This document shows, in pieces, positions 1 to 40,463 of a stretch of 40,463 nt of DNA; position 1 is the stretch's first letter; every line of letters begins with the position of its first letter. The notes below the pieces were generated by a model, which saw nothing but the letters and a program-made list of their open reading frames with translations, had not been told where the DNA came from and did not search any database. Both the position numbers and the translations under genes were made by a program. The stretch spans positions 1 to 40,463 of IMG/VR virus record IMGVR_UViG_3300020045_007692; one strand, given 5' to 3'. Origin of the DNA: a virus. Lineage: Duplodnaviria; Caudoviricetes.

Positions 1-531
1 CGGGATGCCATTGGCGAAAACATTCTGGGAGTTGCCCAGATACATGTTGACTTGGCCATCCGCGCGAAGGGCCAACCTGCCGCCCGAGCTGTAGAATGCG
101 ATGCCCGCATTCGCGCTGCTGAGGTTGCCAAACGTGCAGGTATTGGCGTCGATAGCCGTGCCCAGCACTGCGCCAGCGTCCGATACCGTCGCACCGCTGT
201 CTTGCAGCAGCTTGCCGGTAGTCAGGTTATACCGGGCAATGGCATTGTCGGTTGCCGAAGCGGGGCCGACAACATCGCCTGTGCCCGCAGCCGCAAGTTC
301 AAAGGCCGTCTCGCCCGCATTGACGCGAAGGACTTTCAGCGCATTGCCCGTCATAGCAGCGGGCTGCGTCACCATCGAGCCGTTGGCGTTGATTGCCAGC
401 GCGAGGGCTGTTGTGACACCAGTCCCCGGCGTAGTCGTGCCGAGAGTCGTCACAGCATCCGTCACTGCCAAAGAAGCATTCAGTTTCGTCCTGACGGAAG
501 AGCCTGCTTCGCCATCTGCAATACTAGTCAT
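1..531 (-). CDS. Fibre/appendage-like virion protein, 5' part (runs off the window start)
   Basis: Read manually: ATG at 531, MTSIADGEAGSSVRTKLN...GTGDVVGPASATDNAIARYNLTTGKLLQDSG...YLGNSQNVFANGIP, open to base 1; homologous to 39333..39941. Confidence 0.75.
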   Translation of the reverse strand, partial: MTSIADGEAGSSVRTKLNASLAVTDAVTTLGTTTPGTGVTTALALAINANGSMVTQPAAMTGNALKVLRVNAGETAFELAAAGTGDVVGPASATDNAIARYNLTTGKLLQDSGATVSDAGAVLGTAIDANTCTFGNLSSANAGIAFYSSGGRLALRADGQVNMYLGNSQNVFANGIP

Positions 532-534
532 GGT

Positions 535-711
535 TTAATCTTCCCAAACATCAGAATCGGACCAGATACCATTATCGGCCCAAATACCACCTGTAAGTAG
601 CCAGACTGGGCCAACCCCTGTGAGTTGGATAGTCCGGTAATTCTGCCCATCGTCAGCCAGCATCCCCGAGGCCCAAGGCCCAAAGGTCAGTTCTGGTGTG
701 AAAGTCGCCAT
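535..711 (-). CDS. Small Trp-rich hypothetical protein (58 aa)
   Basis: Read manually: MATFTPELTFGPWASG...WLLTGGIWADNGIWSDSDVWED; fills the gap between neighbours. Confidence 0.65.
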   Translation of the reverse strand: MATFTPELTFGPWASGMLADDGQNYRTIQLTGVGPVWLLTGGIWADNGIWSDSDVWED

Positions 712-712
712 A

Positions 713-1327
713 TCAACCCTCGATTAGTGGAGTGTGCTCAGCCGCCCAGGCAGCGGCGTTTTCGGCTTTCGAGGGCAGATGCACAACGAAGTTGACTTGC
801 TGGTTATTCCCCGGCCCGGCGGCGCGAGCACCAAAACCCAGAGCCTTTGAAGAAATGTCCAGCGCCTTCATGGCAACATCTGCGCTGCGCGTCTTCTCCA
901 GATTCTCCGCGATAACGTCGAGCGATTGCATTGCCAGGCCACGAAACCGCTCTTCAATCGTGGCTATGAGAAAAGGGTCTGAAAGCTCCTCGCGGCGTTT
1001 AGAGAGCGCGCCCTGAAAGGCATCTGAGCCAATAATGCGGGAAATCCAGTGTTCTGTCCGCTCAAACCGCAGCGCAAGCTCTTTTTGCTGAATCGTCGGC
1101 TCCGCGATGATCAGGTCAATCATCGCTTCGTGCGTATAGCGGGTTTTCTGAATCCGGCTGTCTTTTCGGCTCTGGTCATACCCCTTTGCTTCGGCAATCC
1201 CTTGATACTTCGGATGGTCCAGGGGGAGGAATTCCCTATCTGCCATCGGAATGCGGGCGGCGCGCGGGGTTTGGGGAATCTCCCCATCGGGAATCATCAC
1301 AAACTCAGCCAGTTTTTCGTAATCCAT
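713..1327 (-). CDS. Putative terminase small subunit (HTH protein)
   Basis: HTH-like segment QQKELALRFERTEHWISRIIGS; first gene of the late arm, upstream of TerL on the circular map; start set at MDYEK. Confidence 0.55.
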   Translation of the reverse strand: MDYEKLAEFVMIPDGEIPQTPRAARIPMADREFLPLDHPKYQGIAEAKGYDQSRKDSRIQKTRYTHEAMIDLIIAEPTIQQKELALRFERTEHWISRIIGSDAFQGALSKRREELSDPFLIATIEERFRGLAMQSLDVIAENLEKTRSADVAMKALDISSKALGFGARAAGPGNNQQVNFVVHLPSKAENAAAWAAEHTPLIEG

Positions 1328-1357
1328 CTTCAAATCCCTCGGCAAAGGTGTGCTCCC

Positions 1358-1387
1358 TGTATCGCTCGCCGCCGCGCCCCTTGTCAA
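1358..1387 (-). promoter_or_regulatory. Putative sigma70-type promoter for the late arm
   Basis: TTGACA at 1387-1382 with weak -10 (GATACA, 18-nt spacer), upstream of ATG 1327. Confidence 0.4.
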
Positions 1388-1414
1388 GAGAGAAATCCGC
1401 TCAGATCTTCCCAA

Positions 1415-1431
1415 AATAGGCCTTTTTTGAA
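1415..1431. repeat. 17-bp repeat AATAGGCCTTTTTTGAA, copy 1
   Basis: Exact match to 20977..20993. Confidence 0.85.
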
Positions 1432-2200
1432 GTTTCATTTCTGGCTATTTTTGAAGAGGGGCTACACGCAACCAGTGGCAAACAGAGGCCACTGTTGAAT
1501 TGGGCAAGGGCACAGGGAGTGGAGAGGCCCTAAACACCCCAATCCCTCGACCCCCCCAGCGGGTTGACCCACCCCCCTTCGCTTGGCGCAAGGAAATTGC
1601 TCAGTCGGGCAATAAAATTTCACGAAAGGACTGGGAAGCATGGCAGTTGTTGCGCAAGGCAAGGGATGAGGGGCGCGCCTGCGCGGCGAGGGATAGGCGC
1701 ATCGCGTCCACTGCCTGCCCAAAGCCGCGACCGGGGATTGGCTTGCGTGTGGCGCGGGAGTGCCAAGGGACAATAGGGGGGAGACCGCCACTTGATAGGA
1801 GAGGGGCCTCACGCAACATTGTTGCGCGCTTGAAGTCTTTCTGGAAAGAGAGAGGGGGGGGTAGAGCAACTATATATCAAGAGGCTCCCACGCGAAGGAA
1901 GGGGAGATCGGCCCCGCATTGACGCTTGGCAACACCGGGCCACGCGCGGGCCAATGCCGGGTCGCGGCTTTGAGGGAGGGGGCTGAGGGGGCTTCGCCCG
2001 GTAGACATCCCCGCATTGGCAATGGGTGCAATGGGGGCGGAGAAGGGGGGAAGGTGGTGCGCAAGCGGGGCTTTGGCCTAGGCTTGGCGGGGAGGGGGCC
2101 TAGAGCGCGGGGAGAGGGGATTGGCTATCCGAGTGCCCTCGGCGCGGCGAGGGGCTTAGAGAGGGCTTGGGGGCGGAGCCTAGGCCTAGGATCACCGGGC

Positions 2201-2233
2201 AAAGAAAAACCCGGCTAGGGTTAGCTAGCCGGG
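2201..2233 (-). terminator. Intrinsic terminator of the leftward early operon
   Basis: Minus strand CCCGGCTAG-ctaacc-CTAGCCGGG followed by TTTTTCTTT. Confidence 0.8.
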
Positions 2234-2275
2234 AGGAGTTTAGGGCAGGGGGTGCTAGACGCGAAAGGGGAAAAG

Positions 2276-2467
2276 CTATATCAACCTTGCCACCATTTCA
2301 AGCCAAGGAGTGAGAGGTTCGCTACCTTGGAGAGTATAAGCGCAAGTATCAAAGCCGTCTTCGTCATAGCAAGGCTCGGAGCTATCCCAGATGGCGTATT
2401 CATCAGCACGAAGGTGCTCTGGGAGAGGTGGAGTGCTCGCCGGGCGGTATTGGCGGAGGATAAACAT
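2276..2467 (-). CDS. Hypothetical early protein
   Basis: MFILRQYRP...; GATTAGGA RBS at 2487-2480. Confidence 0.5.
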   Translation of the reverse strand: MFILRQYRPASTPPLPEHLRADEYAIWDSSEPCYDEDGFDTCAYTLQGSEPLTPWLEMVARLI

Positions 2468-2581
2468 GACTATGGCCATTCCTAATCGTTGCCGAGAATC
2501 GCCCCTTACCATGCGAAAACTCTGCCTGTCAAGCGATAATGCAAAGACAGGCAGAGTCTGGGCAGGGCAATGATCCAAGCC

Positions 2582-2707
2582 CTAGAGCATGATCGCCAAG
2601 GCGAGGATGCAAAGTGGCCAAGTGATCCCGATGAGAGCAAGGCCGAGTTTTTCGCTAAAGGCGGCGCGGCGGTAGAGGGAAAGGGCGAAGCGGAGGTTGC
2701 TACGCAT
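2582..2707 (-). CDS. Small membrane protein (41 aa)
   Basis: MRSNLRFAL...LGLALIGITWPLCILALAIML; hydrophobic C-terminus; overlaps upstream stop. Confidence 0.5.
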   Translation of the reverse strand: MRSNLRFALSLYRRAAFSEKLGLALIGITWPLCILALAIML

Positions 2708-2930
2708 TGTTCCACCCTTCCGGCAAAGGGATAGGCGCGGAGCAAGGGTGAAGGTTAGAGGGCTTGGAGCCTTGGCTAATGACATAACAAGTTAGCCAAG
2801 GCTTCACAAAGCGCAAAGACTTGCAATACTCTAAGCCCTTTTGCTGGGCGGTCGAATAACTAAAGCGCCCGTCAAGCGGAACGCAACTATCACTGCCAAG
2901 GGCTTCAGGTAATTCGATCCAATAAGGCAT
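2700..2930 (-). CDS. Hypothetical early protein
   Basis: 76-aa ORF with GATTAGGAG RBS. Confidence 0.65.
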   Translation of the reverse strand: MPYWIELPEALGSDSCVPLDGRFSYSTAQQKGLEYCKSLRFVKPWLTCYVISQGSKPSNLHPCSAPIPLPEGWNNA

Positions 2931-3008
2931 CGGATTATCTCCTAATCAATCGACGCAAGGTTGCATCTATTGCGGCTAGTCTCTCACCCTAGCCGCAAGG
3001 GTTACAAT

Positions 3009-3524
3009 CTAGAGGCCGAGAGCGGCGAGAAGCGCATCAGCGTCAACTTCGCTCGCCGTCCCGCTTTCGGCCTTCATGCGCTCGATGATCTCCGCGACCG
3101 GGGCGATTTTCTTAGCCGTCGCCCAGCCGCCAATTTCAGCGAATTTCGCCTTGGATGCTTCGGGATCGAAAGGTGCCTTTTTCGCCTTGGCAGAGGTTTC
3201 CACCCATTCAAGAAACGCGCGAAGCACAATCCCGGTTTGCACTGCCGTGCCGTCCCCCCGCTTGGCTTTCCATTCACCATCGGCAAGGCGAAGGGCGATA
3301 GCTTCCATCGCGGAGAGTTTGTCCGATGGTGTGGCATTAGCCTCTTTCGGAAAGGCCGCGCCATCGGAGATTTTCTGCGCGAAGCCATGAAGCATCGCCC
3401 GGTTGCGAATTTCCTCACTAGAGGTTGTAGGGTTAAAAGAGAAGCTTCCCGCGTCCCCTACTTCAAAAACCATAACGCCGGTTTCCGTAATAGAGAGCGA
3501 GATAAGAGAATTTTTTCTAGCCAT
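3009..3524 (-). CDS. Hypothetical protein, paralogue of 8310..8882
   Basis: Shared HGxxQK[IL]xD, GxW, IIER and VDxDxLLxxLG motifs; GATTAGGA RBS. Confidence 0.85.
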   Translation of the reverse strand: MARKNSLISLSITETGVMVFEVGDAGSFSFNPTTSSEEIRNRAMLHGFAQKISDGAAFPKEANATPSDKLSAMEAIALRLADGEWKAKRGDGTAVQTGIVLRAFLEWVETSAKAKKAPFDPEASKAKFAEIGGWATAKKIAPVAEIIERMKAESGTASEVDADALLAALGL

Positions 3525-3575
3525 GAGACTTTTTCCTAATCTATCGGCGCGGCGAGATTGCCGCTCGATAGCCTC

Positions 3576-3604
3576 TATCTACTCAAGAGACTTCACCTTG
3601 TCAA
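3576..3604 (-). promoter_or_regulatory. Sigma70-type promoter (leftward early)
   Basis: TTGACA-N17-TAGATA upstream of ATG 3524. Confidence 0.65.
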
Positions 3605-4114
3605 TAGTCCAAGTGAAAAAAGTTTTCTGCCCTTGCATAGTCCGCAAGCGAAGAGAGGGGGCCGATTGCCCCGCTTGCCAATCCCTAGCCTCTTTCCCTT
3701 GGCAATCCTCAAGCGCGAAGCACTTGCGCGCCGATTGCGCCATTCCCCTAATGAATGATCATTCGCCCTTCGCAGGACCCGGTGCGAAGCGCCGGCGAGC
3801 CGCCTATCCCCTTGCGGCTATTTCCTTTCCCCGGCTTGGCATGATCCCTAGAGGCAGTCCCCTTGCCGGGAGACAATCGGCGCGCCGGTGCGCGGCACCG
3901 GACTGACCCCCCGCATCCCTTCACCACTGGACAACCCCCACCGCTCTATCTGAAAAAGCAAGGTTTTGGAGAATTTGGGCTGATTTTCGCTATTGAAATT
4001 AAGCCCGGTTTACCGGCTCTAGGCATTTAAAAACTGCGCGCATGGGGGCGCGGGCGCGCGAATAGCGACATGCTCCGCGAAGTCAATATACTATATATAG
4101 CTGGAAACCTTATA

Positions 4115-4143
4115 TTGACATCTCCCAATCGGCGCGCAAGCCT
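4115..4143 (+). promoter_or_regulatory. Possible promoter for 4184..4366
   Basis: Perfect TTGACA; weak -10 (AAGCCT) at 17 nt. Confidence 0.4.
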
Positions 4144-4183
4144 CTCTCCCGGCACTTCGCCAACCTTTGCAAAGGAATCCCCA

Positions 4184-4366
4184 ATGGCACTGAAAGACAC
4201 TCCCCCAGCCGAACCCACGATCGAGACCGTCGAACTCGAACCAGGGTTCTACGTCAAAGCTGGAAGCACAACCTCCGGGCCTTACTCTACTGCAGCCGAC
4301 GCTGAAGCCTTCATCGCTGGGCAGTTGGCTCCGCAGGACATCGCTGGGGAGGTGGTTGAGGTCTAA
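4184..4366 (+). CDS. Small acidic hypothetical protein (60 aa), monocistronic
   Basis: AAGGA RBS, MALKDTPPAEP..., followed by a terminator. Confidence 0.75.
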   Translation: MALKDTPPAEPTIETVELEPGFYVKAGSTTSGPYSTAADAEAFIAGQLAPQDIAGEVVEV

Positions 4367-4395
4367 AGCTCACCAATCTCCCTGTAAACCAAACC

Positions 4396-4428
4396 AAGCC
4401 GGGGGTTAACAGCCCCCGGCTTTTCTTT
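4396..4428 (+). terminator. Intrinsic terminator
   Basis: AAGCCGGGGG-ttaacag-CCCCCGGCTT followed by TTCTTT. Confidence 0.85.
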
Positions 4429-4444
4429 CGCCTATAAAAAGCAA

Positions 4445-4473
4445 TTGACCCTCACCCCGCATTGTCGCATCGT
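4445..4473 (+). promoter_or_regulatory. Promoter of the early small-gene cluster
   Basis: TTGACC-N17-CATCGT; same style as promoters at 8233 and 12366. Confidence 0.55.
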
Positions 4474-4506
4474 GCATTTCCACCATCAAGATTAGGAGCT
4501 TACCTG

Positions 4507-4749
4507 ATGGACGATAAACACCCCAGCAAGGCCGCGATGGATGCGGCTGAACAGTGGCTTTTTGAATGGGTAAAGCCGGGACCGGCGCAGACCCTCGCCG
4601 ACGCATTCGGCGCCTTCGCCGCCAGCCAGTCGGCAGCGTTGCTTGAGGCGTTGGAACTGGTGACGCGAACGGCGGCTTGGCACAGTTTCATGCCTGAGAC
4701 ACAAATCCTTATCTTCAAAGCCATAGCCGCAGCCAAGGAGCGCAAGTGA
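4507..4749 (+). CDS. Hypothetical early protein
   Basis: GATTAGGAG RBS; MDDKHPSK...; TGATG overlap with next gene. Confidence 0.7.
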   Translation: MDDKHPSKAAMDAAEQWLFEWVKPGPAQTLADAFGAFAASQSAALLEALELVTRTAAWHSFMPETQILIFKAIAAAKERK

Positions 4750-4925
4750 TGAGACTTTCAGGCATAAGTGGGGTGGGCCTAGCTATGGCCGTATTGGCCG
4801 CATCATCGACTGGCCCCCTACCTGCCCGCAAAAAGCGCAAGGCCGCACCGCCCGTCAAGGAGCATGAGCAAGGCCCTGAGACACGCCAGCAGCGCCGCTA
4901 TCGTGAGCGGAAGGAGCGCAAGTGA
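4749..4925 (+). CDS. Small basic hypothetical protein (58 aa)
   Basis: Read manually: MRLSGISGVGLAMAVLAA...ETRQQRRYRERKERK; coupled at both ends. Confidence 0.65.
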   Translation: MRLSGISGVGLAMAVLAASSTGPLPARKKRKAAPPVKEHEQGPETRQQRRYRERKERK

Positions 4926-5119
4926 TGCCTGACAAGACTTGGTGCGCCGACAACCTGCCATGCGCCACGGCGACGGCCCTGCGCGAGCAGCTTGCCGAGG
5001 CGCGGGAGGCGTTCAAGGCATACGCTTGGCACAGGCTGGATTGTGCTGACTGGCGTGCCGAACACGGCAATTGTGACTGTGGCTTCACCGCCGCGCTGGC
5101 CAAGATGGAGGGAAAGTGA
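4925..5119 (+). CDS. Hypothetical protein with HxxxC...CxC putative metal-binding motif
   Basis: WHRLDC...CDCG; AAGGAG RBS. Confidence 0.65.
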   Translation: MPDKTWCADNLPCATATALREQLAEAREAFKAYAWHRLDCADWRAEHGNCDCGFTAALAKMEGK

Positions 5120-5271
5120 TGGACTTACTCAAAGCCGCAGACCTTGTGAGCGCGTTCGCCGCCGGGGCCTGCCTTGTGGTGGCGCTGCAAAGCGTCATAG
5201 ACCGCCGCGCCGGATGGGCTGTTTTGTGGACTGTGATCTTCGCCGCCAACCTTGGCTGGGCACTGACATGA
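5119..5271 (+). CDS. Small two-TM membrane protein (50 aa)
   Basis: Read manually: MDLLKAADLVSAFAAGACLVVALQ...WAVLWTVIFAANLGWALT. Confidence 0.6.
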   Translation: MDLLKAADLVSAFAAGACLVVALQSVIDRRAGWAVLWTVIFAANLGWALT

Positions 5272-5420
5272 CCCGCCGCATAGCCCTGCGTCACGACCGC
5301 AGCCCCGCCTATCTCAACGCCGCACCAAGGCTCCGCCAGTCGCAGATTGAAAAGCCGTTCATGCCGCAGCTGATGGATCAACCCGGCTGGCTGCGGCGGG
5401 TATTGGGGAGGAAAGTATGA
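5268..5420 (+). CDS. Hypothetical protein (50 aa)
   Basis: MTRRIALRHD...; ATGA overlaps at both ends. Confidence 0.6.
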   Translation: MTRRIALRHDRSPAYLNAAPRLRQSQIEKPFMPQLMDQPGWLRRVLGRKV

Positions 5421-5608
5421 GTAACGAATGGCTAGAGATCGCATGGATCAACTACACAAAAGCAATTCTGCACGGGCAGGTTATGGACGGCACAACTGAG
5501 CGGCAGGTTGATCTAATCCTGACCGCTGAGCAGGCCGCGCGCATCCAAGACTTGAACGCGAAGCACGAAGCCGAAATGTTCAAACTGCTGCGGAGTTTTC
5601 TGCCATGA
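5417..5608 (+). CDS. Hypothetical protein
   Basis: GGAGG RBS, ATGA coupling. Confidence 0.65.
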   Translation: MSNEWLEIAWINYTKAILHGQVMDGTTERQVDLILTAEQAARIQDLNAKHEAEMFKLLRSFLP

Positions 5609-5964
5609 CCGTTGATCTTTCAAAGCCCGTCAGGACGCAGTGCGGCTATCCCGCGCGGGTGGAACGCACAGACCTACAGGGACACCTCCCCATACTCGCG
5701 ACCTATGAATCAGACGGTCAAGAATGGCCTATGGCTCTCATGGCGAACGGCACGCACCAGCGTTCTCCAAGCCTCTCCCTCGTCAACGTCCCGACGCCAG
5801 AGCCTCTCATGGTGACGATCAAGATGACGCCGGAGGATGCTGCGAGGTTGACTTGGGGTTACGAATTGTTTCGTGCTGTAGCTGGCGTTGGACTGATGGA
5901 CAGTTACAGCGCTTGTCTCGCCCACTTCACCGCCCTTGCCGAACAGCAGCGGGGAGAAGGGTGA
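5605..5964 (+). CDS. Hypothetical protein
   Basis: 119-aa coupled ORF, N-terminus MTVDLSKPVRT. Confidence 0.7.
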   Translation: MTVDLSKPVRTQCGYPARVERTDLQGHLPILATYESDGQEWPMALMANGTHQRSPSLSLVNVPTPEPLMVTIKMTPEDAARLTWGYELFRAVAGVGLMDSYSACLAHFTALAEQQRGEG

Positions 5965-6056
5965 TGGAGTCTGCAATTTTTATCGTCGTCGCTATCGTTA
6001 GTGTGGCGGCACTTTTCATCGCCTTCGTACCTTGGAGGAACCGAAATGACCGTTGA
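5964..6056 (+). CDS. Single-TM peptide (30 aa)
   Basis: MESAIFIVVAIVSVAALFIAFVPWRNRNDR; TGATG coupling. Confidence 0.55.
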   Translation: MESAIFIVVAIVSVAALFIAFVPWRNRNDR

Positions 6057-6438
6057 CCTAACCAAGCCGGATCAGGTGGAAGCGGTGGCGCGGCTTGAAA
6101 CAGCCCTCAAGCTGATCGCGGGAAGCCACTGGGAACGGTGGGGAATAGATCAAACAGATATTGAGGAACTGCCTGACCTCAGCGCGGAAGAAGCCATGAA
6201 GGTAGCACGCGATGCACTATCCTATGACGATGACCAACCTGTTGCCCAAGCAGCCATCGCCGCGATGCAGCCCGCTCCGGTGGTGACGGATGAGATGGTG
6301 CAGACCGTCCTCAGAGTGTTTAACCACGGCATTGTGCGGGAACCTGACGCGAAAAACCCGCGCGGCTATACGGACAAGTTCAAGCCTGCACTGATGATGC
6401 GCAGGGCACTCGAAGCAGCACTAGGAGCCAAGCCATGA
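6046..6438 (+). CDS. Hypothetical protein
   Basis: GGAGG RBS; MTVDLTKPDQ... Confidence 0.7.
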   Translation: MTVDLTKPDQVEAVARLETALKLIAGSHWERWGIDQTDIEELPDLSAEEAMKVARDALSYDDDQPVAQAAIAAMQPAPVVTDEMVQTVLRVFNHGIVREPDAKNPRGYTDKFKPALMMRRALEAALGAKP

Positions 6439-6539
6439 GCGGCTATTTAGTCCTATTTATGCCGCTGCTTTGGATGGCCGTTAGCCTTCAATGGATTTGG
6501 CATCACCTCGCGGAAATTAATCGGAAGATGAGGCCATGA
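6435..6539 (+). CDS. Single-TM peptide (34 aa)
   Basis: Read manually: MSGYLVLFMPLLWMAVSLQWIWHHLAEINRKMRP; ATGA overlaps. Confidence 0.5.
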   Translation: MSGYLVLFMPLLWMAVSLQWIWHHLAEINRKMRP

Positions 6540-6958
6540 CCCGCGCCGAAGTGCTCGCGCTGGCGGATCGGGCAGAGAAGGCGACGGGGCCGGATCGGGA
6601 GTTGGACGCGGATATTTCGCGCGCCCTTGGCTGGTTCCAAAAGCCCGTAACTATGCGGTATGCGAACCCCGATGCAGTTGTGACGGAGCACTACTGGACC
6701 TTCGAGGGTGACAGCCGGGGCGCTTGGAGCACCACTGCACCGCACCTTTTCACCGCATCCCTCGACGCAGCCATGACGCTGGTGCCGGAAGGATGGCAAG
6801 TGGAAATGGTTATCCGAGATGAAGGCGCAGCCGCGCAGCTTTTCGACACCATTCGCGGCCCCTCAGAACCTTGGATACGAAAAATGAGCGCCACCCCCGC
6901 CCTTGCCCTGACCGCCGCATGCCTGCGCGCCCTAGCCGAAGGAATGAACGATGATTGA
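6536..6958 (+). CDS. Conserved phage hypothetical protein
   Basis: GPDRELDADI...FTASLDAAMTLVPEGW...ATPALALTAACL pattern common in alphaproteobacterial phages. Confidence 0.75.
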   Translation: MTRAEVLALADRAEKATGPDRELDADISRALGWFQKPVTMRYANPDAVVTEHYWTFEGDSRGAWSTTAPHLFTASLDAAMTLVPEGWQVEMVIRDEGAAAQLFDTIRGPSEPWIRKMSATPALALTAACLRALAEGMNDD

Positions 6959-7172
6959 ACAGACCGACCGGGAGGCGGCAAACAAGGCGTTTGACGTAGC
7001 ATTTGCCGCACAAGGCACCGCCGAGCAAATCAAGGCCGATATGGCTGAAGTCCTCGCCGCCCACCGTCTGCGCGGTTACAATGCCGGGCTGGAGGCGGCT
7101 GCGGCAGTAGGGTTCCAGCGGGCCGTTGCAGGCGGAAAGCCACTGCCATGCTGGCCGCAATCCGCGCCATGA
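6951..7172 (+). CDS. Hypothetical protein, possibly frameshifted near 7138
   Basis: AAGGA RBS; alternative-frame C-terminus would end at 7192. Confidence 0.55.
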   Translation: MIEQTDREAANKAFDVAFAAQGTAEQIKADMAEVLAAHRLRGYNAGLEAAAAVGFQRAVAGGKPLPCWPQSAP

Positions 7173-7188
7173 TCGAAGGAGAAACCGA

Positions 7189-7518
7189 ATGAACGACCAA
7201 CCATCCGAAGCCGCGCTGCGCAAGGCGTGTGAGGTGCTGGGCTGGGCAAATTGCGCGTATGCGAATGGGTCTGATATTCACTGCGCGATACAGCACCTCG
7301 CCCGCCACTTCGCCACCGAGGACAAGGCTGCGTGGGAGGCTATAACCAGCCTATGGCCCGAACAGCGACTTATTGACTTCGCCCGCCGCCACATCCTGCC
7401 CGATCCCAAGCCGACTGTGATCGATGTTGTCGAGCGCTGGCGCGGAACACCGGGCCGCACAACCGAGGCGCTGGAAACCCTACTCCGCGATGCCGGACTC
7501 TTAAAGGAACCCTCATGA
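7189..7518 (+). CDS. Hypothetical protein
   Basis: AAGGAG RBS; MNDQPSEAALRKA... Confidence 0.7.
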   Translation: MNDQPSEAALRKACEVLGWANCAYANGSDIHCAIQHLARHFATEDKAAWEAITSLWPEQRLIDFARRHILPDPKPTVIDVVERWRGTPGRTTEALETLLRDAGLLKEPS

Positions 7519-7919
7519 CCGAAGAACAACGCATCTGCCTCGCTATCTGGCGCAAGGCCGCAGCCAATCCCTCCACCTTCACAGTCAAGCTCTCAACCAA
7601 AGCCTCCGCGCAGACAGTCAAGAGAACGCTCTACCGGGTAATCCGCCCCTACCGCGATAATGAACTCTATGACCCAGTCCTCACCGCTGCTTGTCAGCAA
7701 CTCATCCCGGCAATTCGAGAAGCCCTGCCTACCGGCTGGGAAATCTACTTCTCCGCGCGGAAAACCCTCCACGAACTCCACTCCCAGCTCAGCCTCCTCG
7801 GCATAACTGATGAAGACATAATGTCTGAGGAAGAACTCGAAGCAAAGAGGTCCCTGGAAAGGCTCACAGCTCCACCAGTAGAAAAACCAAACCCGTTCTA
7901 CGATAGGAGCAAGGACTGA
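7515..7919 (+). CDS. Hypothetical protein
   Basis: 134-aa coupled ORF; C-rich codon style of the core genome. Confidence 0.75.
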   Translation: MTEEQRICLAIWRKAAANPSTFTVKLSTKASAQTVKRTLYRVIRPYRDNELYDPVLTAACQQLIPAIREALPTGWEIYFSARKTLHELHSQLSLLGITDEDIMSEEELEAKRSLERLTAPPVEKPNPFYDRSKD

Positions 7920-8236
7920 TGGGCTGGCATTACCTCCCCCCAGGGATGTTTCCCTTCGCCCTGCACGACGCCCATGCTGGGGCGGAGCTTAGCCCTATCA
8001 TCCTCAGAGAATCAAGTCGGCGCGCAGACCTTCTCGCGCTCGCAAACGAATTTCGGCGCTTTCGTTGGTGCATCCGGCAATCCGGGATTGAAAGCCCCGC
8101 GCTACAGCGAGAGCGGGCATTAGCCTATCGAGCAACCCTCCATGAACGGCGCAATGCCCCCTTTGCGCTAATCATCACGACCAAGCCAAAGCTCTTAGCG
8201 GTTCTTCTAGACCTAAACCCTTCACTAAAAAGTTGA
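7919..8236 (+). CDS. Hypothetical protein
   Basis: 105 aa, TGATG coupling, AAGGA RBS. Confidence 0.65.
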   Translation: MGWHYLPPGMFPFALHDAHAGAELSPIILRESSRRADLLALANEFRRFRWCIRQSGIESPALQRERALAYRATLHERRNAPFALIITTKPKLLAVLLDLNPSLKS

Positions 8237-8261
8237 CTATCGGAGCGCCGTCCCTCATATT
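8233..8261 (+). promoter_or_regulatory. Sigma70-type promoter
   Basis: TTGACT-N17-CATATT upstream of 8310. Confidence 0.65.
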
Positions 8262-8309
8262 CAACCTCGCAAGTCGGATCATCCACCTGCAACAAAAGGA
8301 ACCCTACCA

Positions 8310-8882
8310 ATGGCAACTGCCGCAGAAAAGACCCCCGTCACTCTCACTGATGGCCGCATCGCGCATTTCGGTGCGAAGCAGAAACTCGTCAAGACTACCA
8401 CCATCGCTGAAGACGGCACCATCTCCACAGTCCTCGACTTCCGCAATGGTGAAACGCGCACCTTCTCCCCGCTGGCTTCTCTCGTCGCCCGCTTCGCTGC
8501 TCACGGTGTTGAACAAAAGCTCGGCGATGCCATTGCTGGCGAAACCGACGACAACGATGCAGTCCTCGCAGTCGATGACCTCATTACTCGGCTGAACAAC
8601 GGTGACTGGACCGCTCCGCGCAAGTCGGGAGAATTCGCGGGGACTTCTATCCTCATCCAGGCTCTCGTCGAGGCTTCCGGCCAGACTGTCCAGTTCATCA
8701 AGGACTTCCTCGCGCCGAAGACCCAGGCAGAGAAGTTCGCTCTGCGTCGCAGTGACAAGCTCCGCCCGATCATCGAGCGCCTGGAAGCCGCGAAGAACGC
8801 GAACTCGAAGTCGGCTGTTGATACGGACTCGCTGCTCGGCGAACTCGGCATCGGCGGCGAGAAGGCCAAGAAGACTGCTTAA
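8310..8882 (+). CDS. Hypothetical protein, paralogue of 3009..3524
   Basis: AAGGA RBS, own promoter, shared motifs with 3009..3524. Confidence 0.9.
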   Translation: MATAAEKTPVTLTDGRIAHFGAKQKLVKTTTIAEDGTISTVLDFRNGETRTFSPLASLVARFAAHGVEQKLGDAIAGETDDNDAVLAVDDLITRLNNGDWTAPRKSGEFAGTSILIQALVEASGQTVQFIKDFLAPKTQAEKFALRRSDKLRPIIERLEAAKNANSKSAVDTDSLLGELGIGGEKAKKTA

Positions 8883-8990
8883 CTTCCCCCAGTGTCCCTA
8901 ATCCGCTGGGAGGGAAGAAGGACTGGGCAGTGTGAGTGGCGGAGAGGCGAAAGTCTCGATGATGCTGGTAACAACGCAGCACGCAGTCTA
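8883..8990 (+). ncRNA. Candidate structured RNA (hairpin, kink-turn with GAAA tetraloop)
   Basis: Stem CTTCCC-CCAGTG/CGCTGG-GGGAAG; GCGGA-GAGGC[GAAA]GTCTC-GAT-GATGC fits K-turn consensus; GACTG/CAGTC closing stem. Confidence 0.5.
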
Positions 8991-9033
8991 AAGAACCCCC
9001 GATCGCTCTAGCAGTGGTCGGGGGTTTTCTTTT
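8991..9033 (+). terminator. Intrinsic terminator
   Basis: AACCCCCGATCGCT...AGTGGTCGGGGGTT followed by TTCTTTT. Confidence 0.85.
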
Positions 9034-9054
9034 AACTAAGGCATGTTTTGGGGA

Positions 9055-9083
9055 TTGATAAAAGGCCTTTGTTGTGCTATACA
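9055..9083 (+). promoter_or_regulatory. Sigma70-type promoter
   Basis: TTGATA-N17-TATACA. Confidence 0.65.
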
Positions 9084-9125
9084 ATGAGAAGCGCAATCCC
9101 GCGCAGATTAGGAACCTCTCCCCCC

Positions 9126-9308
9126 ATGACTAGAAAAGACTATGAGCTGATAGCTCTAGCCCTGAGGTCCATCATGGCCTCTCCCAGAGAAAGCCGCACC
9201 AACGGGCTGCTTCTGAATGCTTTTGTCAGTCGTCTTGAGCGGCAGGCGAACTTCGATTCCAGCAAGTTCACGAAAGTCGTCTATCAGACAGGAGCTTCCA
9301 ATGACTGA
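9126..9308 (+). CDS. Hypothetical protein
   Basis: MTRKDYELIA...NFDSSKF; GATTAGGA RBS. Confidence 0.7.
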   Translation: MTRKDYELIALALRSIMASPRESRTNGLLLNAFVSRLERQANFDSSKFTKVVYQTGASND

Positions 9309-9810
9309 CCTCTCAACCTCTGACTTCTTCGCTGAACTCGATGCGGAGATAGCCGTCGCTCTTAAGCAGTCCTCGCTGAAGTCCGGCGCAGAAGCCGAAC
9401 GCAGGAAGTCCCTAAACCCCAGACTCGACGCTCTCACCCGCCAGCAAGCCAAAGCCAACTTCCTCGAAGCCCGCGCGCTGCTTGACGCGGAACTCTGGAC
9501 CGGCATTGCTCTTGCTGCCATGTTCTCAGAGCAAACCTGCGATGGCTGCGGCTCGGTCCACCGGATATTTCTCCAGTATATGGAAAAGCAGCACCAGCCA
9601 CGCAAGCCGTCGAACAAGCGCTGGGTCAGGACCACTGCCCCTTCCCCGGCACTCCCCCGCGAGACGACAGTCATTCCAACAATCACCCATGTCTGCGCGG
9701 ACTGCTGCCACGAACACGGCTTCGACTTCAGCGGCGCGACGATGGTAATCCGCGAAAGCCTCGCGCCGTCTGCCACCTACTTCCAGGAGGATATCAATGG
9801 TCAGGATTAA
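9301..9810 (+). CDS. Zinc-binding hypothetical protein
   Basis: CDGC and CADC motifs; AGGAG RBS. Confidence 0.75.
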   Translation: MTDLSTSDFFAELDAEIAVALKQSSLKSGAEAERRKSLNPRLDALTRQQAKANFLEARALLDAELWTGIALAAMFSEQTCDGCGSVHRIFLQYMEKQHQPRKPSNKRWVRTTAPSPALPRETTVIPTITHVCADCCHEHGFDFSGATMVIRESLAPSATYFQEDINGQD

Positions 9811-9982
9811 ACACCTCGACGCTCCAGTCCCCACGCGGTTCAACATCCCTGAATCGGTCATTGCCCGCGTGAAGCTGGAACTCTACTCCGACCTTGAAGG
9901 CAGAGTGCCTTATGGCGTGATGTCTGCTCTCGTCACGAAGCTCCTCAACGACTGGCTGAAAGAAAGGCTTGGTGAAGCATGA
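9797..9982 (+). CDS. Putative ribbon-helix-helix DNA-binding protein
   Basis: TRFNIPESVIARVK...MSALVTKLLNDWL beta-alpha-alpha pattern; AGGAGG RBS. Confidence 0.55.
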   Translation: MVRIKHLDAPVPTRFNIPESVIARVKLELYSDLEGRVPYGVMSALVTKLLNDWLKERLGEA

Positions 9983-10200
9983 CTTACTATTCCCATGAAA
10001 GAATTGCGCAAGAACTGCGCGATCTTCTAGGATGGCGCTCTGACGGCACGAAGCTCACCGCCGCGCAGTGGGCGCGGGATAACCACATCTCGCCCTCTGC
10101 TGTTTCCGACGTTCTAACCGGACTGGTAAAGCCTTCTCCGTCTATCCGCAAAGCTCTGGGCTTCTCCGCCGAGCCTTACTACCGGAGACTGGACCCATGA
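9979..10200 (+). CDS. Cro/XRE-like HTH protein
   Basis: TAAQWARDNHISPSAVSDVLTG...PSPSIRKALG. Confidence 0.7.
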   Translation: MTYYSHERIAQELRDLLGWRSDGTKLTAAQWARDNHISPSAVSDVLTGLVKPSPSIRKALGFSAEPYYRRLDP

Positions 10201-10457
10201 CCCGACCAGTCTTCCTCGTTGAACCTCAACGCTCATCCAGCAACGGCTGGCTTGCCTGCGAACCCTACAAAGCCTCAACCTTCGCAGTTGTAAAGACCGA
10301 GCGCTTCTCTCGCAAACGGAAGGAATACATCGTCCGGACAGTCATTGCCCGCTACCCGACTTTCAAGCTTGCGCAGGAACTTGCGGATGCAAACACCAAA
10401 TCCTACCAGCCCCTCCGCACCTACGTCCTAGGGAAGAGAATCCCTCAAGCCACCTGA
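10197..10457 (+). CDS. Hypothetical basic protein
   Basis: 86 aa, ATGA coupling. Confidence 0.65.
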   Translation: MTRPVFLVEPQRSSSNGWLACEPYKASTFAVVKTERFSRKRKEYIVRTVIARYPTFKLAQELADANTKSYQPLRTYVLGKRIPQAT

Positions 10458-10470
10458 AAAGGAACTTTGA

Positions 10471-11856
10471 ATGTCTGAACCTGCCACTGAACTCACCCCG
10501 ACTCCCGAACAAGCCGTTGCCCTTCTCTCGATGGAAAGCTGGCTCAAAACCGGCTACCAAGCGCCGGTAGGCGCAGGGCCTCTCGCTCCAACCCTTCTAG
10601 ACGAGCTTTTCCTGGATCTTCCCGCAACTGCAGGACTGAAAGGCCCTTTCTCCGGCCCGAGGTTCTTCTGCCTGAGAGGATATGCCGGAACGGGGAAGAG
10701 TTATTCCATTACCCTGCTGGCAAAGTCGGGACTGCTGAAGCCTAGTGAGATTTGCTTCACCGCGCCGACGAATAAAGCCGTGAAGGTGCTGAGGAACTAT
10801 CTCGACGGCGCGGGGCTGCAGGACTCTCCGAGCAAGACCATCTATGCGCTGCTCGGGCTGTCCCTCCAAGCCAATGGAGAAGTCAAGGAACTCTCCAAAC
10901 CAGAGGAACCCATCGACCTCTCCAGCTTCAAGGTCATAGTCTGCGACGAGGCCAGCATGGTGAACCGCTTCCTCATGGAGGCTGTGAATGAAGCCTTCGA
11001 CCACTGGAAAGTTCCCTTCCTCTTCATGGGCGATCCCGCGCAGCTTCCTCCTGTCGGGGAACTAACCTCCCCGGTCTGGAAAATCGAACCCTTTTCCGAA
11101 CTCACAACCGTCATGCGGTATGGTAATTCCATGCTGGACCTGGCAACGGCAATCAGGAAGCAGGTGGACAACCCCTTCCCGAGCATCAAGATCGAAACCG
11201 TCGCGCCAGTCTTCCGGCATCCTCGCGCTGACTGGCTTGCCCAGATGATGCTCAACCTCGAACTCTTCAAAGCTGGGGAGGCAAAAGTCATAGCCTGGCG
11301 CAATGTCACTGTTGACCGCTACAACCAGCTCATCCGCGCAGCCATCTTTGGCGCACAACAAGCCAAGCTCTACGACTGGCTCCCCGGCGATAAGATCGTC
11401 GCAACTGCCCACCTCAAAGACCTCGAAGACAACACCTTCATGAGAACCGATGAAGAAGCAACTGTCCTCGAATGCATAATCGGCTCCCATCCCAGACATC
11501 GAGAGTTTGAAATCTTCAACCTCCACTGCCTCGATGAAACCGGCAGGAAAGTCACCATCCGCACCCTAACTGCCGATGGCCGCTTCCACCTCAACAACCG
11601 ACTGAACGAACTCTCCGCCGAAGCCAAGAACGGGAAGAAGTATAAATGGAGAGAGTTCTGGCAGCTCAAGGAAGCCTTCAATGAAGTCAGGCATTCCTAC
11701 GCCATCACTTCGCATCGGAGTCAGGGTTCAAGTTACGAGTTGACCTTTGTTGACCTTGAGGACTTAATGGCTAACCGCAATAGAGCGGAAGCCTTTAGAG
11801 CCTTATACGTAGCCTGCACGAGGCAAAGGCGGGAACTTCATATCTGTGGAGGTTAA
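10471..11856 (+). CDS. SF1B (Dda/RecD-like) DNA helicase
   Basis: GYAGTGKS, APTNKA, DEASM, GDPAQLPPV, YAITSHRSQGS, LYVACTR. Confidence 0.93.
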   Translation: MSEPATELTPTPEQAVALLSMESWLKTGYQAPVGAGPLAPTLLDELFLDLPATAGLKGPFSGPRFFCLRGYAGTGKSYSITLLAKSGLLKPSEICFTAPTNKAVKVLRNYLDGAGLQDSPSKTIYALLGLSLQANGEVKELSKPEEPIDLSSFKVIVCDEASMVNRFLMEAVNEAFDHWKVPFLFMGDPAQLPPVGELTSPVWKIEPFSELTTVMRYGNSMLDLATAIRKQVDNPFPSIKIETVAPVFRHPRADWLAQMMLNLELFKAGEAKVIAWRNVTVDRYNQLIRAAIFGAQQAKLYDWLPGDKIVATAHLKDLEDNTFMRTDEEATVLECIIGSHPRHREFEIFNLHCLDETGRKVTIRTLTADGRFHLNNRLNELSAEAKNGKKYKWREFWQLKEAFNEVRHSYAITSHRSQGSSYELTFVDLEDLMANRNRAEAFRALYVACTRQRRELHICGG

Positions 11857-11857
11857 T

Positions 11858-12304
11858 ATGCAAAGACTTTGGGATAAAGTGCGGATAGGGGCTGAGGACG
11901 AGTGTTGGCCCTGGCTCGGGGCTACCGACGCTTACGGTAGAGGACGGCTAAACGTAAACCGCAAGGCCGTTATCCCCACTAGACTTATCCTAGAACTGGA
12001 AGGCTTCCCAGAGCCCGAGGCCCCAAACAATAAAGCATTGCATCAGCCGAACTGTCCCCCCGGCTGCTGTAACCCTAAGCACCTCCGTTGGGGCTCTCAA
12101 AAAGATAATATGCAGGATAAAATTATCAACGGGAAGTCCAGTCATTCGTTTGGTGCTGCTGCTAAAAAGTCCCATTTAACTGATGAGGACATTTATGCTA
12201 TCAGAGCTTCTAGTGAAACTCTTTCCTGGCTGTCCCGGAGGTATGGGGTTTCCGAGCGAAGTATCTGGGACATCAAGAAGAGGCGCTCATGGTCGCATAT
12301 CTGA
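11858..12304 (+). CDS. Free-standing HNH homing endonuclease with C-terminal HTH
   Basis: CWPWLGA...ALHQPNC..CCNPKHLRWGSQKDNMQD; GGAGG RBS. Confidence 0.88.
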   Translation: MQRLWDKVRIGAEDECWPWLGATDAYGRGRLNVNRKAVIPTRLILELEGFPEPEAPNNKALHQPNCPPGCCNPKHLRWGSQKDNMQDKIINGKSSHSFGAAAKKSHLTDEDIYAIRASSETLSWLSRRYGVSERSIWDIKKRRSWSHI

Positions 12305-12306
12305 AC

Positions 12307-12357
12307 AGTCTTTATGTAGCCTGCACACGTCAGCGAGAAGAACTCCACATAGCGTAA
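12307..12357 (+). pseudogene. Orphaned duplicate of the helicase 3' end
   Basis: Translates SLYVACTRQREELHIA* versus ALYVACTRQRRELHICGG* at 11800..11856. Confidence 0.85.
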
Positions 12358-12365
12358 TTTTTCGA

Positions 12366-12394
12366 TTGACCTCACCCTTCCACTAGGGCATGTT
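12366..12394 (+). promoter_or_regulatory. Promoter of the recombination/replication operon
   Basis: TTGACC-N17-CATGTT; overlapped by palindrome 12392..12409. Confidence 0.6.
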
Positions 12395-12443
12395 TTGAAG
12401 CTCCAAAACCGGCCCTTTCTCCCCCTCTCTGAAAGCCCAGCCA

Positions 12444-12641
12444 ATGATCCCCAACAACGACATCATCTCCAGAATAGGAGAACTCCGCCAAAAAGCGCGC
12501 GAAGGGACTATGACCCAGGACGAAACCCGCGAAGCGATCTCCTTCCTCCGCGCAGAGCGCCTTGCTATGCCGCAGGGGAAATCCCGGACAAAAGCCCCCG
12601 CGCCAAACGCTGACGACCTTCTGTCAGAACTCGGAATTTAA
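12444..12641 (+). CDS. Small hypothetical protein
   Basis: 65 aa; ends NADDLLSELGI. Confidence 0.75.
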   Translation: MIPNNDIISRIGELRQKAREGTMTQDETREAISFLRAERLAMPQGKSRTKAPAPNADDLLSELGI

Positions 12642-12665
12642 CCCCGAAAGAAAGGAACACCTGCC

Positions 12666-12935
12666 ATGTTTATCTCCTCTGTTTACCTCTCAACCTACTC
12701 CCAGCCCCGTCCTATCGACGGGCGGTTCACCATTAAAGATGAAGGCTTCGAGCAGGTTATCAACTTCACGCCTGAAGAATGCGCGGTTATTCAAGACCTC
12801 TGCAGCCAAGCCCTTGAACGGGTCAAGGCTGAGGCAGCCTCAAAGCTCCTCTCCGCTAGCATCTCGGTGCCTTTGCTCGAAGCCCCAGAAGAACCGGAAG
12901 CCGAAGACGCTGACTTCAGCGAAGTCCCTTTCTAA
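12666..12935 (+). CDS. Hypothetical protein with SSB-like acidic C-terminal tail
   Basis: AAGGA RBS; ends EEPEAEDADFSEVPF. Confidence 0.8.
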   Translation: MFISSVYLSTYSQPRPIDGRFTIKDEGFEQVINFTPEECAVIQDLCSQALERVKAEAASKLLSASISVPLLEAPEEPEAEDADFSEVPF

Positions 12936-13885
12936 TGCGCCCGCACTTCCCCACTGCCATCGACTCCACCACCCTCGGGGCCTTTCGCAGTTGCCCACAG
13001 AAGGCTTATCTCCAATACATGCAGCATTGGAAGCCTTCCACCGAATCAGTCCACCTAGTCGCAGGAGGCGCATTTGCAGAAGGAATTGAACACGCTCGTA
13101 GAGCATTTTATGAAGACAAGCTCGGAGCAGAAGAGTCGGTGGGAGTTGGACTTTCAGCTCTTATCAACAAGTATGGTGCTTTTGAATGCCCTCCCGACAG
13201 TGCAAAATCATTGGAACGCACTGCGGGCGCTCTCGAATTTTACTTCGACAATTACCAGCTCGGAAGCGATTTGGCCATCCCTATCTCTTTCCCCAATGGA
13301 AAGACAGGGATTGAATTCAGCTTCGCTTGCCCTTTGCCGGTCAATCATCCGATCACTGGAGAACCTCTGCTCTACACCGGACGCAGCGATATGGTCGCCG
13401 AAGCCTACGGAGGCCTCTACATCTACGACGAAAAAACCACCAGTTCCCTCGGGGCCTCCTGGGCGAAGCAATGGGAAATGCGGAGCCAGTTCACCGGATA
13501 CTGCTGGGCAGCCACGCAGTTCGGGCTTAACCCAGCAGGTGTCGTGGTTAGGGGAGTAAGCATCCTCAAGACCAAATACGACACTATGCAGGTAATGTCC
13601 TACCGCGCGCCGCATGAAATCGACCGATGGCTTGAGCAAACCTGCCGCGACCTCGAACGCATGATCGAGTGCTGGAAGGAAGGCTATTGGGACTGGAACC
13701 TCGACCACGCTTGCAGCGAATACGGCGGTTGCTCTTTCCAGACCGTCTGCAAGTCCTCCGACCCTGAACCCTGGCTGAATCAATACTTCCACAAGCGTGT
13801 CTGGAACCCTCTTCTCAAAGTTGAGCAGTCGGAGGAAGAATACAACGCGACTATGGATCAGGAGCTTGGCCCTCGTGTCGGCTGA
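12935..13885 (+). CDS. PD-(D/E)XK exonuclease, Cas4/AddB-like with probable Fe-S cluster
   Basis: N-terminal CP, GRSD..IYDEKT, QFTGY, C-terminal CSEYGGCSFQTVC. Confidence 0.85.
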   Translation: MRPHFPTAIDSTTLGAFRSCPQKAYLQYMQHWKPSTESVHLVAGGAFAEGIEHARRAFYEDKLGAEESVGVGLSALINKYGAFECPPDSAKSLERTAGALEFYFDNYQLGSDLAIPISFPNGKTGIEFSFACPLPVNHPITGEPLLYTGRSDMVAEAYGGLYIYDEKTTSSLGASWAKQWEMRSQFTGYCWAATQFGLNPAGVVVRGVSILKTKYDTMQVMSYRAPHEIDRWLEQTCRDLERMIECWKEGYWDWNLDHACSEYGGCSFQTVCKSSDPEPWLNQYFHKRVWNPLLKVEQSEEEYNATMDQELGPRVG

Positions 13886-14183
13886 ATGGTCCTTCGCGGC
13901 GGAAGGTGCTTGCGCGCCGACCGACAACCTTCTTTTCTACTGCACGAAGTGCGGGCAGGTCTACGAACACCTTTGCAGGGACTTCGGCCCTGCTCCACAC
14001 TTCCGCTATCAAGGGGGTCTTTGCTTTACCTGCCCACCGGACCGCTATAACCTCAACGTCTCGCTTGAATGCCTATCCTTCATCGGCTGGCCTGTCAGCG
14101 AGGCGGTCCTAACCCACCAGCTTCAAGTCGAGTTAAACTTCTTCGACCACCCTGCCCATCCAAGGAATCATCATGGAACTTAA
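13875..14183 (+). CDS. Zinc-ribbon hypothetical protein
   Basis: CTKC and CFTC; GTG start after GGAG. Confidence 0.6.
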   Translation: MSAEWSFAAEGACAPTDNLLFYCTKCGQVYEHLCRDFGPAPHFRYQGGLCFTCPPDRYNLNVSLECLSFIGWPVSEAVLTHQLQVELNFFDHPAHPRNHHGT

Positions 14184-15015
14184 ACCGCCCTTCACCCTCC
14201 CCGGAACGAATGTCCTGCTCATGGGACCGTCCGGCACAGGAAAGACCTTCGCCATCGGCACCCTCGTCGATACTGGCGTCGAAGTCTTCTACCTCGCCCT
14301 AGAATCCGGCATGGAGTCCCTAACCGGCTACTGGACCGATCGCGGCCTCCCCATCCCGAAGAACCTCCACTGGCACAAAGTCGCCGCGCCCGCAGCCGAC
14401 TTCTCCCAAATGATCCTCAATGCAAAGAACATCAACATGCTGGGGCTTGACGCCCTCGCAAAGATGTCTGACCCCAACAAATCCAAGCACAACCAGTTCG
14501 TCTCCCTCCTCGAAGCCCTCAACAACTTCCCAGACGACAGGACCGGAGAAACCTATGGACCCGTCAACCTGTGGGACCAATCCCGAGTTCTGGTTATTGA
14601 TGGTGCTACTGGAATCTCTCAGTGTGCTATGGCTCTCGTCGTTGGAGGAAAGGCTGTCCGAAACCAAAGCGACTGGGGAATCGCCCAAGACCAAGTGGAG
14701 AAGATTGTCAGGATGCTTTGTGACAATTGCCCGTGTCATTTTGTTCTTCTTGCTCATGTCGAACGTGAAGTGGATGCAGTGCTAGGCGGGGTTAAGCTCA
14801 TGGTCTCTACGCTGGGGAAGGCCTTAGCCCCGAAGTTCCCGGCAATGTTTTCAGACGTTATTCTCACCGAGCGCCAAGGGGATAAATGGTCCTGGAACAC
14901 GGCAAGCATGATGGCCGACCTCAAAACCCGGAACCTCCCCATCGCTGCGGATATTAAACCCAGCTTCGCGCAGATCATGGAGAAGTGGCTCTCCAGAAAT
15001 GAAGTTCCCTCATAG
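14173..15015 (+). CDS. Sak4-like (AAA_24) P-loop recombination ATPase
   Basis: GPSGTGKT, VLVIDG, DWG, LLAH; exonuclease-ATPase-SSB synteny. Confidence 0.8.
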   Translation: MELKPPFTLPGTNVLLMGPSGTGKTFAIGTLVDTGVEVFYLALESGMESLTGYWTDRGLPIPKNLHWHKVAAPAADFSQMILNAKNINMLGLDALAKMSDPNKSKHNQFVSLLEALNNFPDDRTGETYGPVNLWDQSRVLVIDGATGISQCAMALVVGGKAVRNQSDWGIAQDQVEKIVRMLCDNCPCHFVLLAHVEREVDAVLGGVKLMVSTLGKALAPKFPAMFSDVILTERQGDKWSWNTASMMADLKTRNLPIAADIKPSFAQIMEKWLSRNEVPS

Positions 15016-15091
15016 CCTCCGCAGGGACCGGGGGTTATCTTCGCCTTTGTCCCAGATTCAACCTCAACTCAACAACTGAAAGACAATCACC

Positions 15092-15544
15092 ATGACTACA
15101 TTTGACCCCGCAAGCTTCCTCAACCAGACCGTCGAAGGAGAACTCGATACAAGGACAGTCCCCTGCCCTGCCGGTGAATACCTCGCCATTGCAGATACTG
15201 TCGATGTCAAGACCTGGGCGACCAAAGACGGCTCCAAGTCCGGCTTGAAGCTGGAAATCCTCTGGGACGTTCAGGACGAAAACGTCAAAGCCCTCCTTGG
15301 CCGGGATACCGTCAAGGTCAAGCAGGACCAGATGCTCGACCTCACCGACACCGGCCAGCTCGACATGGGGAAGGGGAAGAACATCGGCTTGGGCCGCATC
15401 CGTGAAGCTCTTGGGATGAACAAGGCTGGGGAACCCTTTGCGTTCAGCATGATCGCCGGGCGCATGGCGAAGGTCCTCGTCAGCCATCGCGCCGTCAACG
15501 ACGATCTCTTCCCAGAGATCAAGAAAATCGCTTCGGCTGGTTAA
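15092..15544 (+). CDS. Phage single-stranded DNA-binding protein (DUF669-like)
   Basis: PAGEY motif, beta-rich; follows Sak4-like gene; no acidic tail. Confidence 0.7.
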   Translation: MTTFDPASFLNQTVEGELDTRTVPCPAGEYLAIADTVDVKTWATKDGSKSGLKLEILWDVQDENVKALLGRDTVKVKQDQMLDLTDTGQLDMGKGKNIGLGRIREALGMNKAGEPFAFSMIAGRMAKVLVSHRAVNDDLFPEIKKIASAG

Positions 15545-15571
15545 CCTCCCCGGCTTGACCGGCCTAAACTC

Positions 15572-15604
15572 ACCGGGGAGGGTTCACGCCCTCCCCGGTC
15601 TTTT
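15572..15604 (+). terminator. Intrinsic terminator/attenuator after SSB
   Basis: ACCGGGGAGGG-ttcacg-CCCTCCCCGGT followed by CTTTT. Confidence 0.75.
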
Positions 15605-15624
15605 GCCTTCTAGGAGCTTTTCCC

Positions 15625-16014
15625 ATGCTGCCGAAATCCACCCTCGACCTCGCGGAGCTGGCAATCAACTCCCTCTGCGAACAAATCTACGCGGCCAATG
15701 TCAAAGCAGGCTGGTTCCGCGACCCTATCACCCGCAGGAATATCAAGCGCGACCCAATGGTCATGCTTATGCTGATTGTCACCGAAGTCGCTGAAGCCGC
15801 AGAAGGCTACCGCAAAGACAAACTCGACGATCACCTGATCGACCGCCCGGCTATTGAAGTCGAACTCGCAGACGTCCTCGTCCGGGTATTCGAACTCGCT
15901 GGGTATCTCGACCTTCAGCTCGGGAAGTCTTTCGTCCGGAAGATTCTCTACAATGCCCAGCGCGCCGATCACACCCTCGCCAATCGCGCGAAAGAAGGAG
16001 GAAAGAAGTGCTAA
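15625..16014 (+). CDS. MazG-like nucleotide pyrophosphohydrolase
   Basis: TEVAEAAE...EVELADVLVR. Confidence 0.85.
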   Translation: MLPKSTLDLAELAINSLCEQIYAANVKAGWFRDPITRRNIKRDPMVMLMLIVTEVAEAAEGYRKDKLDDHLIDRPAIEVELADVLVRVFELAGYLDLQLGKSFVRKILYNAQRADHTLANRAKEGGKKC

Positions 16015-17309
16015 TCTCTGAACTCATCATTCCATCAAACCGTCAGCGGCAGGACTTCGATCCCGAAGCTCTGACTGACCTCGCGAACTCTATTCTGAAC
16101 CTCGGGCTTCTCCACCCCATTGTCACAAGGTGCACGGATCAAGGCACTTTCCTAGTTGCCGGTGAGCGCCGCCTAAGAGCCATCCAAGACCTTTGGGCAA
16201 TGGGGGAGCCTATCCGCCACAATGGCCGCTCATACCCGCCCGGTGAGCTTCCCACGGTCTCCCTTGGCGACCTCACGCCCATAGAAGCCGAGGAAGCCGA
16301 ACTCGACGAGAACCTCAAGCGGCGCGACCTCACATGGCAAGAGCGTTCCGAAGCCCTAGGCCGTCTCCACCGTCTCCGCGAAGCCCAGGCTCTCCTAGTC
16401 GGAGAATCCCAACCAATCTCCGCCACCCTCAACGAAGCCGAAGTCTCTGACTACTCCTCTGGACGTCAAGCCATCCTCCTCTCCGAACACCTCTCCAACC
16501 CCGCAGTTGCCGGAGCGAAAAATGTTCAGGAAGCCTTCAAAGTCCTCAAGCGCGAAGAGGAGCGGAAGAAGTCCCTCTCTCTCGCAGAGACCGTGGGCCT
16601 TTCCTACAATAGCTCTGTTCATCATCTTCACAACGCTGACTGTCTCGATTGGCTCGCAACCTGCCCTGCTAATACCTTTGATGCCATACTCACTGATCCT
16701 CCTTATGGCATGGGGGCTAATTCTTTCGGAAATTCCGCAGGAAAAATGACAGGCACTGACCATCAATACTCCGATACCCTCCCCCAGTGGAGAAAGCTCA
16801 TGACCGCCTTCTCCGTCCAGTCTTTCAAAGTCGCCAAGCCCCAGGCCCACGCCTATGTCTTCTGCGACCTCGACAACTTCCATGAACTCAAACACCTCAT
16901 GGAGTCGGCTGGATGGTATGTCTTCCGAACCCCTCTTATCCAATACAAGCTCAACTCTGGCAGAGTCCCCCTCCCCGAACACGGCCCGCGCCGCTGCTAC
17001 GAACTCATCCTCTTTGCCAACAAAGGCCAGAAACCCATCACAGGAATCTACCCCGATGTTATCCCCTGCAAGCTCGAAGAGAATCTGGGCCATGGAGCTA
17101 ACAAGCCAGTCGAGCTCTTTGTTAATCTCCTTCGGCGCTCTGTTCGCCCTGGGGACAGTATCCTGGATGCCTTTGCAGGTTCGGGGACTATCTTCCCTGC
17201 TGCCCACGAATGCAAGGTCTACGCGACAGGACTTGAGTTAAACCCAGAATACTACGGCATCTCTGTCAAACGCCTCAATGCCCTCGACGACGAACCGGTG
17301 ATGGTCTGA
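16008..17309 (+). CDS. ParB/Srx-domain plus N6A/N4C DNA methyltransferase fusion
   Basis: GLLHPIV..LVAGERRLRA..ENLKR; DPPY; LDAFAGSGT (beta-class order). Confidence 0.9.
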   Translation: MLISELIIPSNRQRQDFDPEALTDLANSILNLGLLHPIVTRCTDQGTFLVAGERRLRAIQDLWAMGEPIRHNGRSYPPGELPTVSLGDLTPIEAEEAELDENLKRRDLTWQERSEALGRLHRLREAQALLVGESQPISATLNEAEVSDYSSGRQAILLSEHLSNPAVAGAKNVQEAFKVLKREEERKKSLSLAETVGLSYNSSVHHLHNADCLDWLATCPANTFDAILTDPPYGMGANSFGNSAGKMTGTDHQYSDTLPQWRKLMTAFSVQSFKVAKPQAHAYVFCDLDNFHELKHLMESAGWYVFRTPLIQYKLNSGRVPLPEHGPRRCYELILFANKGQKPITGIYPDVIPCKLEENLGHGANKPVELFVNLLRRSVRPGDSILDAFAGSGTIFPAAHECKVYATGLELNPEYYGISVKRLNALDDEPVMV

Positions 17310-17392
17310 TGGACAACTGGCTCGCCTTCTGGATCGGCCTTGCCGTTATTGGCTTCCTCGGAGCATTATTTGAAGGGACAGCAGATCAATGA
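17309..17392 (+). CDS. 27-aa membrane micropeptide
   Basis: Read manually: MDNWLAFWIGLAVIGFLGALFEGTADQ; overlaps MTase stop and polymerase start. Confidence 0.55.
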   Translation: MDNWLAFWIGLAVIGFLGALFEGTADQ

Positions 17393-19764
17393 TCCAACCC
17401 TACGGGCCTGCCAACGCCCGCCTGATGATCGTAACTGATCAAGTCTCCTACCGCGACATTCAGTCCAACACCATCCTCCAGGACCGAGAGTTCGACAAGA
17501 TGTTTGAAGCAGCCGGAGGCATCCGCTTCTCCTGCTTCACCACTGCTTTAATGAAAGGGCAATTCCGTGGCCAAGTCGCAGAGCACCTCATCCACCCTCT
17601 TAAACGCAATGCTCCAGCTCATTACGTGGGTCTTCACGATAAGCTTGTCGATCCTTTACTTCTACGGGGTCTGGAAAGTTTGCGTATGGATATCGAGCTG
17701 GTTAAGCCTAGAATTATTCTTGGGCTTGGTGCTGCTACCCTCTTTGCTTTATGTGGCAAAAGCGGAATAAAATCCTGGCGATCTTCCCTTCTGCGCTATG
17801 TTACAGAATCCGGGCACGAATGCTATGTCATTCCGACCTATCACCCGTCTTACGTTCAAGCCGTCTGGAAGGAGCGAAACACCATCATCCACGATTTGCG
17901 AAAGGCAGTAGCCCTTGCGCAGATGGAAGAACCACCCGCACCGCCAGCCTACGATTTCATCATCCAGCCGTCCTTCACGCAAGCCGCTACCTGCCTTACC
18001 AACCTCCTCTCGATGGTTGAAGCCAGGCCAACTAAACTCTCCGTCGATGTTGAAACCCGAGCAGGGCATCTCGCCTGCACCGGCATCGCTTGGTCAAACC
18101 ACGAAGCCATCTGCATCCCGCAGCTTAAACAATCCTTCGATATCGACCAGACTTCCTACTGGATGGAAGAGGAAGAAGCCTATCTCACGCATCAGCTCTA
18201 CCGCCTCCTTACCCATCCAAACGCTGAGGTCATCGGCCAGAACTTCCTCTACGATGCGCAATATTTCTACCGCTGGCTTCACTTCATCCCGAACTTCGCC
18301 CGCGACACCATGATCGCCCAGCACTCTATCTTCTCCAACATGCCGAAGGGCCTGGACTATCTCTCCTCCCTCTACTGCGGCCACCACGTCTACTGGAAGG
18401 ACGAGTCAAAGAACTGGGATCCCCGCCTCGGGGAGCGCCAACTCTGGAACTACAACTGTCTCGACTGTGTCCGCACCTTTGAAATCGACACGGAGCAGCA
18501 ACGCACCATCGACCACTACACTGCCAACGACTGGCCCGAACTCCGCGCCGTTCACGACTTCCAGCAGTCGCTTTTCTTCCCCGTCCTTCAGTCCATGATC
18601 GACGGCCTCCGAACGGACAACTCAACCAAAGCCACTCTCTCAGCCGAACTCTCCACTGCTATCAAAATCAAAGAGTCCTGGCTGGAGTCCGTCATCGGCC
18701 ACCCTATCAACATCAAATCCCCCCTCCAGATGAAGGATTTCTTCTATCGTGAGCTGGCTCAAAAGGAAGTTATCAACCGTAAGACTGGTAATCCAACTTG
18801 CGACGACACAGCGTTGGAAAAACTCGGAAACCGCGAACCCCTTCTACTTCCAGTCACGAAGACTATCTCTGAACTCCGCTCTTTGGGAGTATTTAGATCA
18901 ACATTCCTGGAAGCTCCCATCGACACCGATCAGAGAATGCGTTGCTCTTTTAACATCGCAGGGACTGATACTTACCGCTTTTCTTCCTCCGAGAATGCCT
19001 TCGGGTCAGGAATGAACCTCCAGAACATTCCTTCTGGCGATGAAGCAGCGGGCCTGCCAAACGTCCGCAAGCTCTTCATCACAGACCCAGACCAAACCTT
19101 CTTCGATATCGACCTCGACTCCGCCGACCTCCGCATCGTCACCTGGGAGTCCGACTGCGCCGCAATGAAAACCTGGTTCGCTGAAGGCAAGAAACCCTAC
19201 ATCGAAGTCGCAAAGGAATACTACCAAGATGACTCTATCGACAAACACCATCCAGCCTATCCAATGTTCAAAGCCCTCTGCCACGCTACCAACTACCTCG
19301 GAACAGCTAGCGGCGTCTCTGGACGCATCGGTCTTGAGGCTGGTAAAGTCGCTTCGATCCAAGACTGGTATTTTTCCAAGTTCCCGGAAATCAAGGATTG
19401 GCAAGAACGCGTTAAGTCTCAAGTCCGATCTGTCGGCTATGTTCAAAATGTGTTCGGATACAGGATTTACATATTCGATAGAATTGAAGGAACCCTGGAT
19501 AATGAAATCATTGCTTGGATTCCTCAATCTACAGTTGCTTGCCTCATCAATCGAGGCTATGCAGCTATTCATCGAAGCGAACCAGACATTAAGGTTCTCC
19601 TGCAAGTTCACGATAGTCTCGCCGGGCAGTTCCCCACATCGCTTCGAGAGCAGAGTCTCGAAAGAATTACTCGACATTGTTCTATTGAACTGCCATACAA
19701 AGACCCCTTGACGATCCCGGTGGGCGTCAAGACTTCTACTGAATCTTGGGGAGGCTGCCAGTGA
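17389..19764 (+). CDS. polA: Family A DNA polymerase with N-terminal UDG-like domain and 3'-5' exonuclease
   Basis: UDG-like KPRIILGLG..PTYHPS; Exo DVET/NFLYD/YNCLD; TYRFSS, NLQNIP, DLDSADLR, KALCHATNY, VHDS. Confidence 0.93.
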   Translation: MIQPYGPANARLMIVTDQVSYRDIQSNTILQDREFDKMFEAAGGIRFSCFTTALMKGQFRGQVAEHLIHPLKRNAPAHYVGLHDKLVDPLLLRGLESLRMDIELVKPRIILGLGAATLFALCGKSGIKSWRSSLLRYVTESGHECYVIPTYHPSYVQAVWKERNTIIHDLRKAVALAQMEEPPAPPAYDFIIQPSFTQAATCLTNLLSMVEARPTKLSVDVETRAGHLACTGIAWSNHEAICIPQLKQSFDIDQTSYWMEEEEAYLTHQLYRLLTHPNAEVIGQNFLYDAQYFYRWLHFIPNFARDTMIAQHSIFSNMPKGLDYLSSLYCGHHVYWKDESKNWDPRLGERQLWNYNCLDCVRTFEIDTEQQRTIDHYTANDWPELRAVHDFQQSLFFPVLQSMIDGLRTDNSTKATLSAELSTAIKIKESWLESVIGHPINIKSPLQMKDFFYRELAQKEVINRKTGNPTCDDTALEKLGNREPLLLPVTKTISELRSLGVFRSTFLEAPIDTDQRMRCSFNIAGTDTYRFSSSENAFGSGMNLQNIPSGDEAAGLPNVRKLFITDPDQTFFDIDLDSADLRIVTWESDCAAMKTWFAEGKKPYIEVAKEYYQDDSIDKHHPAYPMFKALCHATNYLGTASGVSGRIGLEAGKVASIQDWYFSKFPEIKDWQERVKSQVRSVGYVQNVFGYRIYIFDRIEGTLDNEIIAWIPQSTVACLINRGYAAIHRSEPDIKVLLQVHDSLAGQFPTSLREQSLERITRHCSIELPYKDPLTIPVGVKTSTESWGGCQ

Positions 19765-20981
19765 CGCGTAAGAGACACTACGACAACTGGATCAAAGCCT
19801 TCTTGGAGTATAGCGAAGCGTCTGAAGCCCCTCGCCACATGCATTTTTGGACTGGGGTTTCCACCATAGCCGGTGCGCTGCGCCGCCGCGTCTGGATCGA
19901 CATGGCGCATTTCAAATGGTACCCGAACTTCTATATCATCCTCGTCGCGCCGCCTGGCGTCGTCTCCAAATCCACAACAGCCTCTATCGGCATGTCCCTC
20001 CTCCGCAAAGTCCCAGACATAAAATTCGGCCCAGATGTTGTCACCTGGCAAGCCCTCGTAACCGGCTTCGCTGAAGCCACAATGTCTTTCGACTATGAAG
20101 GTGAATTCCATGCGATGTCTGCGCTTACAATTGAGTCTTCAGAGTTCGGTAACCTGCTTGACCCTCGTGACACGCAAATGGTCGATCTACTGGTGTCTCT
20201 GTGGGACGGCAAACAAGGAGCCTTCACGAAGACTACTAAAGGCAGCGGTTGCGATGTCGTCGAGAACCCGTGGATCAATCTCATTGCCTGCACTACCCCT
20301 TCCTGGATTGCTGGTAATTTCCCGGAATACATGATCGGGGGCGGGTTCACCTCTCGCTGTATCTTCGTCTATGCGGAGAAAAAAGCCCAGCTCATGGCCT
20401 ACCCGCACAAGCATGTGCCGCATAACTTCAAAGTCATGGCGCAGTGTCTTGCCGAAGATCTTGCAGCCATCTCCATGCTTGTAGGGGAATACAAACTAGA
20501 CAAATCTGCTGACGCATGGGGCGAAGCCTGGTATTCAGCCCACCATCTCGCCAAGCACGTCCACATGGACGATGATCGCTTCGGCGGCTACCTTGCCCGC
20601 AAGCAAACCCATATCCACAAGCTCGCCATGATCCTCGCAGCTGCCGAATCCGACCGCCTCATCATCACAGCCGAGCACCTCGCCTTAGCCGATCAGATGG
20701 TGACCGACCTCGAACCCGACATGCAGTTCGTCTTCTCGAAGATCGGAAAGTCCGAAGACAGCCTCTACGCCGAGCGCTTGATCTACTACGTCAACAAACG
20801 CGAAGGCTGTGAATACAAAGAAGCCTACCGCCATGTCCATGCGCATTTCCCCAAAGTCCAGGACTTTGAAGCCATCATCACCGGAGCTGTGCGCAGCGGC
20901 TATCTCGTCCTTAAGCAAAAAGTCGGGACGAATGAAATGTGGTTATTTCCAGGGGGTAACTCACCCGGCAAGGAGGAATAG
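19761..20981 (+). CDS. DUF3987/YfjI-like AAA+ putative replicative helicase
   Basis: PNFYIILVAPPGVVSKST, SSEFG, GGFTSRCIF; GTGA overlap with polymerase stop. Confidence 0.75.
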   Translation: MTRKRHYDNWIKAFLEYSEASEAPRHMHFWTGVSTIAGALRRRVWIDMAHFKWYPNFYIILVAPPGVVSKSTTASIGMSLLRKVPDIKFGPDVVTWQALVTGFAEATMSFDYEGEFHAMSALTIESSEFGNLLDPRDTQMVDLLVSLWDGKQGAFTKTTKGSGCDVVENPWINLIACTTPSWIAGNFPEYMIGGGFTSRCIFVYAEKKAQLMAYPHKHVPHNFKVMAQCLAEDLAAISMLVGEYKLDKSADAWGEAWYSAHHLAKHVHMDDDRFGGYLARKQTHIHKLAMILAAAESDRLIITAEHLALADQMVTDLEPDMQFVFSKIGKSEDSLYAERLIYYVNKREGCEYKEAYRHVHAHFPKVQDFEAIITGAVRSGYLVLKQKVGTNEMWLFPGGNSPGKEE

Positions 20982-20993
20982 GCCTTTTTTGAA
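20977..20993. repeat. 17-bp repeat AATAGGCCTTTTTTGAA, copy 2
   Basis: Exact match to 1415..1431; at the convergence of the two arms. Confidence 0.85.
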
Positions 20994-21007
20994 ATCCCAA
21001 AAAATTC

Positions 21008-21208
21008 CTATTTTGGGCAGTCCTTCTCACAGACACAAACCCATTTAGAGTTATGCGCCTCAACAGCCCGGACAGTCTCCGGGCTGTCCTTTTTGCTATC
21101 ATATCCAATCGGCGCGCCGATGGCACAGTAGTCACTCACCACGGTCAAACCTTTTCCGCAGGCGCTCAGTGCGAGGAGCATCGTTAACCCTAACAGCCCT
21201 CTCCGCAT
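21008..21208 (-). CDS. o-spanin (Rz1-like lipoprotein)
   Basis: Lipobox LALSAC-G; overlaps i-spanin; end of lysis cassette. Confidence 0.75.
   Translation of the reverse strand: MRRGLLGLTMLLALSACGKGLTVVSDYCAIGAPIGYDSKKDSPETVRAVEAHNSKWVCVCEKDCPK
21063..21094 (+). terminator. Terminator for the + strand arm, inside the o-spanin gene
   Basis: ACAGCCCGGA-cagtc-TCCGGGCTGT followed by CCTTTTT. Confidence 0.6.
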
Positions 21209-21344
21209 CTTCTTTCTCCTTTTCCAGCACTTCTATCGCCTCAACTGTCTTCTCGGCTTTACCGGCATTGATCAGTTGTTGGGCTTGAAAGTATCTCGCT
21301 ACTTCATGCAGAAATCCGAGAAATGGCTTGAGCCAGCTAAGCAT
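21132..21344 (-). CDS. Putative i-spanin (Rz-like)
   Basis: N-terminal hydrophobic segment, coiled-coil, overlaps lipoprotein gene. Confidence 0.6.
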   Translation of the reverse strand: MLSWLKPFLGFLHEVARYFQAQQLINAGKAEKTVEAIEVLEKEKEDAERAVRVNDAPRTERLRKRFDRGE

Positions 21345-21546
21345 CTGGCACCATCAGCGATTCCTCAATCGCAGCAATCCTCTCCAGCGCCGACCTAGCA
21401 GCGGCATTGACTTGATCCATAGTCAATGCCGCTGCTGTAGGCGTAGAAAGTATCTTCGCCACTTGCTCTTTCAGCACCGCAATATCCCGAGAGTTTTGCA
21501 GGACAATGTCCCGAAGAGCCTGTGGCATTTCATCAACCCTTTGCAA
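21337..21546 (-). CDS. Hypothetical coiled-coil protein in lysis cassette
   Basis: 69 aa, overlaps both neighbours. Confidence 0.6.
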   Translation of the reverse strand: MQRVDEMPQALRDIVLQNSRDIAVLKEQVAKILSTPTAAALTMDQVNAAARSALERIAAIEESLMVPDA

Positions 21547-21718
21547 TACCAGCGCGGAGAGTCGCCACGCCGAGGAAACCGAGAAGCTGCAGCACCACCG
21601 GGGGGATCTCCACCCCGAAGGCCTGGGCCAGCGTCACCGCCGCGCCAACAAACGCGATGATATAAGTCTTCTTCCCTGCGAAACTATCCATCAACATATC
21701 AAGTCCTTTCAGTAACAT
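21533..21718 (-). CDS. Putative holin
   Basis: Two TM segments, GKKTY motif, adjacent to endolysin. Confidence 0.7.
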   Translation of the reverse strand: MLLKGLDMLMDSFAGKKTYIIAFVGAAVTLAQAFGVEIPPVVLQLLGFLGVATLRAGIAKG

Positions 21719-22131
21719 TAGAGCTTACCCCCTGCTTGGAAGTAGCCCAGAGCATGCCCACCAGTCATTTGGAAGTGGGGCATTTCCTTAAACCGCTTCC
21801 ATTCAAAAGCCCATTCAAATCCATGGGCTTTGAAGATTTCAGCGATCTTAAACCAATTCGGGGACTTGCCGGAGAAATCCGGCTTGCCATTCACCATCGG
21901 GTAGAGATCCAGCGCAACTCGGTATTGGTGGAAGCTCTGCCCGGCTCTGGCGTTTGTGACCTTCGGGCCGGGCTTCGTCCGCCCTTGGGCATACAGCGCC
22001 TCTTGCTCTGCCCCGCTGCGGTAGGTATTCGTGACGAGCAGATCCAGCTCCTTCGCTTTGCACTCTGCGATGGCAGCCTTCGCTGCCGCACCGACCTTCG
22101 GGTCAAGAGAATCCAGTGACCTATCCGCCAT
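21718..22131 (-). CDS. Endolysin, M15 L-Ala-D-Glu peptidase
   Basis: YRSGAEQEALYAQGRT...SFHQYRVALD...EMPHFQ. Confidence 0.92.
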   Translation of the reverse strand: MADRSLDSLDPKVGAAAKAAIAECKAKELDLLVTNTYRSGAEQEALYAQGRTKPGPKVTNARAGQSFHQYRVALDLYPMVNGKPDFSGKSPNWFKIAEIFKAHGFEWAFEWKRFKEMPHFQMTGGHALGYFQAGGKL

Positions 22132-22140
22132 TTCAATCTC

Positions 22141-22392
22141 CTAATGCAGGCTCGGAGGGATCATCCCGCCAATCGCCATTTTCATAAAAGCAATCAAGCC
22201 TATAATACTCGCCCCAAGCATGGCAAGCCACTTCAGCGCAGATCCCCCAACCCTCCCTGCGGAATAAAGCTCAGCCATAGCTTTCAGCTCCGGGACGATA
22301 GCAACCAGAGGTTCCGTCGCCGATTTATGAGCCAGCAATTCCTGATGAATCTCTCTGAGTTCCGCTAATATCTCAACATTCGTAGCCATCAT
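22141..22392 (-). CDS. Membrane protein (holin/antiholin-like)
   Basis: Single C-terminal TM; directly upstream of endolysin. Confidence 0.6.
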   Translation of the reverse strand: MMATNVEILAELREIHQELLAHKSATEPLVAIVPELKAMAELYSAGRVGGSALKWLAMLGASIIGLIAFMKMAIGGMIPPSLH

Positions 22393-22401
22393 TAACCCCC
22401 G

Positions 22402-23784
22402 TTAGGACCAGTTGCCAACATTAGTAAAGCTGCTGCTTCCGACCTGCGTGATCTTGACAAAAGTAATGCAGTTAGCTGAAGCGTTCCCGATCGAAGTCTC
22501 GATCAGGGGAATAAAAGTCCCAGCGGTATCCACTCGAAGCATGGCCTTTGCTATTAGTTGTGCGGAAGTCTGGGAATCAGAGGGGGAGGTGACGATGCAA
22601 GAGGTATGGGCATTACCAACAAGCAGAGAAGTCGTGGCGCTGTTTCCTTTAGAGACCCCCAACTCTCCGTAAAGCACCGCCGAGGATGCTCCCCCAAAGG
22701 AAAGCGAAACGGTCTGCGCGCCGCTCATATTATTCACATGAGCATACAGTTCCAAAGTATAAAACCCTGCAACCAGCGTTACAGCACCATTGGTATAGGA
22801 GACCAGCAACTTCTGCGCGGAAGCGCTGTTAACCAACGTTCCTGTGCTATAAGCCGCCTGTGTCGTGTCCACTACCATCCGCGCGGTAGCGGATTTGCTC
22901 AGGAAGAAGCTCGTTCCATCGAACTCCATGCCACCAGCGACTGGGGTAGTGTTTAACGTCCCGGATTGCAACTGAATCGGCGTGAGAGAGGTCGTACCTG
23001 CTGCGAGCACAATCGCCCCAGTCAGCGTTCCGCCCGCCGAAGTCAAGAAGCTCAGCGTAGCGCCGTTAATCCTCACGACCAAGCCAGAAGTCGTAGTCCA
23101 GAGATCCCCGTTATTCGGGGAAGAAGGCGCGGAGCCATGCGGGAGGTTAAACCCCGCCCCGCCGCTCGCGCTCGCAACTGTCACCAGTGCCCCAGTGAAA
23201 GTCCCCCCTTGAACCCCGATCATCGGGCCTATCGTCGCGCCGTTGATCCTTGCATAAAATCCAGCCGTCGTCGTCCACAAACTCCCATTCGTCGGAGCAG
23301 ACGGCGCGACGCCATGCGGGATAATCAGCGCCTCTTGCCCTGATGCCGGAGTAGCTGTCGTCAGTGCCCCCGTCAGCGCCGATCCCCCGGAAAAGGTAAT
23401 CGTGATCGTCCCAGAACCATTGGTGATTGTCATGCCACTACCAGCGGTCAATGTCGCTGAGGCATAAACCGTCCCGTTCCCGATCAACAGTGCCCCGTTC
23501 GCCGGAGCAGTCGTCAATCCCGTCCCGCCCGAAGTCACAGGCAGCGCCGCTGTCAGCGTAGCCGACGCAGCCGCAAACGCTCCAACATTCGTGAGGTTCT
23601 TCGCGTTCCAGTCAATAGCCGCAGAAGGTTGCCCCTGCCCATCCCTCGTCAGACAGTTCGACAACCCCGTCGCAATGTCATTAATCACTGCATTGTAATA
23701 AGTCGGACTGATAACCGCCCCGCCAATCGCAGGAAAGTTCGGAGCCGCTGAGGGAGTGAAATTCCCAGAACCGTCAAAAGGCAT
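22402..23784 (-). CDS. Tail fibre
   Basis: MPFDGSGNF..DIATGLSNCLTRDG N-terminal anchor; Gly/Thr/Ala-rich; internal repeat. Confidence 0.82.
   Translation of the reverse strand: MPFDGSGNFTPSAAPNFPAIGGAVISPTYYNAVINDIATGLSNCLTRDGQGQPSAAIDWNAKNLTNVGAFAAASATLTAALPVTSGGTGLTTAPANGALLIGNGTVYASATLTAGSGMTITNGSGTITITFSGGSALTGALTTATPASGQEALIIPHGVAPSAPTNGSLWTTTAGFYARINGATIGPMIGVQGGTFTGALVTVASASGGAGFNLPHGSAPSSPNNGDLWTTTSGLVVRINGATLSFLTSAGGTLTGAIVLAAGTTSLTPIQLQSGTLNTTPVAGGMEFDGTSFFLSKSATARMVVDTTQAAYSTGTLVNSASAQKLLVSYTNGAVTLVAGFYTLELYAHVNNMSGAQTVSLSFGGASSAVLYGELGVSKGNSATTSLLVGNAHTSCIVTSPSDSQTSAQLIAKAMLRVDTAGTFIPLIETSIGNASANCITFVKITQVGSSSFTNVGNWS
23020..23370 (-). repeat. Two tandem ~58-59 aa repeats in the tail fibre
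   Basis: PHGVAPSAPTNGSLWTTTAGFYARINGAT / PHGSAPSSPNNGDLWTTTSGLVVRINGAT. Confidence 0.85.
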
Positions 23785-23787
23785 TGT

Positions 23788-26427
23788 CTATTGTCCTTCG
23801 AGTTTTTGGCGGGCATAGTCCGCGATGGCTGCGCGAGTCCGGGGATCGGCAATCAGCTCATTCACGATCTTTGTTTGCTTAGAGCTAAGAGCCGGAACAC
23901 CTGCGATCTTTCCAAGGCCCTCGGGGATTTCCCGCTTGCCAGAAAGCAGTGCTTGCGTAATCCGCTTTAGCCCCGGAGTATAAGCCGCCGCGCCGACTGT
24001 CCCCACCACCCCCAACAACGCCGGGGAAAGATAGCCCACCCCACTAGCAGCTCCCGCCGCGCCCATCGTAGGCCACAGTCCCGCAGTTTCCGGAATCTCT
24101 CTCGACCCCATAACCTTCGTCGCAGCGGTGATAGGCTTCTGCCCAAAGGCTCTGTTTGTGGCGACCGCATCCTTATCTACACTGCTATCCCTCTTTGTAA
24201 TCGAAGTCAGCAATTGCTTCGTCGAAGGCACACCACCTGTCCCTCGTCCCCGCACACTCGCATCAAACACGGTCTTCATCTGTCGATAACCAGTATCAAT
24301 CTTCGTCAGAGCTGTGCCCATTTCCGGCTGGTTCTGGCTGACAAGGGACTTAATCTGCTTCTGTAGCTTTCCGGTCAAGTCCGCCGCTGCGCGCAAATCT
24401 GAGGGCTTCCCCCCTGTCGCAGCTTGAGCCATTTCAAGATAATCCCGCTTGAGCTGCCCGAGTTGCAGAAGCGTATCCTGCACCGTCGTGCCGTCGTAAG
24501 TCCCGGATTTATTCATCAACCCTGCAACCAGTGGCGCGAGGTCTTTACGGTAAGCCTTAGCAATCCCAGGAGACTTAGCTGCTGCGACCTTCAAGGCCTG
24601 TGTGCCTTGGGCGAACTCCGGGGTGAAGCCACCTCCGACCCTTTTCCAGAGAGCGTCATACGCGCCTCCTTCCCCTTTGAAGGTGTTCTCCAATAGAGTG
24701 TTCGTCTCGAAGCCAGTCTCCAGCTCTTTCGGCAAAGCCGTTGGCAGTTTCGGGGCAGGCGGCGCGCCAGCCGGAGTATTCCTCGCAAGGATACCCTCAA
24801 CCCCCGTCAGGTGCTTCAGCGCCTGCTCCGTATTCCCCCGAACAACGCTTTCCTCTGCCTTCTCCAGCGCACCGCGCACAACCGGCAATGCCCGGAAAGT
24901 CTCTTCAAATCGGCCAAGGCCGACACGCTGGAGAGTCGTAGGGTCCGCGCCTATCTTACGGAGTTCGTCTAGAGCCTCTTGTGTGGCTCTAGGGACAAAT
25001 GGTGTAACCCCGCTTGTCGCCACCTTGCCTGCTCCATAGCCTAGCGCACCGGCCCCGGCACCATAGGCCGCACCGGCAAGGCGGCTATCGCCCTCCTCCG
25101 CCCCGCTTGCACCCCTCGCGCCGCCGTAAGCCATATTCGCAAGGGCTTCCGTGCCAACGCCCGCACCCCTTCCCAGCTTCACTGCACCCGCCGCCGCGAT
25201 CTTCTCCATTGCCGTCATAGGAGCGATTGCCCCGGCAATGTCCCCAGCAATCGCCCAATTCGGGTGAGCCTCTCTGGTAATGTCAAAGGCTTCTTTGTTA
25301 AAAGCCTCGGGGATACCAAGCAACCCAGCATTCGCCATGTTCATCCCGGCGATGCCTGGACCGCTGGAAGACAACTCGGCAGCTACGGATTCCGCAGTGC
25401 CAAGCTCTCTTGACGGAGGCGGAATCTGCCCAGCCGGAGCATCCTGGAATCTCTCCCGGCTTTCAAGAAACCTCTTGGCTGCTTCAACCGAAACCCCTGC
25501 AGCATTGGGAAAATACTTCTGGTCTAGCCTTGTGCGGAAATCCGCATACTCTTCCGCAGTGACGTTCTTCAGTCCTCCGCGAGACTTCGCCCAGGCTTCA
25601 TATTCCCCTTGCATTGCCGGGGGTATGTCCTGAACATCATTCGTCGTGGAGAGAGCTTTCGGCCCGACATTACCACTGTAATCCTCAAGATTAATCGTCG
25701 GAGGAAGGGCGTAGAGATGCCTAACATCCAGATTCCCTATGAGATTATCTTTAATAGCCGGATCCAGGGGAACTCCTACCCGCTTCTCTGCTGGCCCAGA
25801 CCACATCTTCGCGTCGTCAAGCCGCCCTTGCAGAGACAACGCTTTGTTAATCAGCGAGTCCTGATCATCCCCATACTCCGGAATGATTTCCCCAGACAGG
25901 TTCCGGATCTGCTCTTCCGAAGCTGCTGCGCCGGTATCGAGATAGATAACTGATTCAATAATACTCCGGTAAGCATTGACCAGAGATTGCCGACCAGTGT
26001 TCTTCGTGACCAGTCTCCGAGGAGTTTCCCCCAGCGTGCCCGCCACGAACTCACCACCACCCGGCTGTAAAGCATCTGGGTATTTCGCCAAAGTGTTTCG
26101 GATGATTTGCGATTTCCGGAGAATATTGCTCGCATGGAAGGCCGCGCGATCCTGACCTTCGGTAGAGTCAAACCCACTGTTCGCGGCGAGCTTCTCCTCT
26201 CGCATCTGCAGCTCTCGTTCGGCGCGGCGATCAGCATTAGCCCCACGGCGGATGGCCTCCAGCGCCGCAGCGTTAGAGACTTCGCTATTCTCGATAGATT
26301 GTTGGGCTGCCCGCTCTTGACGAGGATTCGTCCAGACAACAGGAGCTTGCGGAGCGGGAGCTGCTCTTTGGCCGCCTCGGCTCATAGCTTCCAGTCGAGC
26401 AGCTGTCTGAGGATCAACGGGCGGCAT
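23788..26427 (-). CDS. Large internal virion/DNA ejection protein
   Basis: 879 aa, Ala/Gly-rich helical; third of three ejection-type genes. Confidence 0.7.
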   Translation of the reverse strand: MPPVDPQTAARLEAMSRGGQRAAPAPQAPVVWTNPRQERAAQQSIENSEVSNAAALEAIRRGANADRRAERELQMREEKLAANSGFDSTEGQDRAAFHASNILRKSQIIRNTLAKYPDALQPGGGEFVAGTLGETPRRLVTKNTGRQSLVNAYRSIIESVIYLDTGAAASEEQIRNLSGEIIPEYGDDQDSLINKALSLQGRLDDAKMWSGPAEKRVGVPLDPAIKDNLIGNLDVRHLYALPPTINLEDYSGNVGPKALSTTNDVQDIPPAMQGEYEAWAKSRGGLKNVTAEEYADFRTRLDQKYFPNAAGVSVEAAKRFLESRERFQDAPAGQIPPPSRELGTAESVAAELSSSGPGIAGMNMANAGLLGIPEAFNKEAFDITREAHPNWAIAGDIAGAIAPMTAMEKIAAAGAVKLGRGAGVGTEALANMAYGGARGASGAEEGDSRLAGAAYGAGAGALGYGAGKVATSGVTPFVPRATQEALDELRKIGADPTTLQRVGLGRFEETFRALPVVRGALEKAEESVVRGNTEQALKHLTGVEGILARNTPAGAPPAPKLPTALPKELETGFETNTLLENTFKGEGGAYDALWKRVGGGFTPEFAQGTQALKVAAAKSPGIAKAYRKDLAPLVAGLMNKSGTYDGTTVQDTLLQLGQLKRDYLEMAQAATGGKPSDLRAAADLTGKLQKQIKSLVSQNQPEMGTALTKIDTGYRQMKTVFDASVRGRGTGGVPSTKQLLTSITKRDSSVDKDAVATNRAFGQKPITAATKVMGSREIPETAGLWPTMGAAGAASGVGYLSPALLGVVGTVGAAAYTPGLKRITQALLSGKREIPEGLGKIAGVPALSSKQTKIVNELIADPRTRAAIADYARQKLEGQ

Positions 26428-27263
26428 TATCGTCCTTCCGGGTTATCATACCACTGGCCTTGAATCTTGTAGTAAGGACGGCCAGTGGAAGGGTCAGTCT
26501 GCGTCTGTTCGATTTGCCCCTTCGGCGGAGCAAAGTTCTGCGGCAGTGCCGGAAGCTCGGCTTGGGTCATATCAAGGGGTGGCGGTATCGGAGCACCACC
26601 AGCGTCTTGCGAAGCCCGCAAAGCTGCCAGTCTTGCCTCGGGGCTTCCGAGAGGGTCTTGCACGGTCATAGGCGGCGCGCCACTCGGAACCATGTTCTGC
26701 GCCAACAGCGCCCGCGTAATCGCCGCCTCATTCACCACCCCATTCCCGGCATTGTCCCGCAGGATATTCGCATTAGGGTCATTCGGCTTCTGTCCCAGCG
26801 CCATTGCATCGCGGTTACTCACCCGATAAGGCCCCCAGTCTGTCGGAGAGTCCCCGGATCTCTGCGCCGCGCTAACCCTCTCCCCGACGGGCTTTAGTAT
26901 CTCCGCAACCAGCGGGTTATCCTGATGCTTAAACCAGACTTGTTGCAGTGCCCGAGGATCGTTCCCAGCGTTGATAATATCCTGCTGAACCTCCGCGACT
27001 TTAGCCGAGTAATCCGCTTTGAGCCTTCCATTCAACTCATCCTGCCGACCTTCGACCTTATCCTGCAATCTCTTCCCGAGAAAGGCTTGAACAATGCTCG
27101 CAAGGGGCTGGGTCCAGCTTGTCGCATTCGCGCCCGGCCCGGCAATCCCTCTTTCCAGCAACGCCTGCGCAATCGCGCTTCTGCGATCCAGCCCTCGTTG
27201 CTGGGTCTCATACCCAGTCGGGATGACGATCTTCGCCTGATTCACACTAGCGGCCATTACCAA
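26427..27263 (-). CDS. Internal virion/ejection protein
   Basis: Position and composition; coupled ORF. Confidence 0.65.
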   Translation of the reverse strand: MVMAASVNQAKIVIPTGYETQQRGLDRRSAIAQALLERGIAGPGANATSWTQPLASIVQAFLGKRLQDKVEGRQDELNGRLKADYSAKVAEVQQDIINAGNDPRALQQVWFKHQDNPLVAEILKPVGERVSAAQRSGDSPTDWGPYRVSNRDAMALGQKPNDPNANILRDNAGNGVVNEAAITRALLAQNMVPSGAPPMTVQDPLGSPEARLAALRASQDAGGAPIPPPLDMTQAELPALPQNFAPPKGQIEQTQTDPSTGRPYYKIQGQWYDNPEGR

Positions 27264-28456
27264 AATCCTCCAGTTGCGATGCCCGCTCCGAGCGACCCTA
27301 GCCCGCTGAACAGCCCACCCTGCGCCTGCAACTGCGCTTGATACTGCGCCATCGCTGCGCTATACTGATCCTGCGTGGCTTGATACAGCGGTGGAGGTGC
27401 GATGTTACTCCCAGCCGTGGCATTGCCAAACGTCGGGATCGTTGCCTGATTCCCGGTCCTTAGGGTATTCAGCGTATTCAGCGGATCGTTCCGACCATAG
27501 GCTTCCATCTGCAGAGCTTGCTGCATCGCTTGGTTGTTGAACTGCGATACTGCCAGCCCTTGGTTGAAAGTCTGTGCCGCCGCACGATTCCTCGCCTCTT
27601 CCGCGGCTTGGGCCTGTTGTGCCTGAGCCTGCTGCGCGGCGTTGTTAATCCCCACAGCTGTCGCCGCCTGCCCAAACGTCGCATTCCGGGAATCATTCGT
27701 AAAGTTCCCAGCCGAGATCGCCTGGTTAATATCCATCCCCCGAAGGTTCATGGTATTGCCAAACAGATCCTGCTGTTCCTTATTCCCTGCCAGCAACGCG
27801 GCGATGCGGAGGTCATTCTGGCTCTTGTCGAGGTTTTGCTGGTCCCAGTTATTCGCCTCTGACCCCCGGAAAATTCCTTGATTTGTGTTCCGCGTCTCAA
27901 GCGTCTGCTGGTCCCTCTCCATGCTCGGGCGCAGTCTATCCAGCATCGCGTTTGTAATACGATCCCGCTGATCCATATAATCCGTAGTCGAAGGCGCGGC
28001 AGTCACTCGCGAGAAATCAAGTTGATCCTGCAACCTCACCCCAGCCGGGCCACCTTGCTGGCTCAACCCCGTTGCCGCGATCGTCCCATCCAGTGCAGCG
28101 GGCGCTTCCATCAATCTCGGGGTATACTTACTCGTGTCCAGAGGATTGGCAAATGCCTGCTGAACATACCCAATCCCCGACTCCGCTGTCGTGTTCAGCG
28201 CTTGCGAAATCCGCTGATTCTGGTCATACAGAACCTGCTGGTCAGGGCTAAGCGTCGTCGTCGCAGTTGCCTGCGGAACGCTCGTCCCATTCACATCTAT
28301 TGGATTCCCGTAGGTATAGGTCAGGCTTCCGTTCGGCCCGACCTGATTCGCCTGGTTGAGATAGTTCGTCGCAACTGCCGAGCCGACATTAGCCGTCCCT
28401 TGCTCTCTAGCAGCGGCTGCATAATCAGGTGGAGTTGGGGCTTTGGGCTTCGACAC
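27257..28456 (-). CDS. DNA ejection/pilot protein
   Basis: KPKAPTPPDY N-terminus, Q/N-rich, C-terminal GGLFSGLGSLGAG. Confidence 0.7.
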   Translation of the reverse strand: MSKPKAPTPPDYAAAAREQGTANVGSAVATNYLNQANQVGPNGSLTYTYGNPIDVNGTSVPQATATTTLSPDQQVLYDQNQRISQALNTTAESGIGYVQQAFANPLDTSKYTPRLMEAPAALDGTIAATGLSQQGGPAGVRLQDQLDFSRVTAAPSTTDYMDQRDRITNAMLDRLRPSMERDQQTLETRNTNQGIFRGSEANNWDQQNLDKSQNDLRIAALLAGNKEQQDLFGNTMNLRGMDINQAISAGNFTNDSRNATFGQAATAVGINNAAQQAQAQQAQAAEEARNRAAAQTFNQGLAVSQFNNQAMQQALQMEAYGRNDPLNTLNTLRTGNQATIPTFGNATAGSNIAPPPLYQATQDQYSAAMAQYQAQLQAQGGLFSGLGSLGAGIATGGFW

Positions 28457-28883
28457 TCTGCTTTTCCTTCAAAGATAGCCATTTGCAGTTTTTCTTCTCT
28501 AGCGTGTAAAGAAGAAGATTCCCTTGCGGGCAGCTATCCTTGAGTGTCGCCTCAAGACTGAAACCTAAATGCTCTATGAACTTAATACACGGCAGGTTTG
28601 TGGACTCCACCGGGGCTATAATTTTGCTAACACCTAATTGAACAAAGGGGTAGTAAAAAGAATACCAGAGAAACTCTCGATTAAGCCAATCTTTACCATC
28701 CCCTGCACAATGCATCATGACCGAAGCGCCATTGCAGTCAGCATAGAGACAAGCAGCTATTGGACCTTTTATCTCGTGGAGGAGCCCGACTGTCCTCCCT
28801 CTCCCAACTACCCATTCCCCGCCTGTTCTCTCAGCCATCCAAGGGCCGAAGATATGATCCTGCCCTGTGACAACATGCTTCAC
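28425..28883 (-). CDS. Virion-associated GNAT-like acetyltransferase
   Basis: YPFVQLG...NLPCIKFIEHLGF..E; typical position after podovirus tail genes. Confidence 0.75.
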   Translation of the reverse strand: MKHVVTGQDHIFGPWMAERTGGEWVVGRGRTVGLLHEIKGPIAACLYADCNGASVMMHCAGDGKDWLNREFLWYSFYYPFVQLGVSKIIAPVESTNLPCIKFIEHLGFSLEATLKDSCPQGNLLLYTLEKKNCKWLSLKEKQSVEAQSPNST

Positions 28884-30475
28884 AGAATCCCCGCGCGTTT
28901 AATCGCGAAGTTCGTCGAGGTCCAGGTGAAACTTGCAAGGCTCGTTGTGATCTGGATGGAGAAAGAATGCATGTAACCTGGATCATTGGGAACTGTCAGC
29001 CACTTCGACTCCACCGGAGTAGCCCCGGCGTCCCAGATCGCCGTGCCCCAAAGACCAGTTCCCCAAAGGCTTCCTGTCCCTAGAGCGCTATAGGTAATCT
29101 GCGAAGATCCGCCGTAGAGCTTGAAATCGGCATCTAGCCTCAGCGTTACCGTTGCGGAGTTGGCAATTGACACATTTGGCCGAACAAGCATGACCTCCTT
29201 CTGCGCGTTCATACCCATGTTGTGATAGGCTTGGGCGACTGTTCCAGTAATCGCCACATCGGCGTCAGAGGTCCCCTGCCAAGCCTTCCTTAGCGTCGTG
29301 CCGCCAGCATAATAAAGCTCATCGTTGAACACAGTCCAGCAAGCCGCATCCCACGAAAGAAACCTACACCAGGATTTATTCGCGACATTCATCACATACT
29401 GGTAAGAGATTGTATCGGACGATACGGGGATATTCGCAACCAGCAAATCCGCAGCTTTGAAGTGAAGCACCTGCCAACCGAAGTTGGCTCCATAATCCAC
29501 CGCAGCGTCTTGGAAAGCCCCGTCGATCTTATAGCTAATAGCCTCCGTCCGGTCGATCGCTGTTGATTGCAGAAATCTCGAAAGCGGGAAAAGCCCTCTT
29601 GTGTTGAGGTAAAGAAGATCCCCGCCGAAGTTGCAGAAAGGCTTCGTCCCCAGCGGAGGGCCGATGTCGAAAACCCCGACCAATGCCCAGGTCGTTGAGC
29701 TCGAAGGATCTGTCCCTCGATAAGCAGCAAGCTCTCCTTCTGACGTAACCATGACTAGGTAATCATCCGGCCCTGTCCCGGAGTCAAAGGTCCATGTCCC
29801 CAAGGCGACGAGCGATCCGCCCATTTTAAACAGCGGCCCGACGGGGAACTGGGTCAACGCGCCGGAAACAGCATTCGTCGCGAGATACCAGAGATTCATC
29901 GAATTCTTTTCGATAAACCAAAGGCGGAATTTGTGCATCTGGACAGTGGAGAGACTGGTGGTGGCCAGGCCGGTAATCGCCGGAGCGCTGACGCCCGTAA
30001 CCGTCACCCAAGTCGCTCCGTCATAGAGCTTGAGATTGTCCACCCCATTAACAGCCACCATGTAGCTACCGCCGGAATTGGTAAAATTCGTCGTGTGCCA
30101 AGCACCATTCGTGCAAGAGGCCACTGCCGCTCCGATCGCCCCACCGGCAGTAACGTCATAAATCCCCGCAGCCGTTGAGGCAAACAACTTCCCTGTAGAA
30201 GGGCTGTTATACGGCAGAAAGCTTCTAATATTCGCGGCGAACCCAGTCGACCAAGCTACCGAGCCCTTCCGGAGCTGTACATCGACAATCCCCGGAACGA
30301 CATTATCCATCTGCAAGGCGTCAGTCGAGGGCATCGCTGCGATGTTCCCCCGCGCATTCCACCCACCATAAGGCGCTGGGTCTTGCGTTGTCCGCGTAAT
30401 GGCCTCATCCATTACGCGGAGTTTCGCCCCGGCTCTCTGGGCTACCGAAGGTCCACCGCGCATTAGACGTTCCAA
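28880..30475 (-). CDS. Tail nozzle/stabilisation protein (P22 gp10/T7 gp12-like)
   Basis: GGWN..MDN..LRKG N-terminus, beta-propeller-like, synteny. Confidence 0.78.
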   Translation of the reverse strand: MERLMRGGPSVAQRAGAKLRVMDEAITRTTQDPAPYGGWNARGNIAAMPSTDALQMDNVVPGIVDVQLRKGSVAWSTGFAANIRSFLPYNSPSTGKLFASTAAGIYDVTAGGAIGAAVASCTNGAWHTTNFTNSGGSYMVAVNGVDNLKLYDGATWVTVTGVSAPAITGLATTSLSTVQMHKFRLWFIEKNSMNLWYLATNAVSGALTQFPVGPLFKMGGSLVALGTWTFDSGTGPDDYLVMVTSEGELAAYRGTDPSSSTTWALVGVFDIGPPLGTKPFCNFGGDLLYLNTRGLFPLSRFLQSTAIDRTEAISYKIDGAFQDAAVDYGANFGWQVLHFKAADLLVANIPVSSDTISYQYVMNVANKSWCRFLSWDAACWTVFNDELYYAGGTTLRKAWQGTSDADVAITGTVAQAYHNMGMNAQKEVMLVRPNVSIANSATVTLRLDADFKLYGGSSQITYSALGTGSLWGTGLWGTAIWDAGATPVESKWLTVPNDPGYMHSFSIQITTSLASFTWTSTNFAIKRAGIL

Positions 30476-31179
30476 TTGCCTGAGGGGACAAACACACCGG
30501 GGCGGATATCAACAGGATGCGGATGCGCGACATTAATCCTCGGCTTGGCTTTATCCCGCGCGACGTAGTTGTTCAGCAAGTCCCAGAAGATCGTCTCATC
30601 GGCTTGATAGGGCAGGCCTTTAATCTGTTTCCAGCGATAACTCAACGCCTTTGAGAGGATATTATCCGGAAAGACGAACGTGTCTGTATCAAGCGTGATC
30701 GCAGCTTTTCGCGCTGAGGTCACCCCATCAATCGTCAGCCAAGAACTCACATACTCAAAAGCCATGTCGCTGAAAGGAGCCGCCGGTTCCGGGTTTAGAA
30801 GAATATGATCCCCCCGGAACCGGAACTTATAGAAAGGCCCTGGATTCGGAAGGGCTTTAATCTCCTGCCACTGCGTCGAGTTCAGCGGCCCATACAACGG
30901 CCTCGCCAGTGTCCGATCAAAAAAGCTCTCCGTGATCATCCACTGATACCCACTCGGGGCTAGTGTTGAAATCGCTCCCTGGTCCTCATCGGCAATCGTG
31001 GTGAAAGTCGCTTCAATCGTTGTGGTGTTATACTCCGATTGCGTAGCCAGCTCATCCAGCTGCTCTTGCAAGATCGCAAGCAACTGCACTACCGTCGTAT
31101 CCGTGCTGCCGATAATGCTCGTCGGCACGTTCAAAGCGTTCAGCTTGCAATGTTGCTGGATCAGAGAAAGTGCCGTCAT
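30463..31179 (-). CDS. Head-tail adaptor/tail tubular protein A
   Basis: Synteny between capsid and nozzle genes; size 238 aa. Confidence 0.68.
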   Translation of the reverse strand: MTALSLIQQHCKLNALNVPTSIIGSTDTTVVQLLAILQEQLDELATQSEYNTTTIEATFTTIADEDQGAISTLAPSGYQWMITESFFDRTLARPLYGPLNSTQWQEIKALPNPGPFYKFRFRGDHILLNPEPAAPFSDMAFEYVSSWLTIDGVTSARKAAITLDTDTFVFPDNILSKALSYRWKQIKGLPYQADETIFWDLLNNYVARDKAKPRINVAHPHPVDIRPGVFVPSGNWNV

Positions 31180-31184
31180 GGGGG

Positions 31185-31775
31185 TTAATCCTTAGTTTTC
31201 TGGAGCGCTTCGAGCTGGGCTTTCATCGTCTTCATGTCAGCCATCATGGAGGTGTTCTGCTCGGAAAGTGTCTTGTTGCTCTTGCGAAGGGTATCCAGCT
31301 CCTCAGCCGTCTTCCCGCCGTCCTTCGCGGAGTCAAGCCAGGCTTTGGCCTTCTCCTGCAGCGCTCTCCCGCCCATGCCGACGCGGTTGACTGACTCTTC
31401 ATTCATCTCAGCCACATCTTCGATCGACCGAAGGTTGCAATCTGTCAGCATTTTCAGCTGCGCTGGGGAGAGCGCAGGCCAATTTCTCAGGGGAGTCCCG
31501 AACTCCGGATCTTGCTGGTTCTTCTTCCAGACTTCCAGCGCCTGCTGATAAGCATCAAGCCAAAGGCTAGGAATTCGATCCTGATTAACCCCTTCGCGGA
31601 GCCCCGCCAGCCAATCCTCCACCGGCTTCTCCAGCAAATCCTTCGATCCAGTCGGAGTGACCAAAGCAAAAACTACATCTCTCGCGACATAGTGCCCTGC
31701 GGTGATGCTCGCATCTCGATCTTCAATCGACCGATATTCAAACCTGACATAAGGCGGGCGAGGTTCTCCAGACAT
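31185..31775 (-). CDS. Conserved hypothetical protein with HhH-like segment and coiled-coil
   Basis: GTPLRNWP...RSIEDVAEM..VGMGGR. Confidence 0.75.
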   Translation of the reverse strand: MSGEPRPPYVRFEYRSIEDRDASITAGHYVARDVVFALVTPTGSKDLLEKPVEDWLAGLREGVNQDRIPSLWLDAYQQALEVWKKNQQDPEFGTPLRNWPALSPAQLKMLTDCNLRSIEDVAEMNEESVNRVGMGGRALQEKAKAWLDSAKDGGKTAEELDTLRKSNKTLSEQNTSMMADMKTMKAQLEALQKTKD

Positions 31776-31804
31776 TAGAAATTCCTTTCAGCAGATGGTG
31801 AACC

Positions 31805-31840
31805 CGGTGGGGTGCTTCAGGGAGTAGCAACACCCCACCG
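31805..31840. other. Strong intergenic hairpin after capsid/decoration genes
   Basis: CGGTGGGGTG...CACCCCACCG perfect 10-bp stem, no U-tract. Confidence 0.6.
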
Positions 31841-31855
31841 AGTTCTGGTTAGTCG

Positions 31856-32584
31856 TTAGGCAACCTGACCCTGGCTAAAGGGGCGGTTGATATGTGCAAC
31901 GTTGTAATAAACTGTTGCGTTGTTGTAGGTCGCAGTGACCGTGCCGGAGATTGCCGCTGTCGATACCAGCGACATAGTCACCTCCGTGCCATCGGGGCTG
32001 ATGCTGACAACTGTCGCACCGGACCCAACACCCGTTCCCGAGAGATAAGCCCCGGCAAACCAGCCGTCGGAGTCCTTCACCTTGAGAAGCACGGAACCGC
32101 TGTTGTTCACGCAATTAGTCTTCGCGACTGTCTGCGTAGAAGCCACAACGACACGGGCGTTGAGCACCTGCTTGCCGTTCGCGAGCGCGCCACCCTGGCC
32201 AGTCCCGGCTACCGCGAAGGTTGTATCCGCCGCGACAGCCGCTGAGCTGTTCACCGGAACAACACCGGTGATCTGCACCCAGAAGAACTGACCGACGGTA
32301 ACAACAGTCGTGGCAATGCCAACCATACGGCCAAGGCCAGCAGTGCTCGCGCACTCTGACGCCGTGTAGACCACCTGACCACTAGCAAACGTCTGCAGAA
32401 TGCTGACGATGCCGAACTGCCGAATCGACCCACCGGCCTTGCAGTAGACGAATTCGCCGCCGCCCCAGTAGTTGTCAACAGCGTTGACCTGAGTCCCTGG
32501 AACGTGGCGCGCCGTAGTGTCCGGCAGCATACCGTAAGTGATAGGCTGGTTGCCCAGAGGGCCACCGATTACTTCATAAGCCAT
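31856..32584 (-). CDS. Capsid decoration/cement protein
   Basis: Directly after major capsid; GGGEFVY..FFWVQITG; beta-rich. Confidence 0.68.
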   Translation of the reverse strand: MAYEVIGGPLGNQPITYGMLPDTTARHVPGTQVNAVDNYWGGGEFVYCKAGGSIRQFGIVSILQTFASGQVVYTASECASTAGLGRMVGIATTVVTVGQFFWVQITGVVPVNSSAAVAADTTFAVAGTGQGGALANGKQVLNARVVVASTQTVAKTNCVNNSGSVLLKVKDSDGWFAGAYLSGTGVGSGATVVSISPDGTEVTMSLVSTAAISGTVTATYNNATVYYNVAHINRPFSQGQVA

Positions 32585-32635
32585 TTTGATTTCCTTTGAA
32601 AAAGAGTCTGTTTTGAGCTTTCAAAACCTACCCGT

Positions 32636-33610
32636 TTAAGCCTTGGCGACACCCTGCAGCCTGCGATTCGTGCAAACCAGATTCCCCATCCAGAGAACCG
32701 GAATAACCACCGCATCCTGGTTGTAAGGAGCCATCTGGTCCTGAACGCTCAGGTTCGCGTCCTTGTGGACTACCAGATCGAAGTAGTCCGAGTTCAGGAA
32801 ATACATGTGAGCTGCCGGAATGCCCGAACCACCGTCGAAGATCACATCGGCGTTCTTGTATTTCAGAGAGGTGAAACCACCCGAAACATCTTCCGCCGAG
32901 GTGTAGCGCTTGATGCTGACCTGCGAACCTTCGTAGAAAGTGAACCAGTCATTCGAGGCCACAATCATATCCGGCTTGTCGTCGCCGCGCACCTGGTTCA
33001 GCCAGAGCGGCAGCATGATGCCGGTTTCGATGGTCGTTGCGCTGACCGTCACGGCACTACCGCCCTGAAGCGGCGCCGCTGCAGACTGCACGGCGTTCTG
33101 CCAGAAGGTCCAAGTCGAGGAGTCGATACCCCCAACTGTGCCCGTGCCAGCATCCGCAACCAAAGCCTGAAGACCGTTGATCTGGTTCGGCAGCGTGCCG
33201 TCAGAGTAAAGGTCATAGCTGAAGTTGTTCTTGAACGTCCGCATGGCGTTCTTGATGCGGGCCTTGGCGAGCTTGATGATCTGGCTATCACCGCTGTTGC
33301 TGCGGAGTTCCAGGCCATTCGCCACGACATTCAACGCGATCTGGCGCCACTGATATTCCGCCGCCGTGATAACGTCCGACTGCTGGATATTGAGAATATC
33401 ATAGCCGGAATAGCGCTGATATGTCCCATTTGAGTTGTAGTCCAGCGGCTGCGCGATCGTCAGGCCACCGTCTTCGGGGCGAATCTGCCCCTTGGCGGTG
33501 AGCTTGGCATACAGAGCATTGTTCCGCGTGATATTGTCCGCAACTTCCTTGGAGTGGTTCCTCCAGGTCGTCGAGACCAGTTCAGTGAAGGTAGAATTTG
33601 GGCTAGTCAT
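32636..33610 (-). CDS. Major capsid protein
   Basis: 324 aa after scaffold; DNITRNNAL, YSDGT..NGLQALV, GTVGGID, NRRLQG; AAGGA RBS. Confidence 0.88.
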   Translation of the reverse strand: MTSPNSTFTELVSTTWRNHSKEVADNITRNNALYAKLTAKGQIRPEDGGLTIAQPLDYNSNGTYQRYSGYDILNIQQSDVITAAEYQWRQIALNVVANGLELRSNSGDSQIIKLAKARIKNAMRTFKNNFSYDLYSDGTLPNQINGLQALVADAGTGTVGGIDSSTWTFWQNAVQSAAAPLQGGSAVTVSATTIETGIMLPLWLNQVRGDDKPDMIVASNDWFTFYEGSQVSIKRYTSAEDVSGGFTSLKYKNADVIFDGGSGIPAAHMYFLNSDYFDLVVHKDANLSVQDQMAPYNQDAVVIPVLWMGNLVCTNRRLQGVAKA

Positions 33611-33622
33611 TTCAAATATCCT

Positions 33623-34690
33623 TTATCCGCGAGCTTTCATAGCTGCTAGGGTTTCTTGCATGGTGTCGTCAATCGAGCCGACTGGAACCGTTCCGTTCCT
33701 GGACTGCGGGGTGACTGACACATCGGCTGCCGTGGACTTCCGGACCTTGTCTGCGCGGGTCTGCTCCAGGGAACTCACGCTGGAGCGAGCTTCGGCTGTC
33801 AGCCGATCTATCTCCTTTTGACGAGTTACCGGGTTGGCGTAGACTGCCTTGTCGTAAGCAGTTTGGAGAGAATCTCCGGCTTTGATGAAGAGGGTGATGT
33901 CGTCAGCCACTTCATCGAAATAGGGGTGATCCGCAGCGAAGGTCTGGACCTCGTTTGCGGTCTGAGCGAAAAGCGCATCCTTGCGGGAAGTGTCTTCAGC
34001 GGTGAGACGCCCTTTGATCTGCGCGAGTTCGTTGCGGAGTTCCTGGACTTCAGGCGCGACGGGTTCGGGCATCGCCGGGCCGGTAGAGAGCACATCCGCC
34101 AGCATGTTCAAATCAACGCCATACGCACGAATGAGGTTCGCGGTGAGCTGGGCTTTCTGCGCGGGCTGCCCCATCGTCAGCATGTAGTGATTCCCAGAGA
34201 AGTTCCGGAAAAGCTCCACCGGATCAACATTCTCTGCAGCAAGCACCGCGCGGTAGGGTTCGACTACTGAATCATACCGCTTCGCCGATTCATACCCTTC
34301 TTTGTATTGCGCCAAGCCGCTGTGCATATCTGCTTCGCGCTTGAGGATTTCCTGCTGGACCCTCGGAGGAACCGTAGCCCATTCGGCAATGGCCTCCTTC
34401 GTCCAGGTTTCCGGTGCGCCGACTGCTTGCACTTCTGGCGCGTTATCTACAGCCGGGGGAGCCGCCGCGTCAGGAGAGGCTTCGAGAGGAGGAGAGGACG
34501 CTCCCTCAGCTTCTTTCGCAGGCTGGCTTTCTTCCCCCGACTCGCTCAGAGGTTCATCTACCGCGCCCTTATCGGAATCTTCGCCTTCCCCCACCTGCCG
34601 AAAAAGGTCGGCGGAGATATCTTCCAATGCGGCTTTGGTGTCGAAATCCTCTGAGGATTCGGAAATAGGTGTTTCGTTGTCTTTAGGCAT
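33623..34690 (-). CDS. Scaffolding protein
   Basis: Acidic low-complexity N-terminus, APETW, AYDKAVYANP; between portal and capsid. Confidence 0.78.
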   Translation of the reverse strand: MPKDNETPISESSEDFDTKAALEDISADLFRQVGEGEDSDKGAVDEPLSESGEESQPAKEAEGASSPPLEASPDAAAPPAVDNAPEVQAVGAPETWTKEAIAEWATVPPRVQQEILKREADMHSGLAQYKEGYESAKRYDSVVEPYRAVLAAENVDPVELFRNFSGNHYMLTMGQPAQKAQLTANLIRAYGVDLNMLADVLSTGPAMPEPVAPEVQELRNELAQIKGRLTAEDTSRKDALFAQTANEVQTFAADHPYFDEVADDITLFIKAGDSLQTAYDKAVYANPVTRQKEIDRLTAEARSSVSSLEQTRADKVRKSTAADVSVTPQSRNGTVPVGSIDDTMQETLAAMKARG

Positions 34691-34696
34691 GGCAGG

Positions 34697-35107
34697 TTAA
34701 CCTCTTTCTACAGCTAGATCAAGCTTGCCGTTTACAAGCTCATTGTGCAGTGTCTCTTTCTTGGAAGAGTCCCAGGAGTCAATCTCCCGCTCTACCGTCT
34801 CGTCGATGGACTTGTCAAAAGCCGCTTCGCTCTCCGCGCGCCGCTTGACCGCTAAATCCGTCTCTCCGGCTTCCAGCACCCGGCTACCCGTCCGCGCAAG
34901 GTTCTCCCGATGCTGGGCCTTAGACCCAATCCACCGATCCGTAACGGGGCATGTATAGCCTGTGTGATCCACCATGAACATAGGCTTAGAAATCATCCTA
35001 AAAGCCCGCGCGCCGCAAGTGCAAATTATAGGCTCTGAGAAATCAGCAAGCGGAATGTGCCTTTCCTCCTGATGCCCTTCCCCGCACTTTATATCATACA
35101 GCGGCAT
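34697..35107 (-). CDS. FmdB-like zinc-ribbon protein
   Basis: MPLYDIKCGEGH...CTCG; start reset to ATG 35107 after GAAGGGGG. Confidence 0.8.
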   Translation of the reverse strand: MPLYDIKCGEGHQEERHIPLADFSEPIICTCGARAFRMISKPMFMVDHTGYTCPVTDRWIGSKAQHRENLARTGSRVLEAGETDLAVKRRAESEAAFDKSIDETVEREIDSWDSSKKETLHNELVNGKLDLAVERG

Positions 35108-35122
35108 ACAAACCCCCTTCAA

Positions 35123-35188
35123 GGAGGAAAGACAGGGATTCGAACCAGAGGCGCGGCGACCTTCGGCCACTGGACTCAAGCATCTTCC
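35123..35188 (-). pseudogene. Degenerate tRNA-like element (Ser/Leu-like 3' end, no anticodon arm)
   Basis: Minus strand ...AGTGGCCGAAGG...GGTTCGAATCCCTGTCTTTCCTCC. Confidence 0.5.
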
Positions 35189-37278
35189 GTCTCCCGCTTC
35201 TCTTCCGCAACTTCCATCCCTTGCGTGTGCTTCATCTGATCCACCAGGGCTTTACCCCGCAGCCCTTCCATCTTCAGCCGATGCTGTTCTGCGGCCTGAG
35301 CAGCCTTGGCCTCAATCCCTTGCAGCTGCAAAGTAAACTCCGCTTTCTTGATCTGCGCTTGGAGCATCATCAGCTCCCTATCTTGCTCGAAGTTGGCTTT
35401 GTCCATCTGCATCTGCATTTGCATCTTCTGGACAGTCGCCTGCGCAGTTGCCTTATCTGCTTCGGCCTTGGCCTCTTGCGTAGGATCTGGACCCGGTGCC
35501 GGTGGCTGCGCCATGGAGTTAATGCTGTCCTCCAACTGACTCCCGAAGTTATACCTCCGCGAGATAACCAGCAGCATATCCTTCGCGACAGAAAAGGGCA
35601 TCATGCCGCCTTCGACCAGCGGGGCAAGCCCGTTCATGAACTGGCTCAGGGCATTTAACAGCTCCGAGATATCCTGCTTGTCCTGACTCGCTTCCGCGTC
35701 AATCGTGCTGTTTGTCTCAATATCCACCTTATAGTGCAGGGTCAATTGATTCCGGAGAAGGTTCTGAATATCCTCCCAGCTCGGAGCGGCGAGAGCCTGT
35801 TCCAGCTCTGCGGGCAGTGGCGGCGGAGGCGGTGGGGCTGGTTGCCCCGTCATCTGCGCTTGCTGGGTTGCCTGCTGCGCCATTGCCTTCATCTGCTGGA
35901 CTTGAAGCTGAATCCCCTGCTTCTTCTCCATCGTCATATACGGCGCGCCAGTCATTTGCGCAAGCGTCTGAATGTCGAACTTCCCGGCTGCGATCTCCAG
36001 CTCAATCTCCAGAGAGTCCTTGCAATAGCGCTGGACTTCCCGCTGCATTCTCTTCAGCCGCAGCGTTCCCCACTGCGCTTTGATGTTCTGCGCAGTGGCC
36101 GTTTCGCTCGCGGCACTGCTTCCACGGATAATATCCGAAATGCCAGTAATCTCATAAATCACCGACTTCACCTGTTCCCGCTGGACATACAGACTCTGCG
36201 CGGTAGCGGCCAGCTCCTGCACTGGAACAATCCACAGCATTCGATCAATCCCCATACCATCTGGCATGGACTGGAGATTCTCCAGAGGGACTAGCTCCTC
36301 ATCTCCTGCCGCGAGCATCTTGTCAATGCCCTCAATCGCGCCGTTATACGCCCCGCGATACTTAATCGCCTTGATGATATTCTTCAGTCGACGCGTAATC
36401 TCGTTCAATTCCGCCGCCTGCTGCCGATACTGCTCGTAAAGCGGAGTCGGGACCAGAGTTGTGATCTTCCGCATGAAGTTCAGCGGCTTCGGGATTGGGA
36501 AGAACCCACTCAGGCCTAGAGGATCATCCACCATCCGCAGCACACACTTCGGCGCGACCTTACTGAAGAACATGACCTTGTGCGTGATCTTATTCCAGAT
36601 CTCGTAAACCTTGAAGAGCTTTACCCCGGTCAACTGCTCCCGGCTCTCGGCCTTTTCGTCTTCGCTGTCAACCGTCCCGCCGGATTTGATCCGCCCTTCG
36701 TCCAGCTGCGCGTCGGGGAAGTTCTTCCGAAGCTCTGCCTCCGTCATGTCCCATTCGAAGCAGACCCAGGGGACTTTCTTCCAAGTCCGCGCATAGCCGT
36801 GGAGGAACTTATCCCAGCGGACGGCTTCTCCGTAAACGCACTCACCATTTTCATGCGGGACATACTTATACCGAGTCAGCCCGCGATTCGTAATCAGCGC
36901 GTCCAGCACCGCTGCCTGCATGTTTTCCCCGAAGGAGTCGTAATCCTGACTCTTCGCCTCGATGAGGTATTTCAGAGTTCTCGTGCTGACCTCAGCCACT
37001 GCCTTGCCGAGAGGGTCAGGGTCTTTAAACCTCCGACTGACAATCGGGATGGGGTCAGTGTTGTAGACACTCGGCGCGAGGACTTCCGTATTGCTGTAAA
37101 GAATCGCGAAAGGCGTCTCATCGGGCTTTTTCGCTTCGTAAAGGTCCACGCACCTCTGCGCGGTCTCCCGGAATTTCTTCTCCCGCTTCAGCGCATCGTC
37201 AATCTCCCCCAGCCACTTCTTGGCCAAGGCTTCTTGCTTCGCAGGCTCCATCATCGCTTGAGGGGCTTCACCAGGCAC
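35176..37278 (-). CDS. Portal protein
   Basis: 700 aa after TerL; IYEITGISDIIRG..ETATAQ; Q-rich C-terminal barrel. Confidence 0.9.
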   Translation of the reverse strand: MPGEAPQAMMEPAKQEALAKKWLGEIDDALKREKKFRETAQRCVDLYEAKKPDETPFAILYSNTEVLAPSVYNTDPIPIVSRRFKDPDPLGKAVAEVSTRTLKYLIEAKSQDYDSFGENMQAAVLDALITNRGLTRYKYVPHENGECVYGEAVRWDKFLHGYARTWKKVPWVCFEWDMTEAELRKNFPDAQLDEGRIKSGGTVDSEDEKAESREQLTGVKLFKVYEIWNKITHKVMFFSKVAPKCVLRMVDDPLGLSGFFPIPKPLNFMRKITTLVPTPLYEQYRQQAAELNEITRRLKNIIKAIKYRGAYNGAIEGIDKMLAAGDEELVPLENLQSMPDGMGIDRMLWIVPVQELAATAQSLYVQREQVKSVIYEITGISDIIRGSSAASETATAQNIKAQWGTLRLKRMQREVQRYCKDSLEIELEIAAGKFDIQTLAQMTGAPYMTMEKKQGIQLQVQQMKAMAQQATQQAQMTGQPAPPPPPPLPAELEQALAAPSWEDIQNLLRNQLTLHYKVDIETNSTIDAEASQDKQDISELLNALSQFMNGLAPLVEGGMMPFSVAKDMLLVISRRYNFGSQLEDSINSMAQPPAPGPDPTQEAKAEADKATAQATVQKMQMQMQMDKANFEQDRELMMLQAQIKKAEFTLQLQGIEAKAAQAAEQHRLKMEGLRGKALVDQMKHTQGMEVAEEKRETEDA

Positions 37279-38734
37279 TGTCTAATTCCTTCTGCTTTCT
37301 AAGCTGGCTCCCGCGAGCAACTAACTGGTCGAATGTCATTTGGCTTGGGAGTCTCGGCAGAATCGGCCCGGTGTCTGGCATTGTCAACTTCGGGGTCCAA
37401 GGTCTGGACATACATCCATATCGCATCTCATCCGCGACATGATCCTCCCCGTCAGTGTCTAGATCTTCGGCGTTGGTGTCGTCGTATTGGAGGACGGGGA
37501 TGGTTCTCCAGGTATCTTCGCAGCCCTCAGCGATGTAAAGCATGGGGATTCCGTTTTCGCCTTGAAGTCGCTGGTGCATTTGCTCCCATCCGGGCTGTCG
37601 TTTGTTATCCGCGCGCCGCCATCTACACCTTGCCATACTCTCCGCAATGGAAGGACCGCCATTCCGTATGAAGATGGCCGGATCAGCCACCGCGTAGCGT
37701 ATTCTTTCGCCATCTTCAATCTCCAATATCTGCCGGGAGACATTATCCGCAGTCATGTAGAGGCCTTTGTTAGGCCCCGCAGCTCCATACCATTCTCGAT
37801 AGCGGAAAAGTGCTCCGAAGGGCAGGGGATTTCCTCTCGGCCAAGTCCCGTCCGCAATTGCCCACCAACCGACCGAGAAAGGTCGCGCGCTACCCCAGTC
37901 GAAAGATCTGAACCGGATTGTCTGCGGAGGGGCTTCTTTGATAATCCCATCAGGCCGTCCGTGGAGCGCTTCATCCAATTCACTGAAGAACGCACCGTCA
38001 ACAATATCCCAATTCCCCTCCAGCCAAGCCTTGACCAACGCCTCCGACCCCGATTGCCGCAGCCTCAAGACGTAAGTAGGATCATTCCGAAGCAGCAACA
38101 TATTATCCCCAAGCTTACTAGGGATGAAAGTTCTCTCCAGTTCAACATGCTGCACGACTCCATCAATTTCCACATCGCAACTCTCTGCAATGAGCTTATA
38201 CCCCTTCGGATCTGGGTCGATATACCTAGCCTTCACCCAGTTATGCCCAGGGCCGCCAGGATTGCCAGTAAGCCGCATCCCAACAGGCACGCCAGAACCA
38301 CTTCTGAGCGTTGCTCGTAGCTTGTCGATCGGCCCAGAGGTAGGGAAATTCGTGACTTCTTCAACATAGACTCTGGTGTAGTTGTGCCCTTGGTATTCCT
38401 CCGCATCGGAGTCCCTTTCAAGATAAACGAATTTCAGTCTCGCTCCGTTGGCCATGCGCCATTCTGCCCGCTGCTCATTATACTTCCCCCCGAGCTTCGG
38501 GAAGAGTTGCTTAGTCCTGGCAATGACCTCAGCGAGCTGCTTGAATTTTCTCCGAACAAAAATTCCGATAGCGTCTTCACCATATAGTGATGAGTGCTGG
38601 AGCCAGTCGCCAATCGACGATTCCGTTTTCCCGCCACCTCGTGCACCTCCGTAGAAGACTTCGAACACTGGACAGGCGAGAAGGGCTGTCTGCGGCCCTT
38701 CCTGTGGTGCCCAGCTGATATTCGCTTCCGTCAC
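37268..38734 (-). CDS. terL: Terminase large subunit
   Basis: GGARGGGKT, VYVEE, TGNPGGPGH, FDWG, DHVADEMRY. Confidence 0.93.
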   Translation of the reverse strand: MTEANISWAPQEGPQTALLACPVFEVFYGGARGGGKTESSIGDWLQHSSLYGEDAIGIFVRRKFKQLAEVIARTKQLFPKLGGKYNEQRAEWRMANGARLKFVYLERDSDAEEYQGHNYTRVYVEEVTNFPTSGPIDKLRATLRSGSGVPVGMRLTGNPGGPGHNWVKARYIDPDPKGYKLIAESCDVEIDGVVQHVELERTFIPSKLGDNMLLLRNDPTYVLRLRQSGSEALVKAWLEGNWDIVDGAFFSELDEALHGRPDGIIKEAPPQTIRFRSFDWGSARPFSVGWWAIADGTWPRGNPLPFGALFRYREWYGAAGPNKGLYMTADNVSRQILEIEDGERIRYAVADPAIFIRNGGPSIAESMARCRWRRADNKRQPGWEQMHQRLQGENGIPMLYIAEGCEDTWRTIPVLQYDDTNAEDLDTDGEDHVADEMRYGCMSRPWTPKLTMPDTGPILPRLPSQMTFDQLVARGSQLRKQKELDSAW

Positions 38735-38754
38735 GGCTCAATGGCCACTTGCTG
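38731..38754 (-). repeat. 24-bp near-perfect direct repeat (QQVAIEP-stop), copy of 39333..39356
   Basis: TCACGGCTCAAT[G/C]GCCACTTGCTG, one mismatch. Confidence 0.85.
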
Positions 38755-38868
38755 GGGTTGTCCGGTGAAACTGCTTTTCAGGCCGCTCGAAACGGTCAAG
38801 CATGGCCATCTGGCCAGCCCTAAGCATTTCATGTGTGACCGTGTGTTCTGGCATCATCGACGCCCCTG

Positions 38869-39336
38869 TCATTTCGCTAACTGTGCAATGTTCCAGACCA
38901 CCGGCAGCCCCGCGAAACCGACTGATATGAGCATGCCCTTCTTCGCCTTGGCCGGATCACGCTCAATCGTCCGCCGGGTCAGCAGGTATTGCACCACCGA
39001 CAGTCCGCCACGGATCGCCGCAATGCGCCCGCAAGTGGCGTTCTTGCCGTATATCGGATTGGCCTCGCGGCCACCTTTGGCGAGGATCACGCAAGTCAGC
39101 GCCACGTCCGTTGCCGCCAGCCCCTGCGCAATCCAGAAGCGCGTCCATGCCGTGCCGGTATCGCGCTTGATCCGCAACTCAGCATCTTCCATTGTTTCGC
39201 CTGGCAACAGTTCAAACGACTGCCGTTCGGTCACACTGCGCGGGGCCTCTGTGACGGGCGCTGGCGGGCCATAGGTTGCCGCATAGGCCGGTTGGCAACC
39301 TGACAACAGGACGATGGCGAGTAGGGGCCTGATCAC
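38869..39336 (-). CDS. Lipoprotein/membrane protein (moron-like)
   Basis: Lipobox LLSGC; D..T....GGREANP motif with hydrophobic helices. Confidence 0.7.
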   Translation of the reverse strand: MIRPLLAIVLLSGCQPAYAATYGPPAPVTEAPRSVTERQSFELLPGETMEDAELRIKRDTGTAWTRFWIAQGLAATDVALTCVILAKGGREANPIYGKNATCGRIAAIRGGLSVVQYLLTRRTIERDPAKAKKGMLISVGFAGLPVVWNIAQLAK

Positions 39337-39941
39337 GGCTCAATCGCCACTTGCTGCGCTGCGCCGGTTGCAAACTTCGCCATCAAACGTGTCTTCCCCG
39401 CCCCGTTGTCTTCGGCATAAATGTAGCAACCGTTGGCAGCAGGAGCGGCGGGAGCGGTCTGCTCGATCATCGACAACGCGCCGCCGCCAGTCGATGCGTC
39501 CCTCACACCGAGGATACCCGCCGCGATGCGGGTGATAGACACGTCGCCCGTGCCAGAGGCATCGCTGGAGAGAATGAGCGGAATGCCGTTTGCGAAAACA
39601 TTCCGGCTATTCCCGAGATAGAGGTTGACCTGCCCATCCGCCCGCAGCGCCATCCTGCCACCCGCGCTATAGAAGGCCACCCCTGCGTTTGCGCTGCTGG
39701 TGTTGCCGAGCGATACCGTGTTTGCGTCAATAGCCGTGGCAAGGACCGCGCCTGCGTCATTTACCGTCGCGCCGCTGTCTTGGAGCAGTTTCCCGGTCGT
39801 CGCGTCATAGCGGGCGATGGCGTTGTCCGTGGAAACAACCGGCCCAACTACCGTTCCAGAGCCGGGAATACCGGCCAACCCGAGTTTGCGTCGGGCAATC
39901 GGAGCGTTATAGACAACAAGACTGTCACCATCAATCGTCAT
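39333..39941 (-). CDS. Fibre/appendage-like virion protein
   Basis: STDNAIARYDATTGKLLQDS; C-terminal YAEDNGAGKTRLMAKF; homologous to 1..531. Confidence 0.72.
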   Translation of the reverse strand: MTIDGDSLVVYNAPIARRKLGLAGIPGSGTVVGPVVSTDNAIARYDATTGKLLQDSGATVNDAGAVLATAIDANTVSLGNTSSANAGVAFYSAGGRMALRADGQVNLYLGNSRNVFANGIPLILSSDASGTGDVSITRIAAGILGVRDASTGGGALSMIEQTAPAAPAANGCYIYAEDNGAGKTRLMAKFATGAAQQVAIEP

Positions 39942-40462
39942 GGTTCAATGGATAGCGGCCCCGCGGTGCATTGCATAGACCCAAACGGGGTCTTGAGCCA
40001 CGGGGTCGCATAAACGATAAGGCCACGGATGCGGCACCAGCCACTAATCTCCACCTTCACCTGGAACTGAAAGCCAATGTTACTCGGCCTCGCGTTGATG
40101 CCAATGCACGGCGCCAATGGCGGCACTGGAAACTGAATCGGCACTTTGCCGCTCTCACGGTAAGTCTCCAATGGGTAGCACACCGGGTTGTTCAGGTCCT
40201 CGCAGGAGCTTCGCGCCGTGCAGATTTGCTGATGATGCCACAACTGCCAGCAGGGGTCGGCGTCGGGTCTGTAATACACCTTGATGTCCACCGTGCCGAA
40301 TAGCTTGTCCACCCAAAGCTCGCCGCCGTCCAGCTTCTTCATGTCGAACTCCCTGCCCCAAGTGTAAGCCGGGAACTCCACATACCACTGAACCCGAGTG
40401 TCCACATTGTCCACGCGCTGATCCCGCGTGATCTCCCAAAGCTGGATGGAATCGTCCTCGCG
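39938..40462 (-). CDS. C-terminal part of a Cys-rich tail stabilisation-like protein (5'-truncated)
   Basis: Frame open to window end (REDDSIQLWEIT...); FQFQVKVEISGWCRIRGL resembles nozzle-protein C-termini. Confidence 0.5.
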   Translation of the reverse strand, partial: REDDSIQLWEITRDQRVDNVDTRVQWYVEFPAYTWGREFDMKKLDGGELWVDKLFGTVDIKVYYRPDADPCWQLWHHQQICTARSSCEDLNNPVCYPLETYRESGKVPIQFPVPPLAPCIGINARPSNIGFQFQVKVEISGWCRIRGLIVYATPWLKTPFGSMQCTAGPLSIEP

Positions 40463-40463
40463 G

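Follow-up and report, generated by a model that had tools for sequence, protein, structure and literature searches.

The question raised by this locus is whether a short RNA loop behind a phage gene serves as an antisense address for the leaders of the phage's own genes and, if so, whether it reaches only its neighbour or also distant transcripts. The loop lies in the 3′UTR of the ORF 8310..8882 of a complete virus record of 40,463 bp (IMGVR_UViG_3300020045_007692, Caudoviricetes), which is called here the window and was analysed at its full length. A reading of the sequence alone had described at this place a hairpin with an open loop, a kink-turn (K-turn) hairpin and a terminator, and had noticed that the loop is complementary to the ribosome-binding motif of five genes. 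From this it proposed a 3′UTR-derived sRNA that shuts off early translation, possibly with the upstream protein as partner.

The window encodes a family A DNA polymerase, a Dda-like helicase, Sak4, a primase, a portal protein, a terminase and a capsid protein. Neither an integrase nor a clear repressor was found among the 30 + 40 ORFs scanned, in which there was one sub-threshold HTH, at 9979. The genome also contains an N6/N4 DNA methyltransferase with a fused ParB-N domain (16008-17309) and, directly 3′ of the Dda-like helicase, an HNH-type endonuclease gene (11846-12304) which is likely a homing element. No phage with DNA similarity to the window was found in GenBank, and the nearest relative there is the uncultured spring phage MW202489 (capsid 69%). 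The features of the locus, in which the gene bearing the loop is referred to as the carrier gene, are the following:

8233..8261, plus strand: sigma-70-like promoter TTGACT-17-CATATT of the carrier gene, likely start of the loop-bearing transcript
8310..8882, plus strand: carrier gene, a conserved phage protein of 190 aa with 416 homologs, whose 3′UTR carries the element
8883..8917, plus strand: hairpin 1, the antisense display hairpin, from the predicted fold; its inner stem is kept in the relatives L003 and L004
8895..8903, plus strand: open loop UCCCUAAUC, with the seed CCUAAUC at 8897-8903, complementary to GAUUAGG
8920..8989, plus strand: hairpin 2, with a consensus K-turn sequence (8938-8967), specific to this genome
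8992..9036, plus strand: intrinsic terminator of 16 pairs, likely the 3′ end of the RNA

Upon refolding, hairpin 1 with its open loop, hairpin 2 and the terminator all appeared as described in the sequence-only reading, and the predicted unpaired probability of the loop at 8895-8903 is 0.98-1.00. The folding z-score of the whole 151 nt, -4.58, is due mostly to the terminator (terminator -5.40; element without it -1.85; hairpin 1 -2.66; hairpin 2 alone -1.51). A motif count on both strands confirmed that CCUAAUC is the exact complement of the tag at five gene starts: of its six copies of GATTAGG, the window has five in the form GATTAGGA ahead of genes, and the sixth, in inverted orientation, belongs to the loop. 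Six copies are not above chance (shuffle mean 3.68; 16 of 100 shuffles reach six), and it is the position of GATTAGG, not its copy number, that matters. With a motif count near chance and a z-score driven by the terminator, the window alone is unable to settle the antisense question. Rfam gave no gathering-score match, either for the window or for the 20 + 19 loci from relatives, and E-value scans returned only terminator-level matches and no c4 entry.

The tagged leaders, which are the candidate targets, are located on both strands:

9106..9113, plus strand: tag GATTAGGA before ORF 9126-9308 (60 aa; homolog in L004), the adjacent target
9055..9083, plus strand: sigma-70-like promoter TTGATA-17-TATACA of the adjacent target operon
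4490..4497, plus strand: tag GATTAGGA before ORF 4507-4749; promoter -35 at 4445
3534..3541, minus strand: tag GATTAGGA before ORF 3524-3009, a paralog of the carrier gene; promoter -35 at 3604
2940..2947, minus strand: tag GATTAGGA before ORF 2930-2700, without a clear promoter of its own
2480..2487, minus strand: tag GATTAGGA before ORF 2479 (or 2467)-2276; promoter -35 at 2532

A recognisable sigma-70-like promoter is found closely before four of the five tagged genes, the exception being the 2930 gene, while genes 4184 and 8310 are promoter-led and untagged. Being small ORFs of no known function behind sigma-70-like promoters, the tagged genes are presumably early. Beyond the tag, the five leaders have little in common. 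The 7-bp duplex formed by the window seed is predicted to yield about -8.7 kcal/mol, or -12 to -15.3 kcal/mol with the stem opened, and the pairing energy for two untagged leaders is -6 to -7.1 kcal/mol. None of the five leaders ranks by energy among the best 16 of 1410 start windows, and three target sites are predicted to be partly paired in their own leaders (0.19-0.41 unpaired). Tagged leaders often open with a short hairpin whose loop contains GCAAT (13/60, compared with 13/177 coding windows), present in the window at 9091-9104 (plus strand) and 3550-3565 (minus strand); it is possibly a 5′ protector or a protein site.

The antisense question was addressed across the gene family. Relatives were gathered with a 40-sequence alignment, the loci being the best 80 of 123 viral and the best 80 of 113 metagenome sequences, and the stop codon was obtained in 161 locus sequences. 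After dropping L067 and the loci that were short, duplicate or without an automatic start pick, 119 loci were left, 105 of them at <90% amino acid identity. The downstream start was picked by ORF length and generic Shine-Dalgarno (SD) strength, blind to the UTR, and the score was the longest perfect complement of the 22-nt start region to its own UTR. The 190-aa protein gene was also found on six MAG contigs of mixed phyla, which are probably binned phage DNA.

Across this family, the loop co-varies with the leader motif in swapped-pair, position-wise and tree-paired tests. A perfect complement of at least 8 nt between the 3′UTR and the next-gene start of the same phage is present in 44 of the 105 loci, compared with 5.6% of swapped pairs, and no permutation out of 20000 reached the observed mean complement length. 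The result holds at stricter cut-offs (29/73 at 75% identity; 13/32 at <65%, with 5.9% of swapped pairs at 65%), and with a fixed 130-nt UTR, 61 of 90 loci reach 7 nt. The same-sense control was null (2/105). The remaining 61 of the 105 representatives fall below 8 nt, many of them due to wrong automatic start picks; the window itself was scored as a miss in this test for that reason and was later corrected by hand. The apparent true misses are L007, L015, L017, L090 and the cultured phage Mel-JY34, which has the gene family and showed no 7-nt match between loop and SD; in the cultured phages BUCT555 and ppBjS10J-1 the gene family is absent.

When the duplexes were anchored on GGAG in the leader and CTCC in the loop, 42 of 56 loci had a single candidate. 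In these, the spacer positions +1 to +4 are paired in 38, 37, 31 and 23 of the 42 (swapped: 32, 53, 38 and 30%), all four pair types are seen at +1, and pairing at positions -2 to -5 is near background. At least 18 different 4-nt spacer types occur among the anchored matching loci, and G.U pairs are not enriched in the loop/leader duplex. On the protein tree, the target changes 26 times, the loop 24 times and the joint state 28 times. Among 45 disjoint pairs of tree neighbours, the cognate combination exceeds the swapped one in 28 and falls behind in 6, with 11 ties; the same comparison for the own-gene control gives 19 and 23. For instance, in L003, whose protein is 78% identical to that of the window, the stem is kept, the loop is different and the leader has changed to match it. 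The RNA scaffold on either side of the loop shows no sequence conservation among relatives. In 60 loci with a match of at least 7 nt, the seed, when forced unpaired (median cost 2.2 kcal/mol), lies in a separate hairpin loop in 37, in the terminator loop in 17 and in neither in 6; its mean unpaired probability is 0.72 versus 0.38. A seed that is predicted accessible, complementary to a ribosome-binding site and co-varying with it has the marks expected of an anti-Shine-Dalgarno antisense RNA.

Several other origins of the complementarity were considered and rejected. Mimicry of the 16S anti-SD does not apply, since the pairing reaches into the phage-specific spacer and the window seed has no CCUCC. 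An inverted duplication of the leader is rejected as well, because complementarity fades beyond about 10 nt. The window loop does contain a YUNR U-turn (CUAA); this motif is not enriched family-wide (14/60 seeds, mean of 20 in shuffles), and a U-turn kissing-loop signature of the recognition loops was thus discarded.

Whether the loop acts in cis or in trans can be judged from genes lying elsewhere in the genome. In the relatives, a paralog of the carrier gene is located 1.7-6 kb upstream. When this paralog is on the opposite strand, its start matches the cognate UTR over at least 7 nt in 11 of 17 cases, compared with 19.5% of swapped pairs (3/20000 permutations); same-strand paralogs do so in 6 of 27 (326/20000, p about 0.016), and in tree-paired comparisons the paralog gives 13 versus 3. 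A match between the loop and an opposite-strand gene 2-6 kb away points to action in trans. The control regions, namely the start of the carrier gene itself, the helicase, the exonuclease, ORF 15092 and ORF 7515, were all null; autoregulation of the carrier gene through the antisense loop is rejected on the basis of its own start region. In the window, the paralogs at 3009-3524 (minus strand) and 8310-8882 (plus strand) are distant members of one family of no known function, and both end in a D-x-LL-x-x-LG-like tail. With one paralog a candidate target and the antisense loop borne by the other, a temporal hand-over between the two is suggested.

Tags defined by the adjacent gene also recur at further starts (1.9 versus 0.67 per locus, 42 loci), and in MW202489, a complete genome, the tag stands in sense orientation at four gene starts and is inverted once, in the loop. 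When distant targets were tested blindly with seeds defined by the loop, 46 matches were obtained against 26.7 expected (p 0.038, 38 loci); when restricted to promoter-led starts this test gave 3 against 2.0, too few matches to be interpreted, and the Wilcoxon p was disregarded due to the many zeros. The Sak4 start (14173 in the window) shows in relatives a slightly raised match to the cognate UTR (14/56, 50/20000), and in some lineages replication genes may accordingly belong to the tagged set. In L008, the 3′UTR (stop at 6065) displays two antisense loops: that of hairpin 1 matches the leader of the distant paralog, and the terminator loop matches the leader of the adjacent gene. Judged by these comparisons, action in trans appears well supported in the clade of the window and less so family-wide.

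Regarding the origin of the RNA, a promoter similar to that of the window precedes the carrier gene in 80 of 97 relatives. Within the last 200 nt of the carrier ORF a promoter was found in 4 of 105 loci, no more than in the mid-ORF control (5/105), and an internal sRNA promoter is hence rejected. Since a promoter is conserved before the gene and none inside it, the antisense loop probably belongs to the 3′ end of the mRNA of the carrier gene, either intact or after processing, in agreement with the 3′UTR-borne RNA first proposed. As predicted for a 3′UTR-derived sRNA, it would share its terminator with the upstream mRNA and have no promoter of its own. Between the terminator and the adjacent target, a promoter is present in 31 of 60 loci, compared with 4 in coding controls.

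The other end of this transcript is also structured in some relatives. In 26 of 100 of them (e.g., L001, L020, L034 and L109) the 5′UTR of the carrier gene contains a nearly invariant motif, GGCAYAMCRGCAAGCACC ... TGCCTGCC, which sits on a stem that varies; pairing of its loop with the 3′ segment beside the SD could form a pseudoknot, and a reduced form, GCAAG/CCTGC, is found at 8269-8290 of the window. The motif has no Rfam match and is possibly an autoregulatory leader, by analogy with T4 gene 32. In L065 and L068, a tRNA-Glu(TTC) lies between the stop codon of the carrier gene and the antisense hairpin, and its processing could release the antisense part.

The K-turn of hairpin 2 is a different matter. 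As described by McPhee et al. 2014 (PMC4382518), a standard K-turn consists of a C-stem, a 3-nt bulge, G.A and A.G pairs and an NC stem, and the window sequence contains all these parts: G8942-A8943, GAGGC-GAAA-GUCUC, the bulge GAU at 8958-8960, G8961-A8962 and U8963.G8941. The 3b.3n pair is U.G, the class that folds in ions, and a K-turn pattern with a C-stem of at least 5 bp arises in 7 of 2000 shuffles of the element. In this sense, the K-turn of the sequence-only reading stands as a sequence match, and it may be real as a fold. As part of a conserved system it does not stand: compared with L003 and L004, both of which lack hairpin 2, the window has ~75 nt cleanly inserted at this point, and K-turn-like patterns are not enriched in the UTRs of the family (5/105, with 2.3 expected). 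A viral scan with a near-exact pattern returned 0 matches to the hairpin, and a loose pattern returned 105, only one of them with a near-paired C-stem and folding unlike the element. Compared with standard K-turns, hairpin 2 is a single occurrence and belongs to no known host RNA family. In two relatives the same slot is occupied by the tRNA-Glu, and in at least five by a different hairpin that recurs among them; holding such varied inserts, it behaves as a cargo site, and the K-turn is outside the conserved mechanism. The recurrent hairpin, of the type GACAC-CCCGGAAAGACGGGG, is found in the 3′UTRs of L001, L032, L069, L119 and L137 and has no Rfam match.

Concerning the upstream protein, the 190-aa product gave no PHROG, Pfam or PDB fold match. 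Its predicted model, which is confident (pLDDT 83), matched nothing named, the best VIA Z being 5.1 over 47 residues, and searches of BFVD and Atlas returned only unnamed phage proteins. The suggestion that this protein is a partner of the RNA thus finds no support either way. TIGR-Tas and box C/D-type guide systems combine a Nop-domain protein with a tandem guide array; here no Nop chain was present among the fold matches, which does not exclude one, and the K-turn is single and not repeated.

Taken with a probability of roughly 70%, our reading of these sequences is that a trans-acting antisense RNA blocks the tagged ribosome-binding sites and produces a delayed damping of the presumed early genes. 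Upon infection, the host sigma-70 polymerase would make all these transcripts together, and the terminator-protected 3′ end would build up, either as whole mRNA or as a processed fragment. Its loop would then pair with the tag, over 7 bp in the window and over 7-11 in other members of the family, with a possible extension into the stem; the resulting duplex would cover the ribosome-binding site and hinder ribosome loading. In this way, the tagged genes would be damped after a delay, and the untagged, promoter-led genes 8310 and 4184 would be spared. The private letters of the spacer would give each phage its own address and largely keep host mRNAs out, and the K-turn hairpin would be a dispensable passenger in its slot. 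Of this scheme, the geometry, the co-variation and the layout of the promoters are observed, and we infer the expression of the RNA, its pairing in vivo, the repression and the timing.

The same loop might also be an insulator acting only in cis, which pairs with the adjacent ribosome-binding site ~200 nt downstream on read-through RNA, with the adjacent gene translated only from its own promoter; the tag of the other leaders would then be due to the common descent of promoter cassettes. It is with the adjacent gene that co-variation is strongest and most general, 17 of 60 loci have the seed in the loop of the terminator itself and the blind test on distant targets is weak. However, opposite-strand paralogs track the loop (11/17), the five window leaders are alike in little besides the tag, in L008 it is the distant paralog rather than the adjacent gene that hairpin 1 matches, and in L066 the loop finds its match in the paralog and none in the adjacent pick, so we regard a cis-only role as unlikely but worth keeping in mind. 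Another use of identical pairing would be an exclusion or competition signal, aimed mainly at a second phage with the same tag, in which tags are specificity types as in the c4 immunity of P1/P7. Although the at least 18 spacer types, and their switches even between such close relatives as the window and L003, would fit this idea, drift of the tag with compensation accounts for the diversity without exclusion, and a lasting carrier state is not evident in a genome with no integrase or clear repressor among 30 + 40 ORFs; as the main function, this is distinctly unlikely.

Protein-based explanations fare worse. A role of the RNA in guiding or scaffolding a protein, either the 190-aa product or an L7Ae-like K-turn binder, which cleaves or occludes the tagged mRNAs, appears very improbable. 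The linkage of gene and loop is invariant over 35-100% identity, the window has a textbook K-turn sequence and the same gene has a conserved structured 5′UTR; nevertheless, the neighbourhood of gene and loop is explained by their common transcript, the K-turn is missing from relatives, the RNA scaffold around the loop lacks the sequence conservation expected of a protein-bound guide, and no nuclease or Nop-like fold is among the fold matches of the 190-aa protein, which does not exclude one. The motif could instead be a site that a protein recognises, either in the DNA or in a decoy RNA from the minus strand; the inverted copy would then be just one more site. RNA pairing is not directly indicated by G.U pairs, and in the available text of Pope et al. 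2011 (PMC3203893) the choice between protein and RNA binding of start-associated sequences is left open. Such a site is nonetheless extremely improbable, given that the inverted copy lies in plus-strand hairpin loops, often that of the terminator, that there is no signal of same-sense copies, and that one protein family would need to track at least 18 sequence types. Finally, chance complementarity in a C-rich terminator region, which a 7-bp seed and a motif count not above chance in the window might suggest, is rejected by the swapped-pair and tree-paired tests and deserves practically no credit.

A wider form of the antisense reading is possible, with the odds slightly against it: these lytic phages may possess a re-addressable RNA timer, in which the 3′ end of one mRNA, often its terminator loop, silences a set of early transcripts by way of a private tag located in the SD-to-AUG spacer, tag and loop being re-coded together in each lineage. 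This would explain the start-associated sequences described elsewhere, and it may double as exclusion of phages of the same type.

Among known systems, c4 is noted for its loop display and for the specificity types, or heteroimmunity, of P1 and P7. The c4 antisense RNA of P1/P7 (RF01695) is a structured phage RNA whose short pairing with genes of its own phage silences them (PMC8198154, PMC2864571); according to PMC8198154, c4 and its targets form a single operon (c4-icd-ant), and the RNA serves to maintain lysogeny. In the window, by contrast, the candidate targets are several separate transcripts on both strands, and the RNA would correspond to the 3′ end of a protein-coding transcript. The c4-icd-ant layout was not found, as the 190-aa gene lies upstream and no antirepressor or integrase is among the ORFs scanned, and the RF01695 covariance model gave no gathering match in the window or in 39 relative loci. 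Other precedents are CisR, a 3′UTR-derived sRNA acting on the cep mRNA of CTXphi (PMC13250501), the bacterial 3′UTR-derived sRNA NarS (PMC7038943), and ncRNA1/2 of PAK_P3, which are 3′-end phage RNAs reported without targets in the sections available of PMC10914365. Like these, as their sources present them, the element is a terminator-bounded mRNA 3′ end with no promoter of its own; CisR and NarS are described as coming from host mRNAs, whereas here the 3′ end of a phage mRNA would address the phage's own leaders through a private tag. The endoribonuclease RegB of T4 is reported to inactivate early mRNAs at the Shine-Dalgarno, at a fixed GGAG site (PMC3014915). It differs in being a protein nuclease, while the specificity of RNA pairing would be re-set in each phage lineage.

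The closest genomic precedent, as far as described in PMC3203893, is found in cluster K mycobacteriophages, whose start-associated sequence (SAS) likewise has a lone inverted copy. The SAS is there an extended RBS motif at the starts of non-structural genes, in which bases beyond the 16S-pairing core are conserved; it has 13 bp and 11-19 copies in temperate actinophages, and in four genomes a single copy of opposite orientation, not at a gene start, whose function was left open (PMC3203893). The likeness consists of an extended RBS motif plus a lone inverted copy, 5+1 in the window and 4+1 in MW202489. The differences are that here 4-5 copies are found per complete genome, the inverted copy is displayed in a loop within a 3′UTR and there is co-variation over many tags, while the available text of PMC3203893 gives neither hairpin display nor co-variation for cluster K. 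Kinship with the window tag is not implied: this tag has 8 nt and differs from the 13-bp consensus, and on inspection the leaders showed none of the 17-bp inverted repeats in common. No description of the element was found in the literature searched, and a prior catalogue entry is possible among the 10,006 viral RNA candidates of Fremin 2023 or in the supplements of Weinberg 2010, which lay outside the search. The element would act like c4 and the 3′UTR-derived sRNAs, and it is a member of neither named family.

In lytic phages that depend on the host RNA polymerase, the shut-down of early genes is known mostly from protein factors such as RegB of T4. The family described here would offer an RNA solution to this problem, with unusually clean comparative evidence, and its at least 18 natural loop/tag pairs are well suited to swap experiments. 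The question of the start-associated sequences raised by Pope et al. in 2011 becomes in this way directly testable. An ordinary terminator loop may at the same time serve as the seed of an antisense RNA, and the loops and tags of these phages would constitute a natural set of short, possibly orthogonal translational repressors.
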